From an uncultured Candidatus Saccharibacteria bacterium (GTDB lineage: Bacteria; Patescibacteriota; Minisyncoccia; Minisyncoccales; PWPS01), in the NCBI GenBank assembly GCA_964435025.1, contig CAYSXL010000001.1, positions 1-57,118 of the forward strand: a stretch of 57,118 bases of DNA, written 5' to 3'. How positions within the stretch are numbered: the stretch's first letter is position 1; every line of letters begins with the position of its first letter. Made by a program: the position numbers and the translations under genes. The notes beneath the pieces are model-generated. The model saw only the letters and a program-made list of their open reading frames with translations. It had not been told where the DNA came from and ran no database searches. This document shows positions 1-57,118 of the stretch, piece after piece.

Positions 1-2
1 TG

Positions 3-425
3 GGCCTGAGAAAAGAACAAAGAAATTGGGAGAAAGAAAGGGAAGAAATAAAAAAAGAACTTGAAGAACTCACCTATAAACTGGAAAACGGAGATCCGTT
101 TGCTATTCTTGCAATTGAAAAGGGGTCAAAAGAAAAAGAGACACGAGAGGAAAGAGCGGAAGCGACCAAGAAACAAGAAAAAAAAGAAGAAGAAGGAAAG
201 GAAACAGGTGACCCGGAAGAAAAGGAGGAAGAAAAACAAGCGCAAGAAGAAAAAGAGAAAAAGGAAGAGCAGAAAGAAAAAAAGAGCGGAGATGGTAAAG
301 GATTTTTTAGGAGTGTGTGGGATTTCATAAAACTTCTTCCTTATTTTTTCCAGGCTATGGGAGGAAGAATATTTGAGTGGATTGCTCAGCTAAAGAAAGA
401 AGATAAAGAGGATAAAAAAAAGTAA
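3..425 (+). CDS. Hypothetical highly charged (K/E-rich) protein, C-terminal fragment; the 5' end lies outside the window
   Basis: Frame 3 is open from the window edge to TAA at 423-425. It reads ...EQRNWEKEREEIKKELEEL...GFFRSVWDFIKLLPYFFQAMGGRIFEWIAQLKKEDKEDKKK. The ORF track misses it because there is no in-window start. The two K/S-rich ORFs listed at 61-330 are off-frame readings of the same GA-rich DNA. Confidence 0.5.
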   Translation, partial: GLRKEQRNWEKEREEIKKELEELTYKLENGDPFAILAIEKGSKEKETREERAEATKKQEKKEEEGKETGDPEEKEEEKQAQEEKEKKEEQKEKKSGDGKGFFRSVWDFIKLLPYFFQAMGGRIFEWIAQLKKEDKEDKKK

Positions 426-510
426 AAATCGAAGTGGAGACGTTCGATTTGGTTTTATTAAAATTTTTAATAATTCAAGGGAAAGCGGAAAACGGTTGTC
501 AAGATAATAA

Positions 511-534
511 AAACCCTCTCTTACGAGAGGGTTT
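511..534. terminator. Hairpin between convergent genes, possibly a bidirectional terminator
   Basis: AAACCCTCTC-TTAC-GAGAGGGTTT forms a perfect 10-bp stem with a 4-nt loop. An A-run lies upstream and TTTG downstream. It sits between the stop at 425 (+) and the stop at 545 (-). Confidence 0.5.
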
Positions 535-544
535 GCTGATGTCC

Positions 545-1123
545 TTAAAAAAGAGCATGCTTGGTGATTTGAGCCATCGTCTCATAATTAACGCTCATAG
601 AATAACCGATGCCGAAATCTTTCTCTTCCTGTTCTCTATTCTCATGGTTCGCCAATTTATGGTGGAAGGTATAATAAAGACTTTTTCCCATTCGGCGGTA
701 ATCTTCATATTTCATCATTCTATGATCGGCTCTTCCCGTAAAGAGGGTACAAATAAGAAAACACAAGTCCGCAGCTTGTTGCCAATGCCAGTAGTCTTTT
801 TCATCTTCAACTTTTGCAAGGTAATCAATGACGTACAAGCTTTTAGGTGGGCTTTCCGCCGCCTTAGCGAGCACTTTAGCGATATATTTGCCACAAAGAA
901 AATATTCAGAGTTGATATTTGCTTTTTGCAAAATAGTATCGGAGATATCTCGCTCAATCATTCTTTCCATTTTCGCAAAAGTTGATTTAAAAATCGTGCC
1001 GGTACCGGATTTTATGCCCTCTTCTTCTTTTTGAAGTTTTTTTGCTTCCCTCATCAGGGCGGTTAGATTTTCCTCAAAATCAACATTGCGCTTGAAATTT
1101 TGGAAATGCAATATTTTACCCAA
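545..1123 (-). CDS. Hypothetical protein (192 aa), no family recognised
   Basis: TTG start preceded by AGGAGG 8 nt upstream. The composition is protein-like, unlike the overlapping + strand ORF 434-985, which also runs through the terminator hairpin. Confidence 0.6.
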   Translation of the reverse strand: MGKILHFQNFKRNVDFEENLTALMREAKKLQKEEEGIKSGTGTIFKSTFAKMERMIERDISDTILQKANINSEYFLCGKYIAKVLAKAAESPPKSLYVIDYLAKVEDEKDYWHWQQAADLCFLICTLFTGRADHRMMKYEDYRRMGKSLYYTFHHKLANHENREQEEKDFGIGYSMSVNYETMAQITKHALF

Positions 1124-1220
1124 GTTTGTTTCCTCCTTTCCTTTTTACTTATGACTACTTTAAAAGAACCTGCTCCTTTCCCCCTTTATGGTAATATAAA
1201 AAAGGGTGTTGTGTCAATAG

Positions 1221-1248
1221 TTGTATAAAAAAGCAAAAAAGATATAAT
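1221..1248 (+). promoter_or_regulatory. Sigma70-like promoter candidate for the 1307 gene
   Basis: TTGTAT, 16 nt spacer, TATAAT (1243-1248). It is followed by a strong RBS, AAGGAGGGG, at about 1292-1300. Confidence 0.35.
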
Positions 1249-1306
1249 AAAGTAAGACCTTTCAAAATTTACTGGCGGACTAAATATTTAAAAGGAGGGG
1301 ATCTTA

Positions 1307-1945
1307 ATGGCAGAAGGAAGATCATTGCGCATTTTTGCGGTATGTTTTTTGGTGGTATGGATACTTTTTGTTCTTTATCCGCAGCCGTATAATTTATTTA
1401 AGAGCGTTTATCGCCTTTTTAATCATCCGGTCAATCCTCAGGCAGAAGGCGTACAGCTCCTTGCTAAGGAGGTTGCCGATATGGATTTATCCGAGGCAGA
1501 AAGTTTTATACTAAAAAGCATTCCTTATGACCATGATTGGAACGTCTACGGTATGCCTTGGTATTTCCCGAAAGCGGAAGAAGTTCTTACCCGTGGGAGA
1601 GGGGATTGCAAATCTCGTTTTATAATAACAGCGTCCGTTTTTGAGAATCTTGATATTCCTTATCACCTTCATCTCTCTTCAACTCATGTGTGGATAGACT
1701 ATGAAGGGAGAAGAGAAACTACCAGGGAGAATAAGGAGATAGCGCTGCTTCTCGCGGACGAGGAAAAGGCCGAGTGGAGAGTTCCGAAAGTGGATTGGGA
1801 GCATACGAAAAATTCTTTCGTGAGGTCGTTTTGGGGAAATATGCCTACTCCTAAAAAGATAATGCTTTTAGAGGGGTCTGTTATATTTCTATTGCTTAAT
1901 CTCTTGTCGGTAGTGATCCTTGATAAAAAGCCGGAAATGATTTGA
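1307..1945 (+). CDS. Membrane-anchored transglutaminase-like cysteine protease family protein
   Basis: N-terminal and C-terminal hydrophobic helices. A GRGDCKSRF ... STHVWIDY pattern fits the Cys-His-Asp transglutaminase core. Strong SD upstream. Confidence 0.65.
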   Translation: MAEGRSLRIFAVCFLVVWILFVLYPQPYNLFKSVYRLFNHPVNPQAEGVQLLAKEVADMDLSEAESFILKSIPYDHDWNVYGMPWYFPKAEEVLTRGRGDCKSRFIITASVFENLDIPYHLHLSSTHVWIDYEGRRETTRENKEIALLLADEEKAEWRVPKVDWEHTKNSFVRSFWGNMPTPKKIMLLEGSVIFLLLNLLSVVILDKKPEMI

Positions 1946-1995
1946 AGGAAGGTCTTGAAAGGGTAGAGCGAATAACTTTACCCTTTTTTATATAT

Positions 1996-3216
1996 ATGAA
2001 AAATGAAAACAACAAATTTGAACTAATGGCGCCAGTGGGAGATTTTCCAACGCTTACTTCGGCATGTAAAGCGGGAGCGGATGCGGTTTATTTCGGGATA
2101 AGTAACTTTTCTATGAGAACGGGAAAGAAAAATTTCAAGATATCCGAGCTGGGGAAAATAAGGAAAATTTGCAATTCATATCCGCGAAAACCAAAAATGT
2201 ACTTGACCCTTAATACAATTATCTATGACAACGAAATAAATAAACTGGAAAAAACCATCAAAAATATAAAAGGCAAAATAGATGCTGTGATTTGCTGGGA
2301 TTTTGCGGTAATATCCCTTTGCAAAAAATACAAGATACCTTTTTTTATTTCGACCCAGAGCTCCGTTTCCAACACCAAGGCGGCCGAATTTTACAAGAAT
2401 TTAGGGGCAAGGAGAATTGTCTTGGCGCGCGAACTGAATCTACAGCAGATAAAGAGAATCGGAAAGATAGAAAACTTGGAAATAGAAGTTTTTGTTCACG
2501 GGGCAATGTGTGTTTCTCTATCGGGCCGATGCTTTACAAGCCAGTTTCTTTTTAACAAATCCGGAAACAGAGGGGAGTGCCTGCATCCTTGCAGAAGGAC
2601 TTACACCGTAAAGGATGACGAAAAGGGGTACGAACTGAAGCTCAACAAAAACACAGTGATGTCGGCAAAAGACCTTTGTGTTCTACCTTTTATGGAAAAA
2701 CTAAAAAAGATGAACATAAAGTCATTTAAAATAGAAGGAAGAAACAGGGATCCAAGATATGTAGAAACTGTAGTGGGGGTATATAGGAAGGCTCTTGATA
2801 TAAACTTGGGCAAAGAAGAGGTAAAGAGGTACATGAAAGAATTAAAAAGTGTCTATAACCGGGAATTTTCCACGGGGTTTTACCTGGGGAAACCCATGCC
2901 GGAAGATTTTGCCCGGGTCGAAAATTCCGCTGCCACAACTTACAGGGAGTTCTTGGGAAAGGTAACATATTTTTATCCCAAGATAAGTGTTGCTCTCGTA
3001 AGATTGGCAAACAAGCTGGAAAAAGGAGAAAGAATCGTGTTTATTGGAGAAAAAACAGGCGCGGAAGAAACAGAAGTAGGGGAAATGGAAATAGATAAAA
3101 AGAAAACGGTGAAGGCGGAAAAAGGGAGCGAAGTAGGTATAAAAATCGGATTTAAGGCGAAAAAAGGAGACGAAGTATATAAAATAAAAGAAAGATATCA
3201 AAAGTGGTTTGCCTAA
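1996..3216 (+). CDS. Peptidase U32 family protein (RlhA/TrhP/UbiU-type family)
   Basis: FELMAPVGDF...AGADAVYFG...FSMR is an N-terminus typical of U32. There is a Cys cluster GAMCVSLSGRCF...GECLHPCRR. The ORF is open from TTG 1942, but ATG 1996 gives the canonical N-terminus. Confidence 0.8.
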   Translation: MKNENNKFELMAPVGDFPTLTSACKAGADAVYFGISNFSMRTGKKNFKISELGKIRKICNSYPRKPKMYLTLNTIIYDNEINKLEKTIKNIKGKIDAVICWDFAVISLCKKYKIPFFISTQSSVSNTKAAEFYKNLGARRIVLARELNLQQIKRIGKIENLEIEVFVHGAMCVSLSGRCFTSQFLFNKSGNRGECLHPCRRTYTVKDDEKGYELKLNKNTVMSAKDLCVLPFMEKLKKMNIKSFKIEGRNRDPRYVETVVGVYRKALDINLGKEEVKRYMKELKSVYNREFSTGFYLGKPMPEDFARVENSAATTYREFLGKVTYFYPKISVALVRLANKLEKGERIVFIGEKTGAEETEVGEMEIDKKKTVKAEKGSEVGIKIGFKAKKGDEVYKIKERYQKWFA

Positions 3217-3236
3217 AAAAAATTATGCTATATAAT
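3209..3236 (+). promoter_or_regulatory. Sigma70-like promoter candidate ahead of the HAD/glucan cluster
   Basis: TTGCCT, 16 nt spacer, TATAAT (3231-3236), 15 nt upstream of ATG 3251. Confidence 0.4.
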
Positions 3237-3250
3237 GAAAAAGACAGGCT

Positions 3251-3859
3251 ATGAAGAAAATATTTTGCTTTGATTTTGACGGGACGATTGCCGACACATT
3301 ACCTCTTATTATAGGGGTGGCTGACGTTCTCTTTAAGAAAATGGAAGGGCGAGAGCTTAGCGGTGATTTTTTGAGAAAAATACGAAAGGAGGGGATTGAG
3401 GAGGTTTTTCGGGAAGCAAAAATACCTTCGTATAAACTATTTTTTTTGTACTTGAAAATTAAAAAAAAGATGAATAAAGGTGTTGCAAGTATTGCGGTGG
3501 ATAAAGAAATGGAAAGAGTATTGAAAGAATTAAAAAATAAAGGACATGTGGTTGGGATTTTGACTTCCAATTCAAATGAGAATGTGATAGATTTCTTAAA
3601 CCATAACGATTTAGACTTTTTTGACTTTGTCAAAACGTCAGGTGTTTTGGGGAAGGGTAGGGAAATTAAAAAATTAAAACAACAAGGGAGGGATTTTTTT
3701 TATATTGGTGACGAGGTGAGGGACATAAAAGCGGGGAAAAAAGCAAACGTAAAGACGGTTGCGGTACCTTGGGGGCTTAGCTCCAGAAAGGCGCTACAGA
3801 AGGCGAGACCCGATGTGCTGATAGAAAGACCCGGAGATCTGTTGGATTTTTCCTTGTAA
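3251..3859 (+). CDS. HAD-superfamily hydrolase (phosphatase, subfamily IA-like)
   Basis: FDFDGTIADT (DxDGT motif I), a TSN motif II region, and GDEVRDIKAGKKA as motif IV. Confidence 0.8.
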   Translation: MKKIFCFDFDGTIADTLPLIIGVADVLFKKMEGRELSGDFLRKIRKEGIEEVFREAKIPSYKLFFLYLKIKKKMNKGVASIAVDKEMERVLKELKNKGHVVGILTSNSNENVIDFLNHNDLDFFDFVKTSGVLGKGREIKKLKQQGRDFFYIGDEVRDIKAGKKANVKTVAVPWGLSSRKALQKARPDVLIERPGDLLDFSL

Positions 3860-3905
3860 AGATTGAATTCCTGTCAGTGAATTTACTTTGTTTTCTGAAA
3901 TTTTT

Positions 3906-5105
3906 ATGAAGAAAAAAATACTTATGTTTGGCTGGGAGTTTCCTCCTCATAACAGTGGAGGACTGGGTACGGCTTGTCACGGTCTTACAAAAGCACTAAT
4001 AAAAAAGCAAACCGAAATTATTTTTGTGCTCCCCAAGAAATTGAAAGGAGTAGATGAAAGCTTCTTAAAGATAATTTCTCCCGATGCTCCGTATACGGTG
4101 ATGCATGCTTTCGATTCGCCGCTGAGCCCTTATTTAAACGTAAAGAGCTATGCTTCGGATGTTTTTAAAGATGAACCGATATACGGAAGAGATCTTTTTG
4201 AAGAGGTCTCGCGCTATGCTTTTTTCGGGGAGGCTATCGCAAAAAGAAGAGATTTTCAAATTATTCACGCGCACGACTGGCTTTCTTTCGGAGCGGGCAT
4301 AAAGGCGAAAGAAAAAACGGGAAATCCTCTTATTGTCCATGTTCACGCTACGGAGTTTGATAGGGGGGGCGGAAATAGTATCGATTCGCGGGTCTATAAA
4401 ATTGAAAGAGAGGGAATGGAAAAAGCGGACAAAGTTATCGCTAACAGTAATTTTATGAAAAGCATAATTGTCAGGCACTACGGAATTCCGGAAGAAAAAA
4501 TAGAAGTAGTACATAACGGCATTGATTTTTCAGAAGAAGATACCGCGACTGAAAGTACGCATAAAATAAAAGAAGCCGGGAAAAAAATAGTTCTTTTTGT
4601 TGGAAGATTGACACTTCAAAAAGGCCCTGATTATTTTATTGCTTGCGCGAAGAAAGTGTGTGATTTTAGTGATGATATCTTTTTTGTGATTTCGGGATCC
4701 GGGGACATGGAGCAGCAATTATTGGAAAAAGTAGCCGCAATGGGAATTTCCGACAAAGTCCTTTTCACGGGTTTTTTGCGCGGAGAAAGGTTAAAAGAGA
4801 TGTATAAAATGGCGGACCTTTTTGTATTGCCGTCAGTATCGGAGCCGTTTGGAATAACACCGCTGGAATCGCTCATAAACGGCACCCCCGTGCTTCTTTC
4901 AAAACAATCGGGAGTTTCGGAGGTTCTCGAACATGCACTTAAGGTTGATTTTTGGGATACCGAGGAGATGGCGAATAAAATTATTTCCGCGTTAAATTAC
5001 GAACCGGTTTGTAATTGTCTTAAAGAATATGGCCGCAAAGAGGCGAGAAACATAACTTGGGATAAGGCAGCGGAAAAATGTATAGATATATACAACACTT
5101 TATAA
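3906..5105 (+). CDS. Retaining glycosyltransferase, GT4/GT5-like (glucan or glycogen synthase-like)
   Basis: N-terminus MFGWEFPPHNSGGLGTACHGLTKAL and a C-terminal GT-B motif LPSVSEPFGITPLESLINGTPVL. ATG 3906 is preferred over TTG 3888. Confidence 0.75.
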   Translation: MKKKILMFGWEFPPHNSGGLGTACHGLTKALIKKQTEIIFVLPKKLKGVDESFLKIISPDAPYTVMHAFDSPLSPYLNVKSYASDVFKDEPIYGRDLFEEVSRYAFFGEAIAKRRDFQIIHAHDWLSFGAGIKAKEKTGNPLIVHVHATEFDRGGGNSIDSRVYKIEREGMEKADKVIANSNFMKSIIVRHYGIPEEKIEVVHNGIDFSEEDTATESTHKIKEAGKKIVLFVGRLTLQKGPDYFIACAKKVCDFSDDIFFVISGSGDMEQQLLEKVAAMGISDKVLFTGFLRGERLKEMYKMADLFVLPSVSEPFGITPLESLINGTPVLLSKQSGVSEVLEHALKVDFWDTEEMANKIISALNYEPVCNCLKEYGRKEARNITWDKAAEKCIDIYNTL

Positions 5106-5200
5106 AAAACGGGCTTTGTCTTTGTTTTTCGGTCTTTAAAGAAAAATTGTTTTAATTATTACCGGACGGTATTCGTTTGCCATCCGTTATTTACAAAATT

Positions 5201-6430
5201 ATGCCTTCTGTTTGCTTTTACTTCCAAGTCCATCAACCTTTTAGAATAAAAAAATACAGTTTTTTTGATATAGGAAAAGATTCTTCTTATTTTAATGAAG
5301 AAAAGGGCAGTGACCTTAACAATCGCTTTGTAATGCAAAAGGTTGCGCACAAATGCTATATTCCTACCAATAAAATGCTTCTTCATCTTTTGAGGAAGTA
5401 TCCCGATTTTCATTTCAGTTTTTCTTTTTCCGGGGTAGCGCTCGAACAAATGGAAAAGTATTCGCCCGAGGCGCTTGCAAGTTTCCAAGAGCTTGTAGAC
5501 ACGGGAAGAGTGGAAATACTCGGCGAAACCTATTATCATTCTCTTGCTTTTTTATATTCAAAAGAAGAGTTCAGAAAACAGGTACTCATGAACCGGAGAA
5601 AAATAGAAGAACTGTTTTCGGTGAAGCCGCGCATTTTCCGATGTACGGAACTTGCCTATAGTAACGATATTGCCAAAGAAGCGGAAAAAATGGGATTTAA
5701 AGGAATTCTTGGAGAAGGAGTGGACTCGATTCTGGGATGGAGAAGCCCCAATTTTCTTTATAAGTCCAAAGGAGCGGATATCAAGCTTTTTTTGAAGAAT
5801 TATCGTCTTTCCGATGACATTGCCTTCCGTTTTTCCGAACGAAGTTGGAAAGAGTATCCTCTCACGGCGGACAAATTCGCTAACTGGCTTTCGCAGGCAA
5901 ACGGAAGCGGGGAGACGGTCAATTTGTTTATGGATTATGAAACTTTTGGAGAGCATCAGTGGGAAGAAACGGGGATTTTCAAGTTCCTGGAAGATCTTCC
6001 CGAGAAGGTGCTAAGAGACAAGGACAATAATTTTTTGACACTTTCCCAGTGTGAAAACAGATATCCCGTCAGAGATGAGATAGATGTTCATCATATAACT
6101 TCTTGGGCCGATTTGGAGCGGGATTTGTCGGCTTGGATGGGGAATGAAATGCAGAAAGATGCTCTGCAAAAACTTTATGCCTTAGAAAAAGATGTGCTTG
6201 CCACTGGAGATGAAGAAATTATTGACTGTTGGAGAAAGTTGCAAACTTCCGATCAAGTTTATTATATGAGCACCAAAGGAATGGGAGATGGAACGGTGCA
6301 TAATTATTTTAGCCCCTACGGATCACCATATGACGCCTTTATTTATTTTATTAATGTTTTAAGCGATTTTAAATTGAGAATAAAAGATAATCAAAAAAAA
6401 TATGTTGAAAGAAATAAGGCCGAAGTGTGA
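5201..6430 (+). CDS. Glycoside hydrolase family 57 protein (alpha-amylase or branching-enzyme type)
   Basis: The CFYFQVHQPFR N-terminus and the EILGETYYH and MDYETFGEH motifs are characteristic of GH57. ATG 5201 is preferred over TTG 5177. Confidence 0.8.
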   Translation: MPSVCFYFQVHQPFRIKKYSFFDIGKDSSYFNEEKGSDLNNRFVMQKVAHKCYIPTNKMLLHLLRKYPDFHFSFSFSGVALEQMEKYSPEALASFQELVDTGRVEILGETYYHSLAFLYSKEEFRKQVLMNRRKIEELFSVKPRIFRCTELAYSNDIAKEAEKMGFKGILGEGVDSILGWRSPNFLYKSKGADIKLFLKNYRLSDDIAFRFSERSWKEYPLTADKFANWLSQANGSGETVNLFMDYETFGEHQWEETGIFKFLEDLPEKVLRDKDNNFLTLSQCENRYPVRDEIDVHHITSWADLERDLSAWMGNEMQKDALQKLYALEKDVLATGDEEIIDCWRKLQTSDQVYYMSTKGMGDGTVHNYFSPYGSPYDAFIYFINVLSDFKLRIKDNQKKYVERNKAEV

Positions 6431-8189
6431 CAAATTATTCGAAGTTTCTTTTGAAGTTTCCAACAGGGTTGGGGGGATTTATCGTGTCCTTGAATCGAAG
6501 GCGGAAAAAATGATGTATCACTATGGGGAAAATTATTATCTTATCGGCCCTTATTACAAAGAAAAAGCGCGAGGAGAATTTAGAGAGGAAGCGGCTCCGG
6601 CAAAAATGAGGAAGGTCTTTCAAAAATTAGAGCAGGAAGGAATAAGGTGCCACTACGGAAGATGGCTTGTAAAAGGGAAACCCTTGGCAATACTTATTGA
6701 TTTTAATGATTATTTTTACAAAGTGGATGAAGCGAAAAAAGAGATGTGGGACAACTACGGAGTTGACTCTTTGGATACGGGATATGATTTTAACGAGCCC
6801 ACGTGTTGGTCGTATGCCGCAGGAAGGCTCATACGCGAAATTACTTCCTTGTACGAAAAAGAAAAGATAGTGGCGCACTTCCATGAGTGGCTTTCCGGTC
6901 CGGCATTGCTTTATCTTCACAAAACAAAAACAGATGTTAAAACCGTATTTACTACTCACGCGACCAGCTTGGGAAGGACTCTCGCGTTTCATAGTATTAA
7001 CTTTTATTCTACGATAGGGGATATAAAGCCCGACGAAGAAGCGAAAAAATACAAGGTTTTTCCGAAGCACTCGGTAGAAAAAGCGGCTGCGAAAGCATGT
7101 GATATTTTTACGACGGTAAGTGAAATAACCGGCATGGAAGCGGAAAATTTCTTGGGGAGAAAACCGGACTACCTTCTTCCCAATGGGCTCGATATCGAGA
7201 AATTTTTGAGTTTCGAAGACATTGTTGTTAAGCACAGGCTTCAAAGAAGGAGGCTTAGGAACTTTGTTGCTTCGTATTTCTTCCCCTATTACACTTTTGA
7301 TTTGGAGAAGACACTTTTTTATTTCATTATCGGGAGAAACGAGCTTCGCGCTAAAGGAATAGATATTTTTATCGACTCTTTAGGAAAGCTAAACAGAAAA
7401 ATGTGCGAGGAAAAGAGTGATAGAACCGTAGTGGCCTTCTTTTTCGTTCCTGCTGACGTAAAGGGAGTAAACCCCGCGCTTCTTGAGAATATCGAGTATT
7501 TTCGGGATCTTCAGGATACACTTGAAGGAACTTTTCCGGAAATAGAAGAGCGCATCACATATCATATTTTGCGTGATAAGGAACTAACAAAGAAGAATTT
7601 GATTGGTGATGACTATCTTTTTGAAATTGAAAGAAAGCTACACAGAATGAAAAGAAAAGAGGAAAATCCGTCCTTGTCTACGCACCACTTAAACTCCTTA
7701 CACGACGAAATAATGAACCGACTTAAAGAGGCGCAACTTTTAAATAGGGAAGAAGATAGAGTGAAAATAATTTATTATCCCGTTTATCTTACCGGGCACG
7801 ATGGGCTTTCTAATTTGAGCTATGAGGAAGCTCTTGAGGCTTGCCATTTGGGAGTGTTCCCGAGTTTTTACGAGCCTTGGGGATATACCCCACTTGAGGC
7901 CGCCGCCCTGGGAGTATCTTCGGTAACGACTGATTTAGCGGGATTCGGAAGATTTCGAAAAAAATTGGAAGTAAAGGAGAAAAGACCGGGAATTTATGTA
8001 CTGGAAAGAGAAAAGAAAGACGATGAGGATATAGTTAGTGATCTTCATAAGTTTTTGTACGAGTTTATGAAGACTACGCGAAGAGAGCGAGTAGAGAATA
8101 AAATCGAAGCTAGGAAAATTGCCGCTAACGCCGATTGGAGAAGTTTTGTTCTTCATTATATAGAAGCTCATAACGCTACGCAAAAATAA
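6402..8189 (+). CDS. GT3-family (eukaryote-type) glycogen synthase homolog
   Basis: Colinear with animal/fungal glycogen synthase by eye. Shared blocks are LFEVSFEVSNRVGGIYRVL, YGRWLV.G.P, AHFHEWL, FTTHAT.LGR, FTTVSEIT..EA, RKPD...PNGL, LFYFI.GR.E...KG.D.F, TVVAFF and GVFPS.YEPWGYTP.E. Confidence 0.85.
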   Translation: MLKEIRPKCDKLFEVSFEVSNRVGGIYRVLESKAEKMMYHYGENYYLIGPYYKEKARGEFREEAAPAKMRKVFQKLEQEGIRCHYGRWLVKGKPLAILIDFNDYFYKVDEAKKEMWDNYGVDSLDTGYDFNEPTCWSYAAGRLIREITSLYEKEKIVAHFHEWLSGPALLYLHKTKTDVKTVFTTHATSLGRTLAFHSINFYSTIGDIKPDEEAKKYKVFPKHSVEKAAAKACDIFTTVSEITGMEAENFLGRKPDYLLPNGLDIEKFLSFEDIVVKHRLQRRRLRNFVASYFFPYYTFDLEKTLFYFIIGRNELRAKGIDIFIDSLGKLNRKMCEEKSDRTVVAFFFVPADVKGVNPALLENIEYFRDLQDTLEGTFPEIEERITYHILRDKELTKKNLIGDDYLFEIERKLHRMKRKEENPSLSTHHLNSLHDEIMNRLKEAQLLNREEDRVKIIYYPVYLTGHDGLSNLSYEEALEACHLGVFPSFYEPWGYTPLEAAALGVSSVTTDLAGFGRFRKKLEVKEKRPGIYVLEREKKDDEDIVSDLHKFLYEFMKTTRRERVENKIEARKIAANADWRSFVLHYIEAHNATQK

Positions 8190-9895
8190 TGGTTAGAATT
8201 ACGCATTTTTTGAATAAAGTAAAAAAAGAGACTTTGGGGGCGGAAAACCCGAAATTTTTACTGTCAAACAAAAAAGGTGATTACTTTTGGCTTGGAAACG
8301 GTGCTCCCGAAAGCAGGTACGAGGGATGGTTTTGCAACCTGGGAGATGGTGTCTTTCGAATTATCGAATCTCTTGCGATTGAGGATGCGGGAGAAGTTTT
8401 GGAATTACAGAATAAATTCACGCATTTTGAGAGAAGGCGAAAGGACTTAAACGAAACTTTGTATCTTTCTTCCTCTTCTCATACTTTCATATATGAACTA
8501 AGCAAAGAAAAAAGGGTAAATATCTTTTTTGATGTTAGACATTCTTATGATTGCAAGGAGGGAGCCGATTATACGGTGGAAAAAAAAGGGGATATGATGA
8601 TCGTTGAATTTGAAAATGGAATTTTTTTGGCTATCAAAGGAGGAGAAGGCCATAATACAAAGGAGAGTGTGGAACGTTATTATGATTATGACAAAAGAAG
8701 AAACTCCCCACCCTTTTCCAGAACCGTTTATCATGGAGTTACCATTTCCGGTAAAAGGCTTGTGTTTTCAGCCGCAAGAAGTAAGAGTGAAGCGGTGAGG
8801 GAAGCTAATAAATTGTTTGTAAAAAACATTGTTACCAATAAGGAAGAAGAAGTGGACATACAGTGTGTCAAGACAGCACTTTCCGATTTACTTGTTATCG
8901 ATCAGCCGGGAATTTATGCGGGTCTTCCTTGGTTTTTTCATTTTTGGCCTCGCGATGAGGCAGTGGCGCTCAAAGCGGTTTTGGAGATTGATAGAGAGAG
9001 AGGGAAGGAGATTTTCTTTAGGCTTTTAAATGACGCAATGAAAAAAGGCCCCGGAGGAGTAATAAATATCGATGCTGCCGGATGGCTCTTTAAAAGAGCG
9101 GAAGATATTCTGCCCCTTACAAACAAAAAAGAGAAAGAAATGATGAGTAGGGGGTTGAAGAGACATATTGAAGAACTTTTATGGTCCTTCACAGAGAGTG
9201 ATTTAGCGGTAAACAGAAATAAAGAAACGTGGATGGATAGTCTTGACAGAAGCGGAGCAAGAATCGAAATTCAGGCAATGAGGCTTAATATATATCGTTT
9301 GGCTTCTGTTTTGGCAAAAAGAAGAAGAGAGAGAAAGCTCTATAAAAAAATGGAGACACATTTAAGAAAAAAGGTAAGAAAAATATTTTTTGACGGGAAT
9401 AACCTTTATGACGGGTATTACCCCCACAAAAATATCGTGGAGAAAGTAATTAGACCCAATATCTTTATTGCCGCCTACATATATCCTCAACTTCTTACGG
9501 GAAAAGAATGGATGAACTGTTTTGATAATGCGCTTGAAGCTCTATGGCTCCCTTGGGGAGGAATAGCAACAATTGACAAGAAGAACGACAATTTCCACGA
9601 TACCCATACCGGAGAGAATCCCGGTAGTTATCATCAAGGAGATAGTTGGTTTTATGTGAATAACTTGGCAGCGATTGTGCTTTTTCGTTTAAATAAGAGA
9701 AAATATACGGGGTATATTAGTAAGATAATGGAAGCGAGCAGAGAAGAGATCTTGTCCCGGGGGGCTGTGGGAGCTCACGGAGAAGTAAGTTCCGCAAAAG
9801 AACTAAAAAGTGAGGGGTGTGTAAGTCAGGCTTGGAGCAATGCGATGTATTTGGAGGCAAAAAGGGAGATGGGAAAACAACTTCCGCGCCCTTAA
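8189..9895 (+). CDS. Amylo-alpha-1,6-glucosidase / glycogen debranching enzyme C-terminal-domain family (GH133-like)
   Basis: (alpha/alpha)6-barrel-type motifs: GLPWFFHFWPRDEAVAL, ETWMDS, YHQGDSWFYVNN, SQAWSNA. The start overlaps the GT3 stop (TAATG). Confidence 0.75.
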   Translation: MVRITHFLNKVKKETLGAENPKFLLSNKKGDYFWLGNGAPESRYEGWFCNLGDGVFRIIESLAIEDAGEVLELQNKFTHFERRRKDLNETLYLSSSSHTFIYELSKEKRVNIFFDVRHSYDCKEGADYTVEKKGDMMIVEFENGIFLAIKGGEGHNTKESVERYYDYDKRRNSPPFSRTVYHGVTISGKRLVFSAARSKSEAVREANKLFVKNIVTNKEEEVDIQCVKTALSDLLVIDQPGIYAGLPWFFHFWPRDEAVALKAVLEIDRERGKEIFFRLLNDAMKKGPGGVINIDAAGWLFKRAEDILPLTNKKEKEMMSRGLKRHIEELLWSFTESDLAVNRNKETWMDSLDRSGARIEIQAMRLNIYRLASVLAKRRRERKLYKKMETHLRKKVRKIFFDGNNLYDGYYPHKNIVEKVIRPNIFIAAYIYPQLLTGKEWMNCFDNALEALWLPWGGIATIDKKNDNFHDTHTGENPGSYHQGDSWFYVNNLAAIVLFRLNKRKYTGYISKIMEASREEILSRGAVGAHGEVSSAKELKSEGCVSQAWSNAMYLEAKREMGKQLPRP

Positions 9896-9910
9896 GTATC
9901 GTTCCTTTTA

Positions 9911-11164
9911 CTATATGGTTTCGATTATCTCTTTAATTGTTTCCATATTTTTCCCACCGAGATCTTTTCGGGTTATTTTTCGGGAAACGTAAAGAGCTGC
10001 GAGAGGTTTACTTTCTTTACTTTTGTATCGTGTGGGGTAGGTCTGCTCCAAGTCTCTTTTCAGGATAAAAATTTCTTTCTCTTTCAGTTTTTCTAATTTA
10101 TCTTGAAGTGTCATATTTTTGTTTATCTTGGGAAAACTCTTTACTTTCCGCAGAGAGGTGGAATTTATTGCGTCTTTATCAAGCATAATCGCATAAGGAA
10201 TATCAAAAATTTCACAAAGTATGGAATAAATGTCGACGGAACCTTTTCCGCTCGTATAAACTACTTTTATATCCTTATTTTTCCGATAAAATTTGTTTAG
10301 CATTTCGCGCATAAAGATGCGATCGGAGACCCCCTCTACAAGGAGAACTTTATCCGCAAAGAGCATTGCGGAATTGTCGTCGTTTATCTCTTGCATAAAA
10401 CGATCAATGTCTATGTTTCTCTTATGAAACCCGTGTACGCATGTGCTGTAATCCTTGTTTCTTGCCACTCGCCAAGTGTAAGGTAAATATTTGGCCTGCA
10501 CGAAAGAAGGGTGGTGCGTGGTGAAGAAGATTTGCTTTTCCCGGCATTTTTTTTCCAGAACGTATAAAAACCTTCTTATTATAGAAGGATGGAGATGAGC
10601 TTCCGGCTCATCAATTAGGATGATTTTATAACGTGGGTGGAAGACATAAAAGAGGATAACAAAGAGCCTTTTAAAACCGGCGCCAATCCTTTTGGGCGAA
10701 CGTTTTTTCTTGTCGGCGTAAATATTGAAAACAAACAACTCTTCGCTTATTTCCATTTCTTTAAAATAATCCTCGATAGTGGAAGAAAAAGCATCATATT
10801 CCTTGGGGTGCTTCTCTTTGAATTCTTTTAGATTATTTGCTACCTCCGTGTAGTCTACTTTACCATCTATCCGTACGAAAAATTTTCCCATATCCGGAAT
10901 TCCGGGCTTGCTAAACTCTCCTTTTTGAAAAGCAAGAGTGTGACGTTTTCCGTTATTGGAGATGGTAATACTGATATCCGTATCTTTGTCGAAGAAACGT
11001 TCTTTCTCCGGATCTTTAACAAAAAAAAGGTTTATCGCATCAAGGACGTTTGTTTTTCCCGCGTTGTTCGGGCCAACAAGAATTTGGAAATTCGAAAAAT
11101 CCCGAAGGTGAACCGGAGCTTTAATGCTTTTGTAGTGGTTGATGTTAATTTCTTCCAATTTCAT
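9911..11164 (-). CDS. OLD-family ATP-dependent endonuclease (ABC-type ATPase plus Toprim)
   Basis: Walker A VGPNNAGKTN, Walker B/D-loop ILIDEPEAHLHPS, Toprim Glu in LLVEGVSDRIF, and DxD in MLDKDA. The start at MKLEEININHYKSI (11164) fits the family N-terminus; the ORF is open to 11182. Confidence 0.8.
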   Translation of the reverse strand: MKLEEININHYKSIKAPVHLRDFSNFQILVGPNNAGKTNVLDAINLFFVKDPEKERFFDKDTDISITISNNGKRHTLAFQKGEFSKPGIPDMGKFFVRIDGKVDYTEVANNLKEFKEKHPKEYDAFSSTIEDYFKEMEISEELFVFNIYADKKKRSPKRIGAGFKRLFVILFYVFHPRYKIILIDEPEAHLHPSIIRRFLYVLEKKCREKQIFFTTHHPSFVQAKYLPYTWRVARNKDYSTCVHGFHKRNIDIDRFMQEINDDNSAMLFADKVLLVEGVSDRIFMREMLNKFYRKNKDIKVVYTSGKGSVDIYSILCEIFDIPYAIMLDKDAINSTSLRKVKSFPKINKNMTLQDKLEKLKEKEIFILKRDLEQTYPTRYKSKESKPLAALYVSRKITRKDLGGKNMETIKEIIETI

Positions 11165-11231
11165 TACGACCATTATATACAACTTTCACAAAAAAGAAAT
11201 ATGATAATTTTCAGTTTTGGGGAGAAAGGGG

Positions 11232-11259
11232 TTGCATAATTGGAAAAACTATCTATAAT
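11232..11259 (+). promoter_or_regulatory. Sigma70-like promoter for the small acidic protein gene
   Basis: TTGCAT, 16 nt spacer, TATAAT. Confidence 0.5.
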
Positions 11260-11303
11260 GGACAAAGGTAAAAAGGTCGAGTTATACGTAAAAAAAAATC
11301 GGT

Positions 11304-11582
11304 ATGGATACCAAAAAAATACTTATTGTTATCGCGATAGTTTTGGGTATAGTTGTTATTGTTGCCGCTTTCTCGCTTATGAGTGAGCCTGCGGAATTCG
11401 AATTTGAAGAGGATGAGGACCTCTTGGAAGAAGATCCTTTTGATTTCGAAGATGAAGAAACTGACGTAGAAGAAGAGGTTGTAGATGAAGACGAGGAAGA
11501 CGAAGATGAGGAAGCTGACGAGGAAGATGAGGAAGAGGAAGAAGACGAGGAAGAAGACGAGGAAGAAGGAGCGGAATACTAA
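11304..11582 (+). CDS. Small membrane-anchored polyacidic protein (one TM helix plus a ~60-aa D/E tail)
   Basis: ILIVIAIVLGIVVIVAAFSL is followed by almost pure D/E sequence. The gene has its own promoter and terminator. Confidence 0.6.
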   Translation: MDTKKILIVIAIVLGIVVIVAAFSLMSEPAEFEFEEDEDLLEEDPFDFEDEETDVEEEVVDEDEEDEDEEADEEDEEEEEDEEEDEEEGAEY

Positions 11583-11610
11583 AGATTACTTCTTCTAAAT
11601 TGAAAATTTA

Positions 11611-11636
11611 AAAAGCCCTCTCCCTGAGGGCTTTTT
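11611..11636 (+). terminator. Rho-independent terminator
   Basis: AAAAGCCCTC-TCCCT-GAGGGCTTTT followed by T residues. Confidence 0.65.
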
Positions 11637-11674
11637 ATATTGCCAACCCATTTGCAATGTGATAGAGTTTGAAA

Positions 11675-12712
11675 ATGTCTTTAAAGTTTAAAATAACCGT
11701 AGTTGGCGGGACGATTATCGGTTTAGCGCTCTTTACATGGGGGCTTACTTTTCTTGGCAATAAGTACTTTCCAAGAGAGGAGAGTGTGACAGTAAATGAA
11801 GCTTCGGTTGTTGCGGAAAGCTGGATAAAAAATTTTTCTTCTTCTTACCCTCTTTACGGCAAGGATCTCCAGCTCGTAGAAGAAAGAGGGAGAGGTAGAG
11901 GAGAATACGAATTCGTTTTTGAATTTGTTACGGAAAACCCCGAGTACGGGAAAAGGAAAAACGAAATGTTTATACAAACCAAGGAAACAGAAGTTGTAAC
12001 TGCGATAACCAACGAGGTGTTTAACGAAATGAGCAGGGAGTATATAGAAAAGGAAGCTACCGTTCTCGTTTATCTTGTTACAAAAGAGGACGGAGAAGAG
12101 GAGGAAGTGGTATCCGTGGAGAGAGTGGTGACAGAATCGGAAAAGAATGAGGAGGATGTTCTCATGGAACTTTTAAGCGGTCCGACGGAAGAAGAGATGC
12201 AAGCGGGATACGATACCTCGATCGGTGGGAATATCGAACTTTATTCCTTTGATATTGAAGGAAGAACGGCGTACATCGAGTTAAGTGTTGGTTTAAATGA
12301 GCTTTCCACTTTGGCGAGAGAGCAGATAGAAAATACGGTAATGCAGTTTAATACCATAGATACCGTAGAAGAACCGAAAAGAAAGGAAGTGGTTAAACTT
12401 GAGTTGGAAGGAATCCCGGAAGGATTTATCTTTGAAAGAGATATGAAAGAAGGAGATAAGGGTGAAGATGTTAAATATCTTCAAATTATGTTAAACGCCG
12501 ACCCGGACACGAAAATAGCGGAAAGGGGGCCGGGTTCTCCCGGAGAGGAAACAGAGTATCTTGGACCCGCCACAGTGAAAGCATTAATGTCTTTTCAAAG
12601 AAAGTACGCGGATGAAGTTTTGGAACCTGCCGGACTTACTTTGGCTACGGGGGTTGTGGACGAGCACACCAGAGATAAACTAAACGCTATATTAGAAGCA
12701 AGCGGTTGGTAA
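11675..12712 (+). CDS. Membrane-anchored GerMN-domain protein with a C-terminal peptidoglycan-binding (PG_binding_1-like) domain
   Basis: N-terminal TM helix. GerMN-like LMELLSGPTEEEMQAGYDTSIGGNIELYSFDIEGRTAYIELS. PG-binding-like GEDVKYLQIMLN...ATVKALMSFQRKY...GVVDEHTRDKL. Confidence 0.65.
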   Translation: MSLKFKITVVGGTIIGLALFTWGLTFLGNKYFPREESVTVNEASVVAESWIKNFSSSYPLYGKDLQLVEERGRGRGEYEFVFEFVTENPEYGKRKNEMFIQTKETEVVTAITNEVFNEMSREYIEKEATVLVYLVTKEDGEEEEVVSVERVVTESEKNEEDVLMELLSGPTEEEMQAGYDTSIGGNIELYSFDIEGRTAYIELSVGLNELSTLAREQIENTVMQFNTIDTVEEPKRKEVVKLELEGIPEGFIFERDMKEGDKGEDVKYLQIMLNADPDTKIAERGPGSPGEETEYLGPATVKALMSFQRKYADEVLEPAGLTLATGVVDEHTRDKLNAILEASGW

Positions 12713-12755
12713 TAAAATTAAAAAAGGTCGAATTTATTAGTAAGTAAATAAGAAT

Positions 12756-13532
12756 ATGTTGAATAAAATAGCTGCAGTAGTCGTAATTTTTGCCGTAGTC
12801 GCTCTTGTCGGGTTTTTTATTTCCACCCTGGAGGCTCCGGAGCAGTTAGAGGAGGATTCGACCGTGGTTGCGGAAGAGTGGGTTCGTGATAATGCATCAA
12901 CCTTTGTAGAGAGAGGAGGTGCGGAACTCGAACACGTTAGCGAAGTTGAAGTTGAAGACGGCGTGTTTGAAGTTGAATTCACTTTCGAAACGGATTTTGC
13001 CGGGTACGGACCGGTCGATGAGGAAGAAATGTACGCGCAGGTTATAACCGAACATTCGATTTTGGTAGTTGTTGAGGACGGTGAAGTCGTTAGTGCGATA
13101 ACGAGCGGAGAGTTCGATGAGATAACAGAGGAAGAGATTGAAAAAGAAAAAGTCGACGAAACAATTTCTTTTGATGTTTATTTTGTGCTTGTTGAGGATG
13201 GGCAGGAGGAAATTGTGCCGGTAGAAAGAGAAGTTGATTATACGCAGGAAGTTGGAAGAGTTTCTCTCGAGGAGCTTTTGAAAGGACCAACCGAGAACGA
13301 AAAGGAAGAAGGGTATTCCACCTCGATAGAAGAAGACACGGAGCTTCTCTCCCTTCATATTGAGGAGAGGGTGGCATATGCCGATTTTAGCGAAGAACTG
13401 GAGGTGGATGGAGGTTCCGCACTGGTGATGGGTATTCGAGATCAGATAACGGAAACTCTTACTCAATTTGACAGTGTGGACGAGGTTGAAATCAGTATTG
13501 AGGGTGAGACGGAAGACATTCTTCAACCATAA
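12756..13532 (+). CDS. Membrane-anchored GerMN-domain protein (paralog of the upstream gene)
   Basis: N-terminal TM helix. LEELLKGPTENEKEEGYSTSIEEDTELLSLHIEERVAYADFSEEL. The N-terminal region (VVAE.W.....S) resembles that of 11675-12712. Confidence 0.65.
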   Translation: MLNKIAAVVVIFAVVALVGFFISTLEAPEQLEEDSTVVAEEWVRDNASTFVERGGAELEHVSEVEVEDGVFEVEFTFETDFAGYGPVDEEEMYAQVITEHSILVVVEDGEVVSAITSGEFDEITEEEIEKEKVDETISFDVYFVLVEDGQEEIVPVEREVDYTQEVGRVSLEELLKGPTENEKEEGYSTSIEEDTELLSLHIEERVAYADFSEELEVDGGSALVMGIRDQITETLTQFDSVDEVEISIEGETEDILQP

Positions 13533-13556
13533 ACACCGAGCGGAATTTGATAGAAA

Positions 13557-13585
13557 CAGCGGTACATTTTGTACCGCTGTTTTTT
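13557..13585 (+). terminator. Rho-independent terminator
   Basis: CAGCGGTAC-ATTTT-GTACCGCTG followed by TTTTTT. Confidence 0.75.
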
Positions 13586-13616
13586 AAAAGAGCAATATAG
13601 TGTAGAATAACGGAAT

Positions 13617-14474
13617 ATGACAAATCCGAGAATAGGAGCACATATTTCAATCGCGGGAGGGCTTAATGAAAGCATTAAACGCGGAAAAAAAATGGGGGTA
13701 GAGTGTATGCAGATATTTGCCGGGAGCCCCCGGAGATACGAGATTTCTCATCCTTCCGAAAAAGAAATTAAAGAGTTTCGCAAGCTTTTAAAGGAGAGCG
13801 ATATATATCCCGTCTATGTTCATGCAAATTACCCGCTAAATCTTGCTTCCGAGGATGAAATGATACGAAAAAAATCTTTAAAGAATATTGAAGAAACACT
13901 TAAATTAGTCTCATTACTGGGTTTACAGGGATTAATTTATCATCCGGGGTCTCCAAAGGGGGGAGATAAGAAAAAAGCTATTTTAAGGGAAATAGGAAAT
14001 ATAAAAAAAGTTCTTGCAAATACTCCCGCGGACTCCGTGCTTATTTTGGAGAATACCGCAGGAGAAAAAAAGATTGGAACCAATCCAAGAGAAGTGGGCT
14101 ATATTTTCGGCAGTATCAACTCTTCACGGCTTAGAGTTTGTGTTGACACTGCGCATTCGTTTGAAGCGGGAAATATTACCAATTTCAGTATACCGGAAAT
14201 AAGAAAATGGATTTCTTCTTGGGAAAAGGAGGTAGGTGCTTGTAATATCTCACTCCTCCATATAAATGATTCCGCTACTACCGTAGGCTCGCAACACGAT
14301 CGTCACGAAAACATAGGAAACGGTCATATTGGAAGAAAGGGATTTACCAACTTAATAAGCGTTGAAAAAGCAAGAAACATTCCTTGGATTTTGGAAGTAC
14401 CCGGATTTGACGGAAGGGGGCCGGACAAAAAGAATGTAGATATATTAAAAAAGATAAGAAGGCAGAAACTATAA
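13617..14474 (+). CDS. nfo: Endonuclease IV (AP endonuclease family 2)
   Basis: IGAHISIAGG, MQIFAGSPR, VHANYPLNLAS, LILENTAG, VCVDTAHSF, LHINDS, H...HENIG.G. Confidence 0.9.
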   Translation: MTNPRIGAHISIAGGLNESIKRGKKMGVECMQIFAGSPRRYEISHPSEKEIKEFRKLLKESDIYPVYVHANYPLNLASEDEMIRKKSLKNIEETLKLVSLLGLQGLIYHPGSPKGGDKKKAILREIGNIKKVLANTPADSVLILENTAGEKKIGTNPREVGYIFGSINSSRLRVCVDTAHSFEAGNITNFSIPEIRKWISSWEKEVGACNISLLHINDSATTVGSQHDRHENIGNGHIGRKGFTNLISVEKARNIPWILEVPGFDGRGPDKKNVDILKKIRRQKL

Positions 14475-14547
14475 ATTGTGAAGTTTGCTTTTTCTCCTTT
14501 TTAAATATAAAATGAACGAAGTTTATTAGTTTAATTTGTTATAAGTT

Positions 14548-14979
14548 ATGAAAAAAGTAGTTGTTGGAGGAACTTTTGACCTGTTACACAGAGGACATAG
14601 AGAGTTTTTAACCAAAGCGTCGTCTTTGGGAGAGCTTAAAATAGGACTTACTTCCGATGAGATGGCAAAAAGAACAAAAGGAGTGGAGGTGGAGAAATAC
14701 GAGGAACGTGAAAAGAATCTTCTGGAACTTTTTCCAAAAGCGAAAATAGAGAAAATCGATGATCCGGTAGGCTTTGCTCTTTATGAGGATTTTGATTTTA
14801 TTGTAGTTTCTTTAGAAACGAGGTCACGCGCGGAAAAAATAAACAGTAAAAGAAAAGACAACGGAAAAAACGAAATGGAAATTGTGGAAGTGGACTTTGT
14901 TCTTGCTACAGACGGTAATCCGGTTTCTTCTTCCAGGATAAGAAAAAACGAAATTGATAAGGAGGGGAAATTAATTTAG
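14548..14979 (+). CDS. Cytidylyltransferase-fold nucleotidyltransferase, archaeal-type phosphopantetheine adenylyltransferase-like
   Basis: VVGGTFDLLHRGHREFL (the (H/T)xGH motif) and a C-terminal VSSSRIR motif. About 140 aa. Confidence 0.65.
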   Translation: MKKVVVGGTFDLLHRGHREFLTKASSLGELKIGLTSDEMAKRTKGVEVEKYEEREKNLLELFPKAKIEKIDDPVGFALYEDFDFIVVSLETRSRAEKINSKRKDNGKNEMEIVEVDFVLATDGNPVSSSRIRKNEIDKEGKLI

Positions 14980-14982
14980 CCT

Positions 14983-15288
14983 ATGAAAAATTTCATGGAT
15001 TTTCGTGAAATTTTGGAGGTAATTGCAAAAGCCGTGAAAAAAAAGGAAACGGTGGAAATTTACTATCCGGAAACGGAAAGCTCTTTAGAGGGGTGGAGGG
15101 AGGTTATTCCCTTCAGCCTTACTACCGATATTCCTCCCGACGGTGAAGTTCTTGTGTACGGCAAAGACAGATTAAGCCCGGGTCATATTTTTAACGCTTA
15201 TTTGACAAATGGAGAAGATAAAGAGATACGCTCCTTTATTATCGGAAAGATAAAATTTGCTCGTTCAACAAAAAGAAAACATGAATGA
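14983..15288 (+). CDS. Small hypothetical protein with a WYL-like pattern
   Basis: VEIYYPE....GWREVIPFSL....IFNAYL...EDKEIRSFIIGKIKFA resembles the WYL-domain pattern (Y...R.v.P..l...WYL.a....e.R.F.l.RI). Pattern match by eye only. Confidence 0.45.
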   Translation: MKNFMDFREILEVIAKAVKKKETVEIYYPETESSLEGWREVIPFSLTTDIPPDGEVLVYGKDRLSPGHIFNAYLTNGEDKEIRSFIIGKIKFARSTKRKHE

Positions 15289-16726
15289 AGATTATAAAAC
15301 AATAGTGGAAAGTGCCCAGGACGGCATAATTATAGTTCAAGAAGATATTATAAAATATGCCAACCCCTATGCGGAAAACTCCTTAGGCTATAACAGAGAG
15401 GGGATTAAAGGCGCGAAATTTTTAGAGCTTGTTGCCGAGGAAAGTAAAGAAGAGGTTTTAAAGAACTATGAAAAGACAATGAAAGGGGAAAAAACAAACC
15501 TGTACGAAGCAAAAATAAAAAGAAGAGATGGAAACTTACTTGCGGGAGAAATTCACGCGCATAGGATAAGCTATAAGGGAAAGCCGGCTGACCTTGTAAT
15601 TATCAGGGATATTAAGGCGAGAAAGAAAACGGAAGAAGTTCTGCGCCGACAAGAAGAAAGATTTCAAGCGGTGACCGAGAATACCCCCGATATAATTTCT
15701 CGCTTTGATGAGGATGGGCGTTATGTCTATGTTAACGCTGCGGCGGAGAAAGAGTTTGGTATTGCGAAAAAGGATTTTTTCTGGAAAACCGACAAGGATC
15801 TCGGCATAGAAAGCGAAAGATCAAAGGCTTTTCACGATGCAATCGAGTTTGTTTTTAAAAATAAAAAAAAGAAGACTTTTTACAGTGAGACTTCAATTAA
15901 TGACGAGAAGAAATATTATTATACGGTAATCGTGCCGGAATTCTACGAGGATGGTGCGGTTAATTCCGTACTCAGCATTACAAGGGATATTACCGAAATA
16001 AGAGAAATAGACCAAGCGAAATCGGAATTTATTTCTATTACCTCGCATCAGCTGCGCTCTCCGTTATCGATAATAAACTGGTGCTCTCTTTCTCTTCTTA
16101 GGGGTGATGTAGGGGAAATAGAAGGGGAACAGAAAGAGTATGTGGAAAAGATGTACGAATCGACAAGAAAAATGATTAAAATAACCGATGCCTTTCTAAA
16201 TACGACCATGCTTGATTTGGGGATGTTTGTTTTTAACCCCCGGAAAATAGATGTGGCAAGCGTAACCAAAGAAATAATTAGAAATTTTGAGAGCACCATT
16301 AAAAAAAAGGAAATAAATCTTGTGCGTGACTACAAAGAACCTTTACCGATTGAAATTGATGAACGTACTTTAAAAATAATCTTGCGCGGCCTTATTTCCA
16401 ATGCGGCCGAATATACGCCTCCACAAGGAAATATGGAGATTAGTATAAAAAGAACTTCGGAAGAAGAAATACTTATTGAGGTGGGAGATAGTGGTTGCGG
16501 AATTCCAAAAGAAGACCAGGAAAAAGTATTTAATAAATTCTTTAGAGCCGAGAAGGCGAAGGAAATAAAGGTTTACGGCACCGGTCTTGATCTTTATCTA
16601 ATAAAGTCGCTTCTTGAAAAAGTAGGAGGAAGCATTGAACTCGAGTCTCCAAATCCAAAATTTAATGCGGGAGCGGTTTTCAGTATCAGATTGCCTGTTA
16701 CTACCAAGGAAGAAAATGAGTTTTAA
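15281..16726 (+). CDS. Cytoplasmic PAS-PAS sensor histidine kinase
   Basis: Two PAS-like segments, the HisKA H-box ITSHQLRSPL, and HATPase N/G boxes (NAAEYT, DSGCGIP, GTGLDLYL). No TM helix. ATG 15281 overlaps the upstream stop (ATGAATGA). Confidence 0.85.
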   Translation: MNEDYKTIVESAQDGIIIVQEDIIKYANPYAENSLGYNREGIKGAKFLELVAEESKEEVLKNYEKTMKGEKTNLYEAKIKRRDGNLLAGEIHAHRISYKGKPADLVIIRDIKARKKTEEVLRRQEERFQAVTENTPDIISRFDEDGRYVYVNAAAEKEFGIAKKDFFWKTDKDLGIESERSKAFHDAIEFVFKNKKKKTFYSETSINDEKKYYYTVIVPEFYEDGAVNSVLSITRDITEIREIDQAKSEFISITSHQLRSPLSIINWCSLSLLRGDVGEIEGEQKEYVEKMYESTRKMIKITDAFLNTTMLDLGMFVFNPRKIDVASVTKEIIRNFESTIKKKEINLVRDYKEPLPIEIDERTLKIILRGLISNAAEYTPPQGNMEISIKRTSEEEILIEVGDSGCGIPKEDQEKVFNKFFRAEKAKEIKVYGTGLDLYLIKSLLEKVGGSIELESPNPKFNAGAVFSIRLPVTTKEENEF

Positions 16727-19700
16727 GGAGAGATACAACAAACTAAATAAAGATCAAAAGAGCGCCGTTAATCATACGGAAGGTCCGCTTCTCGTTATCG
16801 CCGGTCCGGGTTCGGGAAAGACGGAGCTTTTGGGAATTAGAGTGGGGAATATTTTAAAAAAAACGGACGTTCCTCCTGAAAGTATTCTTTGTCTCACTTA
16901 TACGGATGCAGCTTCTTCCGGTATGAAAGAAAGACTTATTGAACTTGTCGGTGAGGACGGGTACAAGGTCCCGACGCACACCTTTCACGGGTTTTGCAAG
17001 AAAATAATGGAATCTTACCCCGAATATTTTTTTAAAGGGGCTCTTTTTAATGTTGCCGATGATGCCACCAGAACAGGAATCCTGGAAAGCATACTTAGCG
17101 AGCTTGAGCATGACAACCCTTTGAGTGTTGTTCACCCCAAAAAAGGATATATCCATCTCGAGGGCGTAAAAGAGGGGGTTACGCGTCTAAAAGAAAGCGG
17201 GCTTACGGTGAGTGAATTTAAAAAAGTAGTTGAAGAGAACAAAAAATTTTTAGAAAAGACACAAGGAAAAATAGACAATATTTTCAGCCAAAGAGTAAGC
17301 AAGGAGACGGTGGCAGAAATTGAATTGTTTATAGTAGATTTAAGGAAAGAGAAAAAATTTGCGGTGGGTCACGTAAAATCTTTGGCGCATATTATAGCTG
17401 ATTCTCTTGAGCTAGCTATAGAAGGAGGGAGTACTGAGAAAATTTCTCGGTGGAAGCGGGTTTGGACAAAAAAGGACCAAGAAAAAAGGATATTAAAAAA
17501 TTTATCCGATATCGAGAAGATGGAAAGCATGGCTGATATTTACGAGAAGTATAAAGCAAAGATGTATGAAGAGGGGTATTACGAATTTCTTGACATGCTT
17601 CTTGATGTAGCCGTAGAAATGGAAAATAACGAGTCGCTAAGAGATGAGCTACGAGAAAAATACCTTTACTTTTTGGTTGATGAGTTTCAGGATACAAACG
17701 GTATCCAGATGCGTATTTTAAACCTTCTTATAGAGGATGAGAGGGATAGATTGCCCAATATTTGTGTCGTGGGAGACGACGACCAGGCAATTTATAGGTT
17801 TCAGGGCGCTGAAATATCCAATATTTTGGGATTCCGGGAAAGTTATCCGGATGCGAAAGTAGTGACGCTTCTAAAGAACTACCGCTCAAAACAAAAAATA
17901 ATCGAGTTAGCAAGAAATGTTATTTTAAAAGGCGGAGAGAGATTGGAAAACTTACTTAAAGAAGTCAATAAAGATCTTGTCTCTCAAACGGGAAAGGGTA
18001 AAGAAGTTTTTCTGAGATCTTTTAACACAAAAGAAGAAGAGTATACGTTCGTAGCGCGAAAAGTAAAGCGCATTATCTCCGAAGGAAAGGATCCGGGAGA
18101 GATAGCGATTATCGGGAGAACACATAAATCTTTACAGGAGATAAGACCGTTCTTTTCTTATTTAAACATCCCCACTTATTCGGAAAGAAAAGAGAATGTG
18201 CTTGAAAAAGAGCATGTCAGACAAATAATCACTATCGTAAAGTTCGCCTCCCTTTGCCTGGAAGGGGACAAAAAGAGTTCCGAAGAACTTCTTCCCGAGA
18301 TACTGAGCTTTCCTTTCTGGGAACTAAAAAGAGAAAAGATAATGGAAGTGTCTTCCAAGGCGTATCTTGAAAGAAAATCTTGGCTTACATGCATGAAAGA
18401 GGACGGGGAACTTAAGCATATCGCGGATTTTTTAATAGATATTTCCCTAAAGGCAAAAAACAAATCTCTTGAAGAGATCGTTGATATAGTTATCGGAACG
18501 AAAAGAGGCTATTTGGAAAGCCCTTTTAAAAAATTCCATTTTTCAAAAGAAAGACTTGAGAATGAAAGCAATAGTTATTTGGACCTGCTTTCCTCTTTGA
18601 GATGTTTTATTAAAGCGGTAAGGACGTATAAGGCCGGGAAATTTACCAAAGCAAAAGATTTAACGTATTTCCTGGAGCTCTATAAAAAAAACAATATTTC
18701 TTTGCTTAACAAAGATCCTCTTATCTCTCAGGAAGGCGTGGTTTCGCTTATAACCGCACACAACGCGAAAGGAAAAGAGTTCGATACGGTTTTTGTTTTA
18801 AATTGCCAAAGAGAAGAGTGGGGAGTGACGAAGGGGAGAAGAAAGATATCCCTTCCCGCCAATATTCCTTTCAGAAAGGCGGGGGATGAGGATGATGACA
18901 GATTACGCCTGTTTTACGTTGCGCTTACCAGAGCGAAGAATTTTCTTTATCCGGTTTGCTATAAAAAAGAAGAAGACGGAAAGAACGTGACGCCTCTGGA
19001 ATTTTTAAGTGGCATAAAAAGCAAAGAAAGAAAGGAAAAAGTATGTGAGGAAAGTTTCCGGTCTGCTTTTCTTTCTTTCTATACCTCGCCGTTTCACAGA
19101 AAGGAGCGCGATTTTTTGTTTTCTTTGGTAAAAAAACACAAGCTTAGCGCTACGGGAATTAACAAATTTTTAAATGTTACGGATGAAGGACCCCAAAGTT
19201 TCTTGGAAGAAAACATTTTGCATTTTCCCGAGAAAAAGGCGCTTCCTTTATCCTATGGAACAGCTGTTCATTCTGTTATAAATGAAATATATGTGGAGCT
19301 TAAAAAGAAAGGAAAACTTCTAAACGAAAAGAGAATAATAGAAATTTTTGAAAATTATTTAAGAAAGGAAAGACTTTCCGAGAAAGATTTTAGCAAGCTT
19401 CTAAAGCAAGGAAAGCAGGAGATTACTTTGTTTTACAAAGCAAAAAGAAAAGAATTTTCCGCTGATCATATTATTGAAAAGAATTTTAGAAACGAAGATT
19501 GCTTAGTCGGTGGTGTAGAAATTACGGGAAAGATTGACAAGATAATTAAGGATGAAAACCGCATTAAGGTCGCTGACTTCAAGACGGGTAATTCTCTTTT
19601 TGACTGGAAGGGGAAAAATGAATATGAAAAAGTGAAGGCCTGGAAATATAAAAATCAACTTATTTTTTACAAGTTTCTCGTGGAGAATTCAAAAGAATTT

Positions 19701-19940
19701 AAAGGAAAATATTTTGTAGAATCGGGATATCTGGAATTCATAAGGCCTACAAAAGAAAAAGAAGTGATAACTTTGCCTTTGGAATTCAAAAAAGAAGATG
19801 AAGAGAGAATGGAGGCCTTGATTAAAGTTGTGGCAAATAAGATTGGGAAACTTGATTTCCCCTCCGTTGAAAAATATAAAAAAGGTACCGTAAAAGAGAT
19901 TGCGCAATTTGAGAATGATCTTCTTTGTGGAAGGTTGTAG
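16716..19940 (+). CDS. UvrD/Rep-family helicase fused to a C-terminal PD-(D/E)xK (RecB-type) nuclease; AddA/RecB-like
   Basis: AGPGSGKT, DEFQDTN, VGDDDQAIYRFQGA, YRS, and VALTRAK helicase motifs. The C-terminus GKIDKI...KVADFKTG...YKNQLIFYKFL matches D...DxK...QxxxY. ATG 16716 overlaps the kinase stop by 11 nt. Confidence 0.85.
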   Translation: MSFKERYNKLNKDQKSAVNHTEGPLLVIAGPGSGKTELLGIRVGNILKKTDVPPESILCLTYTDAASSGMKERLIELVGEDGYKVPTHTFHGFCKKIMESYPEYFFKGALFNVADDATRTGILESILSELEHDNPLSVVHPKKGYIHLEGVKEGVTRLKESGLTVSEFKKVVEENKKFLEKTQGKIDNIFSQRVSKETVAEIELFIVDLRKEKKFAVGHVKSLAHIIADSLELAIEGGSTEKISRWKRVWTKKDQEKRILKNLSDIEKMESMADIYEKYKAKMYEEGYYEFLDMLLDVAVEMENNESLRDELREKYLYFLVDEFQDTNGIQMRILNLLIEDERDRLPNICVVGDDDQAIYRFQGAEISNILGFRESYPDAKVVTLLKNYRSKQKIIELARNVILKGGERLENLLKEVNKDLVSQTGKGKEVFLRSFNTKEEEYTFVARKVKRIISEGKDPGEIAIIGRTHKSLQEIRPFFSYLNIPTYSERKENVLEKEHVRQIITIVKFASLCLEGDKKSSEELLPEILSFPFWELKREKIMEVSSKAYLERKSWLTCMKEDGELKHIADFLIDISLKAKNKSLEEIVDIVIGTKRGYLESPFKKFHFSKERLENESNSYLDLLSSLRCFIKAVRTYKAGKFTKAKDLTYFLELYKKNNISLLNKDPLISQEGVVSLITAHNAKGKEFDTVFVLNCQREEWGVTKGRRKISLPANIPFRKAGDEDDDRLRLFYVALTRAKNFLYPVCYKKEEDGKNVTPLEFLSGIKSKERKEKVCEESFRSAFLSFYTSPFHRKERDFLFSLVKKHKLSATGINKFLNVTDEGPQSFLEENILHFPEKKALPLSYGTAVHSVINEIYVELKKKGKLLNEKRIIEIFENYLRKERLSEKDFSKLLKQGKQEITLFYKAKRKEFSADHIIEKNFRNEDCLVGGVEITGKIDKIIKDENRIKVADFKTGNSLFDWKGKNEYEKVKAWKYKNQLIFYKFLVENSKEFKGKYFVESGYLEFIRPTKEKEVITLPLEFKKEDEERMEALIKVVANKIGKLDFPSVEKYKKGTVKEIAQFENDLLCGRL

Positions 19941-19967
19941 AAGTGATAAAAAAATTAAGAGGAAAAC

Positions 19968-21014
19968 ATGGGAAAAAGCAGAAAAATATTACACATGGAT
20001 ATGGATTATTTCTTTGCGCAAATCGAAGAAAGAGAAAATCCGCAGTTTAAAGGCAATCCTCTTGTGGTAGGCGCTGATCCTAAAAAAGGTAAAGGAAGGG
20101 GAGTGGTTTCAACTTGCAATTATGAAGCTCGCAAGTATGGAATAAAATCGGGAATGCCGATATCACGGAGTTACAAATTAGCGCCGGAGGCAATCTTTTT
20201 GCCGGTAAATATGTCTCTTTATAAAAAGGTTTCCGACTCTGTTTTTCGGGTTGCGAGTAAAATTTCACCGGAAATGGAGAAAGTGTCTTTGGATGAAGCT
20301 TATATAGATATTACGAAAAAAGTAAAAAATTATAGAGAAGCGGAGGGAGTTGGGAAGAAACTCAAAAGAGAAATTCTAAAAAAGGAAAAACTTACATGTA
20401 GTATAGGGGTCTCCAAAAATAAGATGATGGCAAAAATAGCTTGCGAACTTGCAAAACCGGACGGAATAAAAGTTGTCCCTCCCGGGCAAGTAACGGGAGT
20501 TATAGATGGAATGGATTTGGAAACCGTTCCCGGCATAGGCCCTAAAACGAAAAAGCTCCTTAAAGAGGTTTTAAAGAAAGAAAATCCGAAAATTAAGGAT
20601 GCTCTCTCTCTTTCCAAAGAAGAGCTAATGGATCTTCTGGGTAAAAGAGGAGGGGAGTTTTACCATAAATTTCGCGGTATAGACGATTCTTCCGTGGTGG
20701 AAAAAAGAAAAGCAAAGTCGATTGGGAAAGAGCATACTTTTCAAAAGGATACGAGAGACTCTAAAGAAATCATAAAAGTATTCAAAAGTCTTGTCGGGGA
20801 CGTGTATCGACAAGCGAAAGATAAAAGAGTAAAAGGAATTACCGTCGTTTGCCGTTATGAAGATTTTGAAACACATACCAAACAGATATCTTTTGAAACA
20901 AGAATGCGCAGCAAAGAGCTTTTTTACAAAAAAAGTGTGCCCTTGCTTTTAAAATTTTTAATGCAGAGTAACAAGAAACTTCGGCTTATCGGTTTTAGAG
21001 TGATGATCAAATGA
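19968..21014 (+). CDS. dinB: DNA polymerase IV (Y-family)
   Basis: ILHMDMDYFFAQIEERENP, SLDEAYIDIT, SIGVSKNKMMAKIA. Confidence 0.9.
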   Translation: MGKSRKILHMDMDYFFAQIEERENPQFKGNPLVVGADPKKGKGRGVVSTCNYEARKYGIKSGMPISRSYKLAPEAIFLPVNMSLYKKVSDSVFRVASKISPEMEKVSLDEAYIDITKKVKNYREAEGVGKKLKREILKKEKLTCSIGVSKNKMMAKIACELAKPDGIKVVPPGQVTGVIDGMDLETVPGIGPKTKKLLKEVLKKENPKIKDALSLSKEELMDLLGKRGGEFYHKFRGIDDSSVVEKRKAKSIGKEHTFQKDTRDSKEIIKVFKSLVGDVYRQAKDKRVKGITVVCRYEDFETHTKQISFETRMRSKELFYKKSVPLLLKFLMQSNKKLRLIGFRVMIK

Positions 21015-21068
21015 CGGTGCTAACAGTGTCTTATACTTTGCAGCGGGACCTGATTTGCCAAGGAAGGC

Positions 21069-22313
21069 GTGAAAGTATATACTCCCCGGAGACGAGATGA
21101 TAAAGAATGTATTTTAGCTATTATGGAGAAATTTTTAAAGAACATAAAAAAGCAAATAAAAAAGGAGGGAGAAAGGAGCGGAATAGATAAAATAGTAACA
21201 GATAATCTGCTTTTGCCCGATCGGTTGATTGAATTTAAGATAAATACTTACGGCAAGGTATATCCCGCCTACAGGTGCCAACACTCAAATATTATGGGAC
21301 CTTATAAAGGAGGAATACGTTTTAGCGAGGATGTCACAAGAGATGAAGTGGAGGCGCTTTCGATTTTAATGACTCTTAAGTGCGCTCTTATTGATATTCC
21401 CTTTGGTGGGGGAAAAGGAGGTATAAGGGTTGATGCCAAAGAAATTAAGGCAGATGAAAGAGATGATATTGCCAGAAAATATGTGCAAGGGGCCTTTGAT
21501 ATATTCGGACCGGAAAAAGATATACCGGCGCCGGATATAAGCACCGATGAAAATACAATGGCAATAATGGCACAGGAATTTTCTCGGATTTCAGGAGAGA
21601 ATATCCCGAATTCCTTCACCGGCAAGCCGATCACGGAAGGAGGGTTGCATGGGAGGACAGAGGCTACGGGATATGGAGGAGTTGCGGTTATTGAGGAGCT
21701 TTGCAAAATGGAAAATATCTCCAAGGTAAGAATTGCGGTTCAAGGCTTCGGAAATGTCGGCTCTCATTTCGTAAAGCTTATAAAGGAAAAAGAAAACCCC
21801 GTGATTGCGGTATCCGAGCACTGGGGAGGAATAAAGAATGAAGAAGGGCTTAATACAAAAGAGCTCCTGGAATACAAAAGAAGGGGAGAACAAATAAGAA
21901 CGGAAAAAAGTGTAAACATAAGCAATAAAGAACTTTTAGAGATGGATGTCGATGTTCTTGTGCTGGCTGCTACGGAAAACGTAATCACCAAAGAAAATGC
22001 GGAGAAAATAAAGGCAAAGTATATAATTTGCATTGCCAACGGTCCGGTGACCAGAAAAGCGGAAAAAATACTCTCCAAAAAAGGAAAAATTGTGGTGCCT
22101 GATATCTTGGCAAGCTCGGGAGGGGTAGCAGCTTCTTATTTGGAATGGATACAACCGCTTGAGAACAAAAGTTATACCAAGGAGGAGGTTTTTGCTTTTA
22201 TCTCCAAAAAAATGAAAAAGGCAATGAGTGATGTTTACGGAAAGAAAAGGGATACACTTACAAAAGCCGCATTTTCTACTGCTTTATTAAAGCTGCAAAA
22301 TAAATTAAGTTGA
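21069..22313 (+). CDS. gdhA: Glutamate dehydrogenase (Glu/Leu/Phe/Val dehydrogenase family)
   Basis: GPYKGGIRF with the catalytic Lys region GGGKGGI, and the Rossmann segment VQGFGNVG. The start is uncertain: GTG 21069 or ATG 21123. Confidence 0.85.
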   Translation: MKVYTPRRRDDKECILAIMEKFLKNIKKQIKKEGERSGIDKIVTDNLLLPDRLIEFKINTYGKVYPAYRCQHSNIMGPYKGGIRFSEDVTRDEVEALSILMTLKCALIDIPFGGGKGGIRVDAKEIKADERDDIARKYVQGAFDIFGPEKDIPAPDISTDENTMAIMAQEFSRISGENIPNSFTGKPITEGGLHGRTEATGYGGVAVIEELCKMENISKVRIAVQGFGNVGSHFVKLIKEKENPVIAVSEHWGGIKNEEGLNTKELLEYKRRGEQIRTEKSVNISNKELLEMDVDVLVLAATENVITKENAEKIKAKYIICIANGPVTRKAEKILSKKGKIVVPDILASSGGVAASYLEWIQPLENKSYTKEEVFAFISKKMKKAMSDVYGKKRDTLTKAAFSTALLKLQNKLS

Positions 22314-22314
22314 A

Positions 22315-23616
22315 ATGAGTACCGGTATTCCCAAAAAAATAACATCCAAGGAGCCCATGTCCGTGGGGGATTATATATCCTTACTTAACGAGCTTTTGAA
22401 AAGAGTGGAAGTAAAGGTTGTCGGGGAAATAAGCGAACTTAAAAGAGCCTCCAGCGGCCATATTTATTTTTCTTTAAAAGATGAAGAAACTGGAGATGTA
22501 ATAAATTGCGTGATTTGGAATTCTGTTTACAAGATGTGCGGGATCGAGTTGGAAGACGGGATGCAGGTGGTTGTTTCCGGAGCCGCAGATATCTACAGGG
22601 TGAGAGGAACTCTCACTTTTAAAGTAAGAACGGTTGAGCTCGTGGGAGAAGGAGCCCTTAAGAGAGCTTACGAAGAACTAAAGGCCAAACTTTTGAAAGA
22701 AGGTTTGTTTGAAACGGAAAAGAAACGTAAAATTCCGGAATTTCCTCGAGCGGTGGGGGTTATCACATCTAAAAAAGGGGCAGCGATACATGATTTTATA
22801 AACAACCTTGAAAAATTCGGGTTAAAGGTGTATATTTGCGATTCTCGTGTAGAAGGACAGGAAGCTGTAAAGGACTTGCTTTCCTCAATAAAAACGATGA
22901 AAGCAAAAAAGATTGACGTACTGGTCATTACAAGAGGAGGAGGATCTCTTCAATCTCTCTTGGCCTTTGATAACGAGATGCTTGTAAGAGAAATTGCCGA
23001 TTTTCCGGTGCCGGTGGTCGCCGGCATAGGGCATCATGAGGACATAACCCTAAGCGCACTTGCGGCGGACAAAACCTTATCCACACCTACTGCGGCGGCA
23101 AGTTATTTAACAAGAGGATATCAAAAGGCCCGTGATGATCTTTTGTACTTCCAAGAGAGTATAAAAAACGGCTACGAAAATATTTTTTACGGCAGAGTCA
23201 GGAAATTTATTTCTCTATTTAACGAGATAGTGTATTTTTTCCGGCAGATAATTGATAAATACAAAAAAACCGAAGAGAGAACAAGGAGAAATCTCCTTTA
23301 TATGGAAAGTTTTATTCACAAAAAGAAGGAAGAAGTAAATTCTTTGGAACAGGGAATAAATAGCGGTCTTCAAACAGGGCTGTGGCAGACGAAAAAAAAG
23401 ATAGAAAATATTTCACAGGTTATTTCTGCGAATGACCCTAAGAAGCAGTTGAATTTAGGATATGCCATAATTAAAAAAGAGGGAAAAGCGGTAAAAAGCA
23501 CAAAACAAGTGAAATTGGAAGAAACTATACAAACGGTTCTTTCCGACGGAGAACTGTCTTCAAAAGTTAAAAAAATTAAAACCCAAAAATATGGCCAAAA
23601 AAAACAACAATCTTAG
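22315..23616 (+). CDS. xseA: Exodeoxyribonuclease VII large subunit
   Basis: OB-fold N-terminus VKVVGEISELKRASSGHIYFSLKDE, and ITRGGGS...FDNE. Confidence 0.9.
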   Translation: MSTGIPKKITSKEPMSVGDYISLLNELLKRVEVKVVGEISELKRASSGHIYFSLKDEETGDVINCVIWNSVYKMCGIELEDGMQVVVSGAADIYRVRGTLTFKVRTVELVGEGALKRAYEELKAKLLKEGLFETEKKRKIPEFPRAVGVITSKKGAAIHDFINNLEKFGLKVYICDSRVEGQEAVKDLLSSIKTMKAKKIDVLVITRGGGSLQSLLAFDNEMLVREIADFPVPVVAGIGHHEDITLSALAADKTLSTPTAAASYLTRGYQKARDDLLYFQESIKNGYENIFYGRVRKFISLFNEIVYFFRQIIDKYKKTEERTRRNLLYMESFIHKKKEEVNSLEQGINSGLQTGLWQTKKKIENISQVISANDPKKQLNLGYAIIKKEGKAVKSTKQVKLEETIQTVLSDGELSSKVKKIKTQKYGQKKQQS

Positions 23617-23800
23617 CGAGAATCTAAAAAAGCTATCCGAGATATCCGAATGGTTCGAGGGGAGGGAAGATACTGATGTGGAAGAAGGATTGAAAAAAGT
23701 GAAGGATGCTGTGAAAATAATAAAAGAGAGCAAGGAAAGATTGAAGGAGATAGAAAACGAATTTGAGGAAGTAAAAAAAGAACTCGACGAAGAAGAGTAG
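23591..23800 (+). CDS. xseB: Exodeoxyribonuclease VII small subunit
   Basis: 69-aa helical protein that overlaps the xseA 3' end by 26 nt. LKKLSEISEWFE...LEEGLKKVKDA pattern. Confidence 0.75.
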   Translation: MAKKNNNLSENLKKLSEISEWFEGREDTDVEEGLKKVKDAVKIIKESKERLKEIENEFEEVKKELDEEE

Positions 23801-23877
23801 GAAGCAGGATATTCTTCTATACTAAAGCTACGGAGGAGAGTCAAAAAACAAAAGACAAATAGGTTTTTGCGGTATAT

Positions 23878-25794
23878 ATGTCTGAATTTAAAGAAGAGCT
23901 TAACAAAGAACAGCTTAGAATTGTGCGCGAGGGTGACGGCCCTTGTCTTGTTTTAAGTGGTCCCGGTTCCGGAAAAACAAAAACGCTTGTTCACAGAACA
24001 GCTTATCTTATAAAAAAGGGAATTCCTCCTTCAAGAATACTTCTCCTTACCTTCACCAAAAAAGCGGCAAAAGAAATGCTTTTTCGCATCAAACTACTCG
24101 CCGGAAAAGAAGGTGAAAAGGTTTATGGAGGGACTTTCCATCATACGGGTAATTATTATCTAAGAAAATATGCGGGAAGGATAGGTTATCCTTCCAATTT
24201 TGTTATTCTTGACGAAGAAGATTCCAAGAGTCTTTTATCTATCATATTGAAAGAAGAAAAGGAAAAAGGTATCCCTAAAGCTCAGGTGGTACAAAAGATA
24301 ATATCCTTAGCGGTAAACTCTCAAAAGGATATAAATAGTGTTATAAGCACTTTTTTTCCCTACTTCGACAAAGACACAAAAGATGTAATCTCAAATGTGA
24401 ATGAAGCTTACAAGAAGCGGAAAAAGCAAAGTAATCTCATGGATTACGATGACCTTCTTTTAAATTGGAACGAGATTCTTTCTTTTCCCGACATAGGGAA
24501 AGAGATATCTTCCAACTTTCTATATATTCTTATCGACGAATACCAGGATACGAATTCACTTCAGGACGATATCGCAAAAAAACTTGCTACAGCGCATAAA
24601 AATATTTTGGCCGTAGGGGACGATTCTCAAAGCATCTATTCTTTTAGAGCGGCCGATATAAATAATATCCTTAATTTTTCCAAGAACTATACCCGCGCTA
24701 AAGTGTTTAAACTGGAAACGAATTATCGGAGTACTCCGGAAATACTTGATGCTGCAAACAGAGTGATCGCCAACAACGAAAACAAACTGGAAAAAAAATT
24801 GAAAAGCTCTCTTATGCAAGGAAAAGCGCCGACAATAAAAAGTTTCGCCTCTCCTTATGACCAGGCGAGATATATTGTTAATCGTATTGAGGAAATAAAC
24901 GACCCTGCACAAACAGCGGTTCTTTTTCGCGCTCACCATCATTCCATTGAACTTGAAATGGAGCTTGTAAAAAGAAAAATTCCCTATGGATTAAGAGGGG
25001 GACCAAAATTCTTCGAACAGCTCCATGTCAAAGATTTACTTGCTTTTCTAAAGATACTTTCAAATTTTTGCGACGAAACCTCGTGGCACAGGTTACTTAT
25101 GAGACAAGAGGGAATTGGCGATGTCTATGCAAGCCAGCTTACAAAAAGGGTCTGTCGTTTTAAAGACTTAAAAAGCGTTCTTTTAGAAAAAGAAAAAGTC
25201 ATTGCCTCTTTCTCTTCAAAATCGGTCAAAAATGGTATCGATTCTCTCCTCTCAATTATTGAAAAAAGCCGGGGGAAAACGGTTGCGGAAGCCATAGAAT
25301 GTTTCTTGCAAGACTTCTACGGGACTTATCTGGACTTCTCTTTTGAAAACGCGAAGGAAAGGAAAAGCGATCTGCAGCGGGTAAAAGAATTAGCAAAAAA
25401 CTATAACAACGTAGGGGAGATGCTTGCGGAATTCATGCTCAGCGAGGAATACGGAGATGAAAGCAAAAATGAAAATACGATTATTTTAAGTAGCATACAC
25501 CAAGCAAAGGGACTTGAGTGGGAATCGGTCTTTGTTATTTCCCTCAAGGAAGGAGACTTTCCCCACGGCAAATCCTTGGAGGATAATCTAATTGAGGAAG
25601 AAAGACGCCTTTTTTATGTTGCTATTACGCGCTGTAAAAAGAATCTTTTCCTAACTTATCCCGTTTACAGCTCCAGGGAAAAGTATACTTCTTCTCCGTC
25701 GAGATTTCTTCGAGAGATTAAAGAGATTGAAAAAGAGGAAGAAATTATTGAAGAAGAGATAATTGATGAAGATGGTGAGTGGGAGTATTTTTAA
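23878..25794 (+). CDS. UvrD/PcrA-type ATP-dependent DNA helicase (no nuclease domain)
   Basis: LNKEQ...GPGSGKT, DEYQDTN, VGDDSQSIYSFRAA, NYRS, SIHQAKGLEW, YVAITR. Confidence 0.85.
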   Translation: MSEFKEELNKEQLRIVREGDGPCLVLSGPGSGKTKTLVHRTAYLIKKGIPPSRILLLTFTKKAAKEMLFRIKLLAGKEGEKVYGGTFHHTGNYYLRKYAGRIGYPSNFVILDEEDSKSLLSIILKEEKEKGIPKAQVVQKIISLAVNSQKDINSVISTFFPYFDKDTKDVISNVNEAYKKRKKQSNLMDYDDLLLNWNEILSFPDIGKEISSNFLYILIDEYQDTNSLQDDIAKKLATAHKNILAVGDDSQSIYSFRAADINNILNFSKNYTRAKVFKLETNYRSTPEILDAANRVIANNENKLEKKLKSSLMQGKAPTIKSFASPYDQARYIVNRIEEINDPAQTAVLFRAHHHSIELEMELVKRKIPYGLRGGPKFFEQLHVKDLLAFLKILSNFCDETSWHRLLMRQEGIGDVYASQLTKRVCRFKDLKSVLLEKEKVIASFSSKSVKNGIDSLLSIIEKSRGKTVAEAIECFLQDFYGTYLDFSFENAKERKSDLQRVKELAKNYNNVGEMLAEFMLSEEYGDESKNENTIILSSIHQAKGLEWESVFVISLKEGDFPHGKSLEDNLIEEERRLFYVAITRCKKNLFLTYPVYSSREKYTSSPSRFLREIKEIEKEEEIIEEEIIDEDGEWEYF

Positions 25795-25859
25795 GTCATT
25801 GTGAGGCGCAAAAAAATTTGTTATACTGAGTGACATATAAAATTAATTACGAAGATATT

Positions 25860-26561
25860 ATGAAGATATTTAAAGAGGGATGGGTTTGGATAATTCTTTT
25901 TGCGGTGGTTGTTTCTGCCGGAATCCTTATTTTTGACAAAGGGGATGTCTCACAAAAAAATGATATAGCTGTTCGGGTAAATAACGAAGCGGTAACGGAA
26001 AGTGAATTTGAAAAAATAAAAAATCAGACCGAAGAAGCCATGAAAATGGAAGGAGTGGAAATACCCGAGGAGGAAATAAAAAAAGAGACAGTGGAGATAG
26101 TAATAAGCCAACTTTTGCTATCGAGTTTTTTGAATGAAAAGAACCTTGAGATAACACAAGAGGAAATAAATGAATTTTATAAGACCATAGTAGCTCAAGA
26201 CGAACAGATCGATTCAAAAGAAGATTTTTATGGTTCATGGGAATCCGAGGGTGTTGACAGAAAAGAGGTGGAAGAACAGGTTATGCTTGCTATAAAATAC
26301 GATAAACTGTTTGAGAAATATTCTAAAGAGGTTGAGGTGACCGACGAAGAACTCCGTGAAGCGTATGAAGAATACAAAATGTGGATGGGGGAGGTTGGAG
26401 GAGAAGAGGTAGAAGGAGAATACGGCGAACTAACGCCTTTTGACGAACTCAGGGGAGAACTAAAAGAATTTACCCTTCAAGAAAAAGTCCAGGAGCGCAT
26501 TGACTCAGAGATGGAAGAGCTAAAAGAGAGAAGTGTTATTGAGGGATCCCAAATAAATTAA
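25860..26561 (+). CDS. Membrane-anchored SurA N-terminal-domain (PpiD-like chaperone) protein without a PPIase domain
   Basis: N-terminal TM helix, then IAVRVNNEAVTESEFEK, an otherwise helical acidic region, and a DELR.EL...L pattern. ATG 25860 is preferred over GTG 25830. Confidence 0.55.
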   Translation: MKIFKEGWVWIILFAVVVSAGILIFDKGDVSQKNDIAVRVNNEAVTESEFEKIKNQTEEAMKMEGVEIPEEEIKKETVEIVISQLLLSSFLNEKNLEITQEEINEFYKTIVAQDEQIDSKEDFYGSWESEGVDRKEVEEQVMLAIKYDKLFEKYSKEVEVTDEELREAYEEYKMWMGEVGGEEVEGEYGELTPFDELRGELKEFTLQEKVQERIDSEMEELKERSVIEGSQIN

Positions 26562-26564
26562 ATT

Positions 26565-27254
26565 ATGGACAAAAGAGCCGTCTTTTTTAAAACCATTCCT
26601 TTTGCCGTTTTTGTGCTGGTAGGGGTTACTTTGCTTTTTCTTTTTTTAAACTCCGATGCGTCAAAAGAAGAAAAAGTAGCGCTTGTTGTCAACGGAAGGG
26701 AAGTTACTGAAGATGAGTTTGATATTTATATAGAGGCTGTTGCTCGTGACAGGGTAAGAGAGGGAAGAGAGGATATTTTCCGAGAAGAAGTCAGAGAAGG
26801 TGCAATAGAAAGGGCTACCAGGAATGTGGTGGCGAGAGAGCTTCTGGAGGAAGAGGGGATAACGGTTTCAAAAGAAGAAACTTACAACTACTTAAGACAC
26901 CGTGCATTTGCAGAACCGGGTGTAGAAACAATAGAAGAGTTTCTGGATCGTGAAGCGCGGAAAGGATATCCCGAGAAAGAGAATATGTTAGTGGCGGAGA
27001 TTTATGTAGGATTTAGTAAACTTGCTCAGAAATACTATGAGAATACGGAAGTTACTGATGAAACAATTAAGAATGTGTATGATTCATTCAGAGAAAAATT
27101 ATTGGAGGAGGGGGTGGAGGATGCGGATATTCCCGAGTTTGAAGAGATGGAAGAGAGAGCAGAAGAGGTTTATACGAGAAAAAAGGTTTCGAAAAAGATT
27201 CTCGACGAGCTTGAAAAAAGGTTGGAGGAAGCAGAAGTTGATATTCTGAAATAA
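26565..27254 (+). CDS. Membrane-anchored SurA N-terminal-domain protein (paralog)
   Basis: N-terminal TM helix, then VALVVNGREVTEDEFDIYIE. Same architecture as 25860-26561. Confidence 0.55.
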   Translation: MDKRAVFFKTIPFAVFVLVGVTLLFLFLNSDASKEEKVALVVNGREVTEDEFDIYIEAVARDRVREGREDIFREEVREGAIERATRNVVARELLEEEGITVSKEETYNYLRHRAFAEPGVETIEEFLDREARKGYPEKENMLVAEIYVGFSKLAQKYYENTEVTDETIKNVYDSFREKLLEEGVEDADIPEFEEMEERAEEVYTRKKVSKKILDELEKRLEEAEVDILK

Positions 27255-27266
27255 AAAAAATAGCCC

Positions 27267-28328
27267 ATGAATTTTAAACAAACTTTGTGGATATCACACT
27301 CAGCCTTATCCGCGTACTCTCGGTGTCCACACTTGTATTATTTTGAGTATATATATCGCAATCCAAAGACAGGAAACAGAATACAGATAGTTAATCCCTA
27401 TCTTTCTTTGGGCTCGGCCGTTCATGAAACGATTGAGGGTCTTGCAAACGTCTCAATAAAAAAAAGAAAGCAAATTTCCCTCAAGGAACGGTTCGAAAAT
27501 ATATTTGAAGGATATAGAGGTAAGAAAGGAGGTTTTCTTTTAAAGAGCCAAGAAAATGATTTTTACGGAAGGGGAGTTAAGATGATGGAAAGAGTGGAGA
27601 AGTCAAATTTTCTCGAAAAACCCTCCACGATGCTGGAAAAAAATTTTCCGGTGGTTGATCTTTTTAGCGGAGAAGCAAAACTTGTGGGTAGCCTTGACTG
27701 GATAGAGGTTCTCCCCGGTGGAGGAGCACATATTATTGACTTTAAGACCGGAAATAACAGAGAGGGTAACGGGTCCTTACAACTTCCGATTTATGCGATT
27801 CTTGCAAAGGAAAATCTTTCTATAGAGGTAGAAAAAGTAAGTTACTGGTATCTCCAGCACGACGACAATCCCGTTTCCCAAGAAATCGGCGATCTTAATT
27901 CTTCACTCGAAGCAATCAAGGAAAAAACAAGTGCCATAAAAAGATCTATAGCAAATAACTATTTTCCTTGTAAGTACAATGGAAAGTGCTTCTCTTGCGG
28001 AGATTATGAAAAAATTTTTGGAGGGGAAGCGGAAATGATAGGAAGCGACAAGGAAAGAAAAAAAGATCTCTTCTTTGTTTTCAAAGAAGAAGATGTTGCA
28101 AAAAAAGTAATTGAAGATAATTTCTTGAACGCGGATGAGAAAGAGATGTTCAAAGACAGAATTGCGGGAAACACAAACGAAACAAAAAAGGGGAGCGGGG
28201 ACCCGGTGGAAGAAGGTACGGAAAAAGTCCAAGAAATAAAGGCAAAGCTGAAAAAAAATCTTTCCAAAGGAGAACTCAAGGCAGTAGTTAAACTCCTGAA
28301 TAATAATGGAAAAAAAAGCGAGTCTTAA
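27267..28328 (+). CDS. PD-(D/E)xK nuclease, Cas4/AddB-nuclease-like, with a four-Cys cluster and a K/E-rich tail
   Basis: SHSALSAYSRCPHLYYFEY at the N-terminus, GSLDWIE...HIIDFKTG, QLPIY, and C-terminal CKYNGKCFSC. Confidence 0.7.
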   Translation: MNFKQTLWISHSALSAYSRCPHLYYFEYIYRNPKTGNRIQIVNPYLSLGSAVHETIEGLANVSIKKRKQISLKERFENIFEGYRGKKGGFLLKSQENDFYGRGVKMMERVEKSNFLEKPSTMLEKNFPVVDLFSGEAKLVGSLDWIEVLPGGGAHIIDFKTGNNREGNGSLQLPIYAILAKENLSIEVEKVSYWYLQHDDNPVSQEIGDLNSSLEAIKEKTSAIKRSIANNYFPCKYNGKCFSCGDYEKIFGGEAEMIGSDKERKKDLFFVFKEEDVAKKVIEDNFLNADEKEMFKDRIAGNTNETKKGSGDPVEEGTEKVQEIKAKLKKNLSKGELKAVVKLLNNNGKKSES

Positions 28329-28899
28329 GAAAATAAAAGATGAGGTTGTCGGCTTGAGACAGTCTCCGCTATACAAAGAGAGAGTAAACGGAAAATTTTT
28401 TCCGGTGATAGGGGAGGGGAGCCATAATGCGAAAATTATGCTTATAGGCGAAGCGCCGGGGGCGAAAGAGGCTGCAACGGGAAGACCATTTTGTGGTAGT
28501 GCCGGTAAAATTCTTGATAGTTGTCTTCAGGAAGCAGGAATAGAGCGTAAAAGCGTATATGTTACCAATATTTTGAAAGATAGACCGCCCCGAAACAGAG
28601 ACCCTTTGCCCGAAGAGATAAAAATTTATGCTCCTTTTTTAAATCGGCAAATTGAAATTATAAAACCTAAAATTATTGCTCCTCTGGGCAGGTTTTCCGC
28701 CGAATATATCATGTCTAAATTTGGGTTTGAAAAAGAAATAGAACCAATTACCGCATTGCATGGAAAAACCTTTAATACGGAATCAGATTTCGGAGATGTG
28801 AAAATCATCCCTCTACTGCACCCGGCGGTAGCGGTATACAATCCTTACAAAAAGAAAGAACTTTTTTCGGGATTTTTGTCCTTTAAAGAAGCCTTTTAG
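28306..28899 (+). CDS. Uracil-DNA glycosylase, family 4
   Basis: GEAPGAKEAATGRPFCGSAGKILD and LLHPA motifs. Overlaps the upstream nuclease gene by 23 nt. Confidence 0.85.
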   Translation: MEKKASLKKIKDEVVGLRQSPLYKERVNGKFFPVIGEGSHNAKIMLIGEAPGAKEAATGRPFCGSAGKILDSCLQEAGIERKSVYVTNILKDRPPRNRDPLPEEIKIYAPFLNRQIEIIKPKIIAPLGRFSAEYIMSKFGFEKEIEPITALHGKTFNTESDFGDVKIIPLLHPAVAVYNPYKKKELFSGFLSFKEAF

Positions 28900-28938
28900 A
28901 GCGCTTCTACCTTTTATAAAAAAATGTTAATATGAAAA

Positions 28939-29604
28939 ATGATAGTCGCTGTTTATAAAGAAAGAGGATTAACGTCGAGAGCGGTGGTAAACGAAATAAA
29001 AAATAAGGTGAGAGAAAAGAAGGTCGGGCACGGGGGAACACTGGATCCTCTTGCCAGCGGGGTACTTGTTGTCGGTGTTTCCAGGGAGGGCACAAAAAAA
29101 CTACACACGGAACGTTTTAATGAGAAGGAATATATCGGAAAAATAAAATTAGGAGAGAAAAGTACCACTGATGACAGGGAGGGGGAAAAAGAGAAGAAAA
29201 AAGCTTCCACGTCGGATGTGCCGAAGGTGGGAGAAATAGAAATAATTTTACGGCGTTTTGTGGGGGATGTGATGCAAATTCCTCCGGCATATTCCGCGGT
29301 AAAAGTAAGTGGGAAGGAGTCCTATAAACTGGCAAGAAAAGGGTTTCTCGTAAAGCACAAGGAGAGACCTGTAAAGATAGAAAAAATAGAAATTCTCAGT
29401 TACAGATACCCTTTGCTTACAATTAGGGTGGTAACAGGTCCGGGAGTTTACATCCGTTCACTTGCTCGGGACATAGGAGATTGTTTAGTGGGAGGAGGTT
29501 ATCTTTATTCACTTTTGCGAACTCGCGTAGGCGGTTTTACTCTGGAAAATTGTGTTAAAATAGAAGAAATTCCCGGTCTCCGGGATAATTGGTCGAGAAG
29601 TTAG
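28939..29604 (+). CDS. truB: tRNA pseudouridine-55 synthase, short form without a PUA domain
   Basis: GHGGTLDPLASGVL (catalytic Asp), PPAYSAVKV.G, YIRSLARDIG. Ends at 221 aa. Confidence 0.9.
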   Translation: MIVAVYKERGLTSRAVVNEIKNKVREKKVGHGGTLDPLASGVLVVGVSREGTKKLHTERFNEKEYIGKIKLGEKSTTDDREGEKEKKKASTSDVPKVGEIEIILRRFVGDVMQIPPAYSAVKVSGKESYKLARKGFLVKHKERPVKIEKIEILSYRYPLLTIRVVTGPGVYIRSLARDIGDCLVGGGYLYSLLRTRVGGFTLENCVKIEEIPGLRDNWSRS

Positions 29605-29636
29605 TGCTTTAAAAACAAATGTAAATATTAATTAAA

Positions 29637-30701
29637 ATGCTCGAAAATATTTTTAAAAATCCTTTATGGCATGCGGAATATTTGAACAACTCACTCCTTG
29701 AGTATTTCTTCTTTTTTCTGCTCTTTGCCGCTTTGGCTATCGGCTTTTTCGGTTTTAAACTCATTCTTTTCCGAAAGCTTGCCCACCGGATAAAGAATAA
29801 AAAGATTCTTGAGATTTTGACGGATGTTGTGGGATCAATAAGGTCTCCCTTCTATGTGTTCGCGTCTTTCTATTTTGCACTTTTCTTATTAGAGGTACCC
29901 GGTCTTTTAATGAGACTTGCCGCTGCCATACTTATCCTCTGGACAGCGCAACATGTTGCCGTTATAGGCGGGAAATTTATCGATTTCGCTTTGCAGTTCT
30001 ATACGGAAAAAAAGCAAGAAAAGAATAAAGCGATGTTGAGGACGATGGGCAGTATCGGAAAAGTATTTTTATGGGCTATTATTCTCCTTGCGGTTCTCGG
30101 AGCTTTTGGAGTAAATATTACCGCCATTGTTGCCGGTATGGGTGTGGGTGGTATCGCAATTGCTTTTGCATTGCAAAATATACTTTCCGATCTTTTCAGC
30201 TCTTTTTCTATTTACTTTGATAAGCCTTTTCTGGAAGGGGATCTCATTGTTGTTGAGGGCAAGTGGGGAACGGTAGAAAAAATAGGGATAAAGAGTACTC
30301 GGGTGAGGTCGCTGCAAGGAGAAGAGATTATTTTTTCCAATATGGAGCTTACTTCGGCCCAAGTGCATAACTTCAGGAAAATGGAAGACAGGCGCGCCGA
30401 GTTTAATCTGGGGATTGTTTATGAGACTTCTACCGAAAAGATGGAGAAAATACCCGCCATTATCAGAAAAATCGTGGACAAGGAGGAGATGACCGAGTTT
30501 AACCGGGTGCATTTTCATAACTTCGGGCCCTTCTCCTTGGACTACTTACTTGTTTACTATATAAAGTCTCCCAACTATACCGTTTTTATGGATGTTAACG
30601 AAAGGATATTGCTTAATATAAAAAGAGAGTTCGAGAAAGAAGGCATAGGGTTTGCTTATCCGACAAAGACCGTTCATGTCGTGGAAAATTCTGTGAAATA
30701 A
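29637..30701 (+). CDS. Mechanosensitive ion channel (MscS family)
   Basis: Several TM helices followed by the MscS beta-domain pattern PF..GD.I.V.G..G.VE.I....T. Confidence 0.8.
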   Translation: MLENIFKNPLWHAEYLNNSLLEYFFFFLLFAALAIGFFGFKLILFRKLAHRIKNKKILEILTDVVGSIRSPFYVFASFYFALFLLEVPGLLMRLAAAILILWTAQHVAVIGGKFIDFALQFYTEKKQEKNKAMLRTMGSIGKVFLWAIILLAVLGAFGVNITAIVAGMGVGGIAIAFALQNILSDLFSSFSIYFDKPFLEGDLIVVEGKWGTVEKIGIKSTRVRSLQGEEIIFSNMELTSAQVHNFRKMEDRRAEFNLGIVYETSTEKMEKIPAIIRKIVDKEEMTEFNRVHFHNFGPFSLDYLLVYYIKSPNYTVFMDVNERILLNIKREFEKEGIGFAYPTKTVHVVENSVK

Positions 30702-30708
30702 TTCTGTT

Positions 30709-32421
30709 ATGGAAATTTGGAATTTTTTATCGGAAATTGTACACGGGATTGATGTCACCTCGCAGGTAGAGCTTGCTGTTCTTCTTGTATCGGCAGCTTT
30801 TCTCGGTATAATATTCAGATTCTTTAAACAGCCTCTTATTTTAGCATATCTTGTTACCGGTATTATTATCGGGACTTTCGGATTCTTAAATCTTGAAGAC
30901 GGAAATGTTATTCAGCTTTTTTCCACTTTGGGAATAATGTTCTTGCTTTTCCTGGTAGGAATGGAAATGGATTATAGCGCTATCAAAAAAACGGGGAAAC
31001 TTTCTCTTGCAATCGGACTTGGGCAAGTACTATTTACGGCAACGGGAGGTTTCTTAATCGGGCACTTCCTTTTCGGCTTTGCGGTGTTGCCGGCTCTCTA
31101 TATTGCGGTAGCCTTAACTTTTTCCAGCACGGTTATTATCGTAAAGCTGTTATCGGATAAGGGTAGTTTCGCAACCTTGCACGGCAGGGCTGCGATAGGT
31201 CTTTTGCTTGTGCAAGACCTGGTGGTAATTTTAATTCTTATCGTACTTAACGCAATCGAAATAGGAGAAGGGGTCGGTATCTTTTCTCTTGCAAGAACAG
31301 TGGTTGCGGGGGTAGGTCTTTTTGCCTTAATGCTTTTTTTGGGAGGAAATGTGTTTCCCTATCTGTTTAGAAAAATTGCGACTTCTCAGGAACTGCTTTT
31401 TTTAGTGAGTCTTTCGTGGCTTCTTGCTTTTGCGGTAATTGTAAAACAGATCGGGTTTTCCGTAGAAATTGCGGGTTTTTTGGGAGGAGTGGCGCTTGCC
31501 AATTCTTCGGAAAAATATCATATCGCAAATAAAATAAGACCCCTCAGGGATTTCTTTATTTTGATATTTTTTGTTTATCTGGGATCTCTTATGGTTATTT
31601 CCGATTTTGGGGGAATGATGTTGCCGGTTATTATTTTTTCTTTATTTGTTCTTATTGGGAATCCCCTTATCGTAATGATAATTATGGGATTGATGCGCTA
31701 CAAAAAGAGAACAAGTTTTTTGACGGGCGTTACTGTTGCGCAAATTTCCGAGTTTAGCTTGATATTTGCAACACTCGGACTTGCTCTGGGGCATATTACA
31801 AACCAAATATTTGCCGTTATCGTTGCCGTGGGTGTTATTACCATTACGCTCTCCACCTATCTTATTCTCTATGCGGAGAGAATATTTCCTTATATCGAAA
31901 AATTTCTTTCTCTCTTTGAAAGAAAAGGAACTCAAGAAGAGGAGGGTGATTACGGTATATCTAAACCGGTTATTCTTGTGGGAGCAAACAGGATAGGGAG
32001 GGGAATAATGAATTATATCAGCAAGGAAAATCTTTTGGTGATTGATTTTGATCCGGTGGTCATAGATCTTCTCAAGAAGGAGAAGACCGACCATATCTTT
32101 GCCGACTTAAAGGACCCTCATCTCTTTGAAGAGTTGAATCTGGAAGAGACAAAGCTTGTCATTTCTACAAGTCCGCAGTTGGAAGATAATGTTGTACTTA
32201 TAAAGAGAATCAAGGACATAAGTGAAAATATAAAGGTTATAGTGCGAGCGGAAAACGAAGATGAAGCGGTAAACCTTTACGATAAAAAGGCCGACTACGT
32301 CCTTTTGCCCCACCTTTTGTCCGGGAAATATCTGGGAGAAATCATTGACTCCAATTTAGATCTAAAAGATATTGAAGTTCGCCGTAAAAGAGAACTGAAA
32401 TTTCTCAAGAAGAATACATGA
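30709..32421 (+). CDS. Monovalent cation:proton antiporter-2 (Kef-type) with a C-terminal RCK/TrkA-N domain
   Basis: About 12 TM segments of Na_H_exchanger type, then VILVGANRIGRGI as a Rossmann segment. Confidence 0.85.
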   Translation: MEIWNFLSEIVHGIDVTSQVELAVLLVSAAFLGIIFRFFKQPLILAYLVTGIIIGTFGFLNLEDGNVIQLFSTLGIMFLLFLVGMEMDYSAIKKTGKLSLAIGLGQVLFTATGGFLIGHFLFGFAVLPALYIAVALTFSSTVIIVKLLSDKGSFATLHGRAAIGLLLVQDLVVILILIVLNAIEIGEGVGIFSLARTVVAGVGLFALMLFLGGNVFPYLFRKIATSQELLFLVSLSWLLAFAVIVKQIGFSVEIAGFLGGVALANSSEKYHIANKIRPLRDFFILIFFVYLGSLMVISDFGGMMLPVIIFSLFVLIGNPLIVMIIMGLMRYKKRTSFLTGVTVAQISEFSLIFATLGLALGHITNQIFAVIVAVGVITITLSTYLILYAERIFPYIEKFLSLFERKGTQEEEGDYGISKPVILVGANRIGRGIMNYISKENLLVIDFDPVVIDLLKKEKTDHIFADLKDPHLFEELNLEETKLVISTSPQLEDNVVLIKRIKDISENIKVIVRAENEDEAVNLYDKKADYVLLPHLLSGKYLGEIIDSNLDLKDIEVRRKRELKFLKKNT

Positions 32422-33032
32422 AAATAGATTCGAAAAAAAAGAATAAATTTATAAGTATCACAAGAAGTTATTTCCCGCTTTCTTTGCTATTATTTTTTTG
32501 CTTCTTTCTTTTCGGAGTACTGTTTTCGAGCTTGTATCCGGCCTTAGCCGGAAAAGGGTTTAAAGAGATACAGGAAGCACTGTCATTGCTTTTTAATTTG
32601 GGGCCGATCGAGATGGCCTTGTTCATTTTTTTTAATAATTCAATAAAAATATTGATAGCCATTCTTCTTGGCGTTCTTTTTGCTGTTCCTACGATTTTCT
32701 TTTTAATCTTAAACGGTTGGGCTTTGGGATATGTATCCGGCCTGATATATCCCGACATAGGGTTAACAGGTCTTTTTTATTCGTTATTTTTTCACGGAAT
32801 TTTTGAACTAACAGCCCTTTTTATAGGAACATCTCTCGGTTTTTGGATAGGTGTTTCCATTTACCGTGAAATTAAAGAAAGGGGAGAAACGCTTAGCCAG
32901 AGCATAATGCTTACAATAAATATTTTTTTCCGGGAGAAAATAGCATTTGTCATGGACGTTTTCTTTTATGTAATCGTACCCCTTCTTGCGGTTGCCGCGG
33001 TTATTGAAACTTATCTAATATTTTTTTTATGA
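32418..33032 (+). CDS. SpoIIM-like (DUF95) integral membrane protein
   Basis: FFNNSIKILI....LNGWALGYV and HGIFELTALFIG motifs. Overlaps the upstream stop (ATGA). Confidence 0.6.
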   Translation: MKIDSKKKNKFISITRSYFPLSLLLFFCFFLFGVLFSSLYPALAGKGFKEIQEALSLLFNLGPIEMALFIFFNNSIKILIAILLGVLFAVPTIFFLILNGWALGYVSGLIYPDIGLTGLFYSLFFHGIFELTALFIGTSLGFWIGVSIYREIKERGETLSQSIMLTINIFFREKIAFVMDVFFYVIVPLLAVAAVIETYLIFFL

Positions 33033-33661
33033 TAATATCGGAAAAAAAGGACGGACCGATGAACGGTAAAAAAAACAAAGACATCTTTCTAAAAAAGCAC
33101 GGCTCTGCCGGCAATAATTTAATTCTGGGAGAACAAGTACACGGGAAAAACATAGAAATTGTTGGCAAGTCACAAAGAGGGGAGACAATAAGAAGCACCG
33201 ACGGGCTCATTTCCGGCAGAGAATCTTTTTTTATAGGAGTGACTGTCGCGGATTGCATACCGATATCATTTTTTTCCAAAGAGGTATCCGGAATATTGCA
33301 CGTGGGCTGGAGAGGGCTAGAGAGAGGAATAATTGAGGAGGCTTTACAAAAAATAGTTTTGATGGGAGAAAGAGTTGAAAAAGTGTTTTTCGAGATCGGT
33401 CCTTCCATAGGGCCGTGCCATTTTGAGGTAGGAGATGATGTTGTAGAAAGATTCAAAGGGTACGAGAAGTTCTTGTACAGAGAAAAAGGGAAGAAGTTTC
33501 TGGATATAAAAAATATTGCCGGACAAAAACTAAAAAACGGAGGAGTAAAAAACCTTATGATTTCTGACAAATGCACATACTGTAATCCTGAAAGATATTA
33601 TTCATTTCGTAGAGATAAAAAATTAAAAAGCATGCTTGCTTTAAATTATCCGCTAAAGTAA
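33029..33661 (+). CDS. pgeF: YfiH/PgeF-family (laccase-domain, peptidoglycan editing factor-like) protein
   Basis: VTVADCIPI, HVGWRG, CHFEVG, CTYC....YYSFRRD. Confidence 0.8.
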   Translation: MIISEKKDGPMNGKKNKDIFLKKHGSAGNNLILGEQVHGKNIEIVGKSQRGETIRSTDGLISGRESFFIGVTVADCIPISFFSKEVSGILHVGWRGLERGIIEEALQKIVLMGERVEKVFFEIGPSIGPCHFEVGDDVVERFKGYEKFLYREKGKKFLDIKNIAGQKLKNGGVKNLMISDKCTYCNPERYYSFRRDKKLKSMLALNYPLK

Positions 33662-33668
33662 AAAAAAT

Positions 33669-34550
33669 ATGCAAAAAATAAAAAAAGCGGTGATTGCCGC
33701 CGCCGGATACGGAACAAGATTCTTGCCCGCGACAAAAACCCAACCCAAAGAAATGCTTCCTATTATTGATAAACCGATTATTCACTATCTGGTCGAGGAG
33801 GCCGTAAATTCGGGTATAGAAGATATTGTATTGGTTACTCGTTGTGGCCACACTTCTTTGGAGGACTATTTTGATTCTCATAGGGAGTTGGAGTCGGAGC
33901 TTGAAAGGAACGGAAAGATGGAAAGATTACGAAAAATAAAAGAAATTCCCAAGATGGCGAATTTTATTTATATGAGACAAAAAAATGATCTTCCCTACGG
34001 GAATGCGACACCGCTTCTTTCTGCGCTCTCTGTGATCGATTCCGGGGAACCTTTTGTATATATGTACGGAGATGATTTGACGATCTCCGATGTCCCCGTT
34101 ACAAAACAGCTTATCGAGGCGTACGAAAAGCAAAATCCGGAGGCCGTTATGGCGGTGCAAGAGGTTCCGAAAGAGGATGTTCATAAGTACGGAACGGTGC
34201 GATACAAGAAAGGAGGTAGTAGTAAATATGAGATTGAGGAGGCATGCGAAAAATTTCCTGCAGAAAAAGCGCCCTCCAGAATGGCGTCTTTCGGGAGATT
34301 TGTTTTTTCCCACGATGTTATAAAAGAGGCCACCAACACCCCCACGGGCAAGGACGGGGAGCTCTGGGTGATGGATATTTTGAATTCGCTGGCTAAGGGA
34401 GGAAAAAAGATTATAGCTCAACCCATTGAGGGAGAATGGCATACAACAGGAGATCCGCTAAATTACCTTAAAACCTCCTACAGATTTGCTTTGCTAAGAG
34501 ATGATATAAAAAACGAATTAAGAGAGTATTTAAAGAAAAACTACAATTAA
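33669..34550 (+). CDS. galU: UTP--glucose-1-phosphate uridylyltransferase
   Basis: KAVIAAAGYGTRFLPATKTQPKEMLPIIDKP, and VQEVP.E....YG. Confidence 0.9.
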   Translation: MQKIKKAVIAAAGYGTRFLPATKTQPKEMLPIIDKPIIHYLVEEAVNSGIEDIVLVTRCGHTSLEDYFDSHRELESELERNGKMERLRKIKEIPKMANFIYMRQKNDLPYGNATPLLSALSVIDSGEPFVYMYGDDLTISDVPVTKQLIEAYEKQNPEAVMAVQEVPKEDVHKYGTVRYKKGGSSKYEIEEACEKFPAEKAPSRMASFGRFVFSHDVIKEATNTPTGKDGELWVMDILNSLAKGGKKIIAQPIEGEWHTTGDPLNYLKTSYRFALLRDDIKNELREYLKKNYN

Positions 34551-34556
34551 ATATAT

Positions 34557-35486
34557 TTATGACAGCACGACACCCATGGAACTCATGTTTCCTTGCAGAA
34601 AATCTTTGGAGTTAGTGGATTGCTTGCCTTCGATCTGAAGACTTTTAATAAGGAGAAAATCTTTCCCCGTTTGTACGGCGATAGTATAGTTAGTGCCCAA
34701 ATAAACCTTACCCGGTTCTCCAAAGGGTCCGTTTCCCGTCTGTTCTTGAATGTCCGCGTCAAGAACTTTAAAGTATTTGTCTCCCATTTTACCAAAAGTA
34801 CCGGGCCACGGGTTTAACGCTCTTACCTTTCTTTCAATTTCCTTTGCGGATCTACTCCAATCTATTCTTCCGTCCTCTTTACTCAATATTTCGGTATAGG
34901 TTGCTTCTTCTTCATTTTGCTCCAAGGGGTTAATATTGTTATTAAGAATATCGCTTATATTCTTTGTGAGGAGCTTACCTCCTTCTTTGGCAAGCATCTC
35001 TTCAGCCTCCGGATAATTTATTTTTGAATGGAAAGGAAGTTCTTTTTTTGCCAGTATTGATCCCGTGTCAACACTTTCATCCATTAAGAAAAGGGTAATA
35101 CCGCTTTCTTCTTCTCCGTTTAATATTGCGCTTTGGATGGGGGTCGGACCCCGATACTTTGGGAGAAGAGAAGGGTGTAGATTGACAAATTTTGAGAGTT
35201 TAAGTGTTAGAGGAGAAACAATTATTCCGAAAGATGCGACAATTACCGCATCAGGGTTCTCTTTTTCGACTTCAGCGTGAAGTTCTTCTTTATTTTTTGT
35301 TTCCCGTGTTTCGATATTGTTTTCTTCGGCCAATTTTTCTATTTCTACGGATTTTCTATTTTTCTCTCTCTTCGTCCTTTTGTCGGGGGTTGTTAAAACA
35401 AGGTACGGTTTTAAATTACCTTCCAAAATGGTTTTAAGAGCCGAAAGCGCGAATTTTCCGTTACCTGCAAAAATTATTTTTGACAT
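34557..35486 (-). CDS. fmt: Methionyl-tRNA formyltransferase
   Basis: IIFAGNG.FA, IVASFG.I, NLHPSLLPKYRG..PIQ.AI, and a C-terminal beta-barrel domain. The canonical start is MSKIIFAG at 35486; the ORF-track N-terminal extension to 35576 overlaps the upstream gene. Confidence 0.9.
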   Translation of the reverse strand: MSKIIFAGNGKFALSALKTILEGNLKPYLVLTTPDKRTKREKNRKSVEIEKLAEENNIETRETKNKEELHAEVEKENPDAVIVASFGIIVSPLTLKLSKFVNLHPSLLPKYRGPTPIQSAILNGEEESGITLFLMDESVDTGSILAKKELPFHSKINYPEAEEMLAKEGGKLLTKNISDILNNNINPLEQNEEEATYTEILSKEDGRIDWSRSAKEIERKVRALNPWPGTFGKMGDKYFKVLDADIQEQTGNGPFGEPGKVYLGTNYTIAVQTGKDFLLIKSLQIEGKQSTNSKDFLQGNMSSMGVVLS

Positions 35487-35508
35487 AGGAAAGTTATACG
35501 AATTTACT

Positions 35509-36249
35509 TTAATATTCCTCCTTCCATTCGATGTCCTCCTCTTTTCCGGCAAATTCAAGCCAATCGCCGGTTTCACGACTAATAACGAACCACTTCCTTT
35601 TTGTTTTTGACCAGACCATGGGATCGCCGCGAAAATAGGGTTTGTTCTTTTTTTCTTTGGGCTTTAAATTTTCAATTTCCGGCCATTTCTTGAAGACCGT
35701 TTCAATGGCGTAATCAAGATTTCTTGATTTTGCCCAAAGAGCTACTTTGTCCATGGCTTTTTTGGCCTCTTGTACTGATCCGGTAAGTTCTAAAAGGTCT
35801 TTCGCCGGCTTTGTATATCGTGAATAAATGATCTTTCTTTTTTTTGTATCCTTTTTTATCTCTTCAAGTGAAAAACCCTTCGTCTTAAAGTAGTGGTTAA
35901 CTATTTTTTGAATATCCGTTTCAGCATTATTTTGGGGCAAAGGAGGAACGATACCCTTATCTTCCAGATATTCTAACAAATCATGAACAGTTTTCAAATG
36001 CTTTTTTATAGCGGCGTCTTTCACTTGTTGGTTTTGGAGGTGTTTGCGGTATTTCTGAATGTGTTTTTTTTCAAGTTGTTCTGGAAAGATGTCTTGTATC
36101 TGCTCTTTTATAAGCCATTGTTTGAAGAACTCGAGACTTCTTTCTCTTTCTCTTATTCCCGATAAAGCAAACCCTTTCTTTTCCTTGTCCAAAAGAAAAG
36201 AGGGGAAGTAGGCGATTAACGTATTGTCTCTTTTTACTTTTTCCGACAT
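35509..36249 (-). CDS. Hypothetical protein with an N-terminal phage-integrase SAM-like (core-binding) pattern but no catalytic domain
   Basis: FPSFLLDKEKKGFALSGIRERERSLEFFKQWL....IFPEQLEKKHIQKYRKHLQ....AAIKKHLKTVHDLLEYLEDKG fits the SAM-like fold pattern. The C-terminal half is unrecognised and has no R..HxxR..Y signature. Confidence 0.5.
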   Translation of the reverse strand: MSEKVKRDNTLIAYFPSFLLDKEKKGFALSGIRERERSLEFFKQWLIKEQIQDIFPEQLEKKHIQKYRKHLQNQQVKDAAIKKHLKTVHDLLEYLEDKGIVPPLPQNNAETDIQKIVNHYFKTKGFSLEEIKKDTKKRKIIYSRYTKPAKDLLELTGSVQEAKKAMDKVALWAKSRNLDYAIETVFKKWPEIENLKPKEKKNKPYFRGDPMVWSKTKRKWFVISRETGDWLEFAGKEEDIEWKEEY

Positions 36250-36253
36250 GTTC

Positions 36254-36538
36254 TTAAAGCAATGATTTTATCTTTTCCGCTTCTTCTTCTACCGGACGGC
36301 CATCGTATTCGGCTCCGTGGTCCGGTGAGGATTCGTACTTTGGTGCTTTTTGGTCCAAATGAAGGTATAATATCTTTTTCTTGCTGTCGTAATAAATATG
36401 AAACCGGGGATATTTATCCCCTGAAAGGGCTCTCGAAAACGACGCCCTATCCTCTCGTTGATGCTTGTCAAGATGATAGCCCGCCTTTCTCAATAAGTTG
36501 TAGATGTTACCATCAAAGTTGTTTAAGTGTATTTTCAT
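36254..36538 (-). CDS. Hypothetical small protein (94 aa)
   Basis: ATG start, ending 4 nt upstream of the 35509-36249 gene. Mixed alpha/beta-looking sequence with several His (PRFHIYYD, LYLHLDQ, PDHGAEYDG). No family recognised. Confidence 0.5.
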   Translation of the reverse strand: MKIHLNNFDGNIYNLLRKAGYHLDKHQREDRASFSRALSGDKYPRFHIYYDSKKKILYLHLDQKAPKYESSPDHGAEYDGRPVEEEAEKIKSLL

Positions 36539-36562
36539 ATGAACATCATTTTAGCATAAATC

Positions 36563-36591
36563 TTGTCTATTGTCTTTTATTTTGCCATAAT
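36563..36591 (+). promoter_or_regulatory. Promoter candidate for thpR; would give a leaderless or near-leaderless mRNA
   Basis: TTGTCT, 17 nt spacer, CATAAT, ending 8 nt before ATG 36600. No SD is visible. Confidence 0.3.
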
Positions 36592-36599
36592 CGACATAT

Positions 36600-37172
36600 A
36601 TGATAAAACGTATCTTCTTTGCTGTAAACTTACCCCTGGAAGCAAAAGAGGCGCTCGGGTCAATCCGGGAAGAGTTGAGAGGTGCTTTCGATGAAAGGGC
36701 CGTAAAATGGGTGAGAGAAGATAATTTACACGTAACTCTTTTATTTCTCGGGGCGGTGAGAGAAGAAAAGATAGAGCACTTGCAAAGAGAAATAGAGAAA
36801 ATAAAAATGGAAAAGTTTCCGATTTCTCTGGACAAAGTGACCTATAATTCTCCGGATAAGAGAGATGCAAAAATAATTTGGGCGCAAGGAAAAAGTAGGG
36901 GGCTTTCCGAGCTAAAAGAAAAGATTGAAAAGAGATTAATGGATTCTCTTTTCTTTAATCGTTTATCTGATACGAGGCAATTTTTCCCGCATGTTACTTT
37001 AGGGAGAATACGAAAATGGGAATTTAAAAAAATGTCACTTTCCGGCATACCGGAGATAAACGAAGATGTGGAGATAAATTTTTCCGTCAAGTCTTTCGTA
37101 CTCTTGGAAAGCAAACTAAAAAAAGAGGGACCCGAATATAAATTAATTAAGGAGTTTAAGTTGCATGAGTAA
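36600..37172 (+). CDS. thpR: RNA 2',3'-cyclic phosphodiesterase (2H phosphoesterase, LigT/ThpR)
   Basis: Two HxT motifs: HVTLLFLG and HVTLGR. Confidence 0.8.
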   Translation: MIKRIFFAVNLPLEAKEALGSIREELRGAFDERAVKWVREDNLHVTLLFLGAVREEKIEHLQREIEKIKMEKFPISLDKVTYNSPDKRDAKIIWAQGKSRGLSELKEKIEKRLMDSLFFNRLSDTRQFFPHVTLGRIRKWEFKKMSLSGIPEINEDVEINFSVKSFVLLESKLKKEGPEYKLIKEFKLHE

Positions 37173-38475
37173 AAAAATTCACTTTGTAGGAATAGGGGGT
37201 ATAGGAGTGTCTTCACTGGCAAGGCATTATCTCGAAACGGGAAACGATGTTAGAGGCTCGGACGTAAATCCTTCAGAGGAGTTAGAAAAAGAGGGCGCTA
37301 TTATTTTTAAGGGGCATAGTGAAAATAATGTTTCCGCGGAGACAGATGTTTTAATTCACAGCTCTGCCGTATCTTTGAATAATCCGGAGGTTCAAAAAGC
37401 AAAAAAACTTGGAATCAAGATACAAAGCTATCCCGAGGCGCTTGGTGAGGTTACTCGGAATTATTTTACAATCGCGGTTTCCGGAACGCACGGCAAAAGT
37501 ACAACAACAGGGATGCTTGCTCTTATCTTAATTAAAGGAGGTCTTGACCCAACAGTGATTATCGGTACGAAAATGAAAGAATTTGGCAATAGAAATTACA
37601 GGAAGGGTCGTTCCGAGTACCTTCTCATCGAAGCTGACGAGCACAAAGGTGCGTTTCTTAATTATTTCCCGAAAGTTGCTGTTATCAATAATATAGAAGA
37701 AGATCACCTTGACTATTATAAGGACATTGAAGACATTCTTTCAACTTTCGGGAAATATATAGAAGCGAATTTAAGTGATGGAACACTTATCATAAACACG
37801 GACGACGAAAACAGCAGAAAAGTCAAGGAGAGAATTACAAAAGAGAATGTTATCGGTTATTCTCTTCAGGAAGAGGATGCAAAAAGCATAGAGCTATCCG
37901 TTCCGGGAAAGCATAATCTGGGGAATGCCCTTGCCGCACTCAAAGTAGGGGACCATCTGGGCATAAAAAAAGGGAAAACTCTTCAAGCGCTAAAGGAGTT
38001 TAAGGGAACATGGAGAAGGTTTGACGAAAAGGATGTAATACTTAGGAACGGAAAAAGCGTAAGGATAATAAATGATTATGCACATCACCCGACCGCTATA
38101 AAAGCCACACTGGAAGCGGTTAAGGAAAAATATCCCAAAAAAAAGGTTGTTGCCGTATTCCAGCCCCACCAATATGAAAGAACTTACAGTTTGTTCGCGG
38201 GTTTTAAAAAAGTACTCAGGCAAGCTTCTACCGATAAGCTTATTATCACCGATATTTATACGGTCAAAGGAAGAGAATCCGAGGAAATTATGCGCAAGGT
38301 AAGCGCGGAAAAACTTGTAGAGGAAGTGGGTAAAGCCGTTTATACGGGAGATTTGGAAGCAACCGGGGAATACCTTCTTAAAAATTTGCATGGGAAAGAA
38401 ATTTTGGTTATAATGGGTGCAGGCGATGTATATGATTTAGGGGGATACATCGAAAAGGTCCGTAATAACAGTTAA
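37165..38475 (+). CDS. murC: UDP-N-acetylmuramate--L-alanine ligase
   Basis: IHFVGIGGIGVSSLA, VSGTHGKSTTT, and the DYAHHP region. Confidence 0.9.
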   Translation: MSKKIHFVGIGGIGVSSLARHYLETGNDVRGSDVNPSEELEKEGAIIFKGHSENNVSAETDVLIHSSAVSLNNPEVQKAKKLGIKIQSYPEALGEVTRNYFTIAVSGTHGKSTTTGMLALILIKGGLDPTVIIGTKMKEFGNRNYRKGRSEYLLIEADEHKGAFLNYFPKVAVINNIEEDHLDYYKDIEDILSTFGKYIEANLSDGTLIINTDDENSRKVKERITKENVIGYSLQEEDAKSIELSVPGKHNLGNALAALKVGDHLGIKKGKTLQALKEFKGTWRRFDEKDVILRNGKSVRIINDYAHHPTAIKATLEAVKEKYPKKKVVAVFQPHQYERTYSLFAGFKKVLRQASTDKLIITDIYTVKGRESEEIMRKVSAEKLVEEVGKAVYTGDLEATGEYLLKNLHGKEILVIMGAGDVYDLGGYIEKVRNNS

Positions 38476-38490
38476 AAATAAAATTTTATT

Positions 38491-38889
38491 ATGCCTGATA
38501 ATTGGTTAATGATATTGGCAATTGTGGGAGGTGCTGTAATTGTGTGGTACATGATGCAACTCCAGAGAGAAAGGAAAGAAGGCAAAAAAGAGCCGGAGGA
38601 AGAGAAAGAGGAACTTACAAAGGAAGATGACAATGTCAAGGAAAAAGAAGAAGAGGCCGTTTCCGAAGGAAGCACAGAAGAAGAGAAAGGAGAGGAAGTT
38701 AAAGAAGGAGGAGTAGAAGAAGAGGAAGTTGAAGAAGAGGAAGTTGAAAAAGAAGAAGTTGAAGAAGAAGAAGGATTAGAAGAGGAGGAAGAGAAGAAAG
38801 AAGAAGGAGATGAAGAGCGCGCAATGCATGAAGAGGAAGCAGGAGATGTAGAGGATGAAAAAAGCGAAGAAGATGAAGACGATTTTTAA
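38491..38889 (+). CDS. Small membrane-anchored poly-Glu protein
   Basis: WLMILAIVGGAVIVWYMM TM helix, then about 100 aa dominated by E/K with EEEVE-type repeats. Confidence 0.6.
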   Translation: MPDNWLMILAIVGGAVIVWYMMQLQRERKEGKKEPEEEKEELTKEDDNVKEKEEEAVSEGSTEEEKGEEVKEGGVEEEEVEEEEVEKEEVEEEEGLEEEEEKKEEGDEERAMHEEEAGDVEDEKSEEDEDDF

Positions 38890-38896
38890 GAAACAC

Positions 38897-38938
38897 AAAA
38901 GAGAGAAAGAAATCGCCGACCCAAATGCCGGCGATTTC
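38897..38938 (+). terminator. Rho-independent terminator
   Basis: AAGAAATCGCCG, 10-nt loop, CGGCGATTTCTT (12-bp perfect stem), followed by TTGTTTTT. Confidence 0.75.
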
Positions 38939-39002
38939 TTTTGTTTTTGCAAGCATACTTTTTCAGTGATAAAATAAAAAGTGTAAATTAAGAATAATAA
39001 TT

Positions 39003-40304
39003 ATGGATGTAAAAATTAACGACGTATCAGAGACAAAAAAAGAACTGGAAGTCACTCTTTCTCCTGAAGAGGTGGAAAAGTACGTAGATAAAGCCGCGGA
39101 AAAATTTTCTTCCGAGATGAATATTAAGGGATTCCGACCCGGAAGTGCTCCCAGGGAAGTGGTTGAAAATACCATGGGAAAAGAAAAGCTTTACGAAGAA
39201 GCCGCAAGAGAGGCTATCCAGGAAACTTATCCCAAGGTGGTGGAAGAAAATAATCTTTACGCCATATCCAGTCCTCATGTGGATATTATTAAGTGTGCTC
39301 CCGGGAACGAGGTTGTTTATAAGGCAACAGTTTATGTTATGCCCGACATTAAACTTCCCGATTATCGCAAGATTGCCCAGGATACGGTGAAAAAGGAGAA
39401 AAAAGACGTGGAAGTGGAAGATAAGGAAATAGAAAATACATTGGAACGGATAAGGGAAGATAAAGCAAAACTACAAAAGGTGGAAAGGGAGGCAAAAAAT
39501 GGGGATGCGGTAACAATTAATTTCGAAAGTGTTATTGGAGGCCAAGAAGATAAGAAAATAGAAGAAAAGGATTTTAAGGTTAACCTTGGGAAAAACGAAC
39601 TTGCTATGCTTCAGGGATTCGAGGATAATTTGATTGGCATGAAAGAGGGAGAGGAAAAAAGTTTTTCCATTCAAATGCCCAATATGCAGGAGGGAGAAGG
39701 GAGCGGAGAACAGAAAATGGACTTTACTGTTGAAATGGTTTCGGTCATGGAAAAAGAACTCCCGGAGCTCGATGACGAGCTTGCTAAGTCTATGCCCAAT
39801 ATCGAAAATCTTGAGCAACTAAAGGAGAAAATAAAAGAGGGAGTAAAAGGAGAGAAGGAGGCTAAAGAAGATGAGAGAGTTAAGGTCAAAGTACTTGAAA
39901 ACATCAAAAAAGAAACGTCTTTTGAGATACCCGATGTTCTTGTTGAGAAGGAGCTTGACAATATGATAGAAAATACAAAAAGCCAGCTTACAAAGAGAGG
40001 GGGAACCTTTGAAGATTATTTAAAAGAGATTGGAAAGTCTCAAGAAGAGCTTCGGGAAGAGTGGAGAGAAAAGGCAAAAGAAAATGTAGGTTACGCCCTT
40101 ATTTTACATACTGTAAGCCAAAAGGAACAGATTGAGGTAAAACCCGAGGAGATAGAAGCCGAAATAAATAAGCATTTTCAGACAACCGGGAGGAATAAAC
40201 AAGAAGAAAAGGAAGAAAGCCTAGAGAGGATGAGATCATATGTTCATGACGTTATCAAAAACCAAAAAGTGTTCCGTGTTCTTTCGATTGAAAATGATTC
40301 TTAA
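39003..40304 (+). CDS. tig: Trigger factor
   Basis: The N-terminal ribosome-binding region with GFRPGSAP, a central FKBP-like segment, and a helical C-terminus. Confidence 0.9.
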   Translation: MDVKINDVSETKKELEVTLSPEEVEKYVDKAAEKFSSEMNIKGFRPGSAPREVVENTMGKEKLYEEAAREAIQETYPKVVEENNLYAISSPHVDIIKCAPGNEVVYKATVYVMPDIKLPDYRKIAQDTVKKEKKDVEVEDKEIENTLERIREDKAKLQKVEREAKNGDAVTINFESVIGGQEDKKIEEKDFKVNLGKNELAMLQGFEDNLIGMKEGEEKSFSIQMPNMQEGEGSGEQKMDFTVEMVSVMEKELPELDDELAKSMPNIENLEQLKEKIKEGVKGEKEAKEDERVKVKVLENIKKETSFEIPDVLVEKELDNMIENTKSQLTKRGGTFEDYLKEIGKSQEELREEWREKAKENVGYALILHTVSQKEQIEVKPEEIEAEINKHFQTTGRNKQEEKEESLERMRSYVHDVIKNQKVFRVLSIENDS

Positions 40305-40349
40305 ATGAAGTAGAATAGAGAAATATTTTCATCATTTAATATAAAAAAA

Positions 40350-40718
40350 ATGAAAAAAATTCTTATTATTGAAGACGAAAAGATGCTCGCGGAAATGTAC
40401 AAGGATAAGTTTGTGCAAGAGGGGTTTGATGTTTATTGCGAGATTGATGCTGAAGAGGGGATGAAGCGAGCGAAAGAAATCAGGCCCGATCTTATTATTC
40501 TTGACATTCTTCTTCCTCAGGCATCGGGAACCGATTTCTTGGAGAAGTTGCGTAGTGATGAAGAAATAAGCGCAACCAAGGTGATTGCTTATTCAAATTA
40601 CGATGATGCCGAGTCCAAAGAAAAAGCAAAAAAACTCGGAGCGAAAGAATATCTCATTAAAACAAATTATACTCCCAAAGAGGTCTTAGATATAGTAAAC
40701 AGGCACCTGGAAGAATAA
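40350..40718 (+). CDS. Response regulator, receiver domain only (CheY-like)
   Basis: KILIIEDE, DLIILDILLP (phospho-acceptor Asp), and a conserved Lys region in EYLIK. 122 aa with no output domain. Confidence 0.85.
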   Translation: MKKILIIEDEKMLAEMYKDKFVQEGFDVYCEIDAEEGMKRAKEIRPDLIILDILLPQASGTDFLEKLRSDEEISATKVIAYSNYDDAESKEKAKKLGAKEYLIKTNYTPKEVLDIVNRHLEE

Positions 40719-40722
40719 AAAC

Positions 40723-42117
40723 ATGAAAAGGACTCCAATCGTAAGTACAATATCAGGTATTGGGGGAGAGCTTAGAATCTCCGGTTTTGTTGATAGTGTA
40801 CGTTCGCACGGAAGCGTGCTTTTTTTGGATATAAGGGATTTTTCCGGAACCGTCCAAGCGGTAATTACCGCCGAAAACGAGGATTATAAAAATGTAAAAG
40901 AAATCAGACCCGAGTGGGTTGTTGAGATTCTGGGATTGGTAAAGGAGAGGCCGGAAAAAATGAAAAATAAAGAGAGCAAGACGGGGGATGTGGAAATAGA
41001 GATTAAAAAAATAAATATTCTTTCCAAGGCGAAAACGGTGCCCTTTTCGGTAGATACTGACGGTTCGGAAATAGGTGAAGAGACGAGAATGCAATACAGG
41101 TATATCGACATTAGAAGAGATAGACTCAAAAGAAATTTACAGGCAAGACACGACGTTGCTTTTTTTTGCAGGAATTTTTTAAACGACAAGAATTTCTTGG
41201 AAATAGAGACTCCTATCTTAACCAAATCCACGCCTGAGGGAGCGAGGGATTTTTTGGTTCCTTCCAGAAAACAGCCCGGAAATTTTTATGCGCTTCCTCA
41301 GAGCCCTCAACAATATAAGCAATTGCTGATGGTAGCGGGTTTGGAAAGGTATTTTCAATTTGCGAGGTGTTTTCGTGACGAAGACATGAGAGCAGACAGA
41401 CAAGCGGAATTTACACAGCTTGATATGGAGCTCTCTTTTGCGGAAAAGGAAGATATTTTGCTTTTGGTGGAATCCATGGTGACGGAGCTTGTGGAAGTCA
41501 TCTTTCCCGATAAAACGATAAAAGAAAAACCCTTTCCAAGAATCGAATATAGTGAAGCGATGGAAAAGTGGAACACCGATAGGCCGGATTTAAGAGATAA
41601 TAAGGAGGATAAAAACGAACTTGCCTTCGCTTTTATTACCGACTTTCCGATGTTCGAGAAGAATAAAGAAGGTAAACGGAACGCCGTTCATCATCCTTTT
41701 ACCATGCCCGTTGAGACCAGTCCGCAAAAAATCAAAAAAAATCCCGATAAAATAAAAGGTTGCCAATACGACCTTGTACTTAACGGGAACGAAATAGCCG
41801 GTGGAAGTATCAGGTCACATAAACCGGAAATATTGGAAGCGGTGTTTAGTGTTTTGGGGCATACTAAAGAGGAAGCTCAAGAAAAATTCGGACATCTTTT
41901 TGAGGCATTTTCGTACGGGGTGCCGCCACACGGCGGGATTGCTTTTGGTTTTGAACGCTTCCTAATGGTGTTACTCGGTGAAGAGAATATTAGAGAAGTT
42001 ATTCCTTTCCCGAAAACCGGAGACGGAAGAGACCTTACAATGGGAGCGCCTTCTTCCGGTATAGATAAAAAACAGCTCGATGAGCTTGGGTTGAATAAAA
42101 AAGAGAAGAAAAAATGA
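40723..42117 (+). CDS. aspS: Aspartate--tRNA ligase, bacterial-type sequence lacking the GAD insertion domain
   Basis: FYALPQSPQQYKQLLM, CFRDEDMRADRQAEFTQLDMELSF, HHPFTMP, GGSIR, GGIAFGFER. Only 464 aa. Confidence 0.9.
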   Translation: MKRTPIVSTISGIGGELRISGFVDSVRSHGSVLFLDIRDFSGTVQAVITAENEDYKNVKEIRPEWVVEILGLVKERPEKMKNKESKTGDVEIEIKKINILSKAKTVPFSVDTDGSEIGEETRMQYRYIDIRRDRLKRNLQARHDVAFFCRNFLNDKNFLEIETPILTKSTPEGARDFLVPSRKQPGNFYALPQSPQQYKQLLMVAGLERYFQFARCFRDEDMRADRQAEFTQLDMELSFAEKEDILLLVESMVTELVEVIFPDKTIKEKPFPRIEYSEAMEKWNTDRPDLRDNKEDKNELAFAFITDFPMFEKNKEGKRNAVHHPFTMPVETSPQKIKKNPDKIKGCQYDLVLNGNEIAGGSIRSHKPEILEAVFSVLGHTKEEAQEKFGHLFEAFSYGVPPHGGIAFGFERFLMVLLGEENIREVIPFPKTGDGRDLTMGAPSSGIDKKQLDELGLNKKEKKK

Positions 42118-43109
42118 CTTTTTTTGAAGAGATTAAAAAAGAAACCAAGAGGAGAAAAAGCTTGTTTATCGTCTTTTTCTTAGTATTTTTCCCCCTGGTC
42201 TCTTTTTTTATAATAAGAGCTGTTTCTCAAGAAGAGGAGATAAAAGATGAAAATAAAGTAATCGAAGAAGTCGAGCCTTACCCTGTTCTTCGTGATAGGG
42301 AAGAAGAGGGGAAAGACCCGAACATAAAAGGATCCGCCGCGCTCTCTATTTATTGGGATGGAAACTCGGAAAAAATTCTTTATAAGGAAAATCCGGATAA
42401 GCCGCTTCCAATAGCAAGTATCAGCAAGCTTATGACGGCGCTTGTAGTACTGGAAGATTATGACCTTGACGCGCCTGTCGGTATTGCGGAAAAAGAAATT
42501 ATTACACGCAGTGAGTTTAGGGATTTTAGGGCTTTTAAGGAAACCAAAGTGGAAGAGATGGTTTATCCTATGGTAATTGAGTCCAACAACAGCGCGGCTT
42601 TTGCGCTTGCCCTTGCCGGAGAAAGGTTTTTTGATGATATTTCCAATGAACCCGTAAAAGGGTTTGTAGAAAAAATGAATAACAAAGCTCGAGAAATAGG
42701 ACTAAAAAAAACAAATTTTGTAAATCCGAGTGGGCTTGACGGAAGGAGTGGCGAGTATAACCTTTCCACGGCTCGGGAGATTACTGAATTTTCCAAATAT
42801 CTTCTTTCCAACACGGATATTTTTAAAATTTCGCAAATGCCTTCTTATAGGCTTTACTCTCCCGACGGAGCGATTTATTATGAATCGTTAAATACGAACG
42901 ATTTTTTACACTCCAAAGAAGAAGACTGGCAGGAGAGAATCGTGGGCGGTAAAACGGGATGGACACACGCCGCTTTCGGCTGTCTTCTTCTTGTTTTGGA
43001 GTCTCCCTCACATGAAGGATATATTATTAACATTGTTCTCGGTACCGAAGATCGCTTTCATGAAATGGGAAAAATGGTTGACTATATTCACAATGCGTAC
43101 GAGTTTTAA
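42114..43109 (+). CDS. D-alanyl-D-alanine carboxypeptidase (serine peptidase S11, low-MW PBP)
   Basis: SxxK (ASISKLMT), SxN (ESNNSAA), KTG (GKTGWT), and an N-terminal TM anchor. Confidence 0.8.
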   Translation: MTFFEEIKKETKRRKSLFIVFFLVFFPLVSFFIIRAVSQEEEIKDENKVIEEVEPYPVLRDREEEGKDPNIKGSAALSIYWDGNSEKILYKENPDKPLPIASISKLMTALVVLEDYDLDAPVGIAEKEIITRSEFRDFRAFKETKVEEMVYPMVIESNNSAAFALALAGERFFDDISNEPVKGFVEKMNNKAREIGLKKTNFVNPSGLDGRSGEYNLSTAREITEFSKYLLSNTDIFKISQMPSYRLYSPDGAIYYESLNTNDFLHSKEEDWQERIVGGKTGWTHAAFGCLLLVLESPSHEGYIINIVLGTEDRFHEMGKMVDYIHNAYEF

Positions 43110-43124
43110 TTTTTTGTTTTCCAT

Positions 43125-44210
43125 ATGTATCAGGCGGAAATCACGACTAATGTAATAAAGGTTTTTGTCGTTGGCCTTTCCTCTTTTTTATTTGCGTTTG
43201 TAATGACTCCTTCTTTGACTCATTTTCTTTACAAACATAAACTTTGGAAAAAAAGGGCGAAAAAAAAGACGATTGACGGGAAAAACGCGGAGTATTTCAA
43301 AAAGCATCACTGGAAAGAGGAGCTACAAACACCACGCTTGGGAGGCTTGCTTATTTGGATATCGGTCTTGCTCGTGGCCTTTTTGTTTTTTATTGCTTCG
43401 CTTTTCGCTGACTCTTTTTGGCTTGGAAAAATAAATTTCTTAAGCAGGGACCAGACATGGCTTCCGCTTTTTACACTTATGTCCGCGTCCTTGGTCGGGC
43501 TGATTGATGATGTCCTGCAAGTTGGAGAAGAAACGCCTTATTCTAAAGTAAAGCAATTCATCAGTGATGGACTGAGTTTACGTTATCGTATTCTTCTTGT
43601 CGGTCTAATCGGAACTATCGGGGCTTTCTGGTTTTATTTTCGGCTTGGGGAAAGCATGATCCATATCCCGGGAGTGGGAGATGTTTTTTTAGGTGTTTTT
43701 TATATCCCGTTTTTTATTGTTGTCATGGTAGCGGTTTACAGCGGGGGAGTTATCGATGGTATTGATGGTCTTTCGGGGGGAGTGTTTGCTTCAATTTTCA
43801 CGGCATACACGGTAATAGCTCTTTTTCAGGGCCAAATCAATCTTGCCGCTTTTTGCCTTGCCGTAGTAGGAAGTATTCTTGCTTTTCTGTGGTTTAACAT
43901 TCCTCCGGCAAGATTTTATATGGGCGAGACGGGGATTATAGGACTTACCGCAACACTCACGGTTGTGGCTTTTCTCACGGGAGGAGTCGCCGTGCTTCCT
44001 ATTATTGCGTTTCTTCTTGTACTTACATCCGCTTCCGTTATAATTCAACTTTTATCAAAAAAAATAAGAGGAAAAAAAATCTTTTTGGCGGCTCCCTTGC
44101 ACCATCATTTTGAAGCGCAGGGATGGCCTCCTTATAAGGTCACGATGCGTTTCTGGGTAATAGGAGCAGTAATGGGAATTATCGGGGTCGTAATTCATCT
44201 TCTTTCCTAA
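43125..44210 (+). CDS. mraY: Phospho-N-acetylmuramoyl-pentapeptide transferase
   Basis: Polytopic membrane protein with GLIDD, DGIDGL, NIPPARFYMGETG and PLHHHFE motifs. Confidence 0.9.
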   Translation: MYQAEITTNVIKVFVVGLSSFLFAFVMTPSLTHFLYKHKLWKKRAKKKTIDGKNAEYFKKHHWKEELQTPRLGGLLIWISVLLVAFLFFIASLFADSFWLGKINFLSRDQTWLPLFTLMSASLVGLIDDVLQVGEETPYSKVKQFISDGLSLRYRILLVGLIGTIGAFWFYFRLGESMIHIPGVGDVFLGVFYIPFFIVVMVAVYSGGVIDGIDGLSGGVFASIFTAYTVIALFQGQINLAAFCLAVVGSILAFLWFNIPPARFYMGETGIIGLTATLTVVAFLTGGVAVLPIIAFLLVLTSASVIIQLLSKKIRGKKIFLAAPLHHHFEAQGWPPYKVTMRFWVIGAVMGIIGVVIHLLS

Positions 44211-45469
44211 TGCTTTCTAACTTCAAAAACAAGAAAATTCTTATTTTGGGAATAGGAGAAGAGGGTATAGACAACCTATCCTTTTTTAAAGATAATGTTG
44301 CTTATAAAAAAATAGGTGTTGCCGATTTACTTCCCTACAAAGAGCTTAGTATGAAGGCGAAGGAGCATCTTCGGGAAGGAGTAGAGCTTCACCTTGGAGA
44401 TGATTATCTTTTGGCGGTAAAGGAGTATGATGTTATTGTAAAATCGCCCGGAGTCCCTTCTTCATTAATAAATCTTAAAGAAGGACAAAAACTTACTTCT
44501 CAAAGCGATATTTTTCTTTCACTTTGTAAGGGAAATACGATTGGCGTAACCGGCACGAAGGGAAAGAGTACCACCTCCCTTCTTTTCTATAATCTGCTCC
44601 TTGAAGCCGGTTATTCCACTGAGCTTATCGGGAACATAGGTACTCCGGCTCTTTCTTTTCTTTCCGGGAAAGATAGTGGAAAGACTTTTGTTTATGAGCT
44701 TTCCAGCTTTCAGCTCGAAACGGTTACTGCCAGTCCGAGGATAGCGGTCATACTAAATGTGTTTGCAGATCACTTGGATAGACATGAGAGCTTGGATAAC
44801 TACATTGCCGCGAAAGAAAAAGTAACTTCTTTTCAAAGTGAAAATGATTATTTGCTTTATAACGAGAATGATAAGCGGGTAAAAGAGATTGCCAAAAAAT
44901 CAAAAGCGAACAAAACACCGTTTACGCTTTCTAAAAAAAGAAAGAGAATTCCCATTGCGGTTGACCCGCTCTACAAACTTGCAGAACTGATGAAGATTGA
45001 TCCGAGATTAATAAATAAAGTAGTGGAAGATTTTAAAGGATTACCCCATAGAATGGAATATCTTGGCAAATACAAGGGCATTGATTTTTATAACGATTCC
45101 GCGGCAACAATACCCGAAGCGACAAAAAGTGCGATTGAGAATATAGAAAACGTTCAAACCGTGATTATGGGCGGCGTTGATAAAGGAGGGGAGTATGCAA
45201 AACTTTTGGCAAAAATAAGAGAAAATAGAAATATCCGGAATATCGTTATCTTTAAAGGAACTCCGGAAGACTTTGTTGCTGCACCGGAGCTTTCCGAAAA
45301 ACTTATTTTCCCCGCTGCCGACATGAAAGAAGCGGTACAGCATTGTTTCAACAATACGGGACAGGGGAGTGCTTGTATTTTATCTCCGGGGTTTGCAAGC
45401 TTTAATATGTTCAGAAATTATAAGGAGAGAGGAGAATCGTTTAAGAACAATGTTCGCAATTACAAATGA
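44210..45469 (+). CDS. murD: UDP-N-acetylmuramoylalanine--D-glutamate ligase
   Basis: GVTGTKGKSTT, LNVFADHLDRH, NDS.AT. The start overlaps the mraY stop. Confidence 0.9.
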   Translation: MLSNFKNKKILILGIGEEGIDNLSFFKDNVAYKKIGVADLLPYKELSMKAKEHLREGVELHLGDDYLLAVKEYDVIVKSPGVPSSLINLKEGQKLTSQSDIFLSLCKGNTIGVTGTKGKSTTSLLFYNLLLEAGYSTELIGNIGTPALSFLSGKDSGKTFVYELSSFQLETVTASPRIAVILNVFADHLDRHESLDNYIAAKEKVTSFQSENDYLLYNENDKRVKEIAKKSKANKTPFTLSKKRKRIPIAVDPLYKLAELMKIDPRLINKVVEDFKGLPHRMEYLGKYKGIDFYNDSAATIPEATKSAIENIENVQTVIMGGVDKGGEYAKLLAKIRENRNIRNIVIFKGTPEDFVAAPELSEKLIFPAADMKEAVQHCFNNTGQGSACILSPGFASFNMFRNYKERGESFKNNVRNYK

Positions 45470-46557
45470 AAAATAAAAAACCTGATTACATATTAATTAC
45501 GGCTGTTTCGCTAATTATTTTTCTTGGTCTTTTTGCACTGGCAAGTGCTGCTTCAGTGGGCTCGGAAACCAGATTTTTTCAGCAGATGATACTTGGACTT
45601 ATTCCCGGAATTTTAATAGCTATTGTACTTTTTAAAACGCCCCTTTCTTTAATTCAAAAGTGGTCTCCCCATCTTTTGTTTGCAAATCTTTTTCTGCTTT
45701 TTTTGGTTTTCATTCCTTTCTTGGGAGCGACGAAAGGCGGGGCGACAAGGTGGATAGAGTTGGGACCGCTCTCTTTTCAGCCTGCGGAATTTTTAAAACT
45801 GACATTTATATTGTATATTTCCAGCTGGCTTGTCATGAGAGAGAAGAAAATGAAAAAGAAAAAGGCTTTACCGCATATAATGACACTTCTTCCTTTTGCT
45901 CTTGTCTCCCTGTTCATCGGAGTGCTCCTCATAGTGCAACCCGATATGAGCACCTTGGGTGTTATTTTGCTTACCGGTTTGATAATTTATTTTAACGGGA
46001 GGACTCCTTTATGGCATAGCGCCGCTCTTATTTTTGCCGGAGGAGTGTCATTTTTTTTACTTATCAGACTCGCACCTTACAGATTTAGCCGAATCGTAGG
46101 GATGTTAAACCCCGACATAGATCCGTTGGGAATAACTTATCAGATAAGACAAGCGCTTATTGCCATTGGTTCCGGAGGTATTTTTGGGCTTGGCTTGGGA
46201 ATGAGCCAACAAAAGTTCGGCTTTCTCCCTTATCCGGGATCGGATTCTATTTTTGCCGTGTTTGCCGAGGAAACAGGATTTATCGGTGCCATTATTTTGC
46301 TCGTTTTGTTTCTCGTATTCTTTTGGAGAGGTTTCTTAATCGCGAGAGATAACAAAAGCGGGTTTGCCAGATTGCTTAGTATTGGTATTTGCAGTTGGAT
46401 ATTTATCCAGGCGGTGGTGAATATGGGAGTAATGACAGGTATCCTTCCCGCTACGGGAATTCCGTTACCCTTTATTAGTTATGGAAAATCGCATCTTATT
46501 GTGGAGCTGGCGGCAGTGGGAATTTTACTTAATGCTTCACGGTTTGTGAGAAAATGA
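45466..46557 (+). CDS. ftsW: SEDS-family peptidoglycan glycosyltransferase (FtsW/RodA)
   Basis: FQPAEF.KL, PD.ST, and LP..G.PLPFISYG motifs. About 10 TM segments. Confidence 0.85.
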   Translation: MKNKKPDYILITAVSLIIFLGLFALASAASVGSETRFFQQMILGLIPGILIAIVLFKTPLSLIQKWSPHLLFANLFLLFLVFIPFLGATKGGATRWIELGPLSFQPAEFLKLTFILYISSWLVMREKKMKKKKALPHIMTLLPFALVSLFIGVLLIVQPDMSTLGVILLTGLIIYFNGRTPLWHSAALIFAGGVSFFLLIRLAPYRFSRIVGMLNPDIDPLGITYQIRQALIAIGSGGIFGLGLGMSQQKFGFLPYPGSDSIFAVFAEETGFIGAIILLVLFLVFFWRGFLIARDNKSGFARLLSIGICSWIFIQAVVNMGVMTGILPATGIPLPFISYGKSHLIVELAAVGILLNASRFVRK

Positions 46558-46569
46558 TATAATGTTGTT

Positions 46570-47721
46570 ATGAGTGAGGAAAAGAAAAAAAGATACAGGA
46601 TTATTTTTACGGGAGGAGGAACGGGAGGGCATATCTTTCCGCTTGTTTCTATTATTAGGGAATTAAAAAAATTACTTCCCGACGAGTTTTTGGATGTTTA
46701 TTATATCGGGCCGAAAGACCCGCTTTCTATGGAATATTTGGATGGGGAGGGGGTGGATGTTAAATACATTTCTACGGGAAAAGTGAGAAGATATAAAGGA
46801 TTTAACGCAATACTTCAGAATTTTATCGACATTGCCTTTAGAATTCCCCTCGGGATATGTCAGTCTTTCTTCTATATTTATTTTCTTTCTCCCGATCTTA
46901 TTTTTAGCAAAGGAGGCCACGGGTCTTTTCCGCCAGTACTTACAGGGAAGCTTTTTCAAATACCGATATTTTTACATGAATCCGACTCCGTACTGGGTGC
47001 GGCAAATAAATTCCTTAAAAGTTTTTTTGCAGAGATATTTTCATCCTTTCCGGAAACAGAAGGAGTTGATTCCGATAAATTTGTTGTTGTTGGAAATCCG
47101 GTAAGAAAGGCGGTAATGGGTGAAGGTAGGGGAGAGGGGAAAGAAGCAATGGGAATTAAAAGCGAAAAACCGGTAATTCTTGTTTTGGGCGGTTCGCAGG
47201 GAAGTGAAAGAATAAATGAGTTGTTACTTTCTTCAATTACCGGAATTTTACAAGATTTTGAAGTAATCCATCAGTGCGGGGAGAATAATTATGACGCGGT
47301 AAACAAGGAGGTGAAAGCCGTCATTTCCGATGAGGGTCTTAAAGAAAGATACCACCCTTATCCTTTTCTTGATGAAAAAACACTCAGAAGCGCTTATGCT
47401 TGCGCCGATCTTATAGTGAGTAGAGCCGGCTCGGGAAGTATTTTTGAGATTGCGGTGAACGGGAGAGCGTGTATATTTATACCACTACCGGAGGCGGCAC
47501 AAAACCATCAGGTAAAAAATGCTTACCAATACTCTTCAAGAGGGACTTCAATAGTCCTTGAAGAAGAAAACCTTTCGTCACATTTTTTCCAAGGGAAAAT
47601 AAACGAACTTTTTTCGCCAATCGACCAAATCAGGAACATGGAAAAAAATGCGCGGAATTTTTCCAAGCCACGAGCAGGATATATAATCGCTTCCTATTTA
47701 AAGGAATATCTCACAAGATAA
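46570..47721 (+). CDS. murG: UDP-N-acetylglucosamine--N-acetylmuramyl-(pentapeptide) pyrophosphoryl-undecaprenol GlcNAc transferase
   Basis: FTGGGTGGHIFP, LGGSQGS, SRAGSGSIFE, and the Q..NA region. Confidence 0.9.
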   Translation: MSEEKKKRYRIIFTGGGTGGHIFPLVSIIRELKKLLPDEFLDVYYIGPKDPLSMEYLDGEGVDVKYISTGKVRRYKGFNAILQNFIDIAFRIPLGICQSFFYIYFLSPDLIFSKGGHGSFPPVLTGKLFQIPIFLHESDSVLGAANKFLKSFFAEIFSSFPETEGVDSDKFVVVGNPVRKAVMGEGRGEGKEAMGIKSEKPVILVLGGSQGSERINELLLSSITGILQDFEVIHQCGENNYDAVNKEVKAVISDEGLKERYHPYPFLDEKTLRSAYACADLIVSRAGSGSIFEIAVNGRACIFIPLPEAAQNHQVKNAYQYSSRGTSIVLEEENLSSHFFQGKINELFSPIDQIRNMEKNARNFSKPRAGYIIASYLKEYLTR

Positions 47722-47733
47722 CCCCAAAATTAT

Positions 47734-49296
47734 ATGAAGAATACGGAAAAAAATATTCGTGTCAGATTTGCTCCTTCACCGACGGGATATTTTCATATTG
47801 GATCTGCAAGAATAGCACTCTTTAACTTTCTTTATGCCAAAAAGTGTAACGGAACTTTTGTTTTAAGGATAGAAGACACCGATAGAGAGAGATCGAAAGA
47901 GGAATATGAGAATGACATTATGCGAAGTTTAAAATGGTTAGGTTTACAGTGGGAGGAAGGTGTATTCGAAAACAAAGAAAAAGGAGATTTCGGTCCTTAC
48001 AGACAAAGTGAGAGAGGCAAGATATATAAGGAGTATGTCAAGAAATTACTTGAAAGCGGGAATGCTTATTACTGTTTTTGTACCAAGGAAGAGTTGGAAG
48101 AAAGGAGGGAAAAACAGAAAACGAAAAAGGAAGCTCCACGTTATGACGGTAAATGCTTTAAACTTTCCGATGACGAAAAGAAAAAGAGGTTTGCACAGAA
48201 CAAAGATTACGTAATAAGGCTTCGCTTGCCCGAGAATGACACTATCGAATTTGAAGACTTGGTGAGAGGAAAAGTAAAATTTGATTCTAATGATATAGGA
48301 GGAGACTTTGTAATTGCAAGAGGAGACTTTTCTCCTCTTTATAACTTTGCTTGCAGTGTAGATGATTACGAGATGAAAATAACCCATGTTATAAGAGGAG
48401 AAGATCACATATCCAACACTCCCAAGCAGATTCTTGTCCAGCGTGCGCTCGGTATCCCGACGCCGGATTATGCTCATCTTCCTCTTACTCTCGGACCGGA
48501 TAAAAGCAAGCTAAGCAAACGTCACACTGCTGTTTCCTTGTATGAATACAAAGAGAAAGGATATCTTGCAAAAGGCCTTGTTAATTTTATTGCCTTTCTG
48601 GGATGGAATCCCGGTGGAGAAAGAGAAATATATTCCTTAGAAGAGATGATAAATTTGTTTTCATTTGATAAATGCCAGCGTTCAGGCGCTATTTTCAATA
48701 TCGATAAACTCAATTATATTAACGGATATTATATTCGCAACATGGATACAAAGGAGCTAACGAAGCTATGCGTTCCATACTTGCTTACAAGTAATTTAAT
48801 AACTCTTAGGTTTGAAGAAAGCCAGTATCCGCCGGCGTACGGGGGGACGGAAGTACGAGCCGATTATCTTATTACTGAAAAAAATGAATCTGCGAGTTTT
48901 GAAAAGATAAAGGCAATAGTTTCCCTCTACCAAGAGAGAATGAAAACGCTTTCGGAAATAAGTGAATTCGCCGACTACTTTTTTAGAGAAGAACTCGACT
49001 ACGGCAAAGAGCTACTTTTCTGGAAAGAGATGACAAAGGAAGAGATCGAAGATTCTCTGGAAAAAGGTATTGAAATATTATCGGGAATAAAAGAGTGGGA
49101 TATTGACTCAATACAGGAAAAACTAATAGAAGAAGCGAGCAAAAATAAGGACAAAGGAAGACTCCTTTGGCCTATAAGAGCGTCTTTAAGCGGTAAAAAA
49201 GCCTCTGCAAGCCCTTTTGAGATTGCGCAGGTTCTTGGTCCTAAAGACACTATAAAACGCCTTAAAACGGCAAAAATGAAGCTTAAAAATGGCTAA
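47734..49296 (+). CDS. gltX: Glutamate--tRNA ligase
   Basis: RFAPSPTGYFHIGSAR (HIGH), KLSKR (KMSKS), and RIEDTD. Confidence 0.9.
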   Translation: MKNTEKNIRVRFAPSPTGYFHIGSARIALFNFLYAKKCNGTFVLRIEDTDRERSKEEYENDIMRSLKWLGLQWEEGVFENKEKGDFGPYRQSERGKIYKEYVKKLLESGNAYYCFCTKEELEERREKQKTKKEAPRYDGKCFKLSDDEKKKRFAQNKDYVIRLRLPENDTIEFEDLVRGKVKFDSNDIGGDFVIARGDFSPLYNFACSVDDYEMKITHVIRGEDHISNTPKQILVQRALGIPTPDYAHLPLTLGPDKSKLSKRHTAVSLYEYKEKGYLAKGLVNFIAFLGWNPGGEREIYSLEEMINLFSFDKCQRSGAIFNIDKLNYINGYYIRNMDTKELTKLCVPYLLTSNLITLRFEESQYPPAYGGTEVRADYLITEKNESASFEKIKAIVSLYQERMKTLSEISEFADYFFREELDYGKELLFWKEMTKEEIEDSLEKGIEILSGIKEWDIDSIQEKLIEEASKNKDKGRLLWPIRASLSGKKASASPFEIAQVLGPKDTIKRLKTAKMKLKNG

Positions 49297-49591
49297 AAGC
49301 ATTCTAATAGTTATAGTAATCGCTTTTTTGGTGTATTTTGCCCTAAGCACCGAAAGAGGAGGGGATTTTGTTCGTTACCTTGGTGAACATACCGATCCCT
49401 TAAGGGATCGTGTGGAGAACATCTTTGAAGAAAGGAAAGAAATTGTAGAAGGAGAAATGGAAAAAGAAAAAGAACAAATAAAAGAAGAGGCGAAAGAAAC
49501 CGGGAAAAATTTTTGGGAGAGAATGATGGATTCTTTATTTGGCGATAGCAACAAAGATAAGGAAGAAATCGAAGAAAGCGAGGGAGATTGA
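49289..49591 (+). CDS. Small membrane-anchored charged/acidic protein
   Basis: ILIVIVIAFLVYFAL TM helix followed by an E/K-rich tail ending EEIEESEGD. Overlaps the gltX stop by 8 nt. Confidence 0.55.
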   Translation: MAKSILIVIVIAFLVYFALSTERGGDFVRYLGEHTDPLRDRVENIFEERKEIVEGEMEKEKEQIKEEAKETGKNFWERMMDSLFGDSNKDKEEIEESEGD

Positions 49592-49598
49592 CAAAAGG

Positions 49599-49635
49599 GG
49601 TAAAGTGATTATACTTCGTATAAGATAACTTTACC
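49599..49635 (+). other. Compound hairpin immediately after the operon stop codon (no U-tract)
   Basis: GGTAAAGT (49599-49606) pairs with ACTTTACC (49628-49635). An inner stem TTATAC-TTC-GTATAA spans 49609-49623. Confidence 0.5.
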
Positions 49636-49740
49636 GAAGTTTAAGACCAATACTTTGCCTTCTTGACGTAAAAACAGCGTTAACCCGATTATTGCCTTAT
49701 ATTCCTTTTATTACTACTTTTTTAAACTTCGGGAAAGTTA
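49626..49740. repeat. 17-bp inverted repeats bracketing direct-repeat copy A
   Basis: TAACTTTACCGAAGTTT (49626-49642) versus AAACTTCGGGAAAGTTA (49724-49740). They are complementary at 16 of 17 positions and 81 bp apart. Confidence 0.7.
49636..49726 (+). repeat. Direct repeat copy A (~91 bp, non-coding)
   Basis: GAAGTTTAAGACCAATACTTTGCCTTCTTGACGTAAAAACAGCGTTAACCCGATTATTGCCTTATATTCCTTTTATTACTACTTTTTTAAA. Contains TTGACG, 18 nt spacer, GATTAT. Confidence 0.85.
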
Positions 49741-49742
49741 AC

Positions 49743-49782
49743 GCAAGATTATGCGTAAACAATTCTGTTTCGCATAATCTGC
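49743..49782 (+). other. Long hairpin between the two direct repeats
   Basis: GC(A)AGATTATGCG pairs with CGCATAATCTGC, with one bulge, and is extended by AAAC/GTTT around a 6-nt loop. About 16 bp in total. Confidence 0.6.
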
Positions 49783-49788
49783 TTCATT

Positions 49789-49878
49789 GAAGTTTAAGAC
49801 CAATGCCTTACCTTCTTGACGTAAAAACAGCGTTAACCCGATTACTACCTTATATTCCTTTTATTACTACTTTTTAAA
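49789..49878 (+). repeat. Direct repeat copy B (~90 bp), ending 3 nt before the recombinase ATG
   Basis: Differs from copy A by 5 substitutions and one T indel (about 94% identity). The -10-like hexamer is GATTAC here. Confidence 0.85.
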
Positions 49879-49881
49879 TTA

Positions 49882-50838
49882 ATGCAGAAAAACAACACCC
49901 CCATAACAGAACACATACCTCGGTTTTTTGAATACTTGGATATCGAAAAAGGTGTCTCCAACAAGACGCAAGAAACCTATTCCCGATTCCTTAAGAGTTT
50001 TCTTGTTTGGCTCAAGGAAAACAATTTTGAAGAACTAAAACCCCATCAGCTGACCGACGAACATATTTGGAATTACCGTGTTTATCTTTCCAAACGTATA
50101 AATTCCAGAACCAAGACTCCTATATCAAAAAAGACGCGTAACTACTATCTTATTGCTCTCCGCGGGCTTTTAAATTATTTTGCGGACAGGAATATAACAT
50201 CTTTGCCGGCGGAAAAGGTAAAATTAACCAAGGAAGGAAACGAACGTACCGTAAAGTTCCTTGACTTGAAACAAATAGAAAAACTTCTCCTTTCTCCCGA
50301 TACAAAGACAAAATCCGGTCTACGCGACAGAGCCTTGCTGGAGACTCTTTTTTCCAGCGGAATGCGTGTTGCGGAGCTTGTCGCGTTAGATAAAGAACAA
50401 GTCAAAATAAATGATGACACGCAGATATTGGAAATATCCATTATCGGCAAAGGTGGTCATCCGCGAACGGTATATCTTTCAGAGCGTGCGGTAAACGCCC
50501 TTCGTGAGTACTTAAAAACCCGCCAAGACAAAGAAAAACCGCTTTTTATAAGGTATAAAGGGCCTAAAGAAGCATCAAAGCGGCTGACACCAAGGTCTGT
50601 GGAAGAAATAGTCAAAAAATATACCAAGAAAGCCGGTATTCCCCTAATGACGACACCACACACCTTACGACACTCTTATGCTACCGATCTTTTGGCGCAA
50701 GGAGTTGATTTAAGAGTAATCCAGGAATTTTTGGGCCATCGAAATATTGCCACTACCCAGATATATACCCATATTACAAGCCAGAAACTGAAAAATATTC
50801 ACAAAAAATTTCACAGTGGGAAAGAAATGAAAGAATAA
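49882..50838 (+). CDS. Tyrosine recombinase (XerC/XerD-like integrase family)
   Basis: N-terminal SAM-like core-binding domain. Catalytic signature R (SGMRVAEL), K (GKGGHPR), HxxR (HTLRHSYAT), H (LGHRN), Y (QIYTH). Confidence 0.9.
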   Translation: MQKNNTPITEHIPRFFEYLDIEKGVSNKTQETYSRFLKSFLVWLKENNFEELKPHQLTDEHIWNYRVYLSKRINSRTKTPISKKTRNYYLIALRGLLNYFADRNITSLPAEKVKLTKEGNERTVKFLDLKQIEKLLLSPDTKTKSGLRDRALLETLFSSGMRVAELVALDKEQVKINDDTQILEISIIGKGGHPRTVYLSERAVNALREYLKTRQDKEKPLFIRYKGPKEASKRLTPRSVEEIVKKYTKKAGIPLMTTPHTLRHSYATDLLAQGVDLRVIQEFLGHRNIATTQIYTHITSQKLKNIHKKFHSGKEMKE

Positions 50839-50862
50839 AATAAATAATGCCAAAATCTAAAG

Positions 50863-50916
50863 TCCAAATGCCAAAATAATTATCATCTGTCTTCTAATTT
50901 TTGGCATTTGGATTTT
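50863..50916. terminator. Hairpin terminator between the recombinase gene and a convergent small ORF
   Basis: TCCAAATGCCAAAA (50863-50876) pairs with TTTTGGCATTTGGA (50899-50912): 14 bp perfect with a 22-nt loop, followed by TTTT. Flanking AATGCCAAAAT / CATTTGCCATTT copies extend the imperfect palindrome. Confidence 0.55.
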
Positions 50917-51009
50917 GTCATTTGCCATTTCCCATTACTCTCTTCCCTACTTCGATTAATGTAAAAGGTTTTTATATTGACAATATAATAATAACTATTG
51001 TCTAATAAA

Positions 51010-51174
51010 TTAAATATCCGTTTGCTCGAATTGTAAGGGCTCTTTATTTTCCGCCTCCATTTTGGTTGTTATGATTCCCAATGAGAAAGAGAGCGTAGCG
51101 ACAAGGATTACCGCAATTATAAGCATAATATCGGAAGCGTTATCTTTGACAAAAGCTTTTATCTTTGGTAACAT
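51010..51174 (-). CDS. Possible small membrane protein (54 aa), below the ORF-track cutoff
   Basis: Reverse-strand ATG at 51174, reading MLPKIKAFVKDNASDIMLIIAVILVATLSFSLGIITTKMEAENKEPLQFEQTDI with one clear TM helix. No obvious SD, and it overlaps the rpmA promoter candidate. Confidence 0.35.
   Translation of the reverse strand: MLPKIKAFVKDNASDIMLIIAVILVATLSFSLGIITTKMEAENKEPLQFEQTDI
51146..51174 (+). promoter_or_regulatory. Sigma70-like promoter candidate for rpmA
   Basis: TTGACA, 17 nt spacer, TAACAT, about 38 nt upstream of ATG 51213. Confidence 0.4.
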
Positions 51175-51212
51175 ATCAGGGTATATTTTAAAAAGTTAGA
51201 AATTTTTCGATT

Positions 51213-51485
51213 ATGGCTACAACAAAGTCAGCAGGTACAGTCAAAACAGGCAGAGATTCAAAGCCGAAGTATTTAGGTATTAAACTTTCTGCCGGACAAA
51301 GAGCAAAGATCGGCGATATAATTGTTCGCCAACGGGGAACCAAATTTTTGCCCGGAAGAAACGTGAAAAAAGGTAAAGACGATACTCTTTATGCTGTAAA
51401 AGAAGGAGTTGTTAAGTTTGTTACGACTAAAAAGACGAGTTTCGACGGTAAGAAAAAAAGCGCTAAATTCGTTACTATTTTATAG
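51213..51485 (+). CDS. rpmA: 50S ribosomal protein L27
   Basis: GRDSKPKYLGIK...IIVRQRGTKF.PG.NV..GKDDTL.A...G.VKF. Confidence 0.9.
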   Translation: MATTKSAGTVKTGRDSKPKYLGIKLSAGQRAKIGDIIVRQRGTKFLPGRNVKKGKDDTLYAVKEGVVKFVTTKKTSFDGKKKSAKFVTIL

Positions 51486-53094
51486 CGGCTTTTATAAATT
51501 CGGTGAAAAGCGGATGTCCGGATATTGGTCTCGATTTAAATTCCGGATGGAATTGTACCCCCATAAAGAAGGGGTGCTTTTTTATTTCGATTATTTCCAC
51601 TAAATTATGTTTTTGATTTATTCCCGCGATAGTTAGGTTGTTTCTCTCCAGTATCTCCTTGAAATTGTTGTTTACCTCGAAGCGATGTCTGTGTCTTTCG
51701 CTTATTTTTGTCTTTTTGTATGCTTTATAGCTTTTTGTTCCCTTAAATATCTTACAGTCATAAGCACCGAGTCTCATTGTTCCTCCGTAATTGTCATTCT
51801 CAAGGACTTCTTTTTGTTCTTTCATTATATCAATTACGGGGTTTTTACAGGTTTTTTTTATTTCCGTAGAGGATGCGTCTTTCAAACCGCAAACATTTCT
51901 TGCATATTCTATAACGGCAAGCTGCATTCCCAAACAAAGGCCAAGGAAAGGGATATTATTTTTTCTGCAGTACTCGATTACATTTATTTTGCCCTCTATT
52001 CCCCTCTTCCCGAATCCTCCCGGTATAATGATGCCGTCGTATTCGGAAAGCTCTCCGGTATTTTTTTTATTTTCGTACCACTCGGAGGAAAGCCAGGATA
52101 TTTCCTCTTTGCGCCCTTCTTTGTTGCAAGCGTGTTTGATGGCCTCAATGACTGAAATATACGAATCCGCTAAAACAAAATCCCCTGTTTCGAAATATTT
52201 TCCCACGATAGCGATTTTTGCGGTCTTTTTCGCTTTTTTTGTTTTTTCAACAAATTTTTTCCATTCGGAAAGACCTTTTCCCTTTTTGGGCTTAACCTTT
52301 AGCTTTTTTAAGATTCTCTCCCCTATTTTATCTTCGTTGAAATTAAGAGGGACTTCGTAAATTGACTCTATGTCCGGAGCGGAGATAACATCTTCCGGAC
52401 TTATGTTGCAAAAAGTGGAGATTTTCTTTTTTCGTATATCGTCAATAGGAGAAGAAGATCTCCCGACAATAATATCGGGTTGAATCCCCGCCCCGTTTAA
52501 AAGCCTGGTGGCGCTTTGGGTCGGCTTGGTCTTCATCTCCCCTATCATATCGGGAATCGGCAAATAACTTACAAGTACGGTCAGAATATCTCCCGGATAT
52601 CTAAGTTTCATCATTCTTGCCGCCTCCAAGAAAAGAAGATTTTGGTATTCCCCGATTGTTCCTCCAATCTCTATCAGGACAAAATCGGATTTTGTTATAG
52701 AACCCGCCCTTCTGATTCTGTAAATAACCTCGTTGGGAATATGAGGTACTACCTCCACACATTTCCCGTCGTATTCCAGATTTCTTTCTCTATTTATAAC
52801 GGTTTGATAGACTTTTCCCGTTGTTAGATAGTTGTCTTTAGTGATGTTTTGGTCGGAAAAACGTTCATAATTTCCGACATCCTGATCACATTCGGCCCCA
52901 TCATCGGTTACGAAAACCTCTCCATGTTCAACGGGATTCATCGTACCGGCATCAACGTTAACATAGGGATCTATTTTCATCGCGGTAGTTTCATATCCTT
53001 TTGATTGCAGTATCTTGAGAATTGACGCGGTAGTAACCCCTTTACCAATTCCGGACATTACGCCCCCTGTGACAAAAATATATTTTCTCCTCAT
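51475..53094 (-). CDS. pyrG: CTP synthase
   Basis: [16 protein letters not shown], the GATase domain with GLCLGMQ, and the HRHR.E.N region. Its 3' end overlaps the rpmA 3' end by 11 nt (convergent). Confidence 0.95.
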
Positions 53095-53537
53095 TCTTCT
53101 TTGCTTATAGTTATTTTAATTACGGACTCAATTCCGTGTTTAAATTTAAGTTTTACTTCATGTTCGCCAAGTTCTTTTATCGGATTTTCCAGCTCGATAT
53201 CCTCCTGCCTAACACTAAAGCCGGTCTCTTTCATTTTCTCGGCAATTTTTTGAGTAGTGACTGATTCAAAAAGCTGGTCTTTTTCTCCTACTTTGACTTT
53301 AATTTCCAATTCTTTGTTTTTTATTTCTTCCGCGAGAGCCTTTATATCTTCAAGCTCTTTCTCTTTATTCTTCTCTTTTTTCTCCAATTGTTGTTTTGCA
53401 ATTAAAATATCTTTTTTTGTAGCAATTTTTGCAAAACTATTTTTCAGTAAAAAATTTCTTCCGTATCCGTCGGAAACTTCTTTGATTTCATGTTTCTTTC
53501 CGAGGTTATTTACATCTTTAAGCAGTATAACTTTCAT
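53091..53537 (-). CDS. rplI: 50S ribosomal protein L9
   Basis: [31 protein letters not shown]. Its stop overlaps the pyrG start. Confidence 0.9.
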
Positions 53538-53548
53538 ATACTTTTAAA

Positions 53549-54721
53549 TTATTTATTACTTATTATTTCTATCGCCTTTTCAAGTTGCGGATCTCTATCC
53601 TTTTCAACATCTTCCTCGGTAATATCAATCTCAAAATCGGGAGCAATCCCCTTTTCTTCAATTATCTGCTCATCGGGAGTAAGAAAGTATTCTTCCGTTA
53701 TTTTTAAAGTCGATCTGTCGCTTAGAGAATGCAATCCTTGAATGGAGCCCTTACCGAATGAGTTCTTTCCGACAATCGGTATTTCTCTATGATCTCTTAG
53801 TGCTCCGGCAACTATTTCCGACGCCGATGCCGTTCCTTCGTTGATAAGTACAACCACGGGATATTCCAAGAAATAGGGTGGCGTGGTTGTTGTTTTTAAA
53901 CGACTCATTTGCTTGTCGTCCGTTCCGGTTTTGATAACAACTACACTACCCGATTCAACAAAACGGCTCGCAACTCCTATTGCTGCCCTAAAAGTGCCCC
54001 CGGGATTGTTTCTTAAATCCAAGATAATCTTTTCCGCCGGGCTGTTAGCTATTTCTCTCGATACTTTGGTGAAATCGACTACGATATTTTCATTGAAATG
54101 GAAAAGTTCCAGGTGAGCAATATCCTTCTCTAAAATTTCCCACTCAATGGACGGTATCTCGATAGTATCGCGAATAATTTCTATCTCTTTCTTTTCTCCG
54201 TTACGCATAATCTCAAGGGCAACACTCTCTCCCTTGGGACCTCTTATTTTAGCGACTGCTTCTTGGATGGAAATTCCTTCCGTGTCTTCTCCATCAATTT
54301 TAGTAATAACGTCTTGTGATTTTATTCCGGCCTTGTAGGCGGGAGTATTTTTCAAGGGAGAAATAACTTGTAATCCCCTGTCACGGATGCCTATTTCCAT
54401 ACCCACACCTTCGAATTCCCCGGCGACATCCTCCATAAAAATCTTGCTTTCTTCTTTGTCGAAAAAGGATGTATGCGGGTCTTCCAGGGCGCCTATAAGC
54501 CCCCTGATGGTACCGTGAACCAGTGTTTCCTCCTCTACTTCCTTAAATTCGGGAAACTTCTCTTCCAAGAGGTAATAGGTTTCGTAAAGAAGCGAAAGAT
54601 CCATTTCTCCTGAAGGGTCGATAAATACTTTTTGGCTTTCTCCTACAAAAAAACCGGAGGCAAAGGCTATTGCTCCGACAATAATTAATATTAAAAGATA
54701 ACCGGCATTTATCTTTTTCAT
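53549..54721 (-). CDS. ctpA: Carboxyl-terminal processing protease (peptidase S41) with a PDZ domain
   Basis: PDZ segment GLQVISPLKNTPAYKAGIKSQDVI, the catalytic Ser region GTASASEI, and the Lys region GKNSFGKGS. The N-terminal signal anchor starts at MKKINAGYLL (54721). Confidence 0.85.
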   Translation of the reverse strand: MKKINAGYLLILIIVGAIAFASGFFVGESQKVFIDPSGEMDLSLLYETYYLLEEKFPEFKEVEEETLVHGTIRGLIGALEDPHTSFFDKEESKIFMEDVAGEFEGVGMEIGIRDRGLQVISPLKNTPAYKAGIKSQDVITKIDGEDTEGISIQEAVAKIRGPKGESVALEIMRNGEKKEIEIIRDTIEIPSIEWEILEKDIAHLELFHFNENIVVDFTKVSREIANSPAEKIILDLRNNPGGTFRAAIGVASRFVESGSVVVIKTGTDDKQMSRLKTTTTPPYFLEYPVVVLINEGTASASEIVAGALRDHREIPIVGKNSFGKGSIQGLHSLSDRSTLKITEEYFLTPDEQIIEEKGIAPDFEIDITEEDVEKDRDPQLEKAIEIISNK

Positions 54722-54781
54722 CAAGAGAAATATATCACAAAAAAAATGCGATGACAAATTCTGTGAATTAGTTATTTTGTA

Positions 54782-54898
54782 TTACCAATCGATTTTATAG
54801 AATCTTAACCTGTAAAATATTGTCGAGAACACCATTGCCAAAATCAATAAAAAAAGTATGCCTATAGCTATTTTTCTTTTGACTTCTTCCTTCTTCAT
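54782..54898 (-). CDS. Possible small membrane protein (38 aa)
   Basis: MKKEEVKRKIAIGILFLLILAMVFSTIFYRLRFYKIDW has one TM helix. It lies between the AMMECR1 gene and ctpA on the same strand. Too short to be sure. Confidence 0.3.
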   Translation of the reverse strand: MKKEEVKRKIAIGILFLLILAMVFSTIFYRLRFYKIDW

Positions 54899-54913
54899 AA
54901 TGTTAAAAATATT

Positions 54914-55432
54914 TTATTCGTGTTTTTCCGCGGTAAAGCGATAAATAGCCACGTTCTCTTTTTCCGGATCCATCCCTCCTTTTTGGCAAGCGATAAAAAA
55001 CTGTTGTTCCGGACTGTCTATGCCCGGCAAACCGGGTAAGAGAAGAGCGCTTTTATTAAATTCGGATTTAAGGAAAATGCCAAACTTTTCCGGATTAAGA
55101 TTAGAGAGGTTTTTGATTTTTTCCGGCGGGTTTAATATATAGACGGAAAAAATAAGAGTTTCCGGCTCTTTTTCTTTAACGGGACCAAAGCGAGCATCTT
55201 TTGTTGCTGCGGCAATAGCGTTATAAATGATTTCTCCGGCTATATTTTCTCTTGTCGGCAAGTAGGTACCGATACACCCCCTTAATCCCCCGTGTTTGTT
55301 TTTAATGGTAACAAAAACACCTGCCTTTTTTGTAAAAAAGTGTTTCGGAAGTTCTTTTGGAGGTGATATTATCTCTCCTTCCCCAACATATCTTTTTACC
55401 GCCTCTTTGGCGAGCGATACATAATGGTTCAT
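54914..55432 (-). CDS. AMMECR1-domain protein (AmmeMemoRadiSam system protein A type)
   Basis: GVFVTIK....LRGCIGT motif, about 170 aa. Confidence 0.85.
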   Translation of the reverse strand: MNHYVSLAKEAVKRYVGEGEIISPPKELPKHFFTKKAGVFVTIKNKHGGLRGCIGTYLPTRENIAGEIIYNAIAAATKDARFGPVKEKEPETLIFSVYILNPPEKIKNLSNLNPEKFGIFLKSEFNKSALLLPGLPGIDSPEQQFFIACQKGGMDPEKENVAIYRFTAEKHE

Positions 55433-56055
55433 GGCCTTTGTAATTTAAGATCCGCTGTTAAATAACCGACACCGAGAGGTCCTTCGTAAGAAAGAATTTC
55501 CGGATTATAATTCATACCTGATTCCTCCAGTACTCCCAAAAGGGCACAAAAAGAACGGAGTCCGCACTCCCCTGCCCCGGGGTACATATTTTCCAGTTGT
55601 AAAATTTCTTGGACATTCTTTTTACTTAGTGCTTCCACAAGTTTCTCGTCAAATTTTAGTCCGTCTTCACGGAATCCGTAAGGACCATCTTCTCTTAAGT
55701 GATGAGAGAGGTCTCCACTTGCAATAAGAGCGATTTTTGATTCGGAATTTATAATTTTTGAATTAAATAACTCTTTTCCTTTTTTATAATAAAACGAGGG
55801 TGAGTTTGCTCCGGTTAAATTTTTTTCAATTCTTCCCCGGAAATCTTTTGCAAGAAAATATAAAGGTACGTTGAATCCCCAGTCGGGGTGTGGCGAAAAA
55901 ATTATTATGAGATCGGCTCCCGAAACTTCCATTCTTTTTCCGAGTTCCTCAAGCTTCTCAATTGTTTTTTTTACCTTTTCTTTATCCTCGTCGCTTCCGA
56001 CGGAAGGAAGAAGTAACGGAGGATGAGGAGCAATACATGCGAAAGTAATTGGCAT
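55429..56055 (-). CDS. LigB/Memo-superfamily (class III extradiol dioxygenase-like) protein
   Basis: MPITFACIAPHPPLLLP, IIFSPH, and ASGDLSHHL, which fit His-rich metal-site patterns. ATG 56055 lies 8 nt after the upstream stop; the ORF-track extension to 56094 is unlikely. Confidence 0.7.
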   Translation of the reverse strand: MPITFACIAPHPPLLLPSVGSDEDKEKVKKTIEKLEELGKRMEVSGADLIIIFSPHPDWGFNVPLYFLAKDFRGRIEKNLTGANSPSFYYKKGKELFNSKIINSESKIALIASGDLSHHLREDGPYGFREDGLKFDEKLVEALSKKNVQEILQLENMYPGAGECGLRSFCALLGVLEESGMNYNPEILSYEGPLGVGYLTADLKLQRP

Positions 56056-56063
56056 ACTTTGTA

Positions 56064-57077
56064 TTATATAATTAAATTTAAATCTTTTCCGCACTCTTTA
56101 CACTTTCCCATTTTGTCATGTCGGGAGAGAAAGTGACCGGATCTTTCTATTGCCAAAGTTTTGCACACCGGGCAAAAAGTGCTTGATAACGAAGCATCTC
56201 CCGTGTTTCCAACATAAACATACTGTAATCCTTCTTTTTTCCCCGTATCGTAGGCAGTTTGGAGCGTGGTTTCGGGTGTCTGCGGGAGATGTTTTAATTT
56301 CCAAGAAAGTTCTCCGGAAAAACGGCTGATATGCCAGGGAGTGTCCGGTCCCAATTCTTTTTTTATAAATTTGGCAATGTCGGTAAAGTTTTTGTACGAA
56401 TCTGATAAAGTGGGAAGTACAAGAGTGGTAATCTCTACGGAAGCACTGTGTTTTTTGAGCGATTTAGCCGTTTCCAAAACCGGAGCCAGTCTTGCGCCGC
56501 AGTTTTCCCTGTAAAAATTATCGGAAAAACTTTTAATGTCTATATTCACTCCGTCAAGATACGGAAGAACTAAATTAAGTGCTTCTTTTGACAAGAATCC
56601 GTTGGAAACCCATATATTCTTCAACCCTTTTTCTTTCGCTAATTTCATTGTATCCAGAGCGTATTCCAAGAATACCGTCGGCTCGACATAGGTATAGGAG
56701 ATAGAGTTTAAATTATTTTGAATTGCGATATCTATCAACTCCTTGGGAGAAATTTCCTTGCCCGGAATAATCTTTTCGTTTCTGTAATTTTGAGAAATAT
56801 CGAAATTCTGGCAGTTTTTGCATCTCATATTGCATCCGACAGTGGATACGGAAAGAGTTTTTGTTCCCGGCAAAAAATGAAATAGCGGTTTTTTTTCTAC
56901 AGGATCGATGTTACAGGCGACGAGTTTTCCGTAATTTAATACATACAGTGTGCCATCGATATTCTCCCTCACTCCGCACACTCCCCTTTTTCCGGAAAAT
57001 AGATTGCAATAATGAGCGCAATTATTGCACCGTATAGCCCTTTTCGGAAGTTTTTTATACAAATACACTTCCTTCAT
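56064..57077 (-). CDS. Radical SAM enzyme, AmmeMemoRadiSam-system / PflA-like activase type
   Basis: N-terminal Cys-rich RCNNCAHYC...GVCGVR, the radical-SAM CNMRCKNCQN (CxxxCxxC), and a C-terminal CPVC...CKEC. Confidence 0.85.
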   Translation of the reverse strand: MKEVYLYKKLPKRAIRCNNCAHYCNLFSGKRGVCGVRENIDGTLYVLNYGKLVACNIDPVEKKPLFHFLPGTKTLSVSTVGCNMRCKNCQNFDISQNYRNEKIIPGKEISPKELIDIAIQNNLNSISYTYVEPTVFLEYALDTMKLAKEKGLKNIWVSNGFLSKEALNLVLPYLDGVNIDIKSFSDNFYRENCGARLAPVLETAKSLKKHSASVEITTLVLPTLSDSYKNFTDIAKFIKKELGPDTPWHISRFSGELSWKLKHLPQTPETTLQTAYDTGKKEGLQYVYVGNTGDASLSSTFCPVCKTLAIERSGHFLSRHDKMGKCKECGKDLNLII

Positions 57078-57118
57078 GTAAATTTACGTATTGTATTTAA
57101 TACAGCACACCTTTCTCT

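Follow-up and report, generated by a model that had tools for sequence, protein, structure and literature searches.

A probable dif site in the promoter region of an xer gene from a Nealsonbacteria-like CPR bacterium

Results

Organization of the locus and the recombinase

The window, that is, the whole stretch of 57,118 nt that was analyzed, contains one complete tyrosine recombinase gene, xer (49882..50838, + strand). Based on profile and structure matches, its 318-aa product is a tyrosine recombinase of the simple Xer type. The gene is preceded directly by a gap of 290 bp (49592-49881), and its neighborhood is of a housekeeping nature, with murG, gltX, rpmA, and pyrG. A profile search revealed a PF00589 domain (141 bits) and SAM-like N-terminal domains. 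Upon alignment with XerD (1a0p), the catalytic R-K-H-R-H-Y positions were found to be complete, and they are located in the motifs GMRVAEL (R), GKGG (K), HTLRHS (H-x-x-R), LGH (H), and QIYTH (Y); the protein has the R-K-H-R-H/W-Y catalytic domain that characterizes the tyrosine recombinase superfamily. The best PDB matches were XerA of P. abyssi (4a8e, E 2.4e-35) and XerD. A second Xer-like tblastn match (35947-36237) was rejected as a second recombinase, as it belongs to a 246-aa protein with a SAM-like N-terminal domain only.

We compared the protein with the NCBIfam models of the known families. The scores for XerC (228 bits, cut-off 335) and XerD (227.9 bits, cut-off 329.6) were equal, and both lay below their cut-offs, as did the score for XerA (198.5 bits, cut-off 220). 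The window protein is Xer-like, but it is not an XerC, XerD, or XerA equivalog. The XerS model NF003462 matched residues 146-309 alone with 123 bits (cut-off 267), and the integron integrase models TIGR02249 and NF011946 gave 101.8 bits (cut-off 265) and 65 bits (cut-off 435), respectively. Thousands of homologues of the protein are present in CPR bacteria, and they show 55-89% identity inside the clade that bears the site described below.

A candidate dif site upstream of xer

An earlier note on this DNA had proposed that the gap holds the cis-acting target of the recombinase and had assigned this role to a duplicated 153-bp unit of a hairpin plus a 90-mer. The idea gained support from comparative evidence, but the assigned feature did not: when the regions upstream of orthologous recombinase genes were compared, a 28-bp core was found to be conserved and the repeats were not. 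The 153-bp unit is unconserved, and a BLAST search of all fetched loci revealed its 97-nt repeat in own-strain assemblies only, the match being to locus L001 of the same strain; no repeat family emerged. The repeats, hairpins, and inverted repeats of the earlier note are real, yet the conserved feature is a 28-bp site that the note had not delimited.

This site, a candidate dif site that we call dif1, is located at 49613..49640 (+ strand) and has an 11-6-11 layout, with the left arm ACTTCGTATAA (49613-23), the central region GATAAC (49624-29), and the right arm TTTACCGAAGT (49630-40). The arms form an imperfect inverted pair that is mirrored at 8/11 positions, with identical outer 6 bp, and the dif-like geometry of imperfect inverted arms of ~11 bp around a central region of 6-8 bp is present. 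dif1 lies in the region of the first hairpin and extends across the 3' half of this hairpin and the left inverted repeat. A pattern scan with up to 3 mismatches found one such site in the 57-kb window, where 0 were expected. The left arm of the orthologues is ACTTCGCATAA, with which the window left arm agrees at 10/11 positions, and the orthologue sequence ACTTCGCATAA-TGTA is identical to that of the beta-proteobacterial dif sites of Thiobacillus denitrificans and Methylobacillus flagellatus (PMC2731167). The right-arm consensus, TTTAYCGAAGT, is a mirror of the left arm and bears no likeness to the conserved XerD arm TTATGTTAAAT.

To loci fetched by protein alone, the BLAST match of the gap was confined to window positions 49608-49646, and the conservation of the 28-bp site that these protein-fetched loci indicate is non-circular. 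Among the loci with an Xer at least 55% identical, an 11-6-11 site was found 5-112 nt upstream of xer in 12/13. Scanning 241 million metagenome records with a pattern of fixed arm bases yielded 38 contigs, each with exactly one site; arm invariance in these 38 loci is partly circular, as the pattern fixed the arm bases, and arm conservation was also seen independently in the protein-ascertained loci. In 51 of the 52 site-bearing loci, the site is directly followed by xer on the same strand, and in the sole exception (1/52), the contig is cut 94 nt past the site. Thus, the site is genetically linked to the recombinase gene at 51/52 loci, as is the case for single-recombinase modules of the XerS/difSL or XerH/difH type. 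The distance from site to xer is 5-44 nt in 42 of the 52 loci. Across 37 distinct contexts, the arms are fixed and the central 6 bp vary between species (9 variants), and identity around the site drops to background at -3 and +32. This agrees with the published dif pattern of conserved arms and a variable center (PMC2731167).

Promoter and GC skew at the site

A predicted sigma-70-type promoter of xer occupies 49588..49615 (+ strand), with TTGACA at 49588-93, a 16-nt spacer, and TATACT at 49610-15. It agrees with the consensus at 11/12 positions, and its -10 box shares the first 3 nt of dif1. In 30/37 distinct contexts, a TTGACn-N16-18-TAnnnT pattern stands directly before the site or overlaps it, compared with 0.7% of random 66-mers. 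The comparison shows dif1 to sit in the transcription-start region of what is predicted to be a conserved sigma-70-type promoter. Promoter-like matches in the gap region as a whole (8 found vs. 6.5 +/- 2.4 expected) are not in excess over chance.

The cumulative GC skew of the window reaches its maximum at 49-50 kb, and gene orientation switches from + to - about 2 kb beyond this peak. A change of skew from + to - coincides with the site in 18/19 loci, many of which are syntenic relatives and therefore not independent. In this AG-rich genome, GC skew also tracks the coding strand. In favor of a terminus at the site, the + strand xer gene itself is already of negative skew in 16/19 loci. In about 35 more distant loci, the flip was found in 0. 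The site is thus located at a GC-skew shift point, as is typical of dif, on a local scale (the 57-kb window and 19 loci).

Repeats and palindromic element

The rest of the gap is largely filled by repeats. Two direct repeats of family D1, copy A (49629..49725, + strand) and copy B (49782..49878, + strand), are 97 nt long, about 91-92% identical (91% ungapped), and spaced by 153 nt. Copy A lies between dif1 and dif2 (see below) and takes in the right arm's outer portion and an 85-nt "body", and just 3 nt separate the end of copy B from the ATG of xer (49882), as the earlier note had stated. The two ~90-bp direct repeats that it had described from 49636, with 5 substitutions, one T indel, and a spacing of 153, were likewise recovered. 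A 56-nt core pattern of the repeats occurs at 2 places in the window, copies A and B, where 0 were expected. The 153-nt period was missing from the output of Tandem Repeats Finder. The unit is not a clean tandem repeat, as its copies agree over the 97-nt part alone. L064 contains a diverged positional homologue of copy A. The inverted repeat around copy A could be confirmed, with 19 nt, 95% complementarity, and 77 nt between the arms, as could both hairpins: the first has arms at 49599-609 and 49625-35, of which the left is unconserved in relatives, and the second has 13-nt arms at 49746-58 and 49768-80 (92%; ~16 bp with a bulge). The statement that no ORF exceeds 11 codons did not strictly hold, as mechanical ORFs of 21-32 codons are present. 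One of them, an ATG ORF of 24 codons (49803-49877), occurs in copy B only, and none is supported as a gene.

Half-site scans revealed two putative degenerate copies of the site. The first, dif2 (49726..49759, - strand), is inverted and has a 12-nt spacer; it consists of the right-arm-like ACTTCGGGAAA at 49726-36 (10/11) and the left-arm-like TTTACGCATAA on the minus strand at 49749-59 (8/11), and its outer arm forms the right-hand half of the inverted repeat (17-19 bp) of the earlier note. The second, dif3 (49767..49793, + strand), is a direct copy in which the left arm GTTTCGCATAA (9/11) and the right arm TTCATTGAAGT (9/11) flank the 5-nt spacer TCTGC. The gap holds five half-sites at 9/11 or better vs. 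0.36 expected (Poisson P about 4e-5, post hoc).

Together, dif2 and dif3 form a palindromic element (PE) of 76 nt at 49722..49797 (no strand assigned), which takes in the second hairpin. As single-stranded DNA, PE folds with -18.7 kcal/mol (z -7.0). We found PE homologues in L064/L106, L066/L067, and L006, and the alignment of the four lineages has 81% mean column identity, with register shifts between them. PE divergence follows Xer divergence. The element is missing in sister lineages, and L064 and L065, with 95% Xer identity, are one such pair that differs in this respect. Among the fetched loci, PE was never found apart from xer. Inserts between site and xer measure 70-213 nt and contain no gene, and tandem arrays are present in L007.

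Independent assemblies (six contigs) break inside the repeats or at their ends. Four assemblies, on contigs with identical neighboring proteins, stop inside the repeats at 49637, 49687, 49687, and 49722; a contig with a 99%-identical Xer has the ATG as its start, and the start of L066 falls within PE. These breaks show just that the repeat disrupts assembly and are uninformative on one-copy or inverted variants. No record of the exact GltX protein was found. A scan of viral contigs gave 0 matches to the 28-bp site, and for the PE core, it returned one phage palindrome (L068), which is unrelated. No match to the gap was found by BLAST in phage records or plasmid records.

Discussion

From the sequence comparisons, we consider it likely that the gap holds the dif site of a module with which Xer would resolve chromosome dimers in a Nealsonbacteria-like bacterium of the CPR (Patescibacteria) and that the rest of the gap is a lineage-specific expansion. 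We infer that the module relies on a single recombinase. Xer protomers would bind both mirrored arms of dif1 and bring both dif copies of a chromosome dimer into synapsis, and strand exchange across the central region would then yield monomers. Bound Xer would probably also repress its own gene, because dif1 overlaps the promoter and the transcription start.

The 241 nt from 49641 to 49881 are best read as the expanded form, specific to this lineage, of a spacer of normally 5-44 nt. The expansion would consist of the palindrome of dif2 and dif3, bracketed by a recent duplication of the stretch past the right arm, and could be debris or a by-product of recombination at dif, in which an integration or duplication was followed by decay of the extra sites. 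This history may be correct and is one of several that fit. The segment from dif1 to dif3 appears to have been lost precisely and repeatedly among relatives, possibly by Xer-mediated deletion or by slippage between direct repeats. The 90-mers are recent and strain-specific, with no demonstrated function.

The module is laid out like XerS/difSL of streptococci and lactococci, where the site also lies directly upstream of the recombinase gene in the terminus region (PMC1914069, PMC2965235, PMC5357621), and it is outside that family. In particular, difSL has 31 bp with an 11-bp center, while the site described here has 28 bp with a 6-bp center, and the window protein falls short of the XerS model. 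Canonical XerCD/dif (E. coli, GGTGCGCATAA-TGTATA-TTATGTTAAAT; Thiobacillus, ACTTCGCATAA-TGTATA-TTATGTTAAAT; PMC2731167, PMC3025954) and the site described here both have 28 bp in an 11-6-11 layout, an identical or nearly identical left XerC-type arm, conserved arms, a variable center, and a position at the skew shift point. The differences are that the right arm, TTTAYCGAAGT, mirrors the left one and that the site adjoins the recombinase gene. Archaeal XerA/dif also combines a simple Xer-type recombinase with a 28-bp dif, and P. abyssi XerA (4a8e) is the best structure match here (PMC5357621); the window protein nevertheless lies below the cut-off of the XerA model (198.5 vs. 220). A "Cand" subgroup of Xer-related recombinases from candidate phyla has been recognized at the protein level (PMC8138268), and in the searchable literature, we found no description of a target site for candidate-phyla Xer proteins or of the dif site of CPR bacteria.

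The 28-bp site could instead be an operator only, through which Xer or another protein regulates xer, with the true dimer-resolution site elsewhere. Palindromic operators are common at transcription starts, and in 30/37 contexts the -10 box and the site either overlap or adjoin, the site coming directly after the box. However, an 11-6-11 layout with conserved arms and a free center typifies the core sites of tyrosine recombinases, the left arm of the orthologues matches known dif sites exactly, and the coincidence with the skew flip is confined to the site-bearing clade. Both roles are also compatible, and a dual role was proposed for difSL too (PMC1914069). We regard an operator without a dif function as distinctly unlikely. 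If the site were an operator only, or if the terminus assignment failed, the finding would be a conserved regulatory palindrome. An invertible or phase-variable promoter, in which Xer would invert the 77-bp segment that the 19-bp inverted repeats enclose, had also been suggested. The 19-nt inverted repeats are real (95% complementary), and the segment does contain the promoter-like motif TTGACG-18-GATTAT, but this motif agrees with the consensus at 9/12 positions, which is chance level, and is missing from the homologous segment of L064. Moreover, the right-hand repeat is part of a degenerate site with a 12-nt spacer, 77 bp is very short for synapsis, the segment is unconserved, and its orientation is the same in the other assemblies that cover it, L001 (whole) and L107, L108, and L110 (in part). 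The invertase models scored 58-69 bits against cut-offs of 221-222, and we consider inversion very improbable. The same low standing applies to a structured RNA, whether the repeats and hairpins are taken as an xer-regulating 5' leader or small RNA or as a minus-strand tRNA-like relic. The gap lies downstream of the conserved promoter and is probably transcribed, and it folds better than shuffled sequence (z -5.2 on the + strand and -3.6 on the - strand), but low fold energy is expected anyway of inverted DNA repeats. No Rfam family reached threshold (whole window at gathering; gap at E up to 10), the 90-mers are unconserved, most orthologues have only 5-44 nt between site and ATG, and the best-conserved bases of the 28-mer, the inner arm positions, are unpaired. 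The weak match to the tRNA model (minus strand, 49764-49830; 18.4 bits vs. a cut-off of 29, E 0.47) has a truncated T-arm and is formed only by copy B and the second hairpin; ARAGORN found no tRNA, and the match was attributed to chance.

A further explanation is that the 153-bp module is, or derives from, an IMEX-like miniature mobile element that integrated at dif and can be excised again. The excisable cassette proposed in the earlier note finds indirect support here, in that the segment between dif1 and the degenerate direct copy dif3 is present or absent among lineages with 95%-identical Xer; this is the arrangement expected of an IMEX, with dif and dif-like flanks around a segment that is polymorphic among close relatives. 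Six independent contigs also break at the repeats. The topology is shared with the IMEX LME-1 and XerL/dif of Legionellales, where a clade-specific dif is likewise found at the skew shift point, and where integration keeps the upstream dif intact and yields a modified dif downstream that stabilizes the insert, similar to dif1 and dif3 (PMC9765430). In contrast, LME-1 carries genes, while the insert here is geneless and measures 70-213 nt; in addition, xerL is not next to dif, and an inverted pseudo-site palindrome is not present there. Neither own genes nor an extrachromosomal existence was indicated for the segment, which has no supported ORF and to which the searches of viral contigs and of phage and plasmid records gave no match. 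PE was never apart from xer in the fetched loci, and since its divergence follows Xer divergence, vertical descent with repeated loss fits better than repeated acquisition. We judge a mobile origin to be unlikely and retain the reading as a dif site with a lineage-specific expansion.

CPR bacteria, or Patescibacteria, are a large, mostly uncultured group with tiny genomes, in which chromosome segregation has been little studied. The 28-bp candidate site would provide a one-line terminus marker for Nealsonbacteria-like genomes, of use in assessing the completeness and circularization of MAGs and in estimating replication rates, and the compact promoter-dif-xer module defined here can be tested in E. 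coli. The authors of the difSL study speculated that a site in or just after the promoter could serve autoregulation or guard against insertions (PMC1914069). The module offers clear sequence evidence on this open idea, according to which a promoter-embedded dif would give autoregulation and penalize insertions at dif. The insertions observed here measure at most 213 nt, which is consistent with such a penalty.

The hairpin of CTXphi attP(+) and integron attC are recombination substrates that act as folded single strands. PE resembles CTXphi attP(+) (PMC5357621) and attC in being an imperfect palindrome of two arm-spacer-arm halves with unequal spacers of 12 and 5 nt whose single strand would form a dif-like stem with a central unpaired bubble. 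This is a resemblance only; the recombinase is not an integron integrase, and cassette ORFs are missing. It is conceivable, if quite improbable, that PE is a working single-strand hairpin substrate of this kind and that the promoter-dif-xer locus serves as a minimal platform on which tiny non-coding cassettes are captured and excised. If so, the recurring presence and absence of the element and the tandem arrays in L007 would reflect ongoing Xer-catalyzed cassette traffic at the terminus.

Conserved 28-bp site directly upstream of xer

The gap at 49592-49881 lies between a 100-aa ORF (49289-49591) and the gene of a 318-aa tyrosine recombinase (xer, 49882-50838) and was compared with loci found via the Xer protein alone. 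Among these, the 97-nt direct repeats of the gap matched only L001, which is a further assembly of this strain, and positions 49608-49646 had matches in many Nealsonbacteria-like genomes, directly upstream of xer. The conserved element was found to be ACTTCG[C/T]ATAA-N6-TTTA[C/T]CGAAGT, 28 bp with imperfect inverted arms of 11 bp and a 6-bp centre. Its copy at 49613-49640 (dif1) was unique in the window at up to three mismatches (0 expected). When the metagenome collection was scanned with this pattern, 38 contigs emerged with one 28-bp site apiece; the same scan of the viral collection revealed none. Of 52 loci, 51 have xer directly downstream of the site and in the same orientation, and the lone exception ends 94 nt past the site; the distance from site to ATG was 5-44 nt in 42 loci and reached its maximum, 241 nt, in the window. 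Across 37 distinct contexts the arms were fixed, the central 6 bp took nine forms, and identity just beyond the site was at background. Since the metagenome scan pattern itself fixed arm bases, the arm test was repeated on protein-ascertained loci only. Such a site was present in 12 of the 13 with an Xer at least 55% identical, and in diverged sites, for example ATGTCGTACAA-TAGCGG-TAAAACGACTT, both arms had changed together. These comparisons support the main idea of the earlier note, that the target of the recombinase lies in the gap, and place the putative target site at a 28-bp core that the note had not delimited.

In the more distant CPR loci L016-L021 (Taylorbacteria, Magasanikbacteria), the xer ORF starts with ATGTCGCACAAT, the left arm of the diverged site type of L013/L014 (ACGTCGCACAA, ATGTCGTACAA). 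In these lineages the site may include the start codon, although the search for a right arm gave no clear candidate.

A sigma-70-type promoter, TTGACA-16-TATACT, lies at 49588-49615 and matches 11 of 12 consensus positions. The motif TTGACn-N16-18-TAnnnT preceded the 28-bp site in 30/37 contexts, compared with 0.7% of random 66-mers, and occurred in two registers, with the -10 box either overlapping site bases 1-3 or ending 11-15 nt upstream. This places the site in the transcription-start region, and it is a reasonable inference that bound Xer would autorepress xer. Le Bourgeois et al. proposed autorepression for difSL-xerS, and also that such a layout would penalise insertions at dif (PMC1914069).

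Degenerate site copies and a palindromic element

The repeats, inverted repeat and hairpins that had been described by eye were all recovered by a repeat finder: two 97-nt direct repeats, copy A at 49629-49725 and copy B at 49782-49878 (91% identical ungapped, spacing 153), a 19-nt inverted repeat around copy A (49626-44 and 49722-40, 95% complementary), and hairpins with 13-nt arms (49746-80) and 11-nt arms (49599-635). The repeat core occurred twice in the window (0 expected), and the gap folded better than shuffled sequence on both strands. No Rfam family reached its threshold in the gap; the best sub-threshold match, tRNA-like and on the minus strand, was rejected at 18.4 bits (cut-off 29), and ARAGORN revealed no tRNA. 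The gap had also been said to hold no ORF longer than 11 codons, which is contradicted by a 24-codon ATG ORF at 49803-49877 (+) inside copy B. This ORF lacks a ribosome-binding site, copy A has ATA where copy B has ATG, and a genuine gene here is improbable.

Half-site scanning resolved the gap into three sites: dif1, a perfect match with left arm, 6-nt spacer and right arm (49613-49640); dif2, degenerate and inverted, in which 12 nt separate a right-arm-like sequence (49726-36) from a left-arm-like one (49749-59); and dif3, a direct degenerate copy with a 5-nt spacer (49767-93). Five half-sites matched at least 9/11 positions, against 0.36 expected in this post hoc count. Together, dif2 and dif3 form a 76-nt palindromic element (PE, 49722-49797; ssDNA fold -18.7 kcal/mol, z -7). 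The inverted repeat bracketing copy A is the dif1 right arm paired with the outer arm of dif2, and the hairpin between the repeats is a pair of left-arm-like sequences.

PE homologues were found downstream of dif in L064/L106, L066/L067 and L006, with a mean column identity of 81%. At L007 positions 1-200 (~200-400 nt upstream of xer), two tandem ~96-nt units showed the same inverted-plus-direct architecture, each made up of a dif-like copy in inverted orientation (on the minus strand: left arm, 11 nt, right arm), followed by 8 nt and a direct dif-like copy, ACTTCGCATAA-TGTTCG-TTTGTAGAACT; this contig begins within the array and covers nothing upstream where a canonical site could stand. A palindrome between divergent ORFs of a 32-kb IMG/VR viral contig (L068 1750-1795, GCAAGATTATGCG-N17-CGCATAATCTTGC) has a 13-nt arm in common with the PE of the window and was set aside, as it is probably the operator of a phage and the match coincidental.

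Proposed history of the expansion

The Xer tree revealed a PE-less sister for every PE-bearing lineage. The spacer was 198 nt in L064 versus 24 nt in L065 (Xer identity 95%), 163 nt in L067 versus 25 nt in L002, 112 nt in L006 versus 24 nt in L105, and 241 nt in the window versus 15 nt in L085. Repeated insertion may account for this distribution. The divergence of the PE tracks that of Xer, so the simplest history would be an ancestral PE that underwent repeated precise loss between dif1 and dif3, which are direct repeats.

The 85-97-nt body following the right arms of dif1 and dif3 is 92% alike in the window, whereas only ~33 nt are alike in L064, which marks the long duplication as a recent event in the window's lineage alone. 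On sequence comparison, the 90-bp repeat module, which the earlier note put forward as a possible target, is not conserved; the repeats belong to a recent expansion that consists of decayed copies of the 28-bp core. Six independent contigs break at the repeats, so the repeat is widespread in the population; these breaks have no bearing on structural variants. In the related strain L107, position 2864 (window 49652) has G, the copy-B base, within copy A, which hints at gene conversion between the copies.

Relation to dif and the replication terminus

The 28-bp site is a candidate dif site. In published dif sites, which also have the 11-6-11 geometry, the arms are conserved, the centre varies and the position is the GC-skew shift point (PMC2731167, PMC3025954). 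The left arm and start of the centre of the CPR site, ACTTCGCATAA-TGTA, are identical to the dif sites of Thiobacillus denitrificans and Methylobacillus flagellatus (compared with PMC2731167), and it is on this left half that the core site comes nearest to canonical dif. The right arm is unlike the XerD arm and mirrors the left arm, as expected if one protein binds both arms.

Cumulative GC skew in the window rose for 49 kb, peaked at 49-50 kb and then fell, and gene orientation switched ~2 kb beyond the maximum. The skew flipped from + to - at the 28-bp site in 18/19 loci with enough flank. In 16/19 loci the skew was already negative over xer, a + strand gene, and the flip is thus not merely a coding-strand effect. 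None of ~35 loci with distant Xer homologues (at most 45% identity; other CPR classes and other phyla) showed a flip. No FtsK gene was present among eight long ORFs scanned in the window.

The recombinase and its neighbourhood

The xer product contains PF00589 and SAM-like N-terminal domains, and alignment to XerD revealed the R-K-H-R-H-Y catalytic positions. Model scores were equal for XerC and XerD (228 bits) and somewhat lower for XerA (198 bits), all below curated cut-offs; the closest solved structures were XerA of P. abyssi and XerD. Homologues numbered thousands, from Patescibacteria/CPR (Nealsonbacteria, Wildermuthbacteria and others). The product is a simple Xer, possibly one of the 'Cand' subgroup known from candidate phyla (PMC8138268). 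The layout resembles XerS/difSL in that the site adjoins the recombinase gene in the terminus region, but the system falls outside that family, as site geometry and protein both differ. In Legionella, LME-1 leaves a topology similar to dif1 ... dif3 (PMC9765430). In the full-text literature, of which coverage was incomplete, no account of a CPR dif site came up.

The neighbours of xer are housekeeping genes, with ftsW, murG and gltX upstream and rpmA and convergent pyrG and rplI downstream. Immediately past the xer stop codon, an inverted repeat at 50860-50915 (CCAAATGCCAAAA ... TTTTGGCATTTGG) is probably the xer terminator; it was missing from the list of a simple terminator scan. Between xer and rpmA, a 54-aa ORF (51010-51174, -) with no Pfam match looks like a conserved small protein; an ORF is also called at this position in L001, L063 and L066/L067 (61 aa there).

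Within the window, xer is the only complete tyrosine recombinase gene found. A weak Xer-like match at 35947-36237 falls in a 246-aa ORF (35509-36249, -) that has only N-terminal SAM-like (core-binding) domains (PF13102, 24 bits; PF02899, 19.6 bits), shares 31% identity with Xer residues 1-106 and lacks the catalytic domain; a relic or a partner in DNA binding are both conceivable.

Elsewhere in the window, GAA/GAG-rich tandem repeats (period 27-48) within ORFs at 11448-11568 and 38676-38816 encode acidic low-complexity stretches. Two UvrD-family helicases (16635-19940 and 23878-25794, +) lie <10 kb apart, one of which (1101 aa) has a C-terminal PD-(D/E)XK nuclease domain and is AddA/RecB-like.
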